DNA of 64,000 nucleotides, from contig CP182352.1 in NCBI GenBank assembly GCA_048571215.1, positions 416,001 through 480,000 of the forward strand. The letters run 5' to 3'. Source of the DNA: Halarcobacter sp. (GTDB taxonomy: Bacteria > Campylobacterota > Campylobacteria > Campylobacterales > Arcobacteraceae). Each line of letters starts with the position of its first letter. Position 1 is the stretch's first letter. Shown here one piece after another: positions 1 to 64,000 of this stretch. The notes below the pieces were generated by a model. That model was not told where the DNA came from, did no database searches, and saw only the letters and a list, made by a program, of their open reading frames with translations. Made by a program: the position numbers and the translations under genes.

Positions 1-1700
1 AAACAAACTTTGAAGAGTGTTATGCAGGAAATAATCTTGTAAATGCATTTAACTTAGGTATTGCAAAAGCTGATGAGATTTTCTTAGGGATCGCAGAAGG
101 TAATGGAAACCCTGTAATGTATGTAGGGTCTAAAACTGGACGAGATGGACTTGGTGGAGCTGTTATGAGTTCTGCTTCATTTGATGAAGATAGCGAATCA
201 AAAAGACCAACTGTACAAGTTGGAGATCCCTTTACTGAAAAATTACTTTTAGAAGCTTGTTTAGAGTTATTTAAAGAAGATTTGATTATTGGTATCCAAG
301 ATATGGGTGCTGCTGGACTTACATCTTCATCTTTTGAGATGGCTGGACGATCAGGTTCTGGTATGATTATGCACTTAGATAAAGTTCCAGCAAGGGAAGA
401 GTGGATGACACCTTATGATTTTATGTTAAGTGAATCTCAAGAGAGAATGCTTATTTGTGCTAAAAAAGGTTGTGAGCAAAAAATTATCGATATCTTTGAA
501 AAATGGGAACTTGATGTTGCTGTTATTGGTGAAGTTACAAACACTGGAAATATGGAACTATTTTGGCATGGTGAAAAATGTGCTGAGGTTCCAGTACAAC
601 CAGTATCTGAGCAAGCACCTATTTTAGATAGACCAGTAGCTGAACCTGAATATTTAAAAACTATCAAAGATATTGATATGAGTAAAGAGTTCTCAAATCA
701 AGAAGCTTTTAATGCCTTATTTACAGATATGGAAGTTGTAGATAAATCTTGGGTTTATAATCAATACGATTCAATGGTACAAACAAATACTGTTCAAGGA
801 CCTGGTAAACTTGATGGTTCAGTTATAAGAGTAAAAGAAACAGGAAAAGCTTTAGCTATGAGTGCTGATTGTAATACAAGACAGTGTTTTATCGACCCTC
901 AATTAGGAGCAGCAGCAGCTGTTATGGAATCAGGAAGAAATGTAGCTATGAGTGGAGCTGTTCCAAAAGCAATAACAGATTGTCTAAACTTTGGTAACCC
1001 ACAAAACCCAGAGGTTATGTGGCAGTTTAAAGAAGCTTGTGAAGGTATTAAGTCAGCTTGTAAAGAGTTAAATACTCCTGTTATTGGTGGAAATGTATCT
1101 TTATATAATGAAACAAATGGAGTGGGTGTATTCCCAACACCTGCTATTGCTATGGTTGGTGTAAATGAAGATGCAAATAATGTTTTACCATCATGCTTCC
1201 AAGAAGAAGGAAATTTTGTATATATCCTAGGTGATACAAAATCAGAATTTGGAGCTTCTTTATATCTAAAAAAACTATATGGAAAAGTAGCAGGAGTTCA
1301 TCCAGAAGTTGACTTTAAAAAAGAGTTAAATCTATGGAATACAGTTATTGAAGGGAATACAAAAGGTTTACTAAAAGCTGCAAAAGATGTAAATGTTGGT
1401 GGTATAGCAATAGCATTAGCAAAAATGGCAGTAGTTGGAAACCATGGTGTTGAAGCTAATATAGAACTAGAAAATGAAAAAGATATCTATTCTGAAACTC
1501 TAAGTAGAGCAATTGTTGAAGTTAGTCCAGAAAATGCAAATGACTTTGAAGCTTTATGTTCAAGTAAGTCAATTTCTTGCACTAAACTAGGGCTTGTTGG
1601 TGGAGGAAAAATATCTATCAATGATGTATATGTAGAGTTAGATAAAGCAAAAGATATCTACTTTAATAGATTTAAACAAGTTATTGAACAAGACTTATAA
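1..1700 (+). CDS. purL: Phosphoribosylformylglycinamidine synthase subunit PurL (5' end lies outside the window)
   Basis: Motifs [40 protein letters not shown] and GGNVSLYN; the reading frame stays open to the window start. Confidence 0.97.
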
Positions 1701-1726
1701 TAAAAAGAGGTTTACCTCTTTTTATT
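1699..1726. terminator. Bidirectional intrinsic terminator between convergent purL and amt-GGDEF
   Basis: aataaaaagagg-ttta-cctctttttatt perfect inverted repeat with A/T tails. Confidence 0.8.
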
Positions 1727-3542
1727 AATATACATAAACTCTATTTCTTCCATTGTGTTTTGCTTCATAAAGGGCAGTATCAGCTCTTTTTAAAGCTTCA
1801 TCAAAAGTATCATTATTGTTTTTCAAGCCACTAACTCCAAATGAGGCTGTTATATTTTTTACGATTGAAAAGTTGAAGTTCTCAATATCTTTTCTTAAGT
1901 TTTCACATATATTTTGAGTATCTTCTAAATTATCACTATCAAATATAACAATAAACTCTTCCCCACCCCATCTAACAAACATATCACTCTCTCTAATATT
2001 TTTCATAACTAAAGCTGAAAGCTCTTTTAAAACACTGTCTCCAACATCATGACCAAAGGTATCATTGATATTTTTGAATTTATCTATATCTATAATAGTA
2101 AGAGTATATAGTTCATCTTTTGTTTCTAGGAACTTTAAAAGTCCGTTTCTATTGAATGCTTTAGTAAGGTTATCTCTATATGCTTTTAGTGATAGGTTTT
2201 TATTTGACTTTTTAAGTTCCGCATTGGTTTGTCTTAGCATATTTAATAAGTAGTTAAAGAATTTTGCTACAATCCCAACTTCTGTATCTCTTTCTTCATA
2301 AATTTTTTTATTTATATTGCCTGTTTTCATTATGTTTAAGATACTCTCAATAGTTTCAACCCAAGGAAGTTTTGCATTGTGCTCACTTGTATTTAGACCT
2401 AAAATCTCATGTTTTTTTCTAACTCTTAAAAGATTAACTTTAGATAAAAATAAAAAGATAAGAATCCCTAAACTAAAGGCAAAAACAAATCCCACAACAA
2501 CCCCTAAAGTTTGAACATATATTAAATCAAATCTAGTCATATTTTCAGGTAAGTTTGCAAAAATACCTACAGCTATAGTACCCCAAGCACCAACTAAACC
2601 ATGAACACTAACTACACTTAAAGGATCATCAATCTTAAGTTTATTTGTCAAAATATTATCTGAGTAGTGAACTATAACAGCTGAGATAAAACCAACAATT
2701 GCTGATTGGACTGTGGTTAAATCATTACATCCAGCAGTTATCCCTACAAGTCCTGCAATAATACCAAAACTAAAGATTTCTACTCCAACTTTCTTTTTAT
2801 TGAAAAAAGTAGTAACCCAAGCACCAAAACCACCAAAAACTGCTGATAAAAGAGTATTTAAAAGTATTGAGGTTATTTGAGGTTCAAACCAAAGTAGGCT
2901 TCCTGCATTGAAACCAAACCATGCAAAAAACAAAATAAAAACACCAAAAACTATAAAGTTGTGATTGCTAGGTGCAAAATAGGTTGTTTTGCCTTTTCTA
3001 AATTTCCCAAGTCTAGGACCTAAAACAATTGCTCCTGCTAAACCTATCCATGCTCCAACAGAGTGAACAACAGTTGAACCTGCAAAATCTATAAACCCCA
3101 TTTGGCTTAGCCAACCATCTGTATTCCAAACCCAATGTCCAAAGATAGGATAAATAATAGCACTAACAATAATAGCTACTACAATATAACCATTGAATTT
3201 GATTCTCTCTGCAACTGCACCTGAGACAATAGTAATAGCAGTCGCAGCAAACATTGCTTGAAAAAAGAAAAATCCATTTACATTTAGATCTTTTCCATCG
3301 ATAAGAAATTTATCAGTACCATACAAACCAAAACTATCAGTTCCAAACATAATACCAAAACCTATAATCCAAAAGAAGATAATACTAAATACAGTATCAA
3401 TAAGGTTTTTCATAGCGACATTGATTGTATTTTTACTTCTTACAGCTCCAGTTTCGATTAATGAGAATCCAAGTTGCATCATAAATACTAAAAATGCACA
3501 AACTACTATCCACAACAAATCAATATCATTAAGATTTTCCAA
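1725..3542 (-). CDS. Ammonium transporter (Amt) domain fused to a C-terminal GGDEF diguanylate cyclase
   Basis: Amt motifs FQAMFAAT, SGAVAER, DFAGSTVVH, WFGFNAGS and IDDPL..VSVHG, followed by DIDKFKNINDTFGHDVGD and RESDMFVRWGGEEF. Confidence 0.93.
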   Translation of the reverse strand: MENLNDIDLLWIVVCAFLVFMMQLGFSLIETGAVRSKNTINVAMKNLIDTVFSIIFFWIIGFGIMFGTDSFGLYGTDKFLIDGKDLNVNGFFFFQAMFAATAITIVSGAVAERIKFNGYIVVAIIVSAIIYPIFGHWVWNTDGWLSQMGFIDFAGSTVVHSVGAWIGLAGAIVLGPRLGKFRKGKTTYFAPSNHNFIVFGVFILFFAWFGFNAGSLLWFEPQITSILLNTLLSAVFGGFGAWVTTFFNKKKVGVEIFSFGIIAGLVGITAGCNDLTTVQSAIVGFISAVIVHYSDNILTNKLKIDDPLSVVSVHGLVGAWGTIAVGIFANLPENMTRFDLIYVQTLGVVVGFVFAFSLGILIFLFLSKVNLLRVRKKHEILGLNTSEHNAKLPWVETIESILNIMKTGNINKKIYEERDTEVGIVAKFFNYLLNMLRQTNAELKKSNKNLSLKAYRDNLTKAFNRNGLLKFLETKDELYTLTIIDIDKFKNINDTFGHDVGDSVLKELSALVMKNIRESDMFVRWGGEEFIVIFDSDNLEDTQNICENLRKDIENFNFSIVKNITASFGVSGLKNNNDTFDEALKRADTALYEAKHNGRNRVYVY

Positions 3543-3690
3543 GAGTTAGCTCCCTCTTACAGTATAAAATTATTATAGCATATAAGATAAACACTACTAT
3601 GGATAAATAATATACAATTTCCAATGAAGGGATTCCTAATAGCTTTTTTTGTATAATCGCGCTAACTAAAGACCAAAAAGAGGAATTAAC

Positions 3691-5223
3691 TTGAGAGCAT
3701 TAATCAGTGTAAGTGATAAAAGTGGAGTTGAAAACTTTGCAAAAGAATTAGTAGCATTAGGATATGAAATCATCAGTACAGGTGGTACATATAACAAACT
3801 AAAAGATTCAGGAATAGCAGTAATTGAAGCAAACGAAGTTACAAAATTTCCAGAGTGTTTTGAAGGACGTGTAAAAACTTTAAATCCATATATTCATGGT
3901 GGAATTTTACATAGACGAGATAAAAAATCTCACCTTGACCAAGCAAAAGAGCTAGGTGTTGAAGGTATAGATTTAGTATGTGTAAATTTGTATCCATTTA
4001 AAGCAACAATTGAGAAAACTGATGACTTTGAAGAGATTATTGAAAACATAGATATTGGTGGACCAGCAATGGTTAGATCTGCTGCTAAAAATCATGATAG
4101 TGTTATTATTGTAACAGATGTTGCTGATTATGATGTGGTATTAAACAATCTTAAAAACAATACAAATACTCAAGAGTTTAGAAGAGACTTGATGATAAAA
4201 GCATATGAACACACAGCTGCTTATGACTCAATGATCGCAAACTATATGAACAAAAGATTCAATGGTGGAATGGGTGCAAAACAATTTATCGTTGGTGAAA
4301 AAGTATTTGATACAAGATATGGGGAAAACCCACACCAAAAAGGTGCCTTATATGAGTTTGATAAACACTTATCAAATAAATTTATTACATTAAAAGGTGA
4401 AGCAAGTTTCAATAATATGGGTGATATCTCTGGAGCTGCTAAAATAGCATCTGCTTTTGGTGATGATAATGCCGTATGTATTGTAAAACACGGAAACCCA
4501 TGTGGATTTGCTATTAAAGATACACTTTTAGAATCTTATACCGAAGCTCTTAAATGTGACCCAATCTCAGCATTTGGTGGAGTAGTTGCTGTAAATGGTA
4601 TAGTTGATTTAGACTTAGCTGTTAAGATGAACGAAATCTTCCTAGAAGTAGTATTTGCAGCAGACTTCACACCTGAAGCTGAAGAAGAGTTAAACAAGAA
4701 AAAAAGAATCAAACTATTCAAACAAGGAACATCTAAACTTGAAATGGCAAACGATGCATTTAACTTCAAAATAGTTGATGGTGGATTTGTTTACCAAGAT
4801 GCAGATAAAGTTGAAGAAGATGAGGTAAGAAACTCAGAACTAAAATCAAAAAGAGAAGCAAGCGAACAAGAAATAAAAGATATGGAAATAGCATACAAAG
4901 TAGCAAGCTTAACAAAATCAAACTGTGTAGTATATGTGAAAAACTCAGCTATGGTAGCAGTTGGTATGGGTATGACAAGTAGAGTAGATGCAGCAAAAGC
5001 AGCTCTTAGAAAAGCAGAAGATTTAGGACTAGATGTAACAGGTTCAGTTCTAGCATCTGAAGCATTTTTCCCTTTTAGAGATTCAATTGATGCAGCCCAA
5101 GAAGCTGGTGTAAAATGTGTTATTGAACCAGGTGGTTCAATTAGAGATGATGAGATTATAGCAGTGGCAGATGAGTTTGGTATGGCGTTGTATTTCTCAG
5201 GTAAGAGACATTTCTTACACTAA
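3691..5223 (+). CDS. purH: Bifunctional AICAR formyltransferase/IMP cyclohydrolase
   Basis: [48 protein letters not shown] and RHFLH end. Confidence 0.98.
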
Positions 5224-5367
5224 AAAGGTGATTTAAATAATCATCTTTCTTCATAAATCTGCGTTAGAAAATAAAATATCTTAGTCACTTACTTTAGTAA
5301 GCTCCTACAGATGTTTTATTTTCTGCCTTGATTTATTTTAAAATCTAATCATTATAAATCACTTTTT
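5222..5367. repeat. ERIC-like nested palindromic intergenic element
   Basis: Core agtcacttactt-ta-gtaagctcct matches the ERIC core; stems agaaaataaaatatct/agatgttttattttct and terminal aaaaaggtgattta/taaatcacttttt. Confidence 0.7.
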
Positions 5368-5424
5368 CTTTTATAATTTACTTCAATAAAGATACAATAA
5401 TAAAAATCTATTTAAAGGATTGAT

Positions 5425-8400
5425 TTGATTGGTAAATTATTTGACTCTTTATCTTATCAAATAGAAAAAAATTTAACAGAATCTACATATATAAATGAAA
5501 CTTATATCGAAAATAAATGGAATATAATAGAAAAATTAGTTATTAGATGGACAAAACAACCTATTTTAACAGTGCTTCTATTAATTATAATTTTCATATC
5601 CAATAGTTTATTTTTATTTTTATTGAGAAATATACTAATAAAGGAATCTTATTCTTGGAATCAATCATGGGAAAAATTAGTAAATTGGCAAAATGATTTT
5701 TTATCTACACAAATTACTATTATTGCATTAATCTTTCCATTAGTTATAGGTTTTGTTGGTTTTTTAATACAAAATAAATCATCACAAAGGGCTCTTTGGA
5801 AAATTTATATGTATTATTCTGGAGTTAAAGTATTAGGATTTAGCAGTATAACACTAAGTGGAGTTATACTATTGGTTCAATTTATTAAGCCTTGGATGGA
5901 CTATCAGTTGGAAGTTGCTATTACAATTAATATTCTATGTTGGTTACTATTTAATATTTCTTTACTTGCTTGGTTTCTCTATGCTACATTTGATTTTATT
6001 TCAACAGAAAAGAGAAGTAAGGTTATTCTAAGATATTGCATAAATGAGATGATAATAAATGAAATAAAATATAGGCTTGCAAATCTATTGCCTCAAACAA
6101 TTTTTGGAAATAGTGAAGATACTCACGATAGACCTAAAGTCTATCCATTTCATTTATTTTCTGAAAAATATCAAGATTATTGCCGTATAGAGTTTTCTAA
6201 TTATAAATACGTCTATGATATAGATTTTAATTTTTTAAAGTTTGCTGGGGTTATTTGGAAATTTAGAAATAAAAATTTCAAAGAAGAAGCTCCTACATTG
6301 TATTTTCCCGTTAGTGGAATATCTAAAGCAAAAATTTATAACTTAGCATATTCAGAAAATACTAATATTAATTTTTTAGAAAAGTTTTTAATTAAAACTG
6401 CATACTCTTTTCGAAGGACATCACGATTAGAAGAATCAAATTTTGATTCGATAATACATGCTTTAATAAGTAATGTAGAAGATTCATTAAAAGAAAAAGA
6501 TGAAAGACTTTTTGAAATAGCTATAGATGAATTAGCTTATTGGATTATACAAATTTTTAAAACAGCATCATTTAAAAATGATAATAAGGAACTTGATAAC
6601 TGGATTTTATTGCCAGATGGAAATTTTTTCGGACGTTCTATAATTCAAAATCTTTCTAGAGAATTTTATAAAATTAATAAAAAATCAATTGATTTATTAT
6701 CATATTCAGATATATACTTTAGAAAAATGTGTTATTTTAATTTAAAAGTCTTTGGTTTTAAGAATGATGTCTTAGCTTCAAAAGTAATTGAAGAGTTATT
6801 ACAAAATCATTACTATTCATGGTCATTATTAATGAAAAAAATTAATAATTTAGAGAATAATGAAGAATATATAAAAACTTATATAGGTAGTTGGGAATCT
6901 TGGACATCAAGTAGTAAAATTAATTTAAAAGATGAAAAAAGTATTGATTATCTTATTGATATTTATTTAGAGCATTTACAAACATCATCTAAGCATATTA
7001 TTAGTGCTTTAAATGTTAATAATGAAAAATCTATTTTACTATCAGTAGATATGTTAATTTACTGGAATTATCAAGCTTTTCATATGTTTAATAAATCAAG
7101 AAATGAATATATATGGCAATCTAAAATTTTAGTGCCATCCGTTTTAAAAAATAATTTTGATTCGGAATATATTAATAAAGAAAAGTTGTGTGAATATATA
7201 TTTCCTAATAATTCAAAAGATGATAAAACAGCATTGGTTGTATCTTTTGAGAATTTATGGAAACAAATTTGTATTATAACAGGTATATATATTTTTTATA
7301 AACATAAAGAAGTCTTTTCTGAAAATATTAAAAAAGTTGTCTTATCACTTTTAAAACAAGAAAGAATTTTTAGTAATGATATGACAATCTTACCACAGAG
7401 AAATAAGGAAATTGCTGTAAGTTCAATTTTCGAATGTTACTTATTTAATGCATACCCATTGAGAGATATATTAAAAAGTGGTAATCCAGCTTATTTAATT
7501 GAATTGTTTGAACGTTTAAGTAAAGAAAGTATGATTTCAAATAGAGTTTATACAGATAGAAGTATTGAATTATCAAGTTTATTACAAACTATCAAATGTT
7601 TTATGATAGGAAATTCAACAAAAATTTGGAACTTATCAAAAGAGTTAAATGATTTTATAAAATCACCATTATTTGAATACGAGGCAAGAGAATCTTTTAT
7701 AAGGGAAATTAATAGTTTTAAGTATCTAGAAAATATTGATGATAAATTATTTGATGATGTTAAACTTCTATTTGGCGATGAAAATATTGAACAAAAAGTT
7801 GAAAATTATAAGACTTCAATAGATGCTATCATAAAAGATATAACTGACTATCATAATGAGGTACTTGTGAATACATCAATTGATAATCAAAAAGTAGATG
7901 AAATGAATAGATATTTTTCAAATGAAATATTCAATGACTTAGATTATATGCCTTATAGTTTATTTAGTAATATTAAATTTGATAGTTTAGAACAGAAATT
8001 TTTAAAAAAAATAAATATAAATTTTGATAAAAAATTTTTAGTAAAAGATATTAATTTTATAGATATAAATAAATATTTTGAACATGAAAACAAATATACT
8101 GTTACAGATATAAGACAGGAAATAGTAAGTTCCATTTTTGATAAGTTTTTGACTGAAATAAATATAAAAGAAGAACAAAGTTTTGATAATATTGAAAATT
8201 TATTGAATAAAATTATTGATAATGCCCAAAAATTAATAAAAAAAGATTTTGTTCCTATTGTTTTTGTTTGTAGTAATGAAATTAAGTGGATGTTAGAAAA
8301 TGAAACCAATGATAAACAATTTAAAGATATTTTAATAGAAAAATTTGATAATAAAGAGGAAAATTATATTTGTCATATAGATAATATTGAAGCATATGAA

Positions 8401-8628
8401 TTAAGTGTTAATGATCGAGATTATTTAATATTAACATCACTTGAGATGTTTGATGAGGTGATATTTAATGAATATGAAAAGGATATTTACTCTAAAATTG
8501 AGATTCAGAATAGTGAACGAAAAATTGAAAAAATCGTTTCTTTTAATTATAGAATGAAAATAAATTTTAAAAAAGTGAATTCTTATAAATATAATTTTAA
8601 AGATAAAACAAATACTCAGGTTTTCTAG
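5425..8628 (+). CDS. Large hypothetical protein with about 4 N-terminal transmembrane segments
   Basis: 1067-aa uninterrupted, very AT-rich ORF; hydrophobic segments within aa ~45-190; no recognised catalytic motif. Confidence 0.8.
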   Translation: MIGKLFDSLSYQIEKNLTESTYINETYIENKWNIIEKLVIRWTKQPILTVLLLIIIFISNSLFLFLLRNILIKESYSWNQSWEKLVNWQNDFLSTQITIIALIFPLVIGFVGFLIQNKSSQRALWKIYMYYSGVKVLGFSSITLSGVILLVQFIKPWMDYQLEVAITINILCWLLFNISLLAWFLYATFDFISTEKRSKVILRYCINEMIINEIKYRLANLLPQTIFGNSEDTHDRPKVYPFHLFSEKYQDYCRIEFSNYKYVYDIDFNFLKFAGVIWKFRNKNFKEEAPTLYFPVSGISKAKIYNLAYSENTNINFLEKFLIKTAYSFRRTSRLEESNFDSIIHALISNVEDSLKEKDERLFEIAIDELAYWIIQIFKTASFKNDNKELDNWILLPDGNFFGRSIIQNLSREFYKINKKSIDLLSYSDIYFRKMCYFNLKVFGFKNDVLASKVIEELLQNHYYSWSLLMKKINNLENNEEYIKTYIGSWESWTSSSKINLKDEKSIDYLIDIYLEHLQTSSKHIISALNVNNEKSILLSVDMLIYWNYQAFHMFNKSRNEYIWQSKILVPSVLKNNFDSEYINKEKLCEYIFPNNSKDDKTALVVSFENLWKQICIITGIYIFYKHKEVFSENIKKVVLSLLKQERIFSNDMTILPQRNKEIAVSSIFECYLFNAYPLRDILKSGNPAYLIELFERLSKESMISNRVYTDRSIELSSLLQTIKCFMIGNSTKIWNLSKELNDFIKSPLFEYEARESFIREINSFKYLENIDDKLFDDVKLLFGDENIEQKVENYKTSIDAIIKDITDYHNEVLVNTSIDNQKVDEMNRYFSNEIFNDLDYMPYSLFSNIKFDSLEQKFLKKININFDKKFLVKDINFIDINKYFEHENKYTVTDIRQEIVSSIFDKFLTEINIKEEQSFDNIENLLNKIIDNAQKLIKKDFVPIVFVCSNEIKWMLENETNDKQFKDILIEKFDNKEENYICHIDNIEAYELSVNDRDYLILTSLEMFDEVIFNEYEKDIYSKIEIQNSERKIEKIVSFNYRMKINFKKVNSYKYNFKDKTNTQVF

Positions 8629-8730
8629 TTTTGGAATAAAAGGTGTATAAGGACATTTCCATTTTTGATTTGTTTAGATTTCTAATTTCTATTTAGTAAA
8701 TTTACAAATGATAGTTTGAACTTTTTTTTT

Positions 8731-8826
8731 CCAGACTTTGATGAAGCCGGAAGTTTTGAAATAATTTTCGGAAAAGCCTGAGGACTGTTTGAGGAGAGAA
8801 AAGTCCTAAACGGACTTTTTCGACGA
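8731..8826. repeat. Left arm of a palindromic MITE/REP-like element interrupted by IS110
   Basis: ccagactttgatgaag and agttttgaaataattttc..gcctgagga pair with 10117-10179; internal hairpin aaaagtcc-taaac-ggactttt. Confidence 0.75.
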
Positions 8827-8876
8827 GTTGCCACCTTAAAAGAATATAAAAATTCCATATAAAATTTATAATAAAA

Positions 8877-9848
8877 TTAAATTTTTTCTGAATCATATGG
8901 TACATTATTTTTATATACGGCATGAGCAATAACTAATAGTTTTCTCATAATTGCTACTTGTATAACTGTAGTATGTTTTCCATTTTCTTTTAGTCTATCA
9001 TAAAACTTTCTTAATCTTTCGTTATTTCTTATTGATGTCATTGCTGGCATAAACAAAGTACCTCTACATATTTTTGAACCTGCTTTTGATATTTTTGTTT
9101 TTCCATTAACTGATATACCTGAACTTTTTTCTATTGGATCTAATCCTGCTAAAGATACTATCTGTTTTTGATTAGCATTTTTATATTGAATAAAATGTAT
9201 AAGTAATACAATTGAAGATATTTCTCCTATACCATCAATTGTTTGCAAATTATTAAATGATTGTTGAAGTTTCTCATCTTTTTTTATGATTGATTTTATT
9301 TTTTTGATAATTTTTTGTTCTTGTTTTTTTAAAAATTGATTTTGTAATTCAAACTCTTTTATCAAATAGCTTTTATCTTTTTTTGCTTTTAAAGCAGCTA
9401 TATGGTTTTTAGTTATAACTTGTTGTTTAATAATTAATTTATATCCAGAAATAAGCTCTTTTAATTCTTCTTCTATGGTATCTACAATAGGTATTTTAAT
9501 ATCTTTATCTTTAGCTGTAACAATCATTTTAGATAAAAGCTGTGCATCTTTTATATCATTTTTATTTCTATATCCCATTACTTTTGCAAAGCTAGCACTT
9601 TTTTTAGGATTTACTATAAAGCTTTTTATATTTTTGTTTGAACAAAACTGTTTTAAAAGAAATGAATAATTAGCTGTTGGTTCATAAACAAATACTAATT
9701 TATCTATCTCTTTTTTATAAAGCTTTTTTAGTTTAGAGTACAAACTTTTTATTCCATTTAAACTATTATCAATAATTAAATCTAAATCATTTATTGGAAT
9801 ATAAACATTAATTGTTGACTTACTTACATCTAATCCGATAGAATACAT
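8877..9848 (-). CDS. IS110-family DEDD recombinase/transposase
   Basis: GLDVSK, VYEPT, KNDIKDA (DEDD), GIGEISS, AGLDPIEKSSG (catalytic Ser loop), ISKAG and AIMRKLL. Confidence 0.96.
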   Translation of the reverse strand: MYSIGLDVSKSTINVYIPINDLDLIIDNSLNGIKSLYSKLKKLYKKEIDKLVFVYEPTANYSFLLKQFCSNKNIKSFIVNPKKSASFAKVMGYRNKNDIKDAQLLSKMIVTAKDKDIKIPIVDTIEEELKELISGYKLIIKQQVITKNHIAALKAKKDKSYLIKEFELQNQFLKKQEQKIIKKIKSIIKKDEKLQQSFNNLQTIDGIGEISSIVLLIHFIQYKNANQKQIVSLAGLDPIEKSSGISVNGKTKISKAGSKICRGTLFMPAMTSIRNNERLRKFYDRLKENGKHTTVIQVAIMRKLLVIAHAVYKNNVPYDSEKI

Positions 9849-9885
9849 TTCTAGAACCTTTATTTTAGGATAAAGAGTTCGTTAG

Positions 9886-10095
9886 GGTAGGATTTCTCCT
9901 ACCTGATAATTGTTATACAAACTTTAGACTTATAAAATACGAACTAGTTATAAAACTGTTCTTGTTGCCACTCAAATTTAAAGTATAACTATCAAACTCG
10001 CCATCAAGCTAATTATAAATTATTTTTTATAATTGCTTTAGTTCCGCAACGATATATTATCTTTCAAACTCTTTGGAAATATATTAACTATATTC
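9886..10095 (-). ncRNA. Predicted IS110 bridge RNA (ends approximate)
   Basis: In order on the minus strand: LTG ttgcggaac (10049-10041), hairpin, RTG ggcgagt (10002-9996), LDG agtggcaac (9972-9964), hairpin, RDG tataagt (9934-9928); TATAAT at 10111-10106. Confidence 0.85.
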
Positions 10096-10116
10096 CCTTA
10101 AATGTATTATATAAGT

Positions 10117-10250
10117 TCCGCAAGGCAGAAAACTTATTTTAAAACTAGAGGGGAGCTTTGCCTTCATCAACTCGTCTGGTTGCTTTTTGTCTTACTTTTT
10201 ACAATTAAAAAGTGAGAAAGCGAAGAGGTTTATCTCTTCAAGAGCGTAAA
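10117..10250. repeat. Right arm of the palindromic element interrupted by IS110
   Basis: tccgcaaggcagaaaacttattttaaaact and cttcatcaactcgtctgg are reverse complements of the left-arm blocks; extra hairpins cttactttt/aaaagtgag and gaagag/ctcttc follow. Confidence 0.7.
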
Positions 10251-10442
10251 ATAAAGTGCAATATAAATCTGGAAACAAGATATTAATAGTATATATCAAT
10301 AAGAAGATTTATATTCTATAGTTGCTAAACTTATCGATATTTACAACTAGTAATTAAATGTATTAATAGGAGATAATAATTAATGAAATTTGGATTTTAA
10401 GTGGTCACGATTAAATAAAAAGGTGTTAGACACCATTTTCTT

Positions 10443-10492
10443 GTAAGCTCCTACGAATAAAGTTTTTTTTGCTTTGATTTATTTTGAAATCT
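10443..10492 (+). repeat. Partial (right half) copy of the ERIC-like element
   Basis: gtaagctcctac...tgctttgatttattttgaaatct aligns with 5297-5346 gtaagctcctac...tgccttgatttattttaaaatct. Confidence 0.65.
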
Positions 10493-10703
10493 CACTCAAA
10501 AAAACAATTCACAGAAAACCCAATACAATAAAATAATGATTTACTTATTTAATCTCATAATAAAATAATTAAATAAAAATTCAAACTATCGATATGCATA
10601 ATAATTAATAAAATATTAAGTAAAAAACTAGTTAATTAATTTTATTTTATATACCTTAGGTATATAATAGCTAAATATAGGATTAAAAACAGAAGGAACG
10701 ATT

Positions 10704-12920
10704 ATGAATTTAGGAAAAAGATTATCAATATTGATAATAAGTATTTCATTTATTGCATTAGTAATAAGTTTTATTGTATTGAATCAATACAAATCAGAAA
10801 TAAAAAATAATGTGTATGAGAATACGAAAGCCAATTTAATAACTAAATTAGACGATAAAATAGCAGGAAGATTAGAAGTTGGAATTACAAATGCTATTGC
10901 CTTTGCTAATGATCAATATATTGTTGATGCCTTAAGGACAAATAACAGAAGTTTGGCAATTAAAGAGTTGAATGTCATCGCTGATAAGTTTAGCAAGGAA
11001 GCAAATTTTAAAAAACTTAAAATTCATATTCATACAGCAGATATAAAATCTTTTCTAAGAGCATGGAAACCAAAAAAGTTTGGTGATGATTTAAGTGGTT
11101 TTAGACACACAATTAGTAAAGTTAAAGAGACAAAAAAATCACTCACAACCATTGAGATTGGTAATATAGGAATATTTCTGGTTGCCATTACTCCTGTAAT
11201 AGAAAATGGCACATATTTGGGTTCTTTGGAAATTTTACAACGTTTTAATATCCTTATTAATCAATTTAAAAAAGACAAAGAAAATCTTTTGGTGTTGTTG
11301 GATAATAAATTTGAATCAACTGCAAAATTGATGAAAAACAAAGTAAGAATAGGTAATTATATATTAAGTCAGTCTAAATATGATAAAGATTTTCTAACGG
11401 CAGCTCGAAAAATAGATTTTTCAACCCTTTTAAAAGAGGGCTATATTTTAGATGATAAATATTTTTATACATATAAAACAATTCAAGATTTTGAAGGTAA
11501 AAATATTGGGATCTCTCTTATAAGTGAAGATAAAAAAGTTGTTGATAATATTATTGATGATACTTCAAGTATTATCAATACTGCCTTATTGATAATTGTA
11601 TTATTGATTGTAGTTTTAACAACTACGATATTAATAAGTTTAAAAAAAGTTGTTTTAAATCCTTTAAATGATTTTCAACAAGGTTTATTGGAATTCTTTA
11701 AATTTCTTAATAAAGAGACAAAAAGTTCACCATTAATCAATATAAATACAAATGATGAAATTGGGGTTATGACAAAAGTTGTAAACCAAAATATTGAAAA
11801 TACTAAAACACTTATGGAGGAAGATGCCAAATTAATCGAAGATGTTAAACGAGTCGTTTCCTTAGTGGGTCAAGGAAAATTAAATCAAAGAATAGAAAAG
11901 TCAACCAAAGATGAGAATCTCACTGAGCTTAAAGATATTTTTAACAATATGCTTGATATTACAAGTAAAAATGTTTGTGAAGATATTAATAAAATTACTG
12001 CCGTTTTTGAAAGCTTTGCAAAATTAGATTTTAGACCAAGAGTAGAAAATGATGAAGGTGCTATTGCTAAAGGTATCAATAATCTTGCTGATATCATTAG
12101 CCAAATATTGATTGAAAATAAATCAAATGGCTTAACCTTAGAAGATAGTTCACATATGTTGATTAAAAATGTCAATACCTTAAATCAAAACTCAAATGAA
12201 GCGGCAGCTGCTTTAGAAGAGACAGCCGCTGCTTTAGAGGAGATTACGGGAAATATCTCAAATAATACCAACAATATTATAGAGATGTCAAATCTAGCTT
12301 CCCATGTTACAAGCTCAGCTTCCAATGGAGAAGAGTTGGCATCTATTACTACAAAAGCGATGAATGAAATTGATGTAGAAGTCAATGCCATTAATGATGC
12401 GATAACTGTTATTGACCAAATTGCATTCCAAACCAATATTTTAAGCCTTAATGCTGCAGTTGAATCAGCAACAGCAGGGGAAGCGGGAAAAGGGTTTGCT
12501 GTTGTTGCAGCTGAAGTACGAAATCTTGCTACAAGAAGTGCCGATGCTGCAAAAGAGATAAAAACTCTTGTTCTAAAAGCAACAGAAAAAGCAAATAATG
12601 GGAAAAAAATATCTGATGATATGATAAATGGGTATGTAACACTCAAGGATGATATCTCTAAAACGATACAATTAATTAAAAATGTAGAGATGGCATCTAA
12701 AGAGCAACTTGCTGGAATTGAACAGATTAATAATGCTGTAAATTCTTTAGATCAGCAAACGCAACAAAATGCAATGGTAGCTTCACAAACGCATCATATA
12801 GCTCAAGAAACTGATAATCTTGCAAAACTCATTGTTAATGATACCAATGCAAAAGAGTTTACAGGAAAAGAGGAAGTTAAAGCAAAACCTTCAAATAATC
12901 CACTTCAAGAAACAGCATAA
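10704..12920 (+). CDS. Methyl-accepting chemotaxis protein with a Cache-type periplasmic sensor
   Basis: Two TM segments, HAMP region, [37 protein letters not shown] signalling motif. Confidence 0.96.
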
Positions 12921-12949
12921 AAAATAGGACATTTAATATTTTTTACTCT

Positions 12950-12978
12950 ATAAAAGCAACTTTATAAGTTGCTTTTAT
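12950..12978 (+). terminator. Intrinsic terminator after the MCP gene
   Basis: ataaaagcaactt/aagttgcttttat inverted repeat. Confidence 0.75.
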
Positions 12979-13158
12979 TCTAAATTGAAAAAAAGGTAAC
13001 AGGCACAATTTTAAGGGTTTTGAGAATTATTTATTATAAATGAGTTAGGATTTATTATTACTATTAGTTTTTTATATGGTTCGTTAAATGGTATTTTTCT
13101 ATCAAGAAGTATTGTTATAATGCAATCAAAAATATATAATAAAACATTGGAAAATGAA

Positions 13159-13677
<519 letters not shown>

Positions 13678-13704
13678 AATTAAAAATTTAGTATATAAAG
13701 ATGT

Positions 13705-13869
13705 ATGTTCCCAAGGAATATAATCTTTAATTGTTGGAAAAATGCTGGTGATGTGATTCATCATCCTTCCAATGTAATTCATTCTGTAAAAGCAGCTAAT
13801 GAACCGGTTTTGATACTAAACTTGTGGAGAGGTGGTAGTTTTGAAATGCCCGTAATTACAAATAAATAG
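13705..13869 (+). pseudogene. C-terminal fragment of a cupin resembling DddQ/DddL-type DMSP lyases (54 aa)
   Basis: Translation ..WKNAGDVIHHPSNVIHSVKAANEPVLILNLWRGG.. has cupin motif 2 but no motif 1. Confidence 0.55.
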
Positions 13870-13936
13870 AGCATAAAATCATTGAAACATGATATTTCAT
13901 CTTACTAAATATAGCTTAAATAAAGGAGATATAGAT

Positions 13937-15100
13937 ATGGAAAGTATTCTTAACTGCACTGGACATGAATTAAAAATTCCAAATATTGTAAAAAGTGATG
14001 GGGTATATCTATTTGATGCCAATGAAAAACGATATATGGATTTGGAGTCTGGTGTTTGGTGTACATCCTTAGGACATAAAAATCGTAGAATTAATGGTGT
14101 CATTAAAGAGCAGATTGATCAAATCATGCACGCAGGCTTTTGTTACTCTAGTGAAATAGTTGATAAAGCGGCAAAATCAATTCTCAATATTGTGGGGTTT
14201 AACAAGGGGAAAAGTGTATTCATAAGTTCAGGTAGTGAAGCGGTTGAGATATCAAGACAGATGGCTAAACATCTTACTGAAAAACATATATCATTGACAC
14301 TTCATGACTCTTATTTAGGGGCATATTCTTCACTAATTGAGAAAACTAGTAATTGGTATTTAGTAAATTGGGAGCAATGTAAAGTATGCCCTGATAAAGA
14401 AAAGTGTAATTTATCATGTAAAGTGCTTCAAGATATACCCAAAGATGTGTCTGAATTCATCTTTGAACCAGGTAGTTCTTCTGGATTTGTTAGATTCCCT
14501 CCAAAAGCTTTAATCCAAAATATTGTCCAAATTGTACGAGACAATGGAGGAAAAATTATTGCAAATGAGGTAACAACAGGTATTGGACGAACTGGTAAAT
14601 GGTTTGGGTTTCAGCATTATGATATCATTCCTGATTTTGTAGCTGTTGGAAAGGGAATTGGTAATGGCTACCCTGTTAGTATTACTCTCATTAATGAAGC
14701 TAGCAGTAAGCAGTTAGAGTTAAAACCATTTCATTATTCTCAATCTCATCAAAACGATCCCTTAGGTGCTGCAGTAGTTAAAGAGGTTATTCAAACAATA
14801 AGAGATGAAAATCTCATAGAGCGTGCACAAAAAAATGCAGAGATATTTAATGCTCAACTCCATTCCATTGTTGATGGAGAAGTTATTACAGCAATTCGTG
14901 GAAGAGGTTTGATGTTTGCCATTGATTTGGCAAGCGAGAAAATAACAAATGAGATATATGATAAATTGTTAGAACATGGCTATATTGTATGTAATCGAGG
15001 CTCTTTTCTTAGACTTGATCCACCTCTTATTATAACTGAGAAACAGTTTAGCGAATTTATAGATACACTCTCTTTTATTGTTGCTTCAATAAAAAAGTGA
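13937..15100 (+). CDS. Class III PLP-dependent aminotransferase
   Basis: DLESGVWCTSLGH, SGSEAVE, NEVTTGIGRTG and VGKGIGNG (PLP Lys); aaggag RBS before ATG 13937. Confidence 0.92.
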   Translation: MESILNCTGHELKIPNIVKSDGVYLFDANEKRYMDLESGVWCTSLGHKNRRINGVIKEQIDQIMHAGFCYSSEIVDKAAKSILNIVGFNKGKSVFISSGSEAVEISRQMAKHLTEKHISLTLHDSYLGAYSSLIEKTSNWYLVNWEQCKVCPDKEKCNLSCKVLQDIPKDVSEFIFEPGSSSGFVRFPPKALIQNIVQIVRDNGGKIIANEVTTGIGRTGKWFGFQHYDIIPDFVAVGKGIGNGYPVSITLINEASSKQLELKPFHYSQSHQNDPLGAAVVKEVIQTIRDENLIERAQKNAEIFNAQLHSIVDGEVITAIRGRGLMFAIDLASEKITNEIYDKLLEHGYIVCNRGSFLRLDPPLIITEKQFSEFIDTLSFIVASIKK

Positions 15101-15645
15101 AGAATTAAAACTTATTTCTAATAATATTAACTATTTACTAATAATCTTCATTATAAAAATATAATAAATTAATATATTTAAGTGCTTTATTTATATAATA
15201 TATATCAAAAAATAGTTATAATATAAAAATAAATATTATTTTAATAGTCATACAAATTTATCAAAATATAATATAGTTTTTATATTAGAGAATAAAGAAT
15301 TATTATATCCATTAACAAAGAATGAAAGGGTATAAAATTTTATGATTTAACATCAAAAATGATGAAGTAAAATGTTAGAGATTGAAAATATAAATTGGCA
15401 AAAAACATATTGAATATTAATCATTATATACAATTATTTCAAATGATAGATTTAAAGGAGTAGTTATTATAACAAAACATAGTAGTCATCTTATTGGCTA
15501 CTATGTTTTGTTATCTCGGACGTTTAGTATCTGAGATAACAGCAGTGTGGGTTAAATCTCACTAGTTAAGTTTTGGTGTTTAAAGGAGTGTCGCACCATA
15601 GAGCTAATACTTTTAGATGCTCTAAAAATATTAAAGGAATATATA

Positions 15646-16113
15646 ATGGAATCACAAGTGGTAAATGAAACGTTTACGTCATGCCCAGTTATTTGGAAAA
15701 AGGAATATGAAGGTAAAATAGCTGTTGTTCATTGGTCTGGACTTGGATCTTTAGAAAAATGTGGAGATAAATTTTATATGCAAGTTGATGTGTTAGTATT
15801 TGGAACTCATCATAGATTTAAATTGCCCGTAATAGGAAATGAAGAAAAATATATAACTATTGATGGAATAAGAGGATGGTATAAAATCAGTGGTTTTAGT
15901 TTAACAGATCAATCAATTCGTTTTCATATTGAAATTCAAGTTCAATTTGTATTTTGGTATAAAGTAGTTAGTGATTGGGTTGTAGCATCTTTTCCTAAGT
16001 TAAATTCCTACAAATTATCAAGTATTATTTTAGAGCAGGCAAAAGATATTGATAATCTAACTGGCTTAGAAAATCTATCAAATGAAAACTGGACAAAACA
16101 AGACCCTCAATAA
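15646..16113 (+). CDS. Hypothetical protein (155 aa, beta-rich)
   Basis: ORF with aagga RBS; no recognised motif. Confidence 0.7.
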   Translation: MESQVVNETFTSCPVIWKKEYEGKIAVVHWSGLGSLEKCGDKFYMQVDVLVFGTHHRFKLPVIGNEEKYITIDGIRGWYKISGFSLTDQSIRFHIEIQVQFVFWYKVVSDWVVASFPKLNSYKLSSIILEQAKDIDNLTGLENLSNENWTKQDPQ

Positions 16114-16151
16114 CCAATCACAATTGGTTTTTTTGGAGAATTAATATAGCG

Positions 16152-16193
16152 ATTAGGTGAAGTAGGTGTGCTAAAGCATACACGCTTTACCTA
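16152..16193. repeat. GTAG-type REP-like hairpin
   Basis: ttaggtgaa-GTAG-gtgtgct-aa-agcatac..gctttacctaa nested stem. Confidence 0.45.
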
Positions 16194-16327
16194 AGCATTA
16201 TTTGACACTCTACATTCCAAATAACAGCAACGTAGAAAAATAATATAGAATTCTGAGGAGATGATAACTAATTAAGAAAAATATAAAAATAAATAGGAAG
16301 AATAATACTAAATTTATATCCTAAAGG

Positions 16328-16651
16328 TTGAATTCTCACTTTCAAGACCCATGGGTTGCTTTTTATTTTACTTTTTTCAATAAAAAAGTGAATATTCAAA
16401 ATGTATCTCTCATAATATTTGCTAAAAAATGGACAAGAATTTGTTTAAATATATTTGGTATTATTGTTATTTTAATGTTAGGAATAATACTAATTGTAAA
16501 AATGGGTGATTTACAATTTTCTGAAATTGAAGTAAAAATTGCTATTGTTCTTGTTTTAAGTAGTTTATATTTTTTGAAATTTCGTTATGATAATTTTAAG
16601 ATAAGACAAGAATATAAAAAATTATATCAAACATATAAAATACTTATTTAA
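16328..16651 (+). CDS. Small hypothetical membrane protein (start uncertain, possibly a remnant)
   Basis: Two hydrophobic segments; TTG start after aagg. Confidence 0.45.
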   Translation: MNSHFQDPWVAFYFTFFNKKVNIQNVSLIIFAKKWTRICLNIFGIIVILMLGIILIVKMGDLQFSEIEVKIAIVLVLSSLYFLKFRYDNFKIRQEYKKLYQTYKILI

Positions 16652-16889
16652 GGGCTTTGAGAATAACATTAAAAATATTTCTTATTAGGTGAATTTATAT
16701 ATTATTTATATATAATGTCTTACTAATAATTGCTTATATAAAGGTCAAATATGAAGCAATGTCCTAATTGTAATAGATTGAATTTTATTCCATCAAATGA
16801 AACAAAATGTGAATAAAAAGGATTGACAAAAACTCAAGCCTTTTTTTCATTTACTAGGAGACAAATCTTATATTAAAAAAAGGAAAAAT

Positions 16890-17552
16890 ATGCTTGAATC
16901 AGATGTTTTTGCCAGAACAAAAACCACTGCTGAAATTATTTCAGATGTTAAATATAATCTAGCTATAGGGCTAGTTTTATGTTGGGGTTTTTTTGTAAAT
17001 TGGTTATTAGTAACTAATGTTGATCCAAATTATTTACGAAGTATAAATATTTGGGTTTTTTTAATAGGATATTTTGCTTCATGTTTTTTTGGAGTATATC
17101 TATTTAACAAATCAGATAAAGCATTTGTTAGTTTCGTAGGTTATAACTTTGTTGTTGTTCCTTTTGGATTGATTGTAAATATGGTAGTATCCCAATATGA
17201 TACGGCGTTAGTTTTGGATGCCATAAGGATTACTGCTTTTGTAACTATTATTATGATGATTTTAGGTTCTATGTTTCCAAGTTTTTTTAAAAGCATAATT
17301 AGTGGCCTAACTATGGCATTATTAGCTATGATTGCGATTGAGCTTTTTCAAATCTTTGTATTAGGAATTCATCAAAATTGGATAGATTGGGCTGTTGCTA
17401 TTATTTTTTGTGGATATATTGGTTATGATTGGGGACGTGCAAATCAAATACCAAAAACATTAGATAATGCAGTTGATAGCGCAGCTGCACTATATATGGA
17501 TATTATCAATTTGTTTTTAAGAATTTTAAGAATTCTTGGTAGAAGAAGATAA
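16890..17552 (+). CDS. Bax inhibitor-1/YccA (US12-like) membrane protein
   Basis: About 7 TM segments; C-terminal AVDSAAALYMDIINLFLRILRILG motif. Confidence 0.9.
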   Translation: MLESDVFARTKTTAEIISDVKYNLAIGLVLCWGFFVNWLLVTNVDPNYLRSINIWVFLIGYFASCFFGVYLFNKSDKAFVSFVGYNFVVVPFGLIVNMVVSQYDTALVLDAIRITAFVTIIMMILGSMFPSFFKSIISGLTMALLAMIAIELFQIFVLGIHQNWIDWAVAIIFCGYIGYDWGRANQIPKTLDNAVDSAAALYMDIINLFLRILRILGRRR

Positions 17553-17620
17553 AATACAACAAATTAATTGAGACAATAAATTACCTGTGTGGAAATTTAT
17601 TAGCTCATTTTAAACGTATT
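17553..17620 (+). repeat. Degenerate attC-like hairpin
   Basis: aatacAAC directly after the stop codon; stems tgag/ctca and aataaatt/aatttatt; ends in aaacgtatt. Confidence 0.45.
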
Positions 17621-17639
17621 TTAAGGGAGAAAACAAACA

Positions 17640-18236
17640 TTGAAACAAATATTTGAGATTACAAATAAAGAAATAATAAATGAAGTATTAAACAATGCAG
17701 AATATGGGACATTAGCACTATGCGATAACAACAAACCATATAGTTTACCTATAAATTTTGTAGAATACAATGATGAGATTTATTTTCATGGTTCGAAAAA
17801 AGGTAGAAAAATGGATATTTTAAAAAACAATCAGTTTGCTTCATTTTCTGTAGTTGAATCATATTCTATGATACAGTCTTACTTTAGTTCAAATGATGGT
17901 TTAGCTTGTCCGGCTACTCATTTTTTTAAATCAATAATAATTGATGGTGAAATCAAGTTTATTGAAAACTATGATGAAAAAGTTCAAGCTCTATCAGAAC
18001 TCATGAAAAAACTACAAAAAGAGGGTAAATACAAACCTCTTAGTGATGAAGTTTATCAAAAATCAATAGATGCTACAACAATTTATAAACTAGTTCCAAA
18101 TAAAATAAAAGCAAAATTTAAATTTGGACAACATCTAAATCAAGATAGATTTAATATGATAATTAAACATCTTGAAGAAAGAGGAAATAAAAAAGATATT
18201 TTGACCATCAAATTAATGAAAGAGTTAAAAGATTAA
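17640..18236 (+). CDS. Pyridoxamine 5'-phosphate oxidase/NimA-like flavin-binding protein
   Basis: GTLAL..PYSLPINF..IYFHGSKKGRK..FKSIIIDG..AKFKFGQ. Confidence 0.88.
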   Translation: MKQIFEITNKEIINEVLNNAEYGTLALCDNNKPYSLPINFVEYNDEIYFHGSKKGRKMDILKNNQFASFSVVESYSMIQSYFSSNDGLACPATHFFKSIIIDGEIKFIENYDEKVQALSELMKKLQKEGKYKPLSDEVYQKSIDATTIYKLVPNKIKAKFKFGQHLNQDRFNMIIKHLEERGNKKDILTIKLMKELKD

Positions 18237-18314
18237 TATTAAAGAAAAAATGTGAAAGATATATGAGTTTTCAATCTTTTACAAATATATAATAAATTAT
18301 GGAGAGAAATATTT

Positions 18315-18800
18315 ATGAAACAAAAAGGAACGCTCACTTTTTTTTGTGGAAAAATGGGAGCTGGAAAAACTACAAAATCAAAAACATTATCAATAAAAAA
18401 GAATGCAGTACTTCTTTCAGAAGATGATTGGCTCGAAGCTCACTATCCTAATCAGATAAACTCTTTTGATGATTTTATAAAATTTTCTACACTTATAAAA
18501 CCTTTTGTAAAGTCGCATGTACAACAGATTTTAAAAACTGGTACAAATGTAGTTATGGATTTTCCTGCAAATACAAAAAAACAAAGAAAATGGTTCAAAC
18601 AATTATGTGATGAGATTGAGTGTAATCATGAGCTTATCTTCCTTGATTTGAGTAATCAACAGTGTTTAGAGCATATAGCTAAACGAAGAGAGCAACAACC
18701 ACATAGAGCACAGTTTGACAATGAAGATGTATTTAACCATGTAACACAATATTTTGAAGCTCCATTGGCAGATGAAGACTTTAACATATTAAAAGAATAA
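18315..18800 (+). CDS. P-loop kinase-like ATP-binding protein (AAA_33-type)
   Basis: CGKMGAGKTT Walker A, LSEDDW and VVMDFPAN. Confidence 0.88.
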   Translation: MKQKGTLTFFCGKMGAGKTTKSKTLSIKKNAVLLSEDDWLEAHYPNQINSFDDFIKFSTLIKPFVKSHVQQILKTGTNVVMDFPANTKKQRKWFKQLCDEIECNHELIFLDLSNQQCLEHIAKRREQQPHRAQFDNEDVFNHVTQYFEAPLADEDFNILKE

Positions 18801-18870
18801 GATTTGAAACATCGTATAGTTTTAAAGCTTAAAGGTGTGAAATTTTAATTTATTGGGTGGAGTAAATATT

Positions 18871-19572
18871 ATGAAAACAATTGGATTATTAGGTGGTATG
18901 AGTTGGGAATCAAGCTTATCTTACTATAAGATTATCAATCAACAAACCAATAAAATTTTAGGGCATCAAAACAATGCTAAATCTATTTTATTTACTGTAA
19001 ATTTTGAAGAGATAGAAAAACTACAACATCAGAATCGTTGGAATGAGGCTGTTAGGATACTTATTGATGCTTGTTTGTCTTTGCAAAATGGTGGAGCTGA
19101 TTTTATTGTAGTATGTACAAATACTATGCATAAACTTTTACCACAAATTAAAGCGCATATAAAAATACCTTTTTTACATATTGCGGAAGCAACTGCCTCT
19201 GTGATTAAAAAGAAAGATAAAAAAAATATTTTGCTTCTTGGTACAAAATTTACAATGAGTGAAGATTTTTATAAACAAATACTCATAGATGAAGGGATAG
19301 ATGTAATAACTCCTGATGAAGATGATATGAATATTATTCATAAAATTATATACGATGAATTATGTTTAGGAACAATCTCTAAACAATCAAAGCAAATATA
19401 TCTTGATATTATAAATAAACAACAAAATATACAAGGTGTGATTTTAGGATGTACTGAAATAGGACTTTTAATTTCTCAAGATGATTTGGATATAGAAGTA
19501 TTTGATACTACTTATATTCATGCTATTGAGGCAGTAGAATATGCTTTATCAAATTATAGGGATAAGATCTAA
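18871..19572 (+). CDS. Aspartate/glutamate racemase family protein (YgeA-like)
   Basis: MKTIGLLGGMSWES with the CTNTMH and LGCTEI catalytic Cys pair. Confidence 0.93.
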   Translation: MKTIGLLGGMSWESSLSYYKIINQQTNKILGHQNNAKSILFTVNFEEIEKLQHQNRWNEAVRILIDACLSLQNGGADFIVVCTNTMHKLLPQIKAHIKIPFLHIAEATASVIKKKDKKNILLLGTKFTMSEDFYKQILIDEGIDVITPDEDDMNIIHKIIYDELCLGTISKQSKQIYLDIINKQQNIQGVILGCTEIGLLISQDDLDIEVFDTTYIHAIEAVEYALSNYRDKI

Positions 19573-19591
19573 ATATAATGGAAGTCTTAAT

Positions 19592-19620
19592 ATACCAATA
19601 GTTTTAAAGCTATTGGTATA
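19592..19620. terminator. Bidirectional terminator
   Basis: tataccaatag..ctattggtata inverted repeat between convergent genes. Confidence 0.7.
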
Positions 19621-19626
19621 AATTCT

Positions 19627-21627
19627 CTAATCTATAGGTATAACAGGATTTAATCCTGCAGTAATATGTAAAAAGTGTCTGTGTTTTTCAAATTGATCAA
19701 TAATATCATTTGCAACAACATCCATCTCATACCCATAAATATCATAGGCTTTATTACCATCTTGTAAATAAACCTCTGCTCTAGCATATTTCTTTTGTTC
19801 ATGAGTAGGATTAACTATCTCAGGAAAAGCATATGTAGGGGTATCATATCTACTGAATCTTACTTCATAAATAAAGTCTAAATCACCATTGTGTTCTACT
19901 GTTAAAACAGAAACACTTTTCTCTTTATTATTGGTAACTTCTACATTCCATCCATGTCTTTCAAGCTCTTCTTCTACAGTTTTCATGGCAGTAATTACAT
20001 CCTCATTGATGTATCTTCGTGTCTCTTCTGGTGGTGGAAATTCAATAAGTCTTGAAAGTCTATTTTGCCAAGTCCCAGATATTTTTCCATGTCGTCCTGC
20101 ATTCATATGATGTTGAAGTGACTCATATCTTATAGATTCCAAATGTAAGGCTTTATAAAGTCCCCAACACGCAATAAGCATAATAATAGCAAAGGGTAAA
20201 GCAATAACAATAGAGGCTGCTTGTAAGGCTGCTAATCCACCAGCTATTAGTAATGCTGCTGCAACTACACCTTCAAGTAGTGCCCAAAATATTCTTTGCC
20301 ATACCGGATTATTTTCTCTTCCTCCACTTGAAATAGTATCAACTACCAATGAACCTGAATCTGAAGAAGTTACAAAGAAAGTAACAACTAAGATAATAGC
20401 AAGGATTGAAACAATACCAGAAAAAGGAAAGTGTTCTAAAAATTTAAATAAAGCAGTTGCAACATCTGCTGATACAGCTGAACCTAGATTTGTAAATCCC
20501 TCTTTCATAATTGCATGTAGTGCACTGTTTCCAAAAACTGTCATCCAAACTAAAGTAAATCCAACAGGAACAAATAACACTCCAAGAACAAACTCTCTTA
20601 TGGTTCTACCTCGTGAAACCCTTGCAATAAACATCCCTACAAAAGGTGCCCAAGCAATCCACCAAGCCCAATAGAAAAATGTCCACCAGCCCATCCATTG
20701 TGTATCTAGATAAATGTATTGGTTGAAAGTCATTTGTACAACATGTGATAAGTAATTTCCTATATTTTGAACTAAAGCTCCAAGTAAGAAAAAGCTTGGA
20801 CCTGCTATAAATACAAATAAAACAAGTGCTATTGCAAGATAAAGGTTTAGTTCAGATAAACGTTTGATCCCTCCATCAAGTCCTAAAACAACAGAAACTG
20901 TTGCCATAGTTGTAATAATAGCAATCAAAATAATTTGTGTGGTAAGCCCAACAGGGATATCGAAAATATAATTAAGTCCTGCATTTACCTGTAATACTCC
21001 TAGTCCCAATGAAGTTGCAACCCCAAAAATAGTTCCAAGTATTGCAACTGTATCAACACTATGTCCTATTTTTCCATAAATCTTGTCACCTATCATAGGA
21101 TAAAGTGCTGATCTAATAGAAAGGGGTAATCCATGTCTAAAAGAAAAATATGCTAGGACTAAACCAACAACAGCATAAATTGCCCAAGCGTGTAATCCCC
21201 AGTGAAAAAAAGTAATCCTCATAGCTTGTTTAGCAGCTTCAATTGTTTCTTTATCACCCACAGGAGGTGCACCATAGTGCATAACAGGTTCTGCTACACC
21301 CCAGAACATAAGTCCAATTCCCATACCAGCACTAAAAAGCATGGCAAACCATGAAAGATTACTATAAGCTGGCTTTGATTGGTCAGGTCCAAGTTTAAAT
21401 CGTCCAAAGGGAGAAATTGCTAAAGATATCACAAATATAGTGAAAATTCCAACGCTTAACATATAAAGCCAACCAAATTTATCGGCTATAAATTGTTTCA
21501 TACCATTAAAAGTTTCACCTGCTATTTGAGGCATTGTTATTGCAAATATCACAAGTATTACAATAATTGCAACAGATGGATAAAAAACAGGTTTTAAAAT
21601 AGTTGATTTTTTTTTCTTGTTTTCCAT
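19627..21627 (-). CDS. BCCT-family transporter with a BetT-like C-terminal extension
   Basis: SWFAMLFSAGMGIGLMFWGVAEP, FFHWGLHAW and WTFFYWAWWIAWAPFVGMFIARVSRGRTIREF. Confidence 0.95.
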   Translation of the reverse strand: MENKKKKSTILKPVFYPSVAIIVILVIFAITMPQIAGETFNGMKQFIADKFGWLYMLSVGIFTIFVISLAISPFGRFKLGPDQSKPAYSNLSWFAMLFSAGMGIGLMFWGVAEPVMHYGAPPVGDKETIEAAKQAMRITFFHWGLHAWAIYAVVGLVLAYFSFRHGLPLSIRSALYPMIGDKIYGKIGHSVDTVAILGTIFGVATSLGLGVLQVNAGLNYIFDIPVGLTTQIILIAIITTMATVSVVLGLDGGIKRLSELNLYLAIALVLFVFIAGPSFFLLGALVQNIGNYLSHVVQMTFNQYIYLDTQWMGWWTFFYWAWWIAWAPFVGMFIARVSRGRTIREFVLGVLFVPVGFTLVWMTVFGNSALHAIMKEGFTNLGSAVSADVATALFKFLEHFPFSGIVSILAIILVVTFFVTSSDSGSLVVDTISSGGRENNPVWQRIFWALLEGVVAAALLIAGGLAALQAASIVIALPFAIIMLIACWGLYKALHLESIRYESLQHHMNAGRHGKISGTWQNRLSRLIEFPPPEETRRYINEDVITAMKTVEEELERHGWNVEVTNNKEKSVSVLTVEHNGDLDFIYEVRFSRYDTPTYAFPEIVNPTHEQKKYARAEVYLQDGNKAYDIYGYEMDVVANDIIDQFEKHRHFLHITAGLNPVIPID

Positions 21628-21776
21628 AATTCTCCTTCAATTAGTACCTATTATATCAAGATGTCCCAAAAAACAGCTTTACTGCAAAAAACCTAAGATT
21701 TAAAGTGTATTTTGTTATACCTATCAGTTATATCATTTTTGTTATAATTCAAAATCTTAAGTACAAGGTAAATAAT

Positions 21777-22697
21777 ATGAGTATGCTAGTAATCACAAAA
21801 GAAAAAGGTATAGAGTCTTGGATAGAAAGTTTAAAAAAACTAAACCCAAATATTGATATTGAAGTCTATCCCAATGAAAAAGATAAAGATAAAATCACTT
21901 TAGCACTTGTTTGGTCAAAACTTGATATAGATTTTAAAGAGTACAAAAATCTAAAAACAATCTCTTCAATGGGAGCAGGGGTAGACCATATTTTAGAGAA
22001 TAAAACAATAGCCAAAGATGTATATATTACGAAAATAGTTGATGAAAAACTTGTCTCTTCTATGTGGGAATATCTTTTATGTACAGTATTAAATATAGTT
22101 ACAAATCATTATAAATATATATCTCAACAAAAAGAAATAAAATGGGAGCAGTTACAGTTAAATTCAGTTAGTGATTACACTATTGGAGTTTTAGGTTTAG
22201 GACAATTAGGAAGTGAAGTTGCAAAAAGATTCAATGGGTTTGGATTTAAAGTAAAAGGATACTCAAATTCAAAAAAAGATTTTAAAGATATAGAAACTTT
22301 TACAAATCTTGATGAGTTTTCAGTTGATGTAGATATTTTGATAAACCTTCTTCCTCTAACTAAAGATACAAAAGGTATTTTAAATAAACAGTTGTTTTAT
22401 AAGTTAAATAAAAATGCTTATGTTATAAATGTAGGAAGAGGTCAACATCTTGTGGAAGAAGATTTATTAGAAGTTCTTGATAAAAACCACTTAAGTGGTG
22501 CAATACTTGATGTTTTTGAAAAAGAGCCTTTATCAAATGAGAGTTTATTTTGGACTCACCCAAATATAATTGTTACTCCTCATAGTGCTTCTTTAACAGA
22601 CCCAAATTCAGTTGCAAAACAAATTGTAAATAATTATGAAAGAATAAATGCTAATTTAATTCCTTTAAATACTATAGATAGAAATAAAGGTTATTAA
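21777..22697 (+). CDS. ghrA: D-2-hydroxyacid dehydrogenase (glyoxylate/hydroxypyruvate reductase A-like)
   Basis: GAGVDH, GLGQLG, NVGRG, LDVFEKEPL and TPHSAS. Confidence 0.85.
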   Translation: MSMLVITKEKGIESWIESLKKLNPNIDIEVYPNEKDKDKITLALVWSKLDIDFKEYKNLKTISSMGAGVDHILENKTIAKDVYITKIVDEKLVSSMWEYLLCTVLNIVTNHYKYISQQKEIKWEQLQLNSVSDYTIGVLGLGQLGSEVAKRFNGFGFKVKGYSNSKKDFKDIETFTNLDEFSVDVDILINLLPLTKDTKGILNKQLFYKLNKNAYVINVGRGQHLVEEDLLEVLDKNHLSGAILDVFEKEPLSNESLFWTHPNIIVTPHSASLTDPNSVAKQIVNNYERINANLIPLNTIDRNKGY

Positions 22698-22838
22698 ATA
22701 GATAAATAAAAACATTAGAACTATAAATTAAAAATATAAAGTGATTGGGATAAGAATGGTGTAGAAAAAAAGTAAATTAAGCTAACAATTGTAATCTATA
22801 GCACAAATCTTGCATATATAAAACAAAAGGGACAAAAC

Positions 22839-23357
22839 ATGCTTGATAATAAACAATATTTAGAGGAAGAATTTATTATTTGGAATAATAAACTTGGTAT
22901 TCGTGACTTTGTAACTATAGGTGAAATAGATTCTAAAAAAAATCAAGCTTGGCTAGATGAACCTTATGAAATGGTTGGTCCTTTTTGTTTGGAAGAGCTT
23001 TTTTTAAAAGGACAGATATCTTTTGAAGCTTGCAGTGTTATGTCTTTGAAGTATTGGAATACAAATCAAAATAGATTATCTAATGAGGCTTTTGAAAACC
23101 AATTTATATCTCAAAAACAATTTCAAAAAGATATAAACAATCACAATAAAAAAAGAAAAAAGATTCAGGAAAATTTAGAACAAACTAGCGAAAAAGTACA
23201 TAGAGAATTGTTGTGTTTGCCTCTTCATGGTATTTTAGAAGCTTCACAAATAAAGGCTGCTTTTAAAAAAATAGCTAAAACAGCCCATCCAGATGTTGGT
23301 GGAAGTCATGAGTTATTTGTTGAGATTACAAATGCAAAAGATAGTTTGCTTAAGTAG
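22839..23357 (+). CDS. Protein with a C-terminal J domain
   Basis: IKAAFKKIAKTAHPDVGG..AKDSL. Confidence 0.85.
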   Translation: MLDNKQYLEEEFIIWNNKLGIRDFVTIGEIDSKKNQAWLDEPYEMVGPFCLEELFLKGQISFEACSVMSLKYWNTNQNRLSNEAFENQFISQKQFQKDINNHNKKRKKIQENLEQTSEKVHRELLCLPLHGILEASQIKAAFKKIAKTAHPDVGGSHELFVEITNAKDSLLK

Positions 23358-23407
23358 TTTTAATGTTTTTATTTTGCAATATTTAAATACACAAATCAAA
23401 TTTCAAT

Positions 23408-24169
23408 CTAATATCTTTTTAATTCTTCACTTACTTTTTTATACCCCTCTTGCAAAACAAAATCAAAACTTTTAAAATCAAATAACCTTACTTCTGAAAT
23501 GCTATCTATATTTATAAAATAGTCTGCTCTTTTTTTAGCTCTTCTCATTGCACTTTGGGTCAATATAAACAATGACCTTCTATGTAATACATCTTTTTTA
23601 TATGAAAATTTTTTTGGTAAATTATTTACATTTACACTGATGTTTGGGTATTTCATTTTTGATAAATTCTTATTTGGTAAGTTATCACTATAACCACCAT
23701 CTACATAGTGTTTATTAATTATCTCTACAGCTGGAAAATATGGTAAAAGACTACATGAGGCAATGGTTGATTTTACTAAATCATTTTTTGAATGGTATTC
23801 TGCTTTTCCCGTTTCTATATTTGTTACACATATCTCTATAGGTATTTTTAATTCTCTGTCTTTGATAAAGTCTTTTAATTTTTTTTCTATTTTATTTAGG
23901 CTAAGAATTGATTTAAATCTAAATCTAAAACTAAACAAATCCCATTTATTTATAGTAAAAAAGAACTCTTCTATCTCTTTTATTGTAAAACCATATGCGT
24001 AAAGCAAAGCTATAATAGCTCCCCCACTAGTTCCAGATATCTTCTTTATACTATAATTGTTTTCTTCTAAGTACTTAATCACCCCAAGTGAAGCAGCAGT
24101 TCTTATTCCTCCACCAGATAGTGTTAATGTAATATTTTTACTCTTTAAATTCTTTTGCTCTTTTGCCAT
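23408..24169 (-). CDS. Patatin-like phospholipase
   Basis: SGGGIR, GTSGG and DGG motifs. Confidence 0.92.
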   Translation of the reverse strand: MAKEQKNLKSKNITLTLSGGGIRTAASLGVIKYLEENNYSIKKISGTSGGAIIALLYAYGFTIKEIEEFFFTINKWDLFSFRFRFKSILSLNKIEKKLKDFIKDRELKIPIEICVTNIETGKAEYHSKNDLVKSTIASCSLLPYFPAVEIINKHYVDGGYSDNLPNKNLSKMKYPNISVNVNNLPKKFSYKKDVLHRRSLFILTQSAMRRAKKRADYFINIDSISEVRLFDFKSFDFVLQEGYKKVSEELKRY

Positions 24170-24375
24170 TTTTACTTATCTTGTTGAATTCTTGTTAATT
24201 ATATTTAATTGTATCTAAATCTACAAATTAGAAAGCAATAATTAATAAAGTTAAATAAATAGACTATTAGAAAAAGCTTTCATAAAGGGCTATTAAACAA
24301 TCATTAAGCAGTTTAAATGTTAAATGAAGATAACCTATTAATATAATAGATATATTTAATTAAAAGGACAATGCC

Positions 24376-25179
24376 ATGCACTTGCAAACTAGTTGTGAAA
24401 TGAGATTTGATATTACAGTACCTACACCTTTTATTCTGATGTTAAGAATGCGTAGTGGTGCTCAACAATGGGTGATGCGTGAGGAGTATAGACTCAAACC
24501 ACACACTTCAGTTTTTGAGTTTACAGATGGTTATGGTAATCTTTGTCAACGATTAATTGCACCTGTTGGTCCTTTTAGTATTTATACTGCAGCTGATGTG
24601 ATAACTTCTGATGGAGTTGATCAATCTTTTGGTGCTCCCTTTGTTGAGATTCAAAATCTACCAGATGGGGTTCTTAATTATTTATTACCTAGTAGATATT
24701 GTGAATCTGACAGATTTGGTCAGATGGCATCATCTATTGTAAGTGGTTATAATATGGGTTATGATCAAGTAAAAGCTATAGAGAATTGGTTGCGTGATTC
24801 TATCCGTTTTGAACCAAATAGTAGTGATATACCAGTATCTGCTGTAGAGGTTAATTTAAGAGGTTCTGGAGTTTGTCGTGACTTGGCACATTTAGGAATA
24901 GCTCTATGTAGAAGCCTTAGTATTCCAGCACGATTAGTTGTAGGTTATTTATATGAACTTGAACCTATGGATTTACATGCTTGGTTTGAAGCTTATGTTG
25001 GGGGTCGTTGGTATACTTTTGATGCAACACAAAGTGAATTAAAAGGTGGATATGTAGTGATTGGTTATGGTAGAGATGCTGCTGATGTAGCTATTTATAA
25101 TCAGTTTGGTCCTAGTGTATATCCCATTTACAAAGATATTCAAGTGAAGCTTATTGATGAGAATGAAGAACAAAAATAA
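24376..25179 (+). CDS. Transglutaminase-like family protein
   Basis: [13 protein letters not shown] and FDAT (Cys-His-Asp triad). Confidence 0.9.
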
Positions 25180-25199
25180 GCATATCTAAGATACACCTT

Positions 25200-26108
25200 T
25201 TATTTTAATTCAAAAGGTGTTTCTTGATATACAAAATAGTTAAGCCAATTTGCAAATAGTAGATGGGCTGATGAACGCCATTTTACTTTTGGCTCTTTTG
25301 TTACATCATCATTTTTAAAATAGTTTTTAGGAATATCTACTTCAAGATTTTTTTCAACATCTCTAAAATACTCTTTTTGTAAAGAATCATAATCATATTC
25401 CAAATGACCACTCATAAAAACATGTTTTCTATTTTTTGAAGCTACTAAACATACCCCTGACTCTTCCGAATAAAGTAATAATTCTAAGTCATCAACTTTA
25501 TCTATATCCTCTTTTAAAACTGTTGTATATCTTGAGTGGGGAATATATGCTTCATCATCAAATCCTCTAAGTAGTGGGTTAGTTTTATTGAAAAGGTCAT
25601 GTTCAAAAACACCAAATGTTTTTTTATCTTGCTCATATTTTGGTATTTTATGATGATAATATAAACCAGCTTGTGAACCCCAGCATATGTGAAGAGTTGA
25701 GGTTACATTAGAATTTGAAAACTCCATTATTTGTGTTAACTCATCCCAATAAGAAACCTCTTCAAAAGGCATTGTTTCTATTGGTGCACCTGTGATTATT
25801 AGTCCATCAAAGGTATGTTCTTTTATCTCATCAAAGGTCTTATAAAAACTTTCTAAGTGATCTTCAGATGTATTCTTAGATTGGTATGTTGCTGTTTTTA
25901 AAAGAGTAATCTCTGTTTGTAATGGGGTATTACCTAATAGTCTTAATAGTTGTGTTTCTGTTTCTATTTTATTTGGCATTAAATTTAAAATTATAATTTT
26001 TAAAGGTCTAATATCTTGATGTCTTGCTCTAGTGTCATTCATCACAAAAATATTTTCTTGTTGTAAAATATCAACTGCGGGTAGTTTTTTTGGGATAACT
26101 ATTGGCAT
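25200..26108 (-). CDS. metA: Homoserine O-acyltransferase (MetA family, probably acetyl-type)
   Basis: QDIRPL, LNLMP, TGAPIE, ICWG, PHSRY, GHLEY and [12 protein letters not shown]. Confidence 0.96.
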
Positions 26109-26154
26109 ATTATCTCCTTGAATTTTTGAAAGATTATATCATTTATTAATAAAA

Positions 26155-26290
26155 GTTTAGATTTAAAGCCGTAGGAAAGGAAGAGAGAAGTACGGCTTTA
26201 AATACACATGATTAATACTAAACTGTAAAAATACTAATCAAATAAATCAAATTCATTTAGTACATGAGTCCAAAATGTAACTATATGAGA
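26155..26290 (-). ncRNA. Candidate sRNA ending in a hairpin with a C/U-rich loop
   Basis: 13-bp perfect stem atttaaagccgta/tacggctttaaat (26161-26203); minus-strand loop cttctctcttcctttcc; minus-strand TATAAT near 26300. Confidence 0.45.
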
Positions 26291-26385
26291 GAAATTATTA
26301 TATAGTGAGCATATGACAATAACATGAGATTTTTCTATTTTTATATGTGATTGGCTATAATTTAACAAATATGAAAGAATGAGAT

Positions 26386-27039
26386 ATGAATAAAAAAGAT
26401 TTTAAAAAATTTATAAAAAATTTACCATTAAATATAAATGTTATGGGGAGAGATAGATATTTTAACTCTGCTGTATTAGTTCCTTTGATAAAAATAGAAA
26501 AAGAGTATTATCTATTATTTCAAAAAAGGGCAGCTCACATTAGGCAAGGTGGTGATATCTGTTTCCCTGGTGGTGGTTATGAAGATTGTGATAAATCTTT
26601 TAAGCATACAGCCTTAAGGGAGACCAAAGAGGAGTTGGGGATTAAGAAAAAAGATATAAAGATTCTAGGACAACTTGATACTTATGTGGCTCCAATTGGT
26701 GCAGTTATAGAAACCTTTGTGGGAGTAGTTAAAAAAGAAGCATATGAAAATATGAAAGTAGATAAAAATGAAGTTGAAAAGACTTTATTGATTCCTATGA
26801 AGTTTTTTAAAGAGCATGAGCCAGAAGTTTACACCTTGAAATATGAAGTTCATCCATATACTATAAATGATGAAGGGGAAAAAGAGGTACATTTTCCTGT
26901 TGAAAAGTTGGGTTTGCCAAAAACTTATCATAAACCTTGGGGTCACAAAAGACACAAGGTTTGGGTATATAAATATGAAGATGAAATCATATGGGGTATT
27001 ACAGCAGTTATAATAAATGATCTTCTAAAAAAATATTAG
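26386..27039 (+). CDS. Nudix CoA pyrophosphatase (NudL-like)
   Basis: SAVLVPL, GDICFPGG..TALRETKEELGI, NEVE and IWGITA. Confidence 0.92.
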   Translation: MNKKDFKKFIKNLPLNINVMGRDRYFNSAVLVPLIKIEKEYYLLFQKRAAHIRQGGDICFPGGGYEDCDKSFKHTALRETKEELGIKKKDIKILGQLDTYVAPIGAVIETFVGVVKKEAYENMKVDKNEVEKTLLIPMKFFKEHEPEVYTLKYEVHPYTINDEGEKEVHFPVEKLGLPKTYHKPWGHKRHKVWVYKYEDEIIWGITAVIINDLLKKY

Positions 27040-27380
27040 ATGGTCATTACACTATAACTTTCATCCTTTAAAGCTTTTGTTAAAAGCTCACCTGTATGGT
27101 TAATCTCTATATTTAGTTTTTCAAGAGTTTCAATCAAGTTGTAATCTTCAACACAAACAATACAAGCACTCATCTCTACCCCTGTTTGTTGTATCTCTAA
27201 GATTTTATCTTGTATTTGAGTATTTTCTCCTAAAAGTTTTATTGATGGACCCCAAAACATTAAATGGCAAGTTTTCCAATACTCTCTTTGCAAAACAACA
27301 GAGGAGTATAAAAGTGGGAACTTTGTAGCAACATCAAAATCACCACTACTTAAAACTATTAGTAAATTTTCTTTAGACAT
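27036..27380 (-). CDS. DsrE-family protein
   Basis: LMFWGPS..ACIVC pattern in 114 aa. Confidence 0.75.
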   Translation of the reverse strand: MSKENLLIVLSSGDFDVATKFPLLYSSVVLQREYWKTCHLMFWGPSIKLLGENTQIQDKILEIQQTGVEMSACIVCVEDYNLIETLEKLNIEINHTGELLTKALKDESYSVMTI

Positions 27381-27430
27381 TTTATTACCTTTATTGTATG
27401 ATACAAATTATATTAAACTGAGGAATTATA

Positions 27431-28045
27431 GTGAATTCAATAATAATAAACAATAAAAAAATATACCCATCAAAGGTTGTTTGTATAGGGAGAAACTATA
27501 CAGAACATATTGCAGAGTTAAACAATGAGACACCAGAAGAAGCTGTGTTCTTTTTTAAACCAAACTCATCAGTTAGTGAAGATTTGATCTTTCCAAAGGG
27601 TGCAAGTAGTTGCCATTATGAAGCTGAAATCTCGTTTTTAATAGAAGAAAATAAGATAAGTGCAGTTGGATTTGGTCTTGATTTAACCCTAAGAGAGGTA
27701 CAAAGTAAATTAAAGAAAAAAGGTCTACCTTGGGAGAGAGCAAAAGCTTTTAATAATGCTGCTGTCTTTTCTAAGTTTGTTAGTTTTACAGAAGATACCT
27801 CAAATTTAGAGCTTGAATTATATATAAATGGAGAACTTAAGCAAAAAGGTGGTGTATCTTTGATGATAAATAAACCCCAAGAGATTATTGAGGAGTTATT
27901 AACTTTTTCAAGTTTTGAGGATGGCGATGTTTTGATGACTGGTACTCCAAAAGGGGTAGGGGAATTTAAACTTGGAGATGTTTTTATAGGTAAAATTTTA
28001 TATAACAATAAAGTTTTATGTGAAAAAAGGTTTGAAGTTCTTTAA
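27431..28045 (+). CDS. Fumarylacetoacetate hydrolase family protein
   Basis: KVVCIGRNYTEH, HYEAE, LDLTLR, WERAKAF and GDVLMTGTPKGVG. Confidence 0.94.
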   Translation: MNSIIINNKKIYPSKVVCIGRNYTEHIAELNNETPEEAVFFFKPNSSVSEDLIFPKGASSCHYEAEISFLIEENKISAVGFGLDLTLREVQSKLKKKGLPWERAKAFNNAAVFSKFVSFTEDTSNLELELYINGELKQKGGVSLMINKPQEIIEELLTFSSFEDGDVLMTGTPKGVGEFKLGDVFIGKILYNNKVLCEKRFEVL

Positions 28046-28128
28046 AGTAAAAACTTATATTTTAAATTAATAGTTAGTTTTTTTTCTTTGGCTAAAATTC
28101 TTTTATATTTAGTAGCCAAGAGGGGAAA

Positions 28129-28983
28129 ATGGATTATAAAGAATTAACACCAGAAGAGATATATGTTATAGAAAAAAAAGGTACAGAAAGACCATATTCT
28201 GGGAAATATAATGATTTTTATAAAAAAGGTATATATAGATGTAAAAAGTGTAATGCACCTTTATATAAATCAGACGCAAAATTCAAATCAGAGTGTGGCT
28301 GGCCAAGTTTTGATGACGAAATAGAAGGTGCTGTTAAAAGAGTACCCGATAGAGATGGAAGAAGAGAAGAGATAATTTGTGCAAATTGTAATGGACATTT
28401 AGGACATGTTTTTGAGGGTGAACAGTTTACACCTAAAAATACAAGACATTGTGTAAACTCAATTTCACTTAAATTTGAAAGTGAAGATAAATCTTGTAAA
28501 GACCATGCCGTAGCATATTTCGCTGCTGGTTGTTTTTGGGGAGTTGAATACTATTTTAAAGAAGTAGAGGGTATCTACTCTGTAGTTTCAGGTTATATGG
28601 GTGGTCATATTGAAAATCCTACATATTCAATGGTATGTTCGGGAAGTACAGGTCATTTGGAAGCGATAAAAGTTGAATTTGATGAGTGTCAAGTTCCATA
28701 TGAAGATTTACTTAAATTATTTTTTGAAATCCATGATTTTACACAAACAAATGGTCAAGGGCCTGATATAGGTTCCCAATATCTTTCTGCGATATTTTAT
28801 TTAGATGAAAAACAAAAAAATAAAGCTTTAGAATTGATAGATAAATTAGAAGATTTAAACTATAAAGTAGCTACTTCTTTACATGAAGCTTCAAAATTCT
28901 ATGAGGCAGAAGATTACCATCAAGATTATTATGAAAAGACAGGCAAAACTCCATATTGCCATACAAGAAAGAAAATATTCTAA
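28129..28983 (+). CDS. msrAB: Fused methionine sulfoxide reductase MsrB-MsrA
   Basis: GTERP, CGWPSF, GHLGHVF and RHCVNS (MsrB), then AGCFWGVE and AEDYHQDY (MsrA). Confidence 0.95.
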   Translation: MDYKELTPEEIYVIEKKGTERPYSGKYNDFYKKGIYRCKKCNAPLYKSDAKFKSECGWPSFDDEIEGAVKRVPDRDGRREEIICANCNGHLGHVFEGEQFTPKNTRHCVNSISLKFESEDKSCKDHAVAYFAAGCFWGVEYYFKEVEGIYSVVSGYMGGHIENPTYSMVCSGSTGHLEAIKVEFDECQVPYEDLLKLFFEIHDFTQTNGQGPDIGSQYLSAIFYLDEKQKNKALELIDKLEDLNYKVATSLHEASKFYEAEDYHQDYYEKTGKTPYCHTRKKIF

Positions 28984-29003
28984 TCATTCAATTAACCTAA
29001 AGG

Positions 29004-29720
29004 TTAATTGAGATAATAATTAAAAGGTATTGTTAATATCACATCTTTTTGGGGAGCTTCAAACTCTCTTGAAGCTTTTTTTAGTATATCTATACTATTT
29101 TGATTTAATATATCAAATTCAGATTTTTCCATTATTTTTATATCTTTTAGTTTCCCATCTTTTGTGATTATACACCAAATTATAACTCTACCTTCCATCC
29201 CTCTTTTTTTTGCTTGGTATGGATAGTTTTTATATTTTTTTATTGCTGCTATTATATGTGCTAAATTGTTTTTGATATATTTTTGTTGATAATTTTCTCC
29301 ACTTTTTATACGTTTTTTACTTTCATCTTTTTTGAGTGTATTGTTTTTTTCTACTTTTTGAAGCTCTTTTTTAATCTCTTTCTTTGGTGGTTTTATTTCA
29401 TCTTTTATTTGTTTGGGTATTTTCTTTTCTGGTTTTACTTTTTTAATCACTTTTTTTATAATTTTTTTCTTTTTTTTAGGTTTTTGGATTTTTTTTATTG
29501 TTTTAGGTTTTTTTTCGATTTGTTTTTTTTGCTCTTTTGTATTTGTTTGTTGTTTTTTTTCAGTTTGTTTTTTTATTTGTGTTATCTCGTTTACCATATT
29601 CATATTTAGAACAATAATCTCTTTTTTTTTCTCCTTAAAAGTTTCAAAATTGATTATTGTTGCAAATACAGATACATGGATTAATAAGGAGATTATAAAA
29701 GCTTTAAAAGAGTAGGTCAT
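29004..29720 (-). CDS. tonB: Energy transducer TonB
   Basis: N-terminal SLLIH TM, Lys/Pro-rich spacer and YPYQAKKRGMEGRV C-domain. Confidence 0.92.
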   Translation of the reverse strand: MTYSFKAFIISLLIHVSVFATIINFETFKEKKKEIIVLNMNMVNEITQIKKQTEKKQQTNTKEQKKQIEKKPKTIKKIQKPKKKKKIIKKVIKKVKPEKKIPKQIKDEIKPPKKEIKKELQKVEKNNTLKKDESKKRIKSGENYQQKYIKNNLAHIIAAIKKYKNYPYQAKKRGMEGRVIIWCIITKDGKLKDIKIMEKSEFDILNQNSIDILKKASREFEAPQKDVILTIPFNYYLN

Positions 29721-30097
29721 CTTTTTAGTTCCGTTACTATTGATATTTTTTCAAGTTTCAACTCTTTGAAGATATCAATTACTTGAACAAAAGTTTTAAA
29801 AGGTGTATTTTCATCCGCTCTTAAAGAGATGTTTGTTTCTTTTGATAAAGCGGATAAAATTTCTTTTAGATTATCAAGTTTTATAGGGGTTTTGTCAAAA
29901 GTTATATTTCCTTTTGCATCAATAACTAACTCTTTTAACTTCAGGTTTTTTTGTTCTGTTGTAGTTGACTTTGGCAAAGTTAATTCAACACGACCTTGTG
30001 CAATAAATGTTGAAAAAGTTAAAATAATTGCTAATAAAACTAACATAATATCTATAAATGGGATTACATTCATAGAGTCAAATTTTTTAATTCTCAT
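29717..30097 (-). CDS. exbD: Biopolymer transport protein ExbD
   Basis: NVIPFIDIMLVLL; LRADE. Confidence 0.95.
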   Translation of the reverse strand: MRIKKFDSMNVIPFIDIMLVLLAIILTFSTFIAQGRVELTLPKSTTTEQKNLKLKELVIDAKGNITFDKTPIKLDNLKEILSALSKETNISLRADENTPFKTFVQVIDIFKELKLEKISIVTELKR

Positions 30098-30515
30098 TTA
30101 AATCTTCCCATTTAGTCATTAGAACTTCCACTTTTCTTGCAAGACCATTATAAATAACAGTTGCAAAAATAGCAACCAAAATACCTATAGCAGTGGCTTT
30201 TAAAGCCAAAGCCAATCCTAGCATTACACTACTTGTATCAAAATTTGAGTTTTCAGATATTTTATAAAAAGTTATCATGATTCCACATACTGTACCAAAT
30301 AGACCTATATAAGGAGCATTTGATGCTATTGTTGAAATAGTAGTGAGATTGTTTGTCAAACTATTTTCTAATTCACCTTTTTTCTCAAATTTAGCAAGAT
30401 TGATTTTAGATAGGAAAAAATATCTTTCAAGGGCAAACCATAATGTTAAAAAACTCATAAATGCCAAAAGTCCTATTATGCTGTATTCAATATAGAATTT
30501 AATTGTATCAATCAT
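30087..30515 (-). CDS. exbB: Biopolymer transport protein ExbB
   Basis: IASNAPYIGLFGTV; ALKATAIG. Confidence 0.95.
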   Translation of the reverse strand: MIDTIKFYIEYSIIGLLAFMSFLTLWFALERYFFLSKINLAKFEKKGELENSLTNNLTTISTIASNAPYIGLFGTVCGIMITFYKISENSNFDTSSVMLGLALALKATAIGILVAIFATVIYNGLARKVEVLMTKWEDLNEN

Positions 30516-30524
30516 CCATCAATC

Positions 30525-32519
30525 CTAAAATTTTATTTCATAACTAATACCAAAGATTGCACCTATATTTTCCCAACCAATTTTGGTCATATATCTTTCA
30601 TCTGTAATATTTTTTCCATAAAGTGATACTATGGCATCATAATTATATAGTTTATGATGATAATCAATTCCCATATCGATAACAGTAAAATCACCTACAT
30701 TATGGTACTTATTGTCGGTTGTAAAGAAGTTTGATTCAAAAGAACTAACATATTTTGCACTTATATTTGAATAGATTTTGTTATATGTATAACCTAGTTT
30801 CAATGAGAGTAAGTGATTTGGAATTTCATTGTTTTTAGTATCTGCTTTTACGTAAGAATAGTTTAGAAGATAATCAAAATTATCCATCTTCCCATCAAAT
30901 GAAATTTCTGCTCCATATCTTTTTTGGTCATATTGGCTAAAAACTATCTCAGGGTTAGTAGGTGTTCCTATATAATAAGGAAATTTCAAATTTTTAATAT
31001 CATAATAAAAAGCATTAACTTTTGATACAAGATTTTTTAGTGTATTCTCATACCCCAATTCATATCTAAACTGCTCCTCTTTATCTAAAGAATAACCATC
31101 ACCTTCACTTATGCTATTTGCAGGAGAATTTGAAGCATAAGCAAATTTCCCTGTTAATGCATTTGACTCATTAAGTTTATATAAAGCTCCCAAAGAGGTA
31201 TTTAATGTTGCTTTAGTCCAGGTATTTTCTATCATTGATACTTTTGTATTGTTTACCATACCTCCAAATGAGGTAGAAACATTTGGACTATATCTTTCTA
31301 GTAATGAATCAATATGTTTTTTATCCACTCTAATAGCTTCATCAATAATTAATTTATCATTTATAAAATGTTCAGCTTGAAAAAATGCTCCATAAATTTG
31401 TTCTTTTCTTTCATAACCTTCATAAAATAGTTCTCCATTTGGAGAATCATACCAAATAGCCTGACCCCCAACTTTATATATATTATCATCATATTTCATT
31501 GTATGTTTAATATTGATTGAATCATTGGTTTGAGAACCCACAAAATAGGCATTTGTCACACCTATTGTATCTTGGTTGTGATGCCAGTTTGATTTTGCAT
31601 GGGATAGGGTGATATCTGTAATTTGGTTTTCATTCCATTTTTTTGATATAGAGAGATTTATGAATCTATTTTCAAATGGTTCATATTTCCAATAAGCATT
31701 GTAAAACTTACTGATAGGTAGATTTGCTTTTTGAATCTCTTGAAAATATTTTGAATAAAAACCACTTAATTCAATAACAAAATCGTTTTCTTCTATTCCC
31801 ACTTTAAAAAAACCACTTCCCCCTTCATTTGCATTGTTATATCCATCTTTCCCTTGAGTATCTAAGCTATTTACTGAGAGAATATAATAGATGTTATTGT
31901 TAATTCCACTGTAATAAGCACTGGCTTTCTTTGTATTAAAGCTCTCATAGGCAAGTTTTATTCCTCCTATATTTTCAATTGGCTTTTTAGTTTTTATTAC
32001 AATATAACCTTGCAATGGAGATCCGTTTGGATTACCAAATGCTTGCATGGGAGCTAAACTTAAAGAGGATGAGTCTCTTACTATTTGAAGAGATTCAATA
32101 ATATCCGTAGGCAGTGCTTCTAAAATTCTCATAGCACTGTTGTCGCTTAGTAATGCCCCATCTAATATAACACCAAAGGCACTGCTTCCCACCCCATTTG
32201 AACTCCCTCTAAATGAGATAGTATAAGGGTGCTTTCTTCCCATAAAAAGTACATTTACACTTTGAGCTTTACTTAAAATATCATATATATTAGCGGGTTT
32301 AATCTTTTCAATCTCTTTTTGAGTAAAAATTTCTGTAGATAAAGATGAACTGGCTGTTGGCTCATTTGGGTTGTTCATCTGTTCATATGAGATATCATCC
32401 ATTGTTTTTGTATTCATTTTATCAACAATATTAATTTGATCAATTTTATACTCTTGGGCGGCAAAAATTGACGTAACTATTAATGTACTTGCAATTAAGC
32501 TTATATGTAATTTTTTCAT
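30525..32519 (-). CDS. TonB-dependent outer membrane receptor
   Basis: Signal peptide, plug region, alternating beta-strand pattern, terminal Phe (YEIKF). Confidence 0.85.
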   Translation of the reverse strand: MKKLHISLIASTLIVTSIFAAQEYKIDQINIVDKMNTKTMDDISYEQMNNPNEPTASSSLSTEIFTQKEIEKIKPANIYDILSKAQSVNVLFMGRKHPYTISFRGSSNGVGSSAFGVILDGALLSDNSAMRILEALPTDIIESLQIVRDSSSLSLAPMQAFGNPNGSPLQGYIVIKTKKPIENIGGIKLAYESFNTKKASAYYSGINNNIYYILSVNSLDTQGKDGYNNANEGGSGFFKVGIEENDFVIELSGFYSKYFQEIQKANLPISKFYNAYWKYEPFENRFINLSISKKWNENQITDITLSHAKSNWHHNQDTIGVTNAYFVGSQTNDSINIKHTMKYDDNIYKVGGQAIWYDSPNGELFYEGYERKEQIYGAFFQAEHFINDKLIIDEAIRVDKKHIDSLLERYSPNVSTSFGGMVNNTKVSMIENTWTKATLNTSLGALYKLNESNALTGKFAYASNSPANSISEGDGYSLDKEEQFRYELGYENTLKNLVSKVNAFYYDIKNLKFPYYIGTPTNPEIVFSQYDQKRYGAEISFDGKMDNFDYLLNYSYVKADTKNNEIPNHLLSLKLGYTYNKIYSNISAKYVSSFESNFFTTDNKYHNVGDFTVIDMGIDYHHKLYNYDAIVSLYGKNITDERYMTKIGWENIGAIFGISYEIKF

Positions 32520-32526
32520 TTTTATC

Positions 32527-32985
32527 CTATTGAATTAGTTGTATTTTTATATTTGTTAAGGCATAAACATGCCTAGGTCCTGTTAAAAAGTCTTTTTTTG
32601 AATATAGAGAAAAACTCTCATTTTCATAGACCACAATAACCTCATTTCCAATAGTTGTATTAAACAGTTCGTTGTAGCTAAATACTACTGTATAGTTATC
32701 ACTTGCAGTTGCTAAAACAACTATTTGATTGAGTTTTTTTCTACTTTTTATATCTATTTTTGCTTTTTGTATTAACTGTATTAATAAAACACCATTTAAA
32801 TCTTTTGGTTTTTGTTTTTCTTCTCCTGATGCACAAACAATATTTACATTTTTTATTGTGCTGTGAGGAATTCTCTCAAATTCTTCTTTTGTTAATCTAT
32901 AAGGTTCTTTTATTTGACCATTAACACTTAAAGATAAAGCGAAGATTTGTAAAGAAGTGAATAATAAAATTAAAAATATTTTCAT
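32527..32985 (-). CDS. Exported protein resembling the molybdopterin-oxidoreductase (sulfite oxidase-like) small domain
   Basis: Signal peptide; LSVNGQI, VCASG, GVLL, ASDNYTVVFSYNELFN and D..GPRHV. Confidence 0.7.
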   Translation of the reverse strand: MKIFLILLFTSLQIFALSLSVNGQIKEPYRLTKEEFERIPHSTIKNVNIVCASGEEKQKPKDLNGVLLIQLIQKAKIDIKSRKKLNQIVVLATASDNYTVVFSYNELFNTTIGNEVIVVYENESFSLYSKKDFLTGPRHVYALTNIKIQLIQ

Positions 32986-33006
32986 ATATAACTCCAAGTT
33001 TTTGTA

Positions 33007-34932
33007 TTAAAAAGTGTATTTCATATTTAAGAAGTATTCTCTTCCTGGCTCATAAAAACCTAAATCATAGTAATAGTTTTCATCAAATAAATTTTTAATA
33101 CCAGCTTCAAAAGTCATATCTTTGTAGTTATATGATATTTTTGTATCTACAGTTGTATAATTACTCTTATCATATGAATTATCTCTATATTGTAAATAAG
33201 TATCTCTATCATGTTTTATGTTTGCATAAATATATAAATCTTTTGTAATATCATATTTTCCATAAACAAAAAATGAGTGTTTAGGTAGACTAGTTCTAAT
33301 ATATCCACTATTATTTTTATCTTCAACATCTATGTATGAGTAATTAAGCCCTGATGAAAATTTATCAAAATAACTATTTAGTTCAAGTTCAAAACCTTTA
33401 TGTCTAAAATCTCCTACATTTTGATTTTGAGACAAGCCACCAACATTTACATTTTCAATTGCATCAGAATATTCTGAAAGAAAAACATTTGTTTTTACGT
33501 TAAAACTTGTGTTTATAAGGTTAGAGTATGAGATTTCATAATGTGTAGCTTTTTCTGCATCTAAATCTGGATTTGCCAAACCTGTACCCATTTTTTCAGA
33601 ATATCTCTCTTTCATTGAAGGGAGGTGTGTTTTTCTTGCAATAGTAAAACTTATTTTTTGTTGTTTATCTATATCATAAAATAGTCCAATTTGCGGGTTA
33701 AAACTATCCATGCTACCTATATTAAAAGTCCCATCTTCATCCCAAATTTTATCATCATCCAATCTATCATAACTGATACCAGTAACTAAAGTAAGTGAAT
33801 CATTTAAAGAGTATGTATCTTCAAGAGCTAGAGAGATTGTTTTATCTGCATAATCTTCATTTTTTATATTATTTTCATCAAAACCTTTATGGGAATCATA
33901 TTTATAATTAAAAGAGCTAACCAATTCGTGATGAGTAAAAGGCATACCAAACTCAATTGAAGTACCATAACTATAATCTTCATATCTACTTCCCCAAGTT
34001 ACTTTAGACCAGTTAGTTTTGTAATTTTCTAAATAATTATCAAATTTATCATAAAACCATCTAGTTTTTAAATAATTGTCTCCAATTTTATTATCTGTAA
34101 AGGCATAAAGTCCTTCTTTATCCCATTGGGGCCAATCCCAGTATCTTGCTCGGCTTAAAGAACTATCATCTATTGTTGTTGAAGCTTGTTGTTTTTTCCC
34201 ATCAATTTTAGAATACATAATCGCATATTCACTATTTTCATTTGGTGTTAATCCTGCTTTTATACTATATTTTTTATCGTTTGATGAAGAGTGGATTCTC
34301 TCTTGTGATGGCTGATTGTTTGTATAATTGAAATCATCTGATAAATTAAAATGGTCTTTATCTTTAAGGCTTCCAGAAAACTGAATATAATAATCTTTTT
34401 GATTTGTTCCTAAGTTGATTGAAGTTGTATATTGAGCTAAACCAAAGTCATTATCAAAAGTTGTGCCTATACTTATGTCACCTTCAAACTTTTTTGTTGG
34501 TTTTTTAGAAACTAAGTTTACTACACCTGCCATAGTGTTAGCTCCATATTTAACAGAAGAAAAACCTTTGTAAATATCTATTTTAGATAAATCTGCTGTT
34601 GTAAATCTTCCATAATCAAAATTTCCATCATATGGAATATAAATAGGGATACCATCCATAAATACAGCAACTCTTGTTGAACTGAATCCTCTTATTGAAA
34701 TAGTTTTTTCAGCTCTATTTCCACTATTTGATAAAAATAATCCTGTACTTGAACTTAAGGCTTCTGAAATATCTGTAAAATCATGTAGTTGAATATCTTC
34801 TGAATATATTTCAGTAGAGTTATTTACATCTATTTTCCCATTAATATCAATTTCCCCTAAGCTAAACTGTTCTATATCATTAGCATATAAAATTGATACT
34901 AAACATATTGAATAGATAATCTTTTTTTTCAT
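33007..34932 (-). CDS. TonB-dependent outer membrane receptor
   Basis: ISIRGF, DGIPIY, YGANTMAGVVN, NLFDENY and terminal YTF. Confidence 0.95.
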   Translation of the reverse strand: MKKKIIYSICLVSILYANDIEQFSLGEIDINGKIDVNNSTEIYSEDIQLHDFTDISEALSSSTGLFLSNSGNRAEKTISIRGFSSTRVAVFMDGIPIYIPYDGNFDYGRFTTADLSKIDIYKGFSSVKYGANTMAGVVNLVSKKPTKKFEGDISIGTTFDNDFGLAQYTTSINLGTNQKDYYIQFSGSLKDKDHFNLSDDFNYTNNQPSQERIHSSSNDKKYSIKAGLTPNENSEYAIMYSKIDGKKQQASTTIDDSSLSRARYWDWPQWDKEGLYAFTDNKIGDNYLKTRWFYDKFDNYLENYKTNWSKVTWGSRYEDYSYGTSIEFGMPFTHHELVSSFNYKYDSHKGFDENNIKNEDYADKTISLALEDTYSLNDSLTLVTGISYDRLDDDKIWDEDGTFNIGSMDSFNPQIGLFYDIDKQQKISFTIARKTHLPSMKERYSEKMGTGLANPDLDAEKATHYEISYSNLINTSFNVKTNVFLSEYSDAIENVNVGGLSQNQNVGDFRHKGFELELNSYFDKFSSGLNYSYIDVEDKNNSGYIRTSLPKHSFFVYGKYDITKDLYIYANIKHDRDTYLQYRDNSYDKSNYTTVDTKISYNYKDMTFEAGIKNLFDENYYYDLGFYEPGREYFLNMKYTF

Positions 34933-34945
34933 TTTGTTTCCTTTT

Positions 34946-35959
34946 TTATATATTTAATATTTCATTAATTTGTTTAGATGTAAGTTCTTTCCCCATAAAT
35001 TTTTTATAGAATTTTTTAGTTTCATCAAACATATTTATATCTTTAAACTGTTCTGGATAAGCCTTTTTTGCAACCCATAAGATAGTTAAAACTTGTTCAG
35101 GAGTATAGTGTGTCCAAAAGTGTGCACCCATAGGCACTGCAAAAACATTTTTGTTTTTTACTGCTTTTAAGTCTTTGAATTTTGGATTGTTGTATGCTAG
35201 CTTTAAATCTTTTTTACCCCAAACAAAGAGATAATCTGGATTTAAAACAAAAAGTTTTTCCATATCAATTGATACATGCTCTTTGGTGATATGTTTTGAT
35301 GCAGCATCAACTCCTGCTTTTTCAAAAATAGTATTTGCAGTTGTTACCATGGGCATCGATAAGTTATCTAGTCTTAGATATAAAGCACTTTTTTTATTTT
35401 TTATATTAGTTGTTTTATCTTTAACAAGGTTTTCAATCTTTTCATAATAATTTATATACTCTTTTGCATGCTCTTGCATACCAAATAATTCACCAAGAAA
35501 ACTCATGCTATTTTTTATACTATTTTCTCCATGCCAATTTATTACAGCTGTTTTATAAGCTCTATTTTCCAAGTTTTTAGCACTAATTGGATTATTTACT
35601 AAAGCAATATCAAATTTTGTAAGAGCTAATTTTTCAAATAAAGGTGTCCATGTAGGTGGATTTGATGAAACTTGCGGAAGCTCAAAAAGTTTTGGCATAA
35701 ACCATTGTTGATGTTTCCAAAATGGCATCTTTCTTAATCTTTCATTTTCGATTCCATTTTGGATAATATCTGCTTTTTTAAAAGCAAATAAAAAAGCATT
35801 TATTGCAGGAGTTCCACCAACACTAACAATATTTTCAATCTTTTGAGGCACTATTATAGTTCTATTTGCCATATCTACTATTTGTTTTTCTTTTGCCAAA
35901 GCAAAACTGTTTACCATAAAAACAAAAAGTATTGTAAATAAAATATCAGACTTTTTCAT
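34946..35959 (-). CDS. ABC substrate-binding protein (siderophore/cobalamin helical-backbone class)
   Basis: DMANRTIIVP, NPD, LKAVKNKNVF and WVAKKAYPE. Confidence 0.88.
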   Translation of the reverse strand: MKKSDILFTILFVFMVNSFALAKEKQIVDMANRTIIVPQKIENIVSVGGTPAINAFLFAFKKADIIQNGIENERLRKMPFWKHQQWFMPKLFELPQVSSNPPTWTPLFEKLALTKFDIALVNNPISAKNLENRAYKTAVINWHGENSIKNSMSFLGELFGMQEHAKEYINYYEKIENLVKDKTTNIKNKKSALYLRLDNLSMPMVTTANTIFEKAGVDAASKHITKEHVSIDMEKLFVLNPDYLFVWGKKDLKLAYNNPKFKDLKAVKNKNVFAVPMGAHFWTHYTPEQVLTILWVAKKAYPEQFKDINMFDETKKFYKKFMGKELTSKQINEILNI

Positions 35960-35961
35960 GA

Positions 35962-38178
35962 TTAGAACTTATATACCATACTAATTACAGCTGAAAAAGG
36001 TGCCCCTTGATAATAAGAGGTTGAACCAGTTCTTGTATCATCAAGGCTATTTTTTACAACACCAACATATTTCTTATTAAAAATATTTTGTAAGGCAAGA
36101 GATATCTCAATTTTGTCTTTTTTTAGTACATATTTAGAGTTTAAATCAAAAACAGTATATGAGTCAACTTTTTCACTGTTTTGGGCATCCCCATATCTTT
36201 TCCCTACAAATCTTGCTAAAGGAGTGATAGTAAAATTTTCATATTTTAAATTTACTCCAATCTTAGCACCAACTTTTGCTACATCAGGGATTTGATTATC
36301 TTTTGCATTTAAATAGCTATTTGTTGCCAATAAAATATTGTCATCAAACTCAAAATTGTTGTAATACATAGAAGCAAATATTGAAGAGTTCTCAGATAGT
36401 TTGTAATTTGTCTCTATCTCAGCTCCCATAGATGTAGCTTTAGCATCACTTTTATAATAACTTAGATTGATACTTGGGTCATAAACAGTAACTTGCTTAT
36501 TTTTATATTTGCCATAAAAAAGGGTATTTTTAATAGTAAAGTTATCTTTTGAATATTGAGTAAAGAACTCTATATTATCTGATGTTTCAAGTTTTAACTC
36601 ATCCCATAAATCTTGTAAACTTATACCAGCACCTTGAAATGTTGAAACATTTGAATTATATACAGACCAAAGTGGACCTTGCCAAGGGTTTGCATAGTTT
36701 CTTGCATATCCACCACCAATTTTCCAATTTGAGTTAAGTGTATGTTCTAACATCAAACTTGGTAAAAGTTCATTTGAACTACTAGAATTAACTTGCATAC
36801 CAGTTTTTATTCCACTAGTTGCACTCATTGCTTCATCATATGATAAATCTTGTAAGCCAGAAGTGTTATACCCTGTAACAGCAGGGAAATCAAACATCAA
36901 ATATCTTAATCCAGCATTTAAATAAGTATTACCAAAAGTTTTTTCATAGCCTATATATGGTGAGTTTGATACTCTATCATCAATATCTGTAAGCATACCA
37001 GTAGATGCATATTTTAAACTACCATCTGCTTGAATACTATAAACCTTCATAAGTTGAGGAGGTGGAGTAGATTGCATTTGTTGGTACCACCAACCTCCAT
37101 ATAAGTTTCCACCTGCTAATGGATGTTCCAATGAAAGACTAATACCATATGCCTCTTGTTCTATTTTCATCTGTTTTACAATACCTTTAGAAGCATCACC
37201 TTGGTATCTAGTACCTTCGCTTCCAAAAGTGTATGGTTTTAGTTTTATAGAAGTATCACCGATTTTCCCATTTAATGAAGAGTATATAAAATATTCATGG
37301 AAATCTTGTTTGTTAAAATCATAATATAAAGCATCTTTAAATTTATTTCCTGTAATTGAGGTGTTGTAATCTAGCTTATAGTTTTCACTTAGATTTTGTA
37401 TCTGTGAATATGATAAAGGCATATATTCATCTCTATCAAAACTATTATAAGTACCAAAAAACTCCATATCAAAGTTATCAGAGAGATCTACAGTTGTCAT
37501 AGCTTCAATATTTTTTCTTTTTATATCACCTTCACCTTTGTATTTATCATTTTCCATTGTAGAAGTTGAAATAAATAGTTTAACTTTGTCATTTATTTTT
37601 CCACTATCGATTCTTATATGAGCTTTTTTGAAACTATCAGTTCCTGCACCTAGTGATAGAGTTACTCCTGCTTTATCTTTTGGTTTTAAAAGTGATAAGT
37701 CCAATGAACCAGATGTGGTACCCAATCCCAAGCCTTTATTTGCAGGAGTAAGTCCTGTAGTAAATTCTGCTTGTGTTAAATTTTCTTTATCTACAATATA
37801 TCCTGTACCGCCATTTCCAACATTTACTCCAAAAGGAACACCCTCAATAGTTGAACTTAACCTACTAAAAGTATCTCCTAATTGTCCTCTGATTCTAAGT
37901 ATATTTTGATCAACTGTAAGAGCATATGGATCGTGGGTTTCTATATTTACAGAAGGGATAAGTTGCAAACTTTTAAAATAGTTTGTAGAACTTGTTCCTT
38001 GTAAAGACTCTAATAAATCTTTATTTATGATTTTACTTTGATTAGTATCGTTTAAATCATAAAAATAGTTTAACTTTGTAGCCTTTATATCTATTGGCTC
38101 TAGTTGGATATTCCCCTCTTGTGCTAGTAATAAACTGCTTGAATAGCCTATAAGTAAAATTGATAAGCTTTTTTTCAT
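35962..38178 (-). CDS. TonB-dependent outer membrane receptor
   Basis: Signal peptide, LRIRG plug, NIFNKKY and terminal YKF. Confidence 0.92.
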   Translation of the reverse strand: MKKSLSILLIGYSSSLLLAQEGNIQLEPIDIKATKLNYFYDLNDTNQSKIINKDLLESLQGTSSTNYFKSLQLIPSVNIETHDPYALTVDQNILRIRGQLGDTFSRLSSTIEGVPFGVNVGNGGTGYIVDKENLTQAEFTTGLTPANKGLGLGTTSGSLDLSLLKPKDKAGVTLSLGAGTDSFKKAHIRIDSGKINDKVKLFISTSTMENDKYKGEGDIKRKNIEAMTTVDLSDNFDMEFFGTYNSFDRDEYMPLSYSQIQNLSENYKLDYNTSITGNKFKDALYYDFNKQDFHEYFIYSSLNGKIGDTSIKLKPYTFGSEGTRYQGDASKGIVKQMKIEQEAYGISLSLEHPLAGGNLYGGWWYQQMQSTPPPQLMKVYSIQADGSLKYASTGMLTDIDDRVSNSPYIGYEKTFGNTYLNAGLRYLMFDFPAVTGYNTSGLQDLSYDEAMSATSGIKTGMQVNSSSSNELLPSLMLEHTLNSNWKIGGGYARNYANPWQGPLWSVYNSNVSTFQGAGISLQDLWDELKLETSDNIEFFTQYSKDNFTIKNTLFYGKYKNKQVTVYDPSINLSYYKSDAKATSMGAEIETNYKLSENSSIFASMYYNNFEFDDNILLATNSYLNAKDNQIPDVAKVGAKIGVNLKYENFTITPLARFVGKRYGDAQNSEKVDSYTVFDLNSKYVLKKDKIEISLALQNIFNKKYVGVVKNSLDDTRTGSTSYYQGAPFSAVISMVYKF

Positions 38179-38191
38179 CTCTTCCCCTTTT

Positions 38192-38217
38192 CCTTGTATA
38201 ATTTAGTATATAACGAT
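38192..38217 (-). promoter_or_regulatory. ModE-like box upstream of the receptor operon
   Basis: Minus strand atcgttatata-N6-tatacaagg against consensus CGNTATATA-N6-TATATANCG. Confidence 0.65.
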
Positions 38218-38229
38218 AGATAAAAAAAT

Positions 38230-38988
38230 TTAGATTGCTAAACAGATCTTTCTATCATGTATATTTGTGATTTTTGATTTGATTTTATATACTGTCTCTA
38301 TATTTTCCTCTTTTATTATTGTGTGAGGATCACCTTTATCTAGTATTTTGCCTTCATTTAAAAATATTGCTTCATTTGAAACAAAAAATACGTGATCTGG
38401 ATAGTGGCTTGTTTTTATAAATGTTAAATCTTTTTTTGATAGCTCCTTTATTTTATTTAAAAGTTTATATTGGTTTCCAAAGTCCAATCCATTTACTGGC
38501 TCATCCATAATAAATATATCAGCTTGTTGAGTAATTGCTCTTGCAATTAGTACTAGTTGTCTTTGACCACCACTAAGTGTAGTATATATCTCATCTTTTA
38601 GATCTTGTATTCCTAAAATCTCTAAAGCACTCATAGATATTTTTTTATCTTCTTCATTGTAATTTGAAAATAAAGATTTATATGGCATTCTTCCCATCAT
38701 AACAACATCTTTTACCAAATATCCAAATGCTCCATCATGGATTTGTGGAATATAAGCTACTCTTTGAAAGAATTCTTTTGGCTTTATTTTTGATATAGGC
38801 TTATTATTAAAATATACTTCACCCTTCGAAGGTTTTAAAAATCCCAATAATATTTTTAATAAAGTGGTTTTTCCACAACCATTTGGACCTAAGATAGAGA
38901 TAATATCAGATGAATTAATCTCAAAATCCAAACCCTTTAAAATCTTTTTTTTACCATATGAAAACTCTAAATCTTCAACTTTAAACAT
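38230..38988 (-). CDS. ABC transporter ATP-binding protein (FecE-like)
   Basis: GPNGCGKTT, LSGGQRQ and MDEP; TAATG overlap with the permease. Confidence 0.95.
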   Translation of the reverse strand: MFKVEDLEFSYGKKKILKGLDFEINSSDIISILGPNGCGKTTLLKILLGFLKPSKGEVYFNNKPISKIKPKEFFQRVAYIPQIHDGAFGYLVKDVVMMGRMPYKSLFSNYNEEDKKISMSALEILGIQDLKDEIYTTLSGGQRQLVLIARAITQQADIFIMDEPVNGLDFGNQYKLLNKIKELSKKDLTFIKTSHYPDHVFFVSNEAIFLNEGKILDKGDPHTIIKEENIETVYKIKSKITNIHDRKICLAI

Positions 38989-39983
38989 TAACCCCATCCT
39001 TTTTTTACATTTTTAAGAGCATAAGCAAAAAATGGAATCCCAATAAGTGAAGTTAATATACCTATGGGTATCTCTACACTAAATAGTGTTCTTGATACAT
39101 TATCAATAATAAGAAGATAAATTGCACCAAGAAGTGCAGATATTGGTACAATGATTATATTATTTGAACCAAACAATAATCTTGCAATGTGTGGAATAAC
39201 TAATCCCACCCAACCAATCATTCCTGCTAATACAACAGTAAAAGCACTTATAAATGTAGCTATTAAGATAATTACAAATCTCATAAGTTTTACATTTACA
39301 CCTAAACTTTTAGCTTCCTCATCACCTAAGCTTAAAATATTAAGATATTTTGATAAAAATATCATCAAAAATATACCTAATAAAATAGGGATTGTAACTA
39401 TATAAATTGTTTGTTTATCAATCAAAGCTAAACTACCCATAAGCCAATAAACAATTGCAGGTAATTCATCATATGGGTCAGCCATATATTTTGTTATAGA
39501 CAACATTGAACTAAAAAAAGCTGAACTTACAACTCCACCCAAAATTAGAAGGATTAATTGATTTTGTTTGTTAAACATTGAGATAAATAGAGCAATAAAA
39601 ACAGCTGATATTCCAAATACAAATGATGAGGTTTGGATTAGCAAGAAGTCTTTAAAAAATATCATCCCCAAAGCAGCTCCAAAAGAAGCACCTGATAGCA
39701 CACCTAAAATACCTGGCGAAACCAAAGGGTTTTTAAACATAGATTGAAAAGCTACACCAGAGATTGCCAGTGAAGCTCCTATTAATACAGATGCAACAAC
39801 TCTTGGAAATCTTATTTCAATAATTACATTTTGCATCACTTGTGAGTTTTCTATTGAACCAAAACCTAGTTTAAATAGAAAAAAATTGATAATTTGACTA
39901 ATAGATAAGTCATATTGCCCTAATGATAATGAAAAAATAGACAATAGAATAAGTAAGGTTAATAGTACTAAAATCGATTTCAT
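38988..39983 (-). CDS. FecCD-family ABC permease
   Basis: IRFPRV, FKNPLVSPGILG, GDEEAKSLG and IGWVGLVIPH. Confidence 0.95.
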   Translation of the reverse strand: MKSILVLLTLLILLSIFSLSLGQYDLSISQIINFFLFKLGFGSIENSQVMQNVIIEIRFPRVVASVLIGASLAISGVAFQSMFKNPLVSPGILGVLSGASFGAALGMIFFKDFLLIQTSSFVFGISAVFIALFISMFNKQNQLILLILGGVVSSAFFSSMLSITKYMADPYDELPAIVYWLMGSLALIDKQTIYIVTIPILLGIFLMIFLSKYLNILSLGDEEAKSLGVNVKLMRFVIILIATFISAFTVVLAGMIGWVGLVIPHIARLLFGSNNIIIVPISALLGAIYLLIIDNVSRTLFSVEIPIGILTSLIGIPFFAYALKNVKKGWG

Positions 39984-39984
39984 A

Positions 39985-40896
39985 CTACAAACTTTTTAAA
40001 ATTTCATTTGAAAAAAGTTTTAAAGATTGTTTGTTTTTTTCTAATTCATTTGAAATCGGTTTTAATGCTAAATTAGTTATTCCTAACTCTTTTAATTGAT
40101 GGATTTTTTCTAAACAGGTTTTTTTATCTCCTATTATTCCATTTTCTATCCAATAGTTTTCATCATAAAAAATAGGACTAGAAATACCTTGTTGTTCCAT
40201 TTGCTCTCTAAACCTTTTTAAAGCTGGTAATGCTTCATCTATAGCTTCATCATTGCTACTTGCCATATAAAAACCTCTTGAACACATTAATCTTGGAGGA
40301 TTATTTTGTTTATGGGCGTTTTTGTACTGTTCAATCATCTTTTTAATAATATCAGTAGACCATAAATGAGCAACCATAAGCCCCAAATCTCTTTGGGCTG
40401 CAAAACTTATAGATGTTTCATCTTTTGAAGCTATAAATGTCGGAATATTGCCAATAGGTTTAGGGAATACAGCACTGTCATCTTTTAGATATGAAAATAT
40501 CTCATCTAGGTCTTGTAACATATGTTCCCGCGAGTTTTCGAAATCAAATAATTCATTTTGTTTGTTAAAGGGACCACCTTTTGCAACGCCAAAATTAAAT
40601 CTATTGTTACTGAGTATATTTAGTGTAGCAACTGCCTCAGCAACTATGATTGGGTTGTAAATAGGAGTTAGTACAGAAGCTGTACCAACTCTTATTCTTT
40701 TTGTTGTTGCAATGATATATGCCATAAGAGTCAAAATTGATGAGCTTAAACTAAATTTATTAAAGTGGTGTTCCGTAATCCATACTTCATCTAAACCTAA
40801 TTGTTCACCTAGCATAATCATTTCGTGTTGATTTTCAAAAGCTTTTGTAAAATTGTCACCCCAATTCTCATATAAAAGCATTAATCCTATATTCAT
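39985..40896 (-). CDS. Luciferase-like (LLM) flavin-dependent monooxygenase
   Basis: WITEHHF, TKRIRVGT, PIIVAE..ATL..LSNNRFNFGV. Confidence 0.9.
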   Translation of the reverse strand: MNIGLMLLYENWGDNFTKAFENQHEMIMLGEQLGLDEVWITEHHFNKFSLSSSILTLMAYIIATTKRIRVGTASVLTPIYNPIIVAEAVATLNILSNNRFNFGVAKGGPFNKQNELFDFENSREHMLQDLDEIFSYLKDDSAVFPKPIGNIPTFIASKDETSISFAAQRDLGLMVAHLWSTDIIKKMIEQYKNAHKQNNPPRLMCSRGFYMASSNDEAIDEALPALKRFREQMEQQGISSPIFYDENYWIENGIIGDKKTCLEKIHQLKELGITNLALKPISNELEKNKQSLKLFSNEILKSL

Positions 40897-40918
40897 CTTC
40901 TACCTACTTGCAATTTTT

Positions 40919-40955
40919 CGTTATGTATTGTAATATATAGCGGTGAAAAAGTCAA
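40919..40955. promoter_or_regulatory. ModE-like box overlapping a minus-strand sigma70 promoter in a divergent region
   Basis: cgttatgta-N6-tatatagcg (40919-40942); minus-strand TTGACT(40955-50)-17-TACAAT(40932-27). Confidence 0.75.
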
Positions 40956-41014
40956 CAGTTAAATATATAAAAATTGTATATAAAATATACATTTTTAAGA
41001 AAAAAGGAGTAAAA

Positions 41015-41974
41015 ATGAGGATGTTAGTGTTTTTTATGTTGATTATTGGGAGTGTTTATGCACAATCTAGTTTAAAAGTTTTTGGTGCTTCGCCACCTGC
41101 AACATATTTTTTGTATTCTATTGATCCACAAGCAATAGCTGGAAGAAATTATGCTTTTAACGATAAAGAGTTGGAATATCTAAATAAAGATATAAATAGT
41201 TTGCCTATTATTGGAGGGTGGTTTGGTCAAGGCAGAACACCAAACTTTGAAACTTTGATTAAAGTAAATCCAGATTTGATTATTACATGGAACTATAACA
41301 ATAGTTTTAAAAAAGTTGATGACAAACTACATAGTTTGGGATTTAAAACTTTTAGTATAAATATTAATTCTTTAAATGATTATATAGAAGCATATAAAGA
41401 TGTAGGTGAGATTTTACATATGCAAAGTAGGGCAGAAAAACTCTCTAATTATGTTGCAAATACAATGAAAGAATTAGAAGTTTTGAAAAAAAAGGTATCA
41501 ATAAAAAAAACAGTTTATTATGCAGAGGGGATAGATGGTTTGCAAACAGAGTGTAACAACTCAATTCATGCAGATTTGATTGAATATATAGCAGCTTATA
41601 ATCCCCATAGATGTGAAAACAAAGCAGGTTTTGGTAGAGATAGAATAAGTTTAGAAAATTTGATGATATATAACCCTGATATTATTATCACACAAGAGAA
41701 AAACTTTTTTGATAATGTATACAAAAATGAAAAATTACAACATATAAAAGCAGTAAAAAACAAGAAAGTATATTTCATACCTAAATCACCATTTAGTTGG
41801 TTTGATAGACCACCTTCGTTTATGAAAGTTTTAGGTGCACAATGGTTGGGAAATCTAGTTTATAAAGATATTTATAATATAGATATAAACCAAAGAATAA
41901 AAGAGTTTTACAAACTATTTTTAAATATTTCATTAACAAATGAAGAAGTAACAAATTTATTAGAAGGAAAATAA
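41015..41974 (+). CDS. ABC substrate-binding protein (helical-backbone class)
   Basis: LPIIGGWFGQG, NPD, IKAVKNKKV and PFSWFDRPPS; ggag RBS before ATG 41015. Confidence 0.88.
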   Translation: MRMLVFFMLIIGSVYAQSSLKVFGASPPATYFLYSIDPQAIAGRNYAFNDKELEYLNKDINSLPIIGGWFGQGRTPNFETLIKVNPDLIITWNYNNSFKKVDDKLHSLGFKTFSININSLNDYIEAYKDVGEILHMQSRAEKLSNYVANTMKELEVLKKKVSIKKTVYYAEGIDGLQTECNNSIHADLIEYIAAYNPHRCENKAGFGRDRISLENLMIYNPDIIITQEKNFFDNVYKNEKLQHIKAVKNKKVYFIPKSPFSWFDRPPSFMKVLGAQWLGNLVYKDIYNIDINQRIKEFYKLFLNISLTNEEVTNLLEGK

Positions 41975-41976
41975 TT

Positions 41977-42714
41977 ATGGAAAAATTTTGGGATTTTAAA
42001 TCAAAAAACTATCCAACAGCAATGGATGAAAATGGTTTGGTTACACCAAATAAAGTATTAACAAAAGTAAAAGATTTTGGTGTAGATTTTAAATCAAAAA
42101 GTGTTTTAGATATAGGTTGTGGGACAGGATTATATAGCTCTATTATTTCACAAGAAGCAGACAATATCTTAGGTGTTGATATATCAAGTGGGATGTTAGG
42201 AAGGTTTGAAGAGTTTATACAACTGAATAAAATTAAAAATATAGAATTAAAAAAAACAGATTTTAAAGAGTTTGATACAAAAGAACAATATGATATTGTA
42301 CTTTGTGCTATGACTCCTGCAATAAGCTCTTTTAGTGATCTAGATATAATGATAGATTTAGCAAAAGAGAGTTGTATATATGTTTCTTTTTCAAAAGATA
42401 GACATAGCCCAATTATGGATGATATCCTTACAAAACTAGGATATCCAAATAAAATGAAAAATAAATTTTTTGATACTAAAGAGTATATAAACTCTTTAGG
42501 ATACCAGACAAAAGAGGAGTTTTTTGAACACAATTGGTCACAAGAAGGAACTTTGGATGAGATAGCAAATGATGTATTACAACATTTAAATTTGCGAGAT
42601 ATAAAAATTGATATTTCTCAAATAAAACAGTTATTAAAAGTTTATGAAAATGATGGAAAAATAGTAAGAGAAACCTTTTCAACTATAGGAGTATTGGTTT
42701 GGGATAAAAATTAA
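41977..42714 (+). CDS. Class I SAM-dependent methyltransferase
   Basis: VLDIGCGTG, GVDISSGM and YDIV. Confidence 0.92.
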   Translation: MEKFWDFKSKNYPTAMDENGLVTPNKVLTKVKDFGVDFKSKSVLDIGCGTGLYSSIISQEADNILGVDISSGMLGRFEEFIQLNKIKNIELKKTDFKEFDTKEQYDIVLCAMTPAISSFSDLDIMIDLAKESCIYVSFSKDRHSPIMDDILTKLGYPNKMKNKFFDTKEYINSLGYQTKEEFFEHNWSQEGTLDEIANDVLQHLNLRDIKIDISQIKQLLKVYENDGKIVRETFSTIGVLVWDKN

Positions 42715-42738
42715 GAAGATACATAAGTATCTTCTTAA
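42711..42738. terminator. Bidirectional terminator
   Basis: ttaagaagatac-ataa-gtatcttcttaa. Confidence 0.75.
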
Positions 42739-43775
42739 AAAGAGCCTTTTGTAATCTCTTTTAACTCTTCATTTGTTAAGTTTTTGTGAAAAAATAGCTT
42801 ATAAAAATCTTTTGTCTCTTGATTTATATCTTTTGTATAATATTGTGGATAAATAAGAGAACTTAACCAATGAATACCCAATAGTCTCATAAATGAAGGT
42901 GGTCTATCAATCCAGTTAAAAGGAGTTCTTGGTACTAGAAAAACCTTTTTTTGTTTTACGGCATTTAACATTTTCCATTTTACACTTGTAAATATATTTT
43001 TAAAAAATTTTGGTGATTGAACTATTATAAAATCAGGATTTGCTTTTAAAATAGTTTCAAAACTAAGAGTTTCCATACCCATAATATCTTTTTGTAAACA
43101 TTCATAGATATTTTTAGCTTTTATAAATCTAAATTGAGTTGTATGAAAAGAGTTTGAACAATCACTTTGTAGACCATTTACCCCTTGAGCATAATAAAAT
43201 GTTTTTTGATTTGTCTCATTTATATTTGAAGAGATTTTTTTTATGTAATCCAAGCTTGATTTAGCATAATTAGATAATTCTTTACCTCTGTTTGGCAGAT
43301 CAAATAATTCTCCTAAAAAGTTAAATGTTTCTGGCATTTTTTCTAAGTTATCCGCATCAACCATTACAATTGGGATATCAACTTTTTTTAAACTTTTATT
43401 TACTTTTTTTAATAAAAAGTCATTTTTCCATGATAGAATCATTTGGGCATGTACACTTAAAAGTTTTTCAATACTTGCACCTTTTTGATTCCCATGCCAA
43501 CCACCTAGTATTGGAAGATTCATAAAATCTTCACCAACATACTCATTTGAAGTAAAATTGTTTTGATTATAAGCAGGGAAATTTAGACCAACTAAAAGTT
43601 TGGGATTATACAGCGAGACTAAAAATGTTGTAGGTGGAGCTGAACCAAAAACTCTTTCAATTTTATCTGGAAGAGTTATTGTTTCTCCACTCATATCTGT
43701 AATGTTTTTTGAAAATAGATTTGATAAATTTAGTAAAAAAATAACTAAAAAAACAAATATTGATTTATTTTTCAT
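42735..43775 (-). CDS. ABC substrate-binding protein, paralog of 41015-41974
   Basis: LPILGGWHGNQ, NPD and PFNWIDRPPS. Confidence 0.88.
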   Translation of the reverse strand: MKNKSIFVFLVIFLLNLSNLFSKNITDMSGETITLPDKIERVFGSAPPTTFLVSLYNPKLLVGLNFPAYNQNNFTSNEYVGEDFMNLPILGGWHGNQKGASIEKLLSVHAQMILSWKNDFLLKKVNKSLKKVDIPIVMVDADNLEKMPETFNFLGELFDLPNRGKELSNYAKSSLDYIKKISSNINETNQKTFYYAQGVNGLQSDCSNSFHTTQFRFIKAKNIYECLQKDIMGMETLSFETILKANPDFIIVQSPKFFKNIFTSVKWKMLNAVKQKKVFLVPRTPFNWIDRPPSFMRLLGIHWLSSLIYPQYYTKDINQETKDFYKLFFHKNLTNEELKEITKGSF

Positions 43776-44359
43776 TTTTTCTCCTCAAATTCGTGGGCAA
43801 TATTTTCATAAGGGTATCTTTTTGGAGCCTCCATCATAGTTCTTCTATTAATCATACGCAAAGATAAAGATTCTATCCATTCCCAAAATGGTTTTATATA
43901 CTCTTTAGGAAAATCTATATCTTTCAGAGTTTTTTTGTAAAACATAAGCCAAACATCTCTAGCATGTTCATCTATTGTAAATGGAAAATGTCTTGAGCGA
44001 AGGTGTGGATGTCCATGTTTTGAGCTATATCTTGAACCACCACCTAAGGCTTCCATAAAAAATTCTGCTGTCCTTTGTGTAACCATTTCAAACTCTTTTT
44101 CATCTTGTGAAAAGATATCTTTTATGGAACTGTTTTTTAATAATCCATGATGATGGAAAACCATTTTGATAATATTTTTTTCTCCAAACTCTTCATAAAT
44201 AGTTTTAGGAGGAAATGGCACTGGTGGGTAGATAAAATCAATCATAATATCTTTTACACCATTTGGGTCAAATTTTTGACTGATATCACATTGACTGAAT
44301 TTTTTGATTTCATCTAAGGGTTCATGTCTTAGATTTATAAATGAATGTTTATTGTTCAT
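43772..44359 (-). CDS. Truncated (2/2) haemoglobin, group II-like, with an N-terminal extension
   Basis: FFMEALGGGSRYSSKHGHPHLRSRHFPFTIDEHARDVWL. Confidence 0.85.
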   Translation of the reverse strand: MNNKHSFINLRHEPLDEIKKFSQCDISQKFDPNGVKDIMIDFIYPPVPFPPKTIYEEFGEKNIIKMVFHHHGLLKNSSIKDIFSQDEKEFEMVTQRTAEFFMEALGGGSRYSSKHGHPHLRSRHFPFTIDEHARDVWLMFYKKTLKDIDFPKEYIKPFWEWIESLSLRMINRRTMMEAPKRYPYENIAHEFEEKK

Positions 44360-44418
44360 TTTTTTTCCTTTACTTAAATTTAAAGCGAAAAAAAACAAGT
44401 AAGTAAAGTAATGAACAA

Positions 44419-44450
44419 CGTAGTATATTAAAATATATAGCGTTTGTCAA
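44419..44450 (-). promoter_or_regulatory. ModE-like box overlapping a TTGACA-17-TATACT promoter
   Basis: cgtagtata-N6-tatatagcg (44419-44442); minus-strand -35 at 44450-45 and -10 at 44427-22. Confidence 0.72.
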
Positions 44451-44534
44451 TATTTTAAATTGTTATGTAAGTTTTATGAAAAGTTAAAATTTATTGATTT
44501 ATATTAAGAGTACCTAAAAATAGGTATCTTAATA

Positions 44535-44873
44535 CTATTTTGTTCCTAAAATGTAATAAACAGGTTTTTTATCAAGTTTTTGTAAGTCAACATTGTATTT
44601 ATCTGCCCAGTTATTAACTTCATCATGAAACTCTTCTAAAATCTCTTGTGCATCGTTTTCATCACATTTGATTTTAAGGTACTCAGATGAGTTTGATAAT
44701 CCAACATAAGCATTCATCTTTTTTAAATTGTCATTTAAACTTATTAGATGTTTAGAAAATTTTTCAAAATCTTTTGTTTGTTCCATAATAACTTGGGCTT
44801 GTTTTAATGATGTATCACTTTTTGTGTAACCAAGTTGTGAAAGTAAAACTTCCGGTGAAACTTCTAAATGCAT
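44535..44873 (-). CDS. Hypothetical protein (112 aa)
   Basis: ORF with aggag RBS and a downstream hairpin at about 44502-44534. Confidence 0.8.
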   Translation of the reverse strand: MHLEVSPEVLLSQLGYTKSDTSLKQAQVIMEQTKDFEKFSKHLISLNDNLKKMNAYVGLSNSSEYLKIKCDENDAQEILEEFHDEVNNWADKYNVDLQKLDKKPVYYILGTK

Positions 44874-45056
44874 ACTACTCCTTTTTTATTTTTTGAATAA
44901 AGATATTATCAAAAAATTTATGAATATGACTTGAAATATATTTTAATATAAACAATTTATATTTTATTTAATAATATAAATTAATTTAGATAGATTTAAT
45001 AAAATATAATTTCATTTAGAGTATCATTTTTAAAATAAAGTTTTCAAAGGACTTAT

Positions 45057-45371
45057 GTGAGTGTCTTACTACAAATGGCAATGTTTCCTACAGATAAAAG
45101 TGAAAGTAAAAGCGAGCAGGTTTCTCAAGTAATAAAAGTGATTAGAGAATGTGGTTTTCCATACCAATTAACACCTATGGCTACGATTATAGAAACACAA
45201 AAGATGTCAGATGCTTTGGCGATAATTCAAAAATGTTATGATGTTTTGGATAGTTTAGATTGTAATAGAGTTTATTCTGCTATCACTTTTGATATTAGAA
45301 AAGGGCATGATAATAGACTTAAAAGTAAAGTTAAATCGATTGAGGATAAGATAGGTGAGGTTTCAAAATAG
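45057..45371 (+). CDS. MTH1187/YkoF thiamine-binding family protein
   Basis: MFP..S.S..V, YQLTPMATIIE, RVYS....DIR and KVKSIE. Confidence 0.88.
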   Translation: MSVLLQMAMFPTDKSESKSEQVSQVIKVIRECGFPYQLTPMATIIETQKMSDALAIIQKCYDVLDSLDCNRVYSAITFDIRKGHDNRLKSKVKSIEDKIGEVSK

Positions 45372-45372
45372 T

Positions 45373-45945
45373 CTAAAATAGACTTTTTTGAAGTCCTAAA
45401 TTATCTTCATCCAAAGCTTTAAGTTTAAAAGTTTTTCTATGCTCTTCACATCTTCCAAACTCTTTAATTTTTTCCACATGAGCTTTAGTTCCATACCCTT
45501 TATGTTTCTCAAAGTTATAATTTGGATATTTTGAAGAGATTTCACACATATATCTATCTCTGCTAACTTTTGCCAAGATAGAAGCTGCACTTACCTCTTT
45601 TATTTTTGCATCAGCTTTTATCATATAACTTAAGTTTGTAATACCAAATGAGGTATTCCCATCCATTAGAAATTCATCTGTTTTATCTTTTAATTTAGTC
45701 ATTATCTCTTGTATAGAGTTTTTTAAACAAGCTGAAATCCCTTTTGTATCAATATCTTTTGCTGAGGTAAATACTATATGATAGTATGAGTTTTTAACTA
45801 TCTTATCAAATAGTTCTTCTCTTTTTTTTTCAGTAAGTTTTTTTGAATCATTTAATTCATTTATTTCATTTTTTAATATTACTCCAGAAACTACTAGTGG
45901 TCCTGCTAATGGTCCTCTTCCTGCTTCATCAATTCCACATAACAA
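45373..45945 (-). CDS. rnhB: Ribonuclease HII
   Basis: GIDEAGRGPLAGP, DSKKL, AASILAKVSRD and HKGYGT. Confidence 0.97.
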   Translation of the reverse strand: MLCGIDEAGRGPLAGPLVVSGVILKNEINELNDSKKLTEKKREELFDKIVKNSYYHIVFTSAKDIDTKGISACLKNSIQEIMTKLKDKTDEFLMDGNTSFGITNLSYMIKADAKIKEVSAASILAKVSRDRYMCEISSKYPNYNFEKHKGYGTKAHVEKIKEFGRCEEHRKTFKLKALDEDNLGLQKSLF

Positions 45946-46054
45946 ATATACTCCTTTAATAAAATTATAAAAATTTTATAAAAAATAAGATAATAATGTA
46001 GTAATAATATTGTAATATTATTTAAATATAGTATAATACTACAAATTTGAGGGA

Positions 46055-47179
46055 ATGGTTATGAAAAAAAGTCTACTTATAATTTTTTCTTTGTTAATAA
46101 TCATAACTCTAAGTGCTTATATTTTTTTTCAAAAGAATGTAATAAAAATTGGTTTTGTTGCAGGGCTTAGTGGAAAGTATTCTAATTTAGGACATAATGT
46201 TTTAGATGGTTTTATGCTTGCTTTTGATGAAATAAATTATAAAATTAATAATGAAAAAGTGCAAATTGTTATAAAAGATGATATGCAAAAAGAACAGGTT
46301 GCTAAAAGAAATATTGTGGACTTAGAAAAAGAGGGTATAAATCTAATAGTTGGAAACACAACAAGTTCAATGACTAAAGCATCTTTATCTAAATTGGTAT
46401 TATATAAAAATCTTTTTTTATTTTCACCAACAGCAAGTTCAAGTGAATTTAGCAATTATGATGATAATTTTTTTAGGCTCCAAGTGGACAACTCAAAAGA
46501 AAGATTTAAATTATTATCAAAATATCTCATAAAAAATAAATTAACAAATCTATATTTGATTTATGATCCTAAAAACAAATCTTATACAAATAACTATTTA
46601 CATAACTTAGAGGATTCCTTACTTGAAGAAGGTGGAAAAAAGTATATAGCAACAAATACTATAGATAAGGGTTTTAAATTTATTTTAAATGATATTAAAT
46701 CAAAAGATGATTTAGATGGAATAGTTATTGTTGCTAATAGTTTAGATACAACTAGGTTGATTCAATATTTAAGGGTTAATGGTATAGATAAAAAGATTAT
46801 TTCATCTTCTTGGTCAAAGGGTAAAAAGTTTTTAGAAGATGGTGGAAATGCAGTTGAAGGGACAATCTTTTTAACTACATACGATTTACATTCAAAAGAT
46901 AAAAAATACTTAAATTTTGTAAAAAGATTTAAAAATAAATATAATTATGACCCTTCGGTATTTTCTGCACAAGGTTATGAAACGGCTAAAGTGATAATTG
47001 ATATACTTAATAAAGATTCAAATCTAAAGAATTTTAAAGAAAATATAAAGAAGATAAAAACATTTGAAGGTTTACAAGTAAAAATATTTTTTAATGAATT
47101 TGGAGATGTATATAGAGATAGTTTTATTGTTCAAGTTAAAAACCATAAATTCAAAAGATTAGACTTCTCTTTAGAGTAA
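46055..47179 (+). CDS. Periplasmic binding protein (LivJ/type 1 fold), membrane anchored
   Basis: IKIGFVAGLSG, KDD, SPTASS and GYE. Confidence 0.85.
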   Translation: MVMKKSLLIIFSLLIIITLSAYIFFQKNVIKIGFVAGLSGKYSNLGHNVLDGFMLAFDEINYKINNEKVQIVIKDDMQKEQVAKRNIVDLEKEGINLIVGNTTSSMTKASLSKLVLYKNLFLFSPTASSSEFSNYDDNFFRLQVDNSKERFKLLSKYLIKNKLTNLYLIYDPKNKSYTNNYLHNLEDSLLEEGGKKYIATNTIDKGFKFILNDIKSKDDLDGIVIVANSLDTTRLIQYLRVNGIDKKIISSSWSKGKKFLEDGGNAVEGTIFLTTYDLHSKDKKYLNFVKRFKNKYNYDPSVFSAQGYETAKVIIDILNKDSNLKNFKENIKKIKTFEGLQVKIFFNEFGDVYRDSFIVQVKNHKFKRLDFSLE

Positions 47180-47181
47180 TT

Positions 47182-49314
47182 ATGAATAGAAATTTAAAAA
47201 AGCAAATACTTTTTCTTTTAATTTTTTTTACTATAACTGTTACTATTATAATTGGTGCATTATCAATTATTAATATATACAACTCAAAAATAGATATTAT
47301 TAAACACAATCAGAATTTAGTATTAAAACAGGTTTTATATGAGATAGATAGCCAATTAAAAAAGATAGAGAAAGTATCTTTATATATTTCAGAAAACTAT
47401 TTTTTAAATGAAAACATACTAAAAAATATTGTTGAAGTAAAAAGTGATATATCAACAATTATGGTTTTAAATAAAGCAGGTTTGGTTGAAGATTTATATA
47501 CAAATTCACAAATAAATCAAAATATTTATAAAGGTTTTGATTTCTCAAATAAAGAGTATTTTAAAAGATTAAAAAACAATAATAGCTATTGGTCAAATGT
47601 ATTTTTATCATCATTTGATGAAAAACCAACAATCTCTTATAGTTTTGTTATGGGTGATAAAATAGGTGTTATTCTAATAGATATAAAAGAGATATCTGAT
47701 TTTATATTTAGTTTTAAAAATCAAGATGGATCAAATATGATAAGAGTTTTTGATAAAAATGCAATTATGATTATGAATCCAGATCACATAAACTATGTTT
47801 TACAACGCTATAATGCCAGTTCATCGCCTGTTTATACAGAATTAATTAACAAACATCAACCTTTTGAATATACACTATTTTATTCTTCAATTGATAAACA
47901 AAAGCAATTAGGTACTTATGTGACATCTATAGAAAGTGGTTGGAATATAGTAGTTAGAGAAAACTATAGTAATATTTTAGAAACGCTTAACAGTGTCTTT
48001 TTATCTGTTGTTATTACAATTCTTATTTTTACAATACTAGCAATATATTTAGCCTTAAAAATTTCAAGAAGAGTTTTTAAGTCATTTGATGATATTGAGA
48101 ATATAACTTCTAATATTGCTAAAGGTAATTATGATATTAAGCTAAAAGATTTATATTATGATGAGTTTAATAGAGTTTTAAATAGTTTTAATAAAATGCA
48201 AATGCAGATTGATAAAAGAGAAGAGAATTTAGAAAAGTCTTTAAATAGTTTTAAATCTTTGTTTAATTCAACAATGGAATCGATTGTTTTACATAAAGAA
48301 AATGTAGTTATAGATGTAAATGATGTTTGTTTAGAACTATTAAAATTAGATTCAAAAGATCTAATAATAGGAAAAAGTATCTATTCTTATATTTCACCAG
48401 AATATAAAGAACTTGTTGAATCTAATTATGAAAAAAATACGGGACCCTATGAGATTGAACTAATAAATAGTGAAGGGAAAAGGATAAATACTTTAGTTCA
48501 AGGTAAATTTATAGACTTGCAAGGAAGAAAGGTCAAAATATCTTCGGTGATTGATATTACAGAGCTTAAACATAAAGATAACCTTCTTTTTCAACAAAGT
48601 AAAATGGCAGCTATGGGTGAGATGATAGGAAATATTGCCCATCAATGGAGACAACCACTAAGTGTTATTAGTACTTGTGCTAGTGGTGTTAAGTTTGAAA
48701 AAGAGTATGGCGAGTTAAAAGATGAAAGATTTATTGAGTCTATGGATGTTATTTTAGAAAACTCTCAATATTTATCAAGAACAATTGATGACTTTAGAAA
48801 CTTTTTCAATACAGAAAAAGTAGCCGAAGATTTTGTAGTAAAAAATATCATAAAAAGGGCACTAAAACTTTTGAGCTCAACTTTAAAAAATTATGAGATA
48901 GATTTACATACACAATTTTTGGAAGAAGAGTTTAGATATGAAGGTTTTCCAAATGAGTTTATTCAAGTATTTATAAACTTAATAAACAACTCAAAAGATG
49001 CTTTTCTTTTAAATGATATAAAAAATAGGTATATAGAAGTATTAGAACATAAATATGAAGATAAGTATATTTTAGAAATAAGAGATAATGCAGGAGGAAT
49101 CCCTGAAAATATAATAAATAAAATTTTTGATCCATACTTTACTACTAAACATAAAGCCCAAGGGACTGGAATAGGTCTTTATATGTCTCATCAAATAATT
49201 GTAGATCATATGCATGGTGAAATAAGTGTAAAAAATGTAAATATCTTTGTTCATGATAAAGTACAAAAAGGTTCTTGCTTTAGAATTGAATTCCCACTAA
49301 ATAAGCTCTCTTAA
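47182..49314 (+). CDS. Sensor histidine kinase (Cache-HAMP-PAS-HisKA-HATPase)
   Basis: Two TMs, IAHQWRQPL, NLINNSKDA, DNAGGI, PYFTTK and GTGIGL. Confidence 0.95.
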   Translation: MNRNLKKQILFLLIFFTITVTIIIGALSIINIYNSKIDIIKHNQNLVLKQVLYEIDSQLKKIEKVSLYISENYFLNENILKNIVEVKSDISTIMVLNKAGLVEDLYTNSQINQNIYKGFDFSNKEYFKRLKNNNSYWSNVFLSSFDEKPTISYSFVMGDKIGVILIDIKEISDFIFSFKNQDGSNMIRVFDKNAIMIMNPDHINYVLQRYNASSSPVYTELINKHQPFEYTLFYSSIDKQKQLGTYVTSIESGWNIVVRENYSNILETLNSVFLSVVITILIFTILAIYLALKISRRVFKSFDDIENITSNIAKGNYDIKLKDLYYDEFNRVLNSFNKMQMQIDKREENLEKSLNSFKSLFNSTMESIVLHKENVVIDVNDVCLELLKLDSKDLIIGKSIYSYISPEYKELVESNYEKNTGPYEIELINSEGKRINTLVQGKFIDLQGRKVKISSVIDITELKHKDNLLFQQSKMAAMGEMIGNIAHQWRQPLSVISTCASGVKFEKEYGELKDERFIESMDVILENSQYLSRTIDDFRNFFNTEKVAEDFVVKNIIKRALKLLSSTLKNYEIDLHTQFLEEEFRYEGFPNEFIQVFINLINNSKDAFLLNDIKNRYIEVLEHKYEDKYILEIRDNAGGIPENIINKIFDPYFTTKHKAQGTGIGLYMSHQIIVDHMHGEISVKNVNIFVHDKVQKGSCFRIEFPLNKLS

Positions 49315-49331
49315 ATATATATATTATAAAA

Positions 49332-49361
49332 CTTGACAAATAAAAGCTCAAGTGCTATAAT
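49332..49361 (+). promoter_or_regulatory. clpB sigma70 promoter overlapped by a HAIR-like (HspR) operator
   Basis: TTGACA-17-TATAAT with extended TG; CTTGAca-N7-gCTCAAG against HAIR CTTGAGT-N7-ACTCAAG. Confidence 0.75.
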
Positions 49362-49394
49362 TTTATTAGCAGTTAAATACAAGGAGTGCTAAAA

Positions 49395-51980
49395 ATGAAT
49401 AATATATTTGAAAAATTAACAAACCAAATGGCTGAAACAATTGATTCATCAGTTGCTTTAGCTTTACACAATAAAAACCAAGAAGTGGAAGTGATACATC
49501 TTTTATGGGCTTTATTAACAAATACTAATTCTGTATTAAATCAATTATTAAATAAAATGAATGTTAATAAAGCTGCAATTGAGCTAGAAACAAAATCTTA
49601 TGCAAATAAACTTCCTCAGGTTTCTTCTGTAACAAAAGAGAATATAAAGTTATCTAAAAACCTATTATCCTCTTTACAAAAAGCGCAAGGAGTTATGGCT
49701 ACATTAGGAGATAAATATATAGCTATAGATAGTTGGCTTATAGCTAATTTTGATTCAAAAGAGTTAAAAGAGGTTTTAGGTAAATATATAGATTTACGAG
49801 AAGCAAAAAAAGAGCTTGAAGCCATGAGAGGTGGAAATAAAATAGATAGTGCAAGCTCAGATGATAATTTTGAGGCATTAAGTAAATATGGTATAGATTT
49901 AAATAAAAAAGCTATTGATGGAGAGTTGGATCCAGTTATTGGAAGAGATGAACAAATTAATAGAATGATGCAAATTCTTATTAGAAAAACAAAAAACAAC
50001 CCTATATTATTAGGGGAACCAGGGACTGGTAAAACAGCAATAGCAGAAGGTCTTGCCCAAAGAATTGTAAACAAAGAGGTACCTTTGAGTTTACAAAATA
50101 AAAAAGTTGTAACTTTAGATATGAGTGCTTTAATTGCAGGTGCTAAATATAGAGGAGAGTTTGAGGATAGACTAAAATCAGTAATTGATGAGGTTAAAAA
50201 AGCTGGAAATATTATACTATTTATTGATGAAATTCATACAATTATTGGAGCAGGTGCAAGTGAAGGGAGTATGGATGCAGCAAATATACTAAAACCTAGT
50301 CTTGCAAGAGGTGAATTACACACTATAGGTGCAACAACTCTAAAAGAGTATAGAAAGTATTTTGAAAAAGATGCAGCTATGCAAAGAAGATTTCAACCAG
50401 TAAATGTAGATGAGCCAAGTGTAAATGAAGCTTTACAGATTTTAAGAGGTATAAAAGAGAAACTTGAAGCTCACCATAATGTAACTATAAATGATAGTGC
50501 GCTAATTAGTGCAGCAAAACTAAGTGATAGATATATAAGTGATAGATTTTTACCAGATAAAGCTATTGACCTTATAGATGAGGCAGCAGCAGAATTAAAA
50601 ATGCAAATTGAGTCAGAACCAATAGCACTTTCTACTATAAAAAGAGAGATTCAAACAATCAATGTTGAAAAAGAAGCTCTTAAAATGGAAAAAAGCAAAA
50701 AAAATGAACAAAGATTAGTAGAAATAGATAAAGAGTTAGCAAATCTAAATGAAGAGAAACAAAATTTAGAAGCAAGATTTAATAATGAAAAACAAACCTT
50801 TAATGCAACAAGTGAACTAAAAACAAAAATTGATGAACTAAAAACAAAAGCAAATATTGCAAAAAGAGAATCAAATTTTGAACAAGCAGCTTCAATAGAG
50901 TATGGAGAGATACCAGCTTTAGAACAAAAAATAAAAGAAAACGAAGAAAAATGGAAAATAATGCAAGAGGAGGGAACCTTACTTAGAAACTCAGTAGATG
51001 AAGAAGCAATTGCGAGTATTGTAAGTCGTTGGACAGGTATCCCTGTAAATAAGATGTTGGATTCTGAAAAACAAAAAGTTTTAAAAGTTGAAGAGGTACT
51101 AAAAAAAGATGTTATAGGTCAAGATGAGGCTTTAAAAGCTATAAGTAGAGCTATAAAAAGAAATAAAGCAGGATTAAGCGAAGAGAGTAGACCTATTGGT
51201 TCCTTTATGTTTTTGGGACCAACAGGGGTTGGTAAAACAGAATCAGCTAAAACCTTAGCAAGATTTTTATTTGATGATCCAAAAGCACTTATTAGATTTG
51301 ATATGAGTGAATATATGGAGAAACATGCTGTAAGTAGACTAATAGGTGCAGCACCTGGATATGTGGGATATGATGAGGGTGGTCAGTTAACAGAAGCTGT
51401 TAGAAGAAAACCTTATAGTGTTATACTTTTTGATGAGATTGAAAAAGCACATCCAGATGTATTTAATATACTTTTACAAGTATTAGATGATGGAAGACTT
51501 ACAGATAACAAAGGCGTAACTGTTGATTTTAAAAATACAATTATAATTTTAACTTCAAATATAGGAAGTAGTAAGATTATTGAAATTAGTGATAAAGATA
51601 GTAGAAAAAAAGAGGTTTTAAGTGAATTAAAAAGCCATTTTAGACCAGAGTTCTTAAATAGACTTGATGATATTGTGATTTTTGAACAGTTAAATTTAGA
51701 GGCTATTACAAATATAGTTGATATTTTATTTGAAAATATTAAGAAAAAACTTGAGCAAAAAGAGATAATTATCTCTTTATCAAAAAATGCAAAAGAGTAT
51801 ATTGCAAAAGTTGGGTTTGACCCTGTTTATGGTGCTAGACCACTAAAAAGAGCTATTTATGAAATAGTTGAAGATAAATTGGCAGATTTAATTTTAGAGG
51901 ATAAAATCACACAAGGTTCATCAGTGAATTTTGATGAAAAAGATGGAGAAATTGTTGTTGAGATTGGAAATATAGATTAA
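49395..51980 (+). CDS. clpB: ATP-dependent chaperone ClpB
   Basis: Two AAA+ modules ([16 protein letters not shown]), long M-domain coiled coil, GYVGY and GARPL. Confidence 0.97.
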
Positions 51981-52071
51981 TATGATTTAAAATTCCTTAA
52001 ACTAAACAAAATTTAAGTATCATTTAAATATAATACGCGACTTAATTTGTGAATAGAGGAACTAAAAGATT

Positions 52072-52206
52072 ATGAAAAGAACATATCAACCACATAACAC
52101 GCCAAGAAAAAGAACGCACGGTTTTAGAATCAGAATGAAAACTAAAAACGGTAGAAGAGTTATTAAAGCAAGAAGAGCTAAAGGTAGAAAGAGATTAGCT
52201 GTTTAA
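52072..52206 (+). CDS. rpmH: 50S ribosomal protein L34
   Basis: [44 protein letters not shown]; too short for the ORF track. Confidence 0.98.
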
Positions 52207-52529
52207 GCAAACAACACCGTCTAAACGATTCTAGAGATTTTAATCAACTTTATAGAAACGGCAAAAAGTGGCATACTCACTCTTTTGTCGTTTTTTTTTC
52301 TGTTGATGAAAACTTAAAACTTGCATTTGTAGCTTCAAAAAAAGTTGGAAATGCAGTAAAAAGAGCAAAAGCAAAAAGAAAACTTAGAGCTTTAACTTTG
52401 AAAAATGAGAATAGTTTAAAAAACGGTAAATATATATTTGTAGCAAAAGAGTTGGTTTTCCAAAAAAGTTTTGAGCAATTGGAAAACGATTTCAAATATG
52501 CTATGAAAAAACTTCAATTATTTAAATAG
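52194..52529 (+). CDS. rnpA: Ribonuclease P protein component, with no canonical start codon (ATT proposed)
   Basis: HRL....DF..LY..GKK and [22 protein letters not shown]; position between rpmH and yidD. Confidence 0.92.
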
Positions 52530-52877
52530 ATGAAAACTCTATTTAAACTCTTAATTAAATTTTATCAACGATATATATCAATAATAAGTCCTGGAAGTTG
52601 TAGATATTACCCAACATGTTCAAATTATGCCCTATGGCAGTTTGACAACAATACTTTCTTTAAGGCAATTTATTTTACAATATCACGCATATTAAAATGC
52701 AACCAACTTTTTGAGGGTGGATTTGATTACCCAGTAGTTAAGATTGTAAAGCATTCTAATATAAATTACAAAAAAATAAAAATCAAATATTGGTTGGTAC
52801 CAATTAACGATAACAAATACCTCATAGTAAAAAATCGGGAGTGGAAAAATAGTAATGAACAACATGAATCAAAATAA
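52530..52877 (+). CDS. yidD: Membrane protein insertion efficiency factor YidD
   Basis: FYQRYIS..CRYYPTCSNY..RILKCN..GGFDYP. Confidence 0.95.
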   Translation: MKTLFKLLIKFYQRYISIISPGSCRYYPTCSNYALWQFDNNTFFKAIYFTISRILKCNQLFEGGFDYPVVKIVKHSNINYKKIKIKYWLVPINDNKYLIVKNREWKNSNEQHESK

Positions 52878-54474
52878 TGGTATGCAAAAAAGAATGTTAA
52901 TAATGACTCTTATAGTCTTTGTATTCTTTGTAGCTTACGAATTTTTAGTATTAAAGCCTCAACAAGAGGAAAAGTTAAAACAGCAACAAGCGGCAAAACA
53001 AGAGGAAAAGAATAAAGCTCCTGAAGTTGCAAGTAAAGATATGAATACAGTTGCACCAAGTGCTGTTAAAGATGATGCGGAAAACTCAATTAGTGCACTA
53101 TCTTCAAAAGCAATTGGTTCTGCAAATATTATTACAACAATAACAACCAAAAATAATACAATTGAGATTGACAAACTAGGTAGAGTTGCACAAGTTACTC
53201 TTACTCAAAAAAAATATAAAGATACAGAAGCTCATCAAATAAAACTTTTTGAAGCTAATCAATTACGACCTTTAGAGGTTAGATTTGCAAATGCAGATAT
53301 AAATAATGAGGCTTTTAAAGTAAATTATGTATCAACATCATCAGCTATTGATGCTACAAAACAGATTCAAAAATTTTCATTGACACAAAAACTTTCAAAT
53401 TTAACATTAACAAAAAACTTTACAGTTTATCCTGATGGACACTATGATTTAAATGTTGTAACAACAAATCCAAATGAGCAGTTTTTTATTACAAATGGGT
53501 TTAGACCAAATGTATTAGCTGATATGTATGCTGATCATGGAGTTTATCTAAAATTAAATGATGGTACTATGGATTTAACATCAGATGGAAAGTTAGAAAA
53601 AGTTAAAACTTTTACTGGTATTAAATTTGTATCAAGTTTTGATAGATATTATGCAACAGTAGTTTATAATTTTAAAACATCAATGCAAGTTTCATTGATG
53701 CCAGATAAAAATAACAATCCACAAGCTTTTATTCATGCAAAAGAAAAAATCAATTTTTCTGGATATATGGGACCTAAAAACTTCAATGACTTAAAAGCTT
53801 TAAATCCTCAATTAACTGATGTTATTGAGTATGGTTGGTTTACATTTATTGCAAAACCAATGTTTAATTTCCTACAGTTTATTCAAAGTTATGTTGGAAA
53901 CTGGGGTTGGACAATTGTTATATTAACAATTCTTATTAAACTTATTTTATATCCATTATCATACAAAGGTATGGTATCTATGCAAAAACTTAAAGATTTA
54001 GCTCCAAAAATGAAAGAGATACAAGCTAAATATAAAGATGATAAACAAAAACAATCTATGCATATGATGGAACTTTATAAGAAACATGGGGCAAATCCAA
54101 TGGGTGGATGTTTACCTCTTGTTTTACAGATCCCAGTATTTTTCGCTATCTATAGAGTATTATTAAACTCTATTGAGTTAAAAGGTGCAGAGTGGATTTT
54201 ATGGGTACACGATTTAGCAGAGATGGATCCATATTATGTATTACCAGTGTTAATGGGTGCTTCAATGTTCTTACAACAAAGAATTACGCCAAATACAATG
54301 CAAGATGAGACTCAAAAGAAGATTTTCCAAATGTTACCAGTTATATTTACATTCTTCTTCTTGTGGTTCCCTGCAGGACTTACATTATACTGGTTCGTAA
54401 ATAACGTATTTACTATTGCTCAACAATATACTATTAATAAAATGTTTGAGAAAAAAAGAGCTGCAAAAAAATAG
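52855..54474 (+). CDS. yidC: Membrane protein insertase YidC
   Basis: EYGWF, GNWG, NPMGGCLP..QIPVF and PAGLTLYW. Confidence 0.97.
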   Translation: MNNMNQNNGMQKRMLIMTLIVFVFFVAYEFLVLKPQQEEKLKQQQAAKQEEKNKAPEVASKDMNTVAPSAVKDDAENSISALSSKAIGSANIITTITTKNNTIEIDKLGRVAQVTLTQKKYKDTEAHQIKLFEANQLRPLEVRFANADINNEAFKVNYVSTSSAIDATKQIQKFSLTQKLSNLTLTKNFTVYPDGHYDLNVVTTNPNEQFFITNGFRPNVLADMYADHGVYLKLNDGTMDLTSDGKLEKVKTFTGIKFVSSFDRYYATVVYNFKTSMQVSLMPDKNNNPQAFIHAKEKINFSGYMGPKNFNDLKALNPQLTDVIEYGWFTFIAKPMFNFLQFIQSYVGNWGWTIVILTILIKLILYPLSYKGMVSMQKLKDLAPKMKEIQAKYKDDKQKQSMHMMELYKKHGANPMGGCLPLVLQIPVFFAIYRVLLNSIELKGAEWILWVHDLAEMDPYYVLPVLMGASMFLQQRITPNTMQDETQKKIFQMLPVIFTFFFLWFPAGLTLYWFVNNVFTIAQQYTINKMFEKKRAAKK

Positions 54475-54483
54475 GAGACTATT

Positions 54484-55371
54484 ATGAAAAAGTTTGAAGC
54501 TAAAACTTTAGAAGAAGCATATGAATCAGCAACTAATCACTTTAGTTGCTCGATTACAGAACTAGAAATTGAAATTATTCAGCAGCCAAGTGGTGGATTT
54601 TTAGGTTTTGGTAAAAAAAGTGCAATCATCACAGTAATTCAAAAAAATTATAGAAGAAGAGATGATAGAAGATCTAAAGAGCAAAGATTTAGAAAAAAAG
54701 ATATTAGAATAGAGGATGTTTCTAAAAAAATTGAAGATTCTAATAGAAATGTTCAAAACCATGAACACAAAAAATCTAAACAAAAAAAAGAGGAACAAAA
54801 GTTAAAAAATGTTCCAAAAGTAGAAGCAAAAGAGAAGATTTTTGATAATTTTTATAATGAATCACAACCATATAAAGAGACAAAAATTATTATAAAAAAA
54901 GATAAAGAAGAGGTTTTATCTGAGATAAAAGAGGGGCTTAATTCTTTATTTAATGAGAGTTGTTATGGTATTGAGAATATAAAAGTTGAGTATTATGATG
55001 ATACAACTGTTTATATTGAATTTACAGGTGAAGATTCTGCACTTTTAATAGGTAAAGAGGGTTATAGATACAAAGCACTTTCATATATACTATTTAATTG
55101 GATAAATGAAAGATTTGGACTAATGTTAAGACTTGAAGTAGCAGAGTTCTTGAAAAATCAAGAAGAGGCAATTCATACATATTTAGTTCCAGTTATCGAA
55201 ACCATAAAAGAAAAAGGTAGTTTCAAAACAAAACCTTTAGATGGTATTTTAGTTCATATAGCACTAAAAAAACTAAGAGAAGAGTTCCCCGATAAATATG
55301 TTGCAGTTAAGACAAATATTAAGGGAGACAAATATGTACTTGTAAATGAGTACAGAAGTAAAGAGCAATAA
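54484..55371 (+). CDS. jag: Jag/EloR-family RNA-binding protein
   Basis: Jag_N GFLGFGKK; KH-like LLIGKEG; R3H-like tail; operon position. Confidence 0.85.
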   Translation: MKKFEAKTLEEAYESATNHFSCSITELEIEIIQQPSGGFLGFGKKSAIITVIQKNYRRRDDRRSKEQRFRKKDIRIEDVSKKIEDSNRNVQNHEHKKSKQKKEEQKLKNVPKVEAKEKIFDNFYNESQPYKETKIIIKKDKEEVLSEIKEGLNSLFNESCYGIENIKVEYYDDTTVYIEFTGEDSALLIGKEGYRYKALSYILFNWINERFGLMLRLEVAEFLKNQEEAIHTYLVPVIETIKEKGSFKTKPLDGILVHIALKKLREEFPDKYVAVKTNIKGDKYVLVNEYRSKEQ

Positions 55372-55374
55372 AAA

Positions 55375-56718
55375 TTGTTAGATGAAGATACAATTGTAGC
55401 AATAGCTACAGCAAATGGAATAGGCTCTATTTCAATAATCAGAGTTAGTGGTAAAAACGCTTTACCAATAGCTTTGAAACTTTCTAAAAAAACTGAATTA
55501 AAACCAAGACTTGCCACATTAGCTTCAGTATATAACACTAAAAATGAAGTTATAGATGAAGCCTTACTAATCTATTTTAAAAACCCTTTTTCGTTTACTG
55601 GTGAAGATATAGTTGAGTTTCAATGTCATGGCGGTATTGCCATATCAAATATCATTATGGGTGAAGTTATAAAATGTGGTGCAAGAGTAGCCCAACCAGG
55701 TGAATTCTCAAAAAGAGCTTTTCTAAATGGTAAAATTGACCTTACAAAAGCAGAAGCAATAGCAAAAATAATAGAAGCAAGAAGTGAAGATGCTGTTAAA
55801 TTATTAGCAAAGCAATTAAAAGGTGAATTAACAAATTTTGTAAATGATATTAGAGAAGATTTACTTTTTATGTTAGCTTATACAGAGGTTAATATTGATT
55901 ATGCAGAAGATGACTTACCAGAAGATATTTTTGAGCAAATAGAAAATAAATTAGATAAAATAAAAGTAAAATTAAGTGATACTTTGGAAGCTAGTAAAAG
56001 AAGAGAAGGTCTAATAGAAGGGTTTAAAGTAGCAATAATAGGAAAACCAAATGTTGGAAAATCTTCACTTCTAAATAAACTTTTAAATTTTGATAGAGCA
56101 ATTATTTCTGATATTGCAGGAACAACTAGGGATACTATAGAAGAGTCAGTTAAAATTGGTACCCATATCATCAAAATAGTAGACACAGCAGGTATTAGAG
56201 AATCAAGTGATATCATAGAACAAATTGGAATAGAAAAGTCTATAGAGGCTATCAATGAAGCAGATATAGTGATATCTTTGTTTGATAATAGTAAAACTTG
56301 CGATATAGAAGATGAAAAGATTCTTAGCTTGCTAAAAGAAAATTCAAATAAAGAGATTATAAAAGTTCTAAATAAATCTGATTTGGAAAATCAATTTGAA
56401 ATCTCTAAACTTGAAGAGAATTATATAAACCTAAGTACAAAAGAGAATATAAATCCTTTAATTGAAAAAATTGAGAATTTACTTGACTCTAATACCCATA
56501 GTGATGATATGACACTAATTTCAAAAAGACAAGTGGATAGTGTAGACCAAACACTATTTCATATAAATGAATCAACAATCCCACTTCAAACAGGAGAGTT
56601 AGAGTTTTTTGCCTATCATATAAGTGAAGCCTTAGAAAATATGTCAAATATTACAAGACCATATGAAAATGATGAGATGCTAGATGTGATGTTTGGTGCT
56701 TTTTGTTTAGGTAAATAA
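55375..56718 (+). CDS. mnmE: tRNA modification GTPase MnmE
   Basis: DTIVAIAT, SFTGED, GKPNVGKSS, GTTRD, DTAG, NKSD and FCLGK. Confidence 0.97.
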   Translation: MLDEDTIVAIATANGIGSISIIRVSGKNALPIALKLSKKTELKPRLATLASVYNTKNEVIDEALLIYFKNPFSFTGEDIVEFQCHGGIAISNIIMGEVIKCGARVAQPGEFSKRAFLNGKIDLTKAEAIAKIIEARSEDAVKLLAKQLKGELTNFVNDIREDLLFMLAYTEVNIDYAEDDLPEDIFEQIENKLDKIKVKLSDTLEASKRREGLIEGFKVAIIGKPNVGKSSLLNKLLNFDRAIISDIAGTTRDTIEESVKIGTHIIKIVDTAGIRESSDIIEQIGIEKSIEAINEADIVISLFDNSKTCDIEDEKILSLLKENSNKEIIKVLNKSDLENQFEISKLEENYINLSTKENINPLIEKIENLLDSNTHSDDMTLISKRQVDSVDQTLFHINESTIPLQTGELEFFAYHISEALENMSNITRPYENDEMLDVMFGAFCLGK

Positions 56719-56738
56719 GTATATTATATTGCAAAATA

Positions 56739-57659
56739 TTAGTTTTTCTCAATTACTGTAATTAGTTTTTTTATTATTTCTATAACTTCAATTAGTCCTT
56801 TATAATTAAAATCATCTGGTATATCTCCATTCGTATATTTTTCAGGATTGAAACATTTAAATTCATTTGAAATAAATATGTATAGTGTATTGTTTTTGAT
56901 ACTTAATGATATATTGTTTTTAAGGTTCTTTAAAATATCAGAAACTATATTTTGATTTTGTTCATTTAATGGTTTTGATATAACTACATGGTTCTTATTT
57001 GTTAGTTTATTTGTTTCAAGTTCTTGTTTATATGAAGTAGATATTTCTTTAAATGAAGGGAATATACCTTTTTCAAAGATGTAAAGTTCTTTAATATTTG
57101 TTTGTACAGAATCTACAACAATAAATAGTCCATATTTATTAATAAAAGAGAAACTAGGATTATTTATATTATCTTGGTTTAAATAGGTAGAGGCAATTTT
57201 TGTTTTTTTATCTAAAATTAAAACAGTAAAAGACCATTTTGTTAAGAGTGAAGAGGATGCAATTGGTATATAAGAAATAGAGATATTAAATAAGTTAAAA
57301 AAATTTGAGTTTTTTGCATCTGTATTTAGTTCATTATATTGATAGAAAAAAAAATTAGCACTTTCATCGATGCATTTTAAAATTTTGGGAAAAATTTTTG
57401 TTGTTAAAATATCTTGGTATTCATATCTAAAGGCATATTTACCCACATAAAATATCATTGCAGATATAAATACAGTCATATAAAAAAAGATTATATGTAA
57501 ACCAATATATTCAGTTAATAAAAATATACCAACACTTAATGCAATAAGCGATATAGCTAATATTATAAGTTTTCTTTCTGCAGAATCTATTTTAGATTTT
57601 ATTTGAATAATATGAGGTTGAGCTATTTGAAGATATTTTTCTTTAAATTCATTATACAT
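56739..57659 (-). CDS. Hypothetical membrane protein with two N-terminal TMs
   Basis: 306-aa AT-rich ORF with agga RBS. Confidence 0.7.
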   Translation of the reverse strand: MYNEFKEKYLQIAQPHIIQIKSKIDSAERKLIILAISLIALSVGIFLLTEYIGLHIIFFYMTVFISAMIFYVGKYAFRYEYQDILTTKIFPKILKCIDESANFFFYQYNELNTDAKNSNFFNLFNISISYIPIASSSLLTKWSFTVLILDKKTKIASTYLNQDNINNPSFSFINKYGLFIVVDSVQTNIKELYIFEKGIFPSFKEISTSYKQELETNKLTNKNHVVISKPLNEQNQNIVSDILKNLKNNISLSIKNNTLYIFISNEFKCFNPEKYTNGDIPDDFNYKGLIEVIEIIKKLITVIEKN

Positions 57660-57741
57660 AATGATTGACTAATTCCTAAAAGTTTATTTATATTATTGTA
57701 TAAATCCTTTATATATAATAAATAATATAATAAAATTTAGA

Positions 57742-58117
57742 TTAAACTGCAAAATCAGAACTAGTAATTAAGCCTGCTTCTCCATTCTCTTTTAGATAAA
57801 AGCTTGATTGTTTTAACAAGGCATATTCTTGATTTACACCTTTAGAATACACAAAGTTTGAATCTGCTGCTGCAAGGTAGATAGCTCCAACTCCTGCTTG
57901 TCCTAGAGCTATTAGAGAGCCTTCTTTGTTTTCATTTTTGTCCTAGATTGGTAAACTGTTAAAAATAGAATCATTTTCATCTATCCAAGAATTTCTATCT
58001 TTATCATATGCTCTTAACTCTTCAAATCCATCGCCAGTATTTGCTTTAAATAGTTCATTCCCATTGTCTATAGTTTAATTATTATCTTTATCTAAAGCTA
58101 AAAATTCTGCTCCTTCT
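57742..58117 (-). pseudogene. Decayed 3' fragment paralogous to 62312-63307
   Basis: Long near-identical runs with 62320-62690; TGG>TAG at 57945-43 and GGA>TAA at 58077-75; 5' part missing. Confidence 0.9.
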
Positions 58118-58296
58118 TAGTTGGAAATTCCGAGGACAGTTTCAATGGTGTTAAGTTAAGCCAAAAGTTTCCTAAATAAGATATTTAAAATACCTAAAAA
58201 ACACTTTTTTCCTTCCTTTTTTGTTTTAATACCTTTTGTATTTTTCCCTTCTTTATTGGAGGGTCTTTTAAACTTTCTATTAGGTCTTATTTGTAA

Positions 58297-58330
58297 ATTT
58301 CAAGTCTTTTTAAGGTGGCGACTCTCCCCG
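58297..58330 (+). repeat. 34-bp inverted repeat, left copy (IS110 donor-end-like)
   Basis: atttcaagtctttttaaggtggcgactctccccg, 31/34 identical to the reverse complement of 62257-62290. Confidence 0.85.
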
Positions 58331-58359
58331 TAATATCCTACCTTTGGGTGGGAGGAATT

Positions 58360-58719
58360 TTATTTAATAAACTTCTTTTGTACCTCTTCTAAACTAAGTT
58401 CCATATTCTCTTCATTTAAAAATCCATAATAATAAGTATCATTTTTATCACTTATTTCGATTATCAAAATATTTTCATTAGAATGATTTTCTACAAATTT
58501 TTCTACTGCTTCTAGTGCTGAATTTTTCCAGTATCTTTCTATTTCTGCATTATTCCCTGCATCAAAAAATAAGCAATCTTCGCACATTGAAAATAAGTAA
58601 TTTCCTGCACCTTCGTATATCTCAAAAGAGTTATTATCATTATCAAGTTTTTCATTTGTAAAAGGGCAATATAAATTAAACTTCTTATTTTCATTTGATT
58701 TTAGGGTGATTTTATTCAT
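58360..58719 (-). CDS. Hypothetical acidic protein (119 aa)
   Basis: gagga RBS; YCPF and CEDC cysteines; no family recognised. Confidence 0.75.
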   Translation of the reverse strand: MNKITLKSNENKKFNLYCPFTNEKLDNDNNSFEIYEGAGNYLFSMCEDCLFFDAGNNAEIERYWKNSALEAVEKFVENHSNENILIIEISDKNDTYYYGFLNEENMELSLEEVQKKFIK

Positions 58720-58974
58720 CGTATATCCTCTATTTTGATTTTTGAATTATACTATTTGATTCTTTTATTTATATCAAATGGAGTTGTTTATTAATTATAC
58801 AAGTTATAAGAACAAAAAATAAAAGAAATTTTGAAATTTTCTGTATATTCCTTACCATGGGTATTAGGTATACAAAAAAAATTATTTAAAGAAACCCTCT
58901 AATTATAGCTTAAATATATTTTTGTTATTTTATTGGGTTGGGTGATATTATTTCATAGGAGGAGAGTTATTAAT

Positions 58975-60174
58975 TTGGATAAAAAGAAAAAACTCACGAT
59001 AAAAAATGTGTATAAGGTTTTTGGAGATAAACCTAAGAAGGCTTTAAAAATGCTTGAAAGTGGTTTATCAAAAGAAGAGATTTTTGAAAAAACAAATATG
59101 ACTATTGGTGTTCAAGATGCAAGTTTTGAAATCAACGAAGGTGAAATATTTGTAATTATGGGACTCTCAGGTTCAGGGAAATCAACACTAGTAAGACTGT
59201 TAAATAGACTAATAGAGCCAACTTCAGGTCAGATATTTGTTGATGAAACTGATATAACAAATTTGAATGACAAAGAATTGATTGATATAAGACGAAATAA
59301 AATTTCAATGGTATTTCAATCTTTTGCACTAATGCCACATATGAACATTATAGATAATACTTCATTTGGGCTAGAACTAAGTGGAATTAGTAAAGAAGAT
59401 AGATATAAAAAAGCACAAGCTGCACTAGATCAAGTTGGATTATCACATCATGCTTTATCTTATCCAGATGAATTAAGTGGTGGTATGCAACAAAGAGTAG
59501 GATTGGCAAGAGCTTTAGCAAATGATCCAGATATTATGCTTATGAATGAAGCTTTTTCAGCCCTGGATCCTCTTATAAGAACTGAAATGCAAGATGAACT
59601 TTTGACTCTACAAAGTGAACATCAAAGAACTATTGTATTTATTTCTCATGATTTAGATGAAGCTATTAGAATTGGTGATAGAATTGCAATTATGCAAAAT
59701 GGTGAGATATCTCAAGTGGGAACTCCTGAAGAGATTATCAATAACCCTGCAAACGATTATGTAAAATCATTTTTTAAAGGCGTTGATGTGACAACAGTTT
59801 TAACTGCATCACATATTGCTAAAAAAAATTATCCTACAATTATAAAAAAAGATGGTTTTGGAATTAATTCGGCAATTCAATATATCAATGATTATGATTT
59901 TGATTTTGCATATTATCTTACAAAAGATAATAAGTATTTAGGAGTACTTACCCTTGAAGCTTTAAAAGAACAGAAAAAAATAAATGGAAATCTAGAAGAC
60001 TCTTTAATAGAACAAGAGGTTGTAAATGAAAATGATTCTATTGCTGATTTTATAAATATTATCGCAGAATCATTTTTCCCTATTGCAGTTGTAGCTGATA
60101 ATGGGAAATATAAAGGGGTTATTTCAAAACGAACTCTATTAAAAACAATTGATGAAGGAGCTATAAATGGCTAG
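58975..60174 (+). CDS. proV: Glycine betaine/proline ABC transporter ATPase with CBS domains (Walker B D>N)
   Basis: [32 protein letters not shown] and SHDLDEA; TTG start after aggagg. Confidence 0.93.
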
Positions 60175-61243
60175 TGATCCATGGGGAAATGCTTCAACGG
60201 CACAAGCAGATAAATCATCAAGTGTTGATTGGTCACATGTTGATCCTGATACAACTTCAGTACCATCTTTTGATATAAAGAATCCTTTTGATCATAGTAT
60301 TATTCCTTTTGATTCTTGGGTAAATAGTGGAATTAATTGGATAGTAGAAAACTTTAGGGATTTCTTTATATCTGCAAAAGCACCCGTTGATGTGATTTTA
60401 AGATTTATTGAAACTTTTTTACAATCCCTTTCACCTTATGTGGTAATTGGATTTTTTGTTTTACTTGCTTTACAAGTATCTAGTAAGAAGATGGCTTTTG
60501 GAACCTTTGTTTCACTTGCTTTACAAGTATCTAGTAAGAAGATGGCTTTTGGAACCTTTGTTTCACTTGTATTTATTGGATTTATTGGTGCTTGGGATGC
60601 TAGTATGACCACTTTAGCATTGGTTATTACTTCTGTGCTCTTTTCCGTTTTAATTGGTTTACCACTTGGAATTTGGAGTGCAAAAAGTGATATGGTAGAA
60701 AAAATATTAAGACCTATTTTAGATGGTATGCAGACAACACCTGCCTTTGTATATTTAATACCTATTGTTATGTTATTTGGAATAGGAAATGTTCCAGGTG
60801 TAATAGTAACTATTATTTTTGCTTTACCTCCATTAATAAGACTTACAAATTTAGGTATTAGACAAGTACCTGCTGACTTGATTGAAGCATCTAGATCATT
60901 TGGGGCAAGTTCATCTCAAATGCTTTTTAAAGTACAACTTCCAGTTGCTATGCCTACAATTATGGCAGGGATAAATCAAACATTAATGCTTTCATTATCT
61001 ATGGTTGTAATCGCTTCAATGATTGCAGTTGGAGGATTAGGTCAAATGGTTCTACGAGGTATTGGAAGACTTGATATTGGTCTTGCAGCTGTTGGTGGTA
61101 TAGGAATTGTTATCCTAGCAGTAATACTAGATAGAATAACTCAAGAAATGGGTAAAAAAGATAAAAAGAAAAAAAATAAATGGTATGAACAAGGACCAGT
61201 TGGTTTAGTTTATAATTTAATAAAAAAGGAGAAAAAAATATGA
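60167..61243 (+). CDS. proW: Glycine betaine/proline ABC permease (internal 17-aa duplication)
   Basis: [24 protein letters not shown] and [19 protein letters not shown]. Confidence 0.94.
60463..60564 (+). repeat. Exact 51-bp tandem duplication inside proW
   Basis: acttgctttacaagtatctagtaagaagatggcttttggaacctttgtttc occurs twice (60463-60513, 60514-60564). Confidence 0.97.
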
Positions 61244-62208
61244 AAAAAATATTGATTGCTTTGATTGCTATTTTTTTAACATCAAATTTATTTGGTGCTA
61301 AGGTTACATTTTTAAGAACAAGTATCGCAGAAGAAGGTTTTCAAATGTATATCGCTGCTGATATAGTGAAAAAATTGGGTTATGATGTTGAAATAACAAA
61401 TGATGTTAGTTATGAAGTTGCTTATCAAACAATAGCACAAAATGCAAAAAGCAAAGATGCTTATATTATGGCAGCGGCATGGATTCCTCTTCATAATTCA
61501 AAAATCAAAGGTGCTGGGGGAAGTAAAAAGATTGCAATCATAGGTTCATATATAAAAAATTGTGCACAAGGTTATCTAATAGATAAAAAAACAGCAGATA
61601 AATATAATATAAAATATATCAATGATTTAAAAGATCCAAAAATCGCTAAACTATTTGATTCAAATGGTGATGGGAAAGCTGACTTAACAGGTTGTTCTGC
61701 TGGTTGGGGTTGTGAAAAAGTAATTGAGTATCAATTAGACGCTTTTGGATTAAGAGATAGAATTACACATAATCAAGGAGAATATGCATCAATTATATCT
61801 GATACAATTGCAAGATATAAAAGTGGAAAACCAATTTTATATTATACTTGGACTCCATATTGGGTAAGTGGAAAATTAGTTCCTGGTAAAGATACTGTAT
61901 TTTTACAAGTGACTCATTCAGCTCATCCTGTAACAAAATCTACAAAGCTTCCAAATGGTGCTGATTATGGATTTAATGTAAATACTCAAAAATTTGCAGC
62001 AAATGCCTCTTTAGCTAAAAACTATAAAGATATTGCAAAATTATTAGAAATAATGAGATTAGATGTAAATGACATAAGTGGTGAAAATATGATTATGGAA
62101 CAAGGTCAAAATAAAGAAGCAGATATAAAAAGACATGCTCAAATGTGGCTTAAAAGTAATGCAGATAAAGTAAATAAATGGATTGCTGAAGCAAAAGAAG
62201 CTAAATAA
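61240..62208 (+). CDS. proX: Glycine betaine/proline ABC substrate-binding protein
   Basis: [24 protein letters not shown] and YTWTPYW. Confidence 0.94.
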
Positions 62209-62219
62209 AAACAATTAAT

Positions 62220-62250
62220 TAATTCCTACAAATTATATTTGTAGGAATTA
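62220..62250. terminator. Terminator after proX
   Basis: taattcctacaaat-tat-atttgtaggaatta. Confidence 0.8.
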
Positions 62251-62256
62251 AAAATT

Positions 62257-62290
62257 CGGGGAGAGTTGCCACCTTAAAAAAACTTCAAAT
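62257..62290 (-). repeat. 34-bp inverted repeat, right copy (IS110 donor-end-like)
   Basis: cggggagagttgccaccttaaaaaaacttcaaat; 62263-62279 is identical to the IS junction 8825-8841. Confidence 0.85.
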
Positions 62291-62311
62291 GTATAGTAGA
62301 AAAAAACTTTT

Positions 62312-63307
62312 CTACACCACAAAATCAGAACTAGTAACTAATCCTGCTTCCCCATTCTCTTTTAGATAAAAGCTTGATTGTTTTAACAAGGCATACTCTT
62401 GATTTACACCTTTAGAATACACAAAGTTTGAATCAGCAGCTGCAAGGTAGATAGCTCCAACTCCTGCTTGTCCTAGAGCTATTAGAGAGCCCTCTTTGTT
62501 TTCATTTTTTTCCCAGATTAATAAGCTGTTAAAAATAGAATCATTTTCATCAATCCATGAATTTCCATCTTCATCATATACTTTTAACTCTTCAAATCCA
62601 TCGCCAGTATTTGCTCCAAAGAGTTCATTTCCATTATCTATAGTTCCATTATTGTCTTTATCAATAGCAAGAAATCCTGACCCCTCTTTTAATTGTGGAA
62701 TTAGTTCATTCTCTCCATCACTGTTTAAATCAAATTCAAAACTTAATTTGTTACTTATATTATCAAATGAACTAAGATTAGAATTATAGTTTATAATTAG
62801 TGGATCCAAATAGTTTACTTTTTTTGAAACAAAGGTTTCTTCAAAGCTTTCTGCAAACTTTTGAGAAAAAGAGATATCTAGGTCTATATTTATCTGACCT
62901 TTATTTGTTTTAACAAAGGCTTGGGTTTTGAAGTTTATATTACTTTCTTGATTGTACTGTTTTTTGTACGTAAAAGTTCTTTCTTCTATTTGTAGTTGTC
63001 TTATATTGTTTGATGAAGTTTCATTTTTTGGTTCTAGTTTAAAATCTTTATCTTTTGTAAAATTACTAATAAGTATCTCTAGGATTTTTTTATTTATTCT
63101 ATCTTGATGACTTAGTTCTTTTTCACTAGATAGCAATATTTTTTCAAGTTTTGTAGTTTCTATTTTTACCATATTTTGTCTATGGATTTCATTTTTTATA
63201 TCTTTTTTTGATTCAATTAAAACTGATTTAAAGCTATTAGTGCTTTCTTGTTCTATATTAAAACTAGTTTTTGCATTTATATTTATATTGGCTGTTTCAA
63301 TTTTCAT
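62312..63307 (-). CDS. Hypothetical protein with a C-terminal Dx[DN]xDG (EF-hand/VCBS-like) domain
   Basis: DPLIIN, FDLNSDG, LAIDKDNNGTIDNGNELFG and YDEDGNSWIDEND. Confidence 0.85.
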   Translation of the reverse strand: MKIETANININAKTSFNIEQESTNSFKSVLIESKKDIKNEIHRQNMVKIETTKLEKILLSSEKELSHQDRINKKILEILISNFTKDKDFKLEPKNETSSNNIRQLQIEERTFTYKKQYNQESNINFKTQAFVKTNKGQINIDLDISFSQKFAESFEETFVSKKVNYLDPLIINYNSNLSSFDNISNKLSFEFDLNSDGENELIPQLKEGSGFLAIDKDNNGTIDNGNELFGANTGDGFEELKVYDEDGNSWIDENDSIFNSLLIWEKNENKEGSLIALGQAGVGAIYLAAADSNFVYSKGVNQEYALLKQSSFYLKENGEAGLVTSSDFVV

Positions 63308-63398
63308 ATTAAATCCTTAATAGTAATTGCTATTAAGGATTTTATTATAATATAATTAAATAAACTTTTAAATTACCTACTTAGAAAATATACTAAGA

Positions 63399-64000
63399 TT
63401 ATACAGCATAGTCAACACTACTAACAATCCCTGCTTCTCCATTCTCTTTTAAGAAAAAGCTTGCCTCTTTCATATTTGCTTTAATATCATTGTATCCATT
63501 TGCATAATTAAAATCAGTTTTAACCCCTGCTAGATAGATTGCCCCAACTCCTGCTTGACCTAAAGTGATTAAAGAGTTATTTCCATTTTCATCTTTTTCC
63601 CAAATTCTTAATTGACTAAAGATAGAATCATTTTCATCTATCCAATTGTTTCCATCCTCATCATAAGCTCTAAGCTCTTCAAATCCATCACCTGTATTTG
63701 GACCAAATAACTCATTACCATTATCGATATTTCCATTATTGTTTTTATCCAAAGCTAAGTAACCTGTTCCATTTACAAGTTCTGGAATAGTCTCATTTTC
63801 ACCATCACCATTTAAATCAAATTCAAAACTCATATTTTTGCTTATATTATCAAAACTTCCAATATCTGAATTATAATTGATTAGTAGAGGGTCTTGCATA
63901 GGAGCTCCAGCACTAATATTTATACTTTGTCTTTGATAAAACTCCTGTGTAAGTGACATATTGATATTAATATTAAACTCACCAGTATTAGTCTTTATTG
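63399..64000 (-). CDS. Paralog of 62312-63307 (5' end lies outside the window)
   Basis: Same DPL/FDLNGDG/NELFG motifs; frame open to 64000 (IKTNTGEFNININMSLTQEF aligns with VKTNKGQINIDLDISFSQKF). Confidence 0.88.
   Translation of the reverse strand, partial: IKTNTGEFNININMSLTQEFYQRQSINISAGAPMQDPLLINYNSDIGSFDNISKNMSFEFDLNGDGENETIPELVNGTGYLALDKNNNGNIDNGNELFGPNTGDGFEELRAYDEDGNNWIDENDSIFSQLRIWEKDENGNNSLITLGQAGVGAIYLAGVKTDFNYANGYNDIKANMKEASFFLKENGEAGIVSSVDYAV

What the first reader, a model, noticed from the sequence alone, without database searches (positions are those of the whole stretch)
8822..10123. Intact IS110 with a fully readable bridge RNA: 14-bp target and donor, AC core
Seen: in transposase orientation, removing the element restores target TTGCGGA-AC-TCGTC, and joining its ends gives donor GGTGGCA-AC-TTATA. 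The ~265-bp non-coding end upstream of the ORF has four segments in 5'-3' order. ttgcggaac (10049-10041) matches target left plus core 9/9. ggcgagt (10002-9996) pairs with ACTCGTC with one G:T wobble. agtggcaac (9972-9964) matches donor left plus core 8/9. tataagt (9934-9928) is a 7/7 complement of ACTTATA. Each guide pair flanks an internal hairpin (aagctaattataaa/tttataattgctt; gaactagtt/aactgttc), and the donor loop is closed by actttag/ttaaagt. Known: IS621 bridge RNA has this LTG-RTG-LDG-RDG, 7+2+5 architecture with a CT core. Inference: this is a compact (323-aa), AT-rich bridge recombinase with an AC core and full-length right guides, and a candidate programmable recombinase. I cannot tell from sequence alone whether this element has been described.
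Basis: partly seen in the sequence, partly recalled or inferred. Interest (0 to 1): 0.92.

Follow-up and report, generated by a model that had tools for sequence, protein, structure and literature searches.

The report
Intact IS110 element with bridge RNA

Summary
The element is 1,288 bp (window 8826-10113, minus strand). It has a 323-aa DEDD+Ser recombinase and a 265-nt left end. The left end folds into a 5' hairpin plus two stem-loops whose internal loops carry the four guides.

The genome holds 3 near-identical copies, 4 copies of a 75%-identical sister element, and unoccupied target sites that fix the boundaries. A contig of a related organism skips exactly these 1,288 bp.

Across 18 related guide types, the left target guide matches its own left flank at 115 of 144 positions (shuffled 55.4±4.3). 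The right target guide matches at 84 of 90 (shuffled 26.8±4.2). No derangement of 7,419 reached either value.

The "AC core" is a one-base misreading. T is invariant at both junctions (25 of 25 loci). RTG and RDG read CT in 18 of 18 types.

At 323 aa the protein is not unusually compact (IS621 chain: 328 residues). No RNA data were available. Verdict: new member of a known kind. The scan has reported similar elements in other genomes.

The parts
8826..10113 (-). The whole IS110-group element, 1,288 bp (one copy of the shared core counted)
   Evidence: Boundaries come from 3 copies and from unoccupied paralogous sites. A contig of run X8 joins 8825 to 10114, skipping 1,288 bases.
10114..10122 (-). 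Left target arm plus core at the left junction: TGCGGAA-CT (positions 1-9 in IS621 numbering)
   Evidence: It is identical to LTG at 9 of 9 positions.
8821..8825 (-). Right target arm, positions 10-14 (CGTCG)
   Evidence: Against RTG there are 3 Watson-Crick pairs plus a G:T and a U:G wobble (by inspection; one search gives the guide-predicted CGCCA).
10106..10111 (-). TATAAT, the likely -10 box of the bridge-RNA promoter, 2 nt inside the left end
   Evidence: Conserved at this place in most of the 22 aligned left ends. No TTGACA-like -35 is seen in the right end. The promoter role is inferred by analogy with IS621.
10075..10097 (-). 5' stem-loop of the bridge RNA
   Evidence: MFE fold. The three helix pieces of this stem-loop are 68-91% paired in the family, and 3 pairs have compensatory change.
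9990..10054 (-). Target-binding loop: outer stem UAUC/GAUA, the LTG strand, an inner hairpin and the RTG strand
   Evidence: outer stem 99% paired, inner helix 97%.
10040..10048 (-). LTG, UGCGGAACU (positions 1-9)
   Evidence: 9 of 9 to the left flank. Family covariation is 115 of 144 against 55.4±4.3.
9995..10003 (-). RTG U-GGCG-AG (reads positions 14 to 8), followed by the handshake dinucleotide UU (9996-9995)
   Evidence: 84 of 90 in the family. (complement reads CT in 18 of 18; HSG matches donor positions 6-7 at 32 of 36).
9913..9988 (-). Donor-binding loop: outer stem UUAUAC/GUAUAA, LDG, an inner hairpin and RDG
   Evidence: outer stem 100% paired with 4 of 6 compensatory; inner helix 98%.
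9964..9971 (-). LDG, GUGGCAAC (donor positions 1-8). The next base is A, not U.
   Evidence: 8 of 8 to the right end.
9927..9934 (-). RDG UAUA-AG (reads donor positions 13 to 8), followed by the handshake dinucleotide UC
   Evidence: The sister element has UACG-AG, matching its own left end CGTA.
9886..9903 (-). Conserved hairpin GGUAGGA/UCCUACC after the donor loop; role unknown
   Evidence: 99% paired, 6 of 7 pairs compensatory.
9854..9880 (-). Hairpin that pairs the ribosome-binding AAAGG of the recombinase gene
   Evidence: 97% paired, 3 of 7 pairs compensatory. A role in translation control is inferred.
8877..9848 (-). Recombinase gene, 323 aa
   Evidence: Pfam PF01548 and PF02371. NCBIfam NF033542 at 170 bits against a cut-off of 140. 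IS621 8wt6 at E=1.4e-29, with D7, E56, D98, D101 and S243 aligned to its catalytic residues.
8826..8876 (-). Right end, 51 nt, finishing with donor arm plus core GTGGCAA-CT (8834-8826)
   Evidence: The right end TTTTAAGGTGGC(A/G)AC is conserved in 28 aligned loci.

Best explanation
This is an intact, recently mobile IS110-group insertion sequence that works like IS621.

Proposed mechanism, by analogy with IS621:
- After circularisation, the left end is transcribed from the TATAAT just inside it into a bridge RNA of about 190 nt.
- The RNA's first internal loop holds LTG (UGCGGAACU) and RTG (UGGCGAG). [quoted passage not shown]
- The second loop holds LDG (GUGGCAAC) and RDG (UAUAAG). These pair with the joined ends GTGGCAA-CT-TATA.
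- The 323-aa DEDD+Ser recombinase cuts the top strands after the CT core and exchanges them.
- The two bases 3' of RTG (UU) pair with donor positions 6-7 after exchange (handshake).

The natural target sits next to a hairpin in a ~600-bp non-coding repeat that is scattered through the genome.

Shown here: the anatomy, the boundaries, the family-wide covariation of guides with flanks, the RNA structure and the catalytic residues. Inferred by analogy with IS621: transcription, RNA-protein binding and the chemistry.
For: Protein: Pfam DEDD_Tnp_IS110 plus Transposase_20; NCBIfam 'IS110 family RNA-guided transposase' at 170 bits against a cut-off of 140; IS621 (8wt6) at E=1.4e-29 and ISCro4 (9t56) at E=3.1e-28, with all five catalytic residues aligned.

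Mobility: 3 copies at 99-100% identity and 4 copies of a 75%-identical sister element, all with open frames. Copies at 99% and 96% protein identity occur in two other species of the genus.

Boundaries: the unoccupied site at G000:C1:2744285 equals the third copy's left flank plus right flank. Two more unoccupied sites differ by 1 base from the window copy's target. A contig of run X8 skips exactly 8826-10113.

Guides: LTG matches 115 of 144 positions against 55.4±4.3, and RTG matches 84 of 90 against 26.8±4.2. None of 7,419 derangements reached either value. The sister element has changed RTG (AAGAAG) and RDG (UACGAG) together with its right flank (TCTTT) and its left end (CGTA).

Structure: the fold has z=-4.2. 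In the family, 91.2% of cells are paired, 33 of 63 pairs have compensatory change, and 0 of 500 shuffles reach this. The guides lie unpaired in the consensus.

Core: T9 in 25 of 25 loci at both junctions; C8 in 25 of 25 donors; RTG and RDG complements read CT in 18 of 18 types. This agrees with 'second T almost invariant, first C less conserved' for IS621 relatives (Hiraizumi 2024, passage).
Against: - No RNA run holds the stretch, so transcription, the RNA's ends and the circle junction are unseen.
- Rfam 15 has no matching family.
- No TTGACA-like -35 is found at the computed RE-LE junction. The consensus scan lists no minus-strand promoter at the left end.
- The window copy's own right arm is the weakest RTG match of the 18 types: 3 of 5 identities, the other two being wobbles.
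- The base after LDG position 8 is A, not U, in most types. The LTG base at position 9 is not U in about 7 of 18 types (by inspection). Pairing to the bottom strand of T9 therefore departs from the IS621 scheme.
- DBL handshake bases match target positions 6-7 at only 19 of 36.
- In this element the TBL handshake UU can also pair with its own target (AA). In IS621 that arrangement inhibited strand exchange.
Confidence: 0.9

Rival explanations
1. One reading: the same bridge-RNA element, but with a non-canonical AC core (7+2+5 counted one base to the left). Strand exchange would then occur after the C.
For: AC is shared by target and donor in this element. LDG ends at ...AAC and is followed by A, so a 7+2 LDG fits the AC register. 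The junctions of the sister element are compatible with a cut either before or after the shared T.
Against: - In the family, 'AC' is shared by target and donor in only 7 of 18 types, against 13 of 18 for 'CT'.
- Position 7 of targets varies (A 8, C 6, G 3, T 1), while the following T is invariant in 25 of 25 loci.
- RTG and RDG read CT in 18 of 18 types.
- IS621 structures place the cut after T9 and show the protein reading T9.
Confidence: 0.06
2. The left end is only a 5' UTR and promoter region. On this view the matches to the flanks are leftovers of past recombination or of homology with the repeat it sits in, not guides.
For: No RNA evidence is available. The element sits in a repeat family. 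A conserved hairpin does sequester the ribosome-binding site, so part of the left end is probably regulatory.
Against: - Guides change together with flanks in 18 types that target unrelated sequences.
- The strand logic matches IS621: LTG is identical to the top strand, and RTG is complementary to it.
- The guides sit in internal loops of a structure supported by covariation.
Confidence: 0.02
3. The element is a dead relic, with intact-looking sequence but no longer mobile.
For: No circle junction or polymorphic insertion was seen in reads (laid contigs only).
Against: - There are three copies at 99-100% identity at different loci, with open frames and identical guides.
- Unoccupied sister sites exist.
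- Copies at 99% protein identity occur in another species of the genus.
- All five catalytic residues are present.
Confidence: 0.02

Closest known systems
IS621 of Escherichia coli and its bridge RNA (IS110 family, IS110 group; Durrant 2024 PMC11208160; Hiraizumi 2024 PMC11208158; PDB 8wt6-8wt9)
   Same: - Protein domains and all five catalytic residues.
- RNA encoded in a long LE with a short RE.
- A 5' stem-loop plus two internal-loop stem-loops, with a variable first loop and a conserved second loop.
- LTG identical to the top strand and RTG complementary to it.
- A CT core with invariant T.
- A handshake dinucleotide after RTG that reads donor positions 6-7.
- Insertion into a genomic repeat.
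   Different: - Distant in sequence (106.7 bits).
- RTG reads positions 8-14, whereas the IS621 analysis used a four-base RTG and RTG-RT pairing was extended from 4 bp to 7 bp.
- LDG, and in about 7 of 18 types LTG, do not pair at position 9.
- No recognisable -35 in the RE.
- Very AT-rich host (28.5% GC).
- A conserved extra hairpin lies after the donor loop.
ISCro4 bridge recombinase (PDB 9t56)
   Same: A second solved relative, at E=3.1e-28 over residues 3-321.
   Different: 341-residue chain. Nothing else was compared here. The name and its use in editing are known to me only from the PDB title and from recall.
ISPpu10 of Pseudomonas putida (Na et al. 2026, bioRxiv 10.64898/2026.03.19.712850; abstract only)
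   Same: All insertions fall in copies of one intergenic repeat in which a stem-loop lies beside the RNA-matched target.
   Different: Here a perfect hairpin starts right after target position 14, on the 3' side. In ISPpu10 it is a GC-rich 5' extension. Whether the hairpin matters here is untested.
CazIS110-1 (Sun et al. 2025, bioRxiv 10.1101/2025.10.25.684509) and IS621 in vitro (Xie et al. 2026, bioRxiv 10.64898/2026.08.31.748434); abstracts only
   Same: They report copy-out and predominantly top-strand insertion. Here every locus keeps target bases at the left junction and donor bases at the right junction, which is what top-strand products would give.
   Different: My data are static junctions. 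They cannot exclude double-strand exchange followed by biased repair or by selection.

Membership tests
IS110 family recombinase | N-terminal DEDD (RuvC-like) domain | tested here: met
   PF01548 at E=4.3e-14, residues 4-152. D7, E56, D98 and D101 align with IS621 D11, E60, D102 and D105.
IS110 family recombinase | C-terminal Tnp domain with catalytic serine | tested here: met
   PF02371 at E=9.6e-18. S243 aligns with IS621 S241.
IS110 family recombinase | Curated NCBIfam model above its cut-off | tested here: met
   NF033542 'IS110 family RNA-guided transposase', 170 bits against a cut-off of 140. The sister element scores 160.
IS110 group (as opposed to IS1111 group) | Long LE, short RE, RNA encoded in the LE upstream of the gene | tested here: met
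   LE is 265 nt (10113-9849) and RE is 51 nt (8876-8826). The criterion comes from Durrant 2024 (passage).
IS110 family element | Site-specific insertion without target duplication beyond the shared core | tested here: met
   Unoccupied sites equal left flank plus right flank. A contig skips exactly 1,288 bp with 4 ambiguous letters at the joint.
Bridge RNA (IS621 type) | [quoted passage not shown] | tested here: met
   RNAalifold gives 45 pairs, 27 with compensatory change. My named structure gives 91.2% paired cells and 33 of 63 compensatory pairs, reached by 0 of 500 shuffles.
Bridge RNA (IS621 type) | First-loop guides covary with the target flanks on both strands | tested here: met
   LTG 115 of 144 against 55.4±4.3. 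RTG 84 of 90 against 26.8±4.2. None of 7,419 derangements reached either. 18 of 27 loci were used; the other 9 were dropped as duplicates of a guide set or as incomplete.
Bridge RNA (IS621 type) | Second-loop guides match the element's joined ends | tested here: met
   LDG 8 of 8 and RDG 6 of 6 in the window copy. The sister element changes RDG together with its left end, and types with a GA right end have a GA LDG.
Bridge RNA (IS621 type) | CT core shared by target and donor and read by the guides | tested here: met
   T9 in 25 of 25 loci at both junctions. RTG and RDG read CT in 18 of 18 types. The target core is CT in 13 of 18 types, TT in 4 and GT in 1. LDG does not read T9 in most types.
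Bridge RNA (IS621 type) | Handshake guides read positions 6-7 of the other DNA | tested here: inconclusive
   TBL-HSG matches the donor at 32 of 36 (own target 18 of 36). DBL-HSG matches the target at only 19 of 36 (own donor 15 of 36).
Bridge RNA (IS621 type) | RNA is transcribed, from a promoter rebuilt at the circle junction | tested here: inconclusive
   No RNA run is listed. A conserved TATAAT lies in the LE, but no -35-like hexamer lies in the RE. The scan lists no promoter there.
Bridge RNA (IS621 type) | RNA binds the recombinase and programs recombination | not testable with these tools
   Needs a binding or recombination assay.
Rfam RNA family | Match to a curated covariance model | tested here: not met
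   Only two chance-level hits (E=4.4 and E=6.1) in 8500-10500. This is a limit of the library; it does not argue against an RNA.

The most novel reading that the evidence does not exclude
In this Campylobacterota clade the shared crossover sequence may shrink to the single invariant T. Four observations point that way.

1. The first core base is an ordinary programmable LTG position. It is C, T, G or A in targets, and the LTG follows it.
2. LDG, and often LTG, do not read T9 at all.
3. All 25 loci keep target bases 6-8 at the left junction and donor bases 6-8 at the right junction. This is a natural genomic footprint of top-strand-only transfer.
4. G/U-rich guides may use wobble to accept several variants of a repeat. 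The sister element's LTG UGGGUGGUU pairs with both GGGATGGTT and GGGATAATT if G:T is allowed.

If so, two sister elements share one ~600-bp 'landing-pad' repeat at two different sites. A hybrid site (target left arm + core + 5 nt of the sister's left end + target) would then be a scar of an aborted or reversed event.
Probability: 0.3. Interest if true: 0.45.

Novelty: new member of a known kind. Interest (0 to 1): 0.3.

Why it matters
It adds a cleanly annotated, apparently active bridge recombinase from a very AT-rich marine bacterium. It comes with a built-in natural control: a sister element in the same genome keeps the donor side almost unchanged and has re-aimed its target loop at another site in the same repeat.

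For people engineering bridge recombinases, it offers an orthologue with a naturally long RTG and a family table of 18 guide-target pairs. For transposon biology, the junctions agree with the recently proposed top-strand, copy-out route.

It does not change what is known about the mechanism.

Tried and rejected
- Rfam scan of 8500-10500 at E up to 10: nothing meaningful. Rfam on two repeat-unit loci: only chance-level hits.
- RNA evidence: no RNA holder is listed for the stretch. Only contigs could be laid, so no starts, ends or circle junctions could be seen.
- A -35 box at the computed RE-LE junction: the best hexamers (ATTCTT, TATTCT) are poor. The consensus scan found 9 promoter-like sites against 11.6±3.2 in shuffles, none at the left end on the minus strand.
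- My own extension of the DBL outer stem (AAAUUU/AAGUUU): 73% paired and no compensatory change, so left open.
- A gapped reading of the sister element's LTG (one bulged A in the target) was considered. I dropped it in favour of an ungapped reading with G:T wobbles. This is by inspection, not tested.
- Coding content of the ~600-bp repeat: only short low-complexity ORFs. TRF found no array because its longest period is 500.
I used TRF and BLAST instead.
- Whether this element has an ISfinder name could not be checked. My one literature search ('bridge RNA', 'IS110', 'IS621') was not aimed at this organism. I therefore make no claim that the element is undescribed.
- Earlier scan notes searched by sequence: none.
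Full report
**What is there.** On the minus strand the window holds a 1,288-bp element, 8826-10113. It has three parts:
- a 265-nt non-coding left end (10113-9849);
- a 323-aa ORF (9848-8877);
- a 51-nt right end (8876-8826).

The protein carries Pfam DEDD_Tnp_IS110 (E=4.3e-14) and Transposase_20 (E=9.6e-18). It passes the NCBIfam model 'IS110 family RNA-guided transposase' at 170 bits against a cut-off of 140. It matches the solved IS621 (8wt6, E=1.4e-29) and ISCro4 (9t56, E=3.1e-28) recombinases. In the printed alignment D7, E56, D98, D101 and S243 stand opposite the IS621 catalytic residues D11, E60, D102, D105 and S241 (the PDB chain is offset by 2). Those chains have 328 and 341 residues, so 323 aa is not unusually compact.

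The 9-mer TTGCGGAAC occurs only 7 times on both strands of the 3.61-Mb genome, GGCGAGT 16 times and AGTGGCAAC 16 times.

**Copies and boundaries.** The genome (one contig, 28.5% GC) holds three copies at 99-100% identity. It also holds four copies of a sister element, which I call B, at 75% DNA and 63% protein identity. All have open frames.

Aligning the seven loci shows where identity starts and stops. Unoccupied paralogous sites confirm it:
- G000:C1:2744285 reads exactly the third copy's left flank followed by its right flank.
- Two further sites differ from the window copy's target by one base.
- For B, many unoccupied sites read ...GGGAT(G/A)(G/A)TT|TCTTTGC.

Independently, a contig of coded run X8, from a related organism, joins 8825 to 10114. 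It skips 1,288 bases with 4 ambiguous letters at the joint. Target and donor of this element therefore share AACT.

**Relatives and covariation.** A protein search of 184 genomes of the family (G000 included) found matches at E≤1e-20 in 35 genomes, and 30 loci were fetched. I aligned 320 nt upstream of the start codon for 27 loci and the region downstream of the stop for 28. I then read off guides and flanks by alignment column.

For the test I kept one locus per distinct guide set, which gave 18 of 27. I dropped these:
- L013-L016, which have the same guides as the window copy;
- L021, the same as L020;
- L027, nearly the same as L028;
- L029 and L031, which have the same LTG as L035 (L031 also holds N);
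- L036, whose left flank was not recovered.

Results:

| Guide | Matches to own flank | Shuffled pairings | Best shuffle | Derangements reaching observed |
|---|---|---|---|---|
| LTG vs left flank | 115 of 144 | 55.4±4.3 | 72 | 0 of 7,419 |
| RTG vs right-flank positions 10-14 | 84 of 90 | 26.8±4.2 | 43 | 0 of 7,419 |

The LTG score allows a ±1 shift, and the shuffles were given the same freedom. These elements are related to one another, so the shuffle count is not a probability. The effect is nevertheless very large.

The window copy has the weakest RTG match of the 18 types: 3 of 5 identities. By inspection the other two positions are G:T and U:G wobbles.

Element B is the clearest natural control:
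- its LDG and right end are unchanged;
- its RTG (AAGAAG) fits its right flank TCTTT;
- its RDG (UACGAG) fits its own left end CGTA;
- its LTG differs from that of the window element.

**RNA structure.** The 265-nt left end folds at -59.5 kcal/mol, z=-4.2, and 0 of 200 shuffles fold as well. On 22 aligned left ends, RNAalifold predicts 45 pairs, 27 of them with compensatory change. It leaves the guide segments unpaired in two internal loops.

For a structure that I named from the window sequence:
- 91.2% of cells pair (shuffled 82.7±0.5);
- 33 of 63 pairs show a change on both sides (shuffled 15.6±2.1);
- 0 of 500 shuffles reach this;
- sliding the partners by 1-3 columns drops pairing to 35-45%.

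Because I derived the structure from one of the sequences, it is expected to beat the slid versions on cells paired. The counts of compensatory pairs are the stronger evidence.

The donor loop is closed by UUAUAC/GUAUAA (100% paired, 4 of 6 pairs compensatory).

This layout is what Durrant et al. describe for IS621 relatives: a 5' stem-loop, a variable first internal loop and a conserved second one (passage read).

**The core is CT, not AC.** This element alone cannot decide the register, because AACT is shared by target and donor. The family can:
- The base after GGC(A/G)AC at the right junction and the first base of the left end are T in 25 of 25 loci each.
- The preceding donor base is C in 25 of 25 loci.
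- The preceding target base is C in 19 loci, T in 4, G in 1 and A in 1.
- The complements of RTG and RDG read CT in 18 of 18 types each.
- 'CT' is common to target and donor in 13 of 18 types, 'AC' in 7 of 18.

The last point fits the handshake guide of Hiraizumi et al. Passages read also state that the second core T is almost invariant and the first C less conserved, and that the top strand is cut after T9.

In IS621 numbering the window copy reads as follows:

| Feature | Sequence | Window coordinates |
|---|---|---|
| Target | TGCGGAA-CT-CGTCG | 10122-10114 and 8825-8821 |
| Donor | GTGGCAA-CT-TATAT | 8834-8826 and 10113-10109 |
| LTG | UGCGGAACU | 10048-10040 |
| RTG + handshake | UGGCGAG + UU | 10003-9995 |
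| LDG | GUGGCAAC | 9971-9964 |
| RDG + handshake | UAUAAG + UC | 9934-9927 |

**Departures from IS621, all small.**
- LDG is followed by A rather than U in most types, and the LTG base at position 9 is not U in about 7 of 18 (by inspection).
- The DBL handshake bases match target positions 6-7 at only 19 of 36.
- The TBL handshake UU of this element can also pair with its own target (AA). In IS621 that arrangement blocked exchange.
- No -35-like hexamer is seen at the computed RE-LE junction, although TATAAT is conserved just inside the left end. A missing -35 may be normal for this AT-rich lineage; that remark rests on recall, not on a test.

**Target biology.** Both elements land in one ~600-bp non-coding unit.
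- The unit gives 61 BLAST segments at about 20 places in this genome, often as 2-3 tandem units.
- It has no convincing ORF and no Rfam match.
- It occurs in 18 of 25 genomes of the genus searched, G000 included.
- The B target lies at about unit position 8-22 and the window element's target at about 243-257.
- Each target is followed by a perfect hairpin.

This recalls IS621 in REP elements and the stem-loop beside the ISPpu10 target (abstract only).

**Junction pattern.** In all four B copies the left junction keeps the target's own core base (T8) and the right junction keeps the donor's C8. Unoccupied sites of both target variants exist. Across the 25 loci, the left junctions follow the LTG and the right ends stay donor-like.

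Products of top-strand exchange would look like this. It agrees with two preprints that report copy-out and predominantly top-strand insertion (abstracts only). Static junctions cannot prove it.

**What could not be tested.** No RNA run holds the stretch. Transcription, RNA ends and the circle junction are therefore inferred. ISfinder could not be queried. My single literature search was general, so I cannot say whether this particular element has a name.

Earlier notes of this scan describe similar IS110 bridge-RNA elements in other genomes. One (e1-7943343) reports the same one-base misreading of the core. Another (e1-7688197) reports a single shared base, like element B. I reached my reading before seeing them and did not test their claims on their own DNA.

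**Verdict.** This is a well-preserved, probably active IS110-group bridge recombinase with a fully readable bridge RNA. It is a new member of a known kind, of modest interest.

Noticed in passing
G000:C1:1979608-1980205 (minus strand; = L042:2109-2706) and about 20 other places; in the window, the flanks of the element at about 8640-8825 and 10114-10250: A ~600-bp non-coding mosaic repeat with several perfect hairpins, often in tandems of 2-3 units. It gives 61 BLAST segments in this genome and occurs in 18 of 25 genomes of the genus. It has no convincing ORF and no Rfam match. It carries the targets of both IS110 elements. Its nature (sRNA genes, a non-autonomous mobile element or a terminator module) is unknown.
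   Followed up: partly
G000:C1:1467508-1468805, 1705059-1706356, 2521362-2522659, 2826477-2827774 (L004-L007): Four copies of a sister IS110 element (75% DNA and 63% protein identity). Its right end and LDG are the same as in the window element, but LTG, RTG and RDG differ. It is inserted at TT- or (by variant) AT..TT-type cores, where target and donor share only the T.
   Followed up: yes
G000:C1, about 635,810-635,850 (minus strand): A repeat unit whose sister-element target reads left arm (GCGGGTGG, 8 of 9 to that element's LTG) + TT + CGTAT, and then continues as the normal target from position 15. CGTAT is the first 5 nt of the sister element's left end and stands in place of TCTTT. It looks like a left junction without the element, possibly a scar. 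No mechanism has been established.
   Followed up: no
window 9854-9880 (minus strand): A conserved hairpin GAAC-CUUUAU/AUAAAG-GUUC pairs the ribosome-binding AAAGG of the recombinase gene (97% paired in 22 relatives, 3 of 7 pairs compensatory). It may keep translation off unless the RNA is refolded or processed.
   Followed up: partly
window 9886-9903 (minus strand): A strongly conserved hairpin GGUAGGA/UCCUACC between the donor loop and the gene (99% paired, 6 of 7 pairs compensatory). It is followed by the invariant CUAACGAACUCU and is not a T-tailed terminator in the sense direction. Whether it belongs to the bridge RNA is unknown.
   Followed up: partly
L019 (G100:C6), left junction: This relative's left junction has one base more than the guide register predicts (…GAGGAC-G-T|CGTATAAT against an LTG of …CCGAGGAG). 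This is either a 1-nt slip at insertion or a GT core with a shifted LTG.
   Followed up: no
G105 and G103 (L013, L014): Copies of the window element at 99% and 96% protein identity, with identical guides, occur in two other species of the genus. They sit in the same repeat but with different right arms (CGATA…). This suggests recent spread between species.
   Followed up: partly

What the first reader, a model, noticed from the sequence alone, without database searches (positions are those of the whole stretch)
58297..62290. proVWX cargo bracketed by inverted 34-bp sites that match the IS110 donor end
Seen: 58297-58330 and 62257-62290 are inverted repeats (31/34) enclosing 3.9 kb (119-aa ORF plus proVWX), with no transposase inside. 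The right copy shares 17/17 bases (gagttgccaccttaaaa) with the IS110 junction about 53 kb away. Read inward, each site is ggtggc(a/g)-AC-tctcc: a donor-left half followed by a half that matches the right target guide (actcgcc) at 6/7. Inference: they are either scars of earlier insertions of this or a sibling IS110, or sites through which the bridge recombinase captured or could invert the osmoprotection cassette in trans. They could also be inner ends of an unrelated eroded composite transposon.
Basis: partly seen in the sequence, partly recalled or inferred. Interest (0 to 1): 0.72.

Follow-up and report, generated by a model that had tools for sequence, protein, structure and literature searches.

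The report
IS110 scars bracketing a borrowed operon
Two short matching repeats mark the edges of a salt-stress transporter operon acquired from another genus; each is a leftover end of a related jumping gene fused to a repeat that belongs to a different, little-studied DNA-cutting enzyme, which is the likelier agent of the capture.

Summary
The 34-bp inverted pair is real (31/34). Each site is an IS110 right junction (left donor–AC core–right target), but not from the window's IS110. The donor half is shared by a whole IS110 clade. The outer arm of the left site matches a sibling element (clade C) at 23/23 against 15/23 for the window's element. Clade C inserts into the GGGGWSA terminal repeats (TIRs) of Y1/HUH 'TIRYT' transposases (6 of 8 copies), so the inner halves are TIR, not operon DNA. 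The enclosed 3.9 kb (ORF119+proVWX) is a horizontal acquisition: 93–94% identical to a native block in another genus, against 75–76% for neighbouring core genes. Its edges fall at the TIR outer ends, about 15 bp from the IS110 core; a third TIR marks the break in a host gene. Best reading: TIR ends, probably joined by a TIRYT enzyme, captured the block; the IS110 parts are passengers. Inversion by the resident IS110 is unlikely: neither site has a left-target or right-donor half, and no inverted form was seen in a second species or four runs. The block later moved between species by recombination outside the sites.

The parts
58290..58322 (+). Left site, outer arm: last 33 bp of an IS110 clade-C right end (left donor + AC core)
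   Evidence: 39/40 identical to the right end of a complete 332-aa IS110 in G003:C16; 23/23 upstream of the shared donor, against 15/23 for the window IS110
58323..58336 (+). Left site, inner arm: outer half of a TIRYT-type TIR (GGGGAGAG on the minus strand plus AT-rich outer end), GGGG end facing the cargo
   Evidence: Fits GGGGWSAS (Di Nocera 2013) and the AATTCCGGGGACA family found in 22 of 130 family genomes
62265..62290 (-). Right site, outer arm: 26 bp of an IS110 clade-C-type right end (left donor + AC core)
   Evidence: 12-14 of 15 to six clade-C ends, 10 of 15 to the window IS110; 8/8 to the left donor guide of the two resident IS110 types
62251..62264 (+). Right site, inner arm: outer half of the same TIR variant, abutting the donor-derived DNA
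   Evidence: Homology to G053/G072 stops at 62250 and the TIR begins at 62251
58337..62250 (.). Horizontally acquired block: ORF119 with its terminator hairpin, proV, proW, proX and the proX terminator
   Evidence: 58359-62250 is 93.6%, 93.0% and 89.2% identical to native blocks in G053, G072, G103; the tree nests G000/G002 inside genus g30, AU p = 0.005. The left 22 bp (58337-58358) align only loosely, and only to G114
58360..58719 (-). 119-aa ORF of unknown function; a second, 71% identical copy lies elsewhere in the genome
58933..62208 (+). proV, proW, proX (glycine betaine/proline ABC importer)
   Evidence: Pfam PF00005+PF00571, PF00528, PF04069; gene names inferred from these domains
58125..58142 (+). 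Third, degenerate TIR with its outer end at the break point of the truncated gene copy; with the left site it bounds a ~210-bp collapsed TIR element
58143..58291 (-). 3' end and terminal repeat of an IS4-family element, joined to the IS110 end through a 3-bp microhomology
   Evidence: 78% to the end of a 445-aa DDE_Tnp_1/Nterm_IS4 element in G003
57743..58118 (-). A': truncated copy of the 3' end of the host gene at 62312-63307, a direct repeat flanking the insertion
   Evidence: 90.8% over 369 bp; host-lineage origin: 79% to G017, at most 74% to g30 homologues
62312..63307 (-). Host gene A (331 aa, no Pfam hit above cut-off); in relatives without the insertion it lies next to, or one ORF from, mnmE
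8825..10120 (-). The window's IS110 (type A; 3 copies in the genome): recombinase 8877-9848, bridge RNA about 9860-10115. A relative of the sites, not their source

Best explanation
Each site is a hybrid: the right end of a clade-C IS110 fused at its AC core to the TIR of a TIRYT (Y1/HUH) element into which that IS110 inserts [shown by comparison]. The insertion keeps the GGGGWSAG core and outer end of the TIR, so the hybrid still behaves as a TIR after the IS110 body is lost [inferred from hybrids found in TIR dimers and clusters]. The ORF119-proVWX block came from genus g30 [shown]. It was joined at both ends to TIR outer ends, and a third TIR end was joined to host gene A, giving a composite of TIR element, cargo and TIR element [break points shown; the enzyme, a TIRYT transposase acting on single strands, is inferred]. 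The IS4 and IS110 bodies inside the flanking elements were deleted [shown for the left side by a microhomology joint]. The fixed block then spread between species by homologous recombination in flanking genes [shown for G000/G002]. The sites are now most likely inert.
For: Hybrid nature. The right target guide predicts the flank at 6 or 7 of 7 bases in 21 of 26 parsed IS110 rows (34 examined, 8 not parsed, 2 duplicates). Clade-C targets: 6 of 8 copies sit in a TIR core, and two reconstructed empty sites equal native TIRs seen. TIRYT context: a Y1 gene flanked by an inverted GGGGTCAG pair in G103; this genome's only Y1 gene has such a TIR upstream. Hybrids acting as TIRs: a 52-bp back-to-back pair in G038; a native+hybrid dimer repeated on both sides of a gene in L244 (61/65); 9 of 57 orphan hybrids have a TIR 5-75 bp upstream, against 0 of 49 with IS110 attached and about 0.3 expected. 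Break points: 3 of 3 TIR outer ends in the locus coincide with a change of ancestry. The same inward-facing geometry occurs in L274, L285 and L160, and TIR outer ends border swapped cassettes in L285/G127/G111. Transfer.
Against: No donor genome carrying TIRs at these positions was found (5 g30 genomes with the block or part of it), so the capture intermediate is missing. The left edge is blurred by 22 bp that only G114 resembles. G114 also has an AAGGTGG hairpin arm at about the place of the left site, so short homology may have helped. The outer TIR of the right-hand element is absent. Only 6 of 128 hybrid sites had a Y1 gene within 1.2 kb, and this genome's Y1 ORF is shorter than a close homologue (177 vs about 224 aa). 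The TCTCCCC variant fits no guide seen perfectly, and no native TIR of that variant was found. The L285 region also holds integron-like cassettes, which confounds. The papers read report no test of TIRYT activity (passages only).
Confidence: 0.55

Rival explanations
1. Passive scars: two clade-C IS110 copies inserted independently, in opposite orientation, into TIRs that already flanked the block. The block moved by homologous or illegitimate recombination, and the IS bodies eroded, as in decayed composite transposons. No enzyme acts on the sites as a pair.
For: The left arm is joined to an IS4 remnant by a 3-bp microhomology, a typical deletion joint. Eroded clade-C ends of many lengths occur in this genome and others. 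47 of 128 hybrid sites still carry the recombinase, and 38 more are too near a contig end to tell. The second transfer had its ends outside the sites.
Against: It does not explain why both edges of the foreign block and the break in gene A all fall at TIR outer ends. It also does not explain why both sites share a variant found in only 5 of 161 distinct sites, 3 of them this pair.
Confidence: 0.28
2. An IS110 bridge recombinase (clade C in the past, or the resident types A/B in trans) captured the block or can invert it, using half-matches: the donor guide on the outer arm and the target guide on the inner arm.
For: Both sites match the donor guides at 7-8 of 8 and the right target guide at 6/7 (type A) or 7/8 (type C). 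Seven intact A/B copies are present. One-sided donor matches are reported at boundaries of expanded IS110 loci (bioRxiv 10.64898/2026.08.14.744561). The donor loop alone supports excision in vitro (PMC13626964). Right junctions can be transferred directly to a new target (bioRxiv 10.1101/2025.10.25.684509).
Against: Neither site has a left-target or right-donor half. Characterised inversion needs a full donor and a full target (PMC11208160), and excision between proper junctions is about 2,000-fold slower than insertion. IS110 exchanges strands at the core, but the 14 bp between core and cargo are TIR, absent from the donors. No complete clade-C element is in this genome. Orientation is the same in G002 and in contigs of 4 of 4 runs, with no strand-changing joint; contigs drop rare variants, and these copies share a recent origin.
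Confidence: 0.12
3. The whole 34-mer is a native TIR variant, and the IS110 clade's donor end was copied from it; these two sites never held an IS110.
For: Native-looking TIRs upstream of Y1 genes in G053/G072 continue GGGGACAG with TCGCC, like the hybrid. Several orphan sites have no recognisable IS110 arm.
Against: The left site carries 23 further bases identical to a clade-C end that lies just downstream of a recombinase gene. IS110 types with unrelated targets share the donor half.
Confidence: 0.05

Closest known systems
IS110 bridge recombinases, IS621 type (PMC11208160; PMC13626964)
   Same: Each site has the right-half junction anatomy LD-core-RT; guides in the upstream non-coding RNA predict the flanks; like IS621 and ISPpu9 with REPs, clade C targets a repeat linked to a Y1 transposase.
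   Different: No recombinase, bridge RNA or left-half junction is in or beside the unit; the two right halves are inverted; the target is a TIRYT TIR, not a GTAG REP; clade C often has different first core bases at its two junctions (CC left, AC right).
TIRYT / TIRtrons and TIR repeat families (PMC3733652; TnpA-Y1 subclass 2.1 in bioRxiv 10.1101/279083)
   Same: GGGGWSAS consensus; TIR pairs around Y1 genes in relatives; dimers and clusters of TIRs.
   Different: In the passages read, TIRs flank only the transposase gene. Here the GGGG ends face a 3.9-kb chromosomal cargo, and the inner half of each TIR has been replaced by an IS110 end.
Expanded, cargo-bearing IS110 loci with one-sided donor matches (bioRxiv 10.64898/2026.08.14.744561)
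   Same: Foreign DNA bounded by left-donor-only sequences; short right-end repeats beside IS110 copies.
   Different: Those loci contain the recombinase and grow inside the element; here both boundaries are inverted left-donor junctions, 14 bp of TIR separate core and cargo, and no recombinase is inside.
Decayed composite transposons such as ISApl1-mcr-1-ISApl1 (PMC5821093; search listing only)
   Same: A chromosomal block from another genus left between short remains of two mobile elements.
   Different: The remains are Y1 TIR/IS110 hybrids, inverted; no target-site duplication was found; a 369-bp host direct repeat flanks the region.

Membership tests
IS110 right junction (LD-core-RT) | Left half matches the left donor guide and the element's right end | tested here: met
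   7-8 of 8 to donor guides; 39/40 to a complete element's end
IS110 right junction (LD-core-RT) | Right half matches a right target guide | tested here: met
   7/8 to clade C, 6/7 to type A; no guide with a perfect match among the 16 guide types parsed
IS110 element or IS110-bounded cargo element | Left junction (LT-core-RD) in direct orientation at the other end | tested here: not met
   Both sites are right junctions, inverted; no LT or RD half beside them
IS110 element or IS110-bounded cargo element | DEDD recombinase and bridge RNA in the unit | tested here: not met
   None within 56.7-63.4 kb; no complete clade-C copy in the genome
IS110 element or IS110-bounded cargo element | RNP recombines the sites | not testable with these tools
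   Needs an assay; no inverted joint in 4 runs
Scar of the window's own IS110 (type A) | Outer arm matches the type-A right end | tested here: not met
   15/23 and 10/15, against 23/23 and 12-14/15 for clade C
TIRYT TIR | GGGGWSAS motif | tested here: met
   GGGGAGAG at 62258 (+) and 58329 (-); consensus
TIRYT TIR | The same repeat family flanks HUH/Y1 transposase genes | tested here: met
   PF01797 genes with TIRs in G103, G053, G072, G002, G000 and a homologue with TIRs in G068
TIRtron (autonomous) | Y1 gene between TIRs whose GGGG ends point outward | tested here: not met
   No Y1 gene in the locus; the GGGG ends point at the cargo. Only 58125-58336 has the outward geometry, and it holds IS remnants
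TnpA-Y1 subclass 2.1 | Phylogenetic placement and C-terminal HTH of the associated Y1 | not tested
   Only the Pfam family and the TIR consensus were checked
DDE insertion sequence terminal repeat | The repeat is the end of a DDE transposase element | tested here: not met
   Wherever a transposase adjoins the motif it is IS110; the IS4 end is a different sequence

The most novel reading that the evidence does not exclude
TIRYT (subclass 2.1-type HUH) transposases, whose role is unknown, capture chromosomal blocks by joining TIR outer ends to foreign DNA, building composite elements and cassette arrays. An IS110 clade parasitises these TIRs and leaves its right end as a working TIR variant that is then copied without the IS. 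The proVWX block is a natural product of such capture across genera, and its sites may be substrates for both enzymes.
Probability: 0.35. Interest if true: 0.75.

Novelty: new variant of a known kind. Interest (0 to 1): 0.5.

Why it matters
If TIR outer ends are the joints, the locus gives a defined substrate, donor and break points for asking what TIR-associated Y1 transposases do, which the 2013 description left untested. It also gives a natural series of IS110 elements with one donor and many retargeted guides, some with unequal cores at the two junctions, useful for bridge-RNA rules. If the sites are only scars, it is an ordinary decayed insertion around a transferred osmoprotectant importer, and a warning that a donor-half match does not identify the responsible IS110.

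Tried and rejected
Link to the window's IS110: rejected on the outer arms. DDE terminal repeat: rejected. A circle from the donor genus carrying a piece of gene A and integrating by homology: not supported, since A and A' are of host-lineage origin; how the 369-bp repeat arose is unresolved. My first reading that the locus is old and vertically shared with G002 (91% overall) was wrong: the block is 95-100% identical in most bins while mnmE is 85%, and G002's sister G017 lacks it. Search for the TCTCCCC variant in all species genomes: 11 stretches; 2 (L143, L146) are one contig with the same pair and may not be independent of the handles; the other 9 lack the T-tract/IS110-end context and were set aside as chance. 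Phylum search: the hybrid was in 7 of 401 genomes; it did not settle whether it exists without the IS110 clade. Joints between 57.8 and 62.5-63.3 kb come from paralogue mapping and were not counted as excision. Earlier-findings look-ups returned nothing. Literature: 'TIRYT' gave 3 papers; searches listed nothing on IS110 targeting TIRYT TIRs or on TIRYT cargo capture, judged from titles and abstract starts; the library lacks most subscription papers, and bioRxiv supplements were closed. The bridge RNA of the G003 element is masked by Ns, so clade-C guides come from G082, G122, G051 and others.
Full report
Observation. The pair is real: 31/34, beyond shuffles (best 24-26 of 34 in 20 shuffles; 3 copies of the 17-mer against 0.01 expected). 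It encloses a 119-aa ORF and three ABC-importer genes read as proVWX. The genome is 28.5% G+C; the title of the one related named record returned (L143) points to the Arcobacter family.

The motif in this genome. AAGGTGGCRAC occurs 16 times. Seven copies are right ends of intact IS110 elements: three of the window's type (A) and four of a 63% identical type (B). Nine are orphans followed by T(G/C)(A/T)(C/T)(C/T)C; one of these lies behind an IS110 C-terminal fragment. So the 17-bp match is not specific to the window's element.

The outer arms. In relatives, a large IS110 clade shares this left donor and its guide, while the target guides vary. The right target guide predicts the flank at 6 or 7 of 7 bases in 21 of 26 parsed rows (34 examined, 8 not parsed, 2 duplicates). 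The left site is 39/40 identical to the end of a complete element in G003, here called clade C. Upstream of the shared donor it matches that end at 23/23 and type A at 15/23. The right site matches six clade-C ends at 12-14/15 and type A at 10/15. Left of the arm lies the 3' end of an IS4-family element, joined through 3 shared bases: a deletion joint.

The inner arms. Clade-C right target guides read GGGACAGT, GGGTCAGT or close variants. Six of 8 clade-C copies sit in a GGG(A/T)(C/G)A core, and the reconstructed empty sites of two equal native repeats seen elsewhere. These repeats fit the TIR consensus of TIR-associated tyrosine transposases: GGGGWSAS (PMC3733652, passages; bioRxiv 10.1101/279083, passages). 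In G103 an inverted pair flanks a Y1 gene, and this genome's only Y1 gene has one upstream. Each site is therefore IS110 end + AC + outer half of a TIR. Hybrids are common: 128 distinct sites in the metagenome and phylum loci, 47 with the recombinase attached, 38 too near a contig end, 6 near a Y1 gene. Orphans behave like TIRs: a 52-bp back-to-back pair, a dimer copied on both sides of a gene, and a TIR just upstream in 9 of 57 orphans against 0 of 49 attached ones (sites with under 200 bp upstream or over 40% G+C were dropped). Both sites share the TCTCCC variant, seen in 5 of 161 distinct sites, 3 of them this pair.

The cargo is foreign. Four of 184 family genomes, all in genus g30, have ORF119 next to proV, besides G000 and G002. 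The block 58359-62250 is 93.6, 93.0 and 89.2% identical to G053, G072 and G103, where it lies before a tRNA-like gene (recognised by eye) with no such sites. Neighbouring yidC-mnmE is 75-76% identical to the same genomes, and proVWX of ten other own-genus species is 73-76% identical. The proVWX tree nests G000/G002 in g30 (AU p = 0.005), while mnmE separates the genera (midpoint root). Relatives without the insertion have mnmE next to, or one ORF from, gene A.

Break points. Donor homology ends at 62250 and the TIR starts at 62251. On the left, clear homology starts at 58359 and loose likeness to G114 reaches 58337, where the TIR's outer end stops. The truncated gene copy A' ends where a third TIR starts, at 58125. 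All three changes of ancestry are at TIR outer ends; none is at the IS110 core, about 15 bp away. The arrangement reads: A', collapsed TIR element, cargo, remains of a second element, gene A. The same inward geometry occurs in L274, L285 and L160, and TIR ends border swapped cassettes in three related sequences, although integron-like cassettes confound that case. Against this: the left edge is blurred, G114 has a hairpin arm resembling the donor half at that place, the far TIR on the right is missing, and no donor with TIRs in place was found.

Later history. G000 and G002 are 85% identical in mnmE but 95-100% in most bins from 57.0 to 62.3 kb (two bins at 85%), falling off inside flanking genes. 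The block thus crossed species again by recombination outside the sites.

Can IS110 act on the sites? Each matches half of each loop (donor guide 7-8/8; right target guide 6/7 for A, 7/8 for C) and lacks the other halves. Characterised inversion uses a full donor and a full target (PMC11208160, passages). Excision between proper junctions is about 2,000-fold slower than insertion, though the donor loop alone can support it (PMC13626964, passages). Half-matches and direct transfer are reported (bioRxiv 10.64898/2026.08.14.744561, parts 1-3 of 7; bioRxiv 10.1101/2025.10.25.684509, abstract and one section), so activity is not excluded. No complete clade-C copy is in this genome. G002 has a change next to the left core. 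Contigs from 4 of 4 laid runs (3 studies; 4 of 24 listed) bridge both sites in the reference orientation, with no strand-changing joint; contigs hide rare forms, and the best holders may be the source sample.

Verdict. Site identity as IS110-C/TIR hybrids: about 0.9. Foreign origin of the cargo: about 0.95. Capture through TIR ends by a TIRYT enzyme: 0.55; passive scars 0.28; IS110-driven capture or inversion 0.12; native TIR variant 0.05. The unit is not an IS110 element and not an autonomous TIRtron; it looks like a decayed composite whose ends are TIRs. I found no report of IS110 targeting TIRYT TIRs or of TIR-bounded cargo in the searches (listings only; PMC5581495 read as passages). Supplements were not read; the insertion tables of the IS110 papers may already hold clade-C targets. 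New variant of a known kind; interest 0.5.

Noticed in passing
G000:C1:2553800-2560950, 807400-811900 and 3395300-3396900: In the first two stretches, arrays of short ORF pairs that look like orphan toxin-tip/immunity cassettes share an N-terminal segment, several start at a TIR, and one array ends at the genome's only Y1 gene; the third stretch holds three more TIR-type sites (ORFs not listed). Suggests TIRYT-built cassette arrays.
   Followed up: partly
L058, L060, L057, L031 (clade-C IS110): Unequal cores: left junction CC, right junction AC, with each guide matching its junction form; may bear on directionality.
   Followed up: partly
window 8724-8829 and 10115-10247: The type-A IS110 sits inside a structured repeat of about 240 bp with roughly 20 copies in the genome; type B inserts into another part of a similar repeat.
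   Followed up: partly
window 58143-58160; L018, L101, L273, L276, L295: IS4-family ends repeatedly abut TIR cores, so this IS4 group also seems to favour TIRYT TIRs.
   Followed up: no
L076: An IS110 of the same donor clade is inserted in a sequence like another repeat end found beside several orphan sites in this genome.
   Followed up: no
window 60447-60548: In-frame 51-bp tandem duplication in proW (17 residues), absent in G002 and runs X5, X6.
   Followed up: partly
window 59546-59548: proV Walker B reads LMNEAF where the other proV homologue whose sequence was printed (L010) has LMDEAF; runs X1 and X6 show G at 59545 in some contigs. May impair the ATPase; not checked in donors.
   Followed up: no
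window 57743-58118 and 62313-62688: The A'/A direct repeat could allow RecA-dependent loss or amplification of a 4570-bp unit; no such joint was seen in 4 runs.
   Followed up: partly
G000:C1:1709000-1722800 and L285/G127/G111: The region downstream of guaB is a variable cassette region with TIRs, IS remnants and integron-like cassettes in several family genomes.
   Followed up: partly
window 5425-8628: 1067-aa ORF with no Pfam hit, beside the IS110.
   Followed up: no
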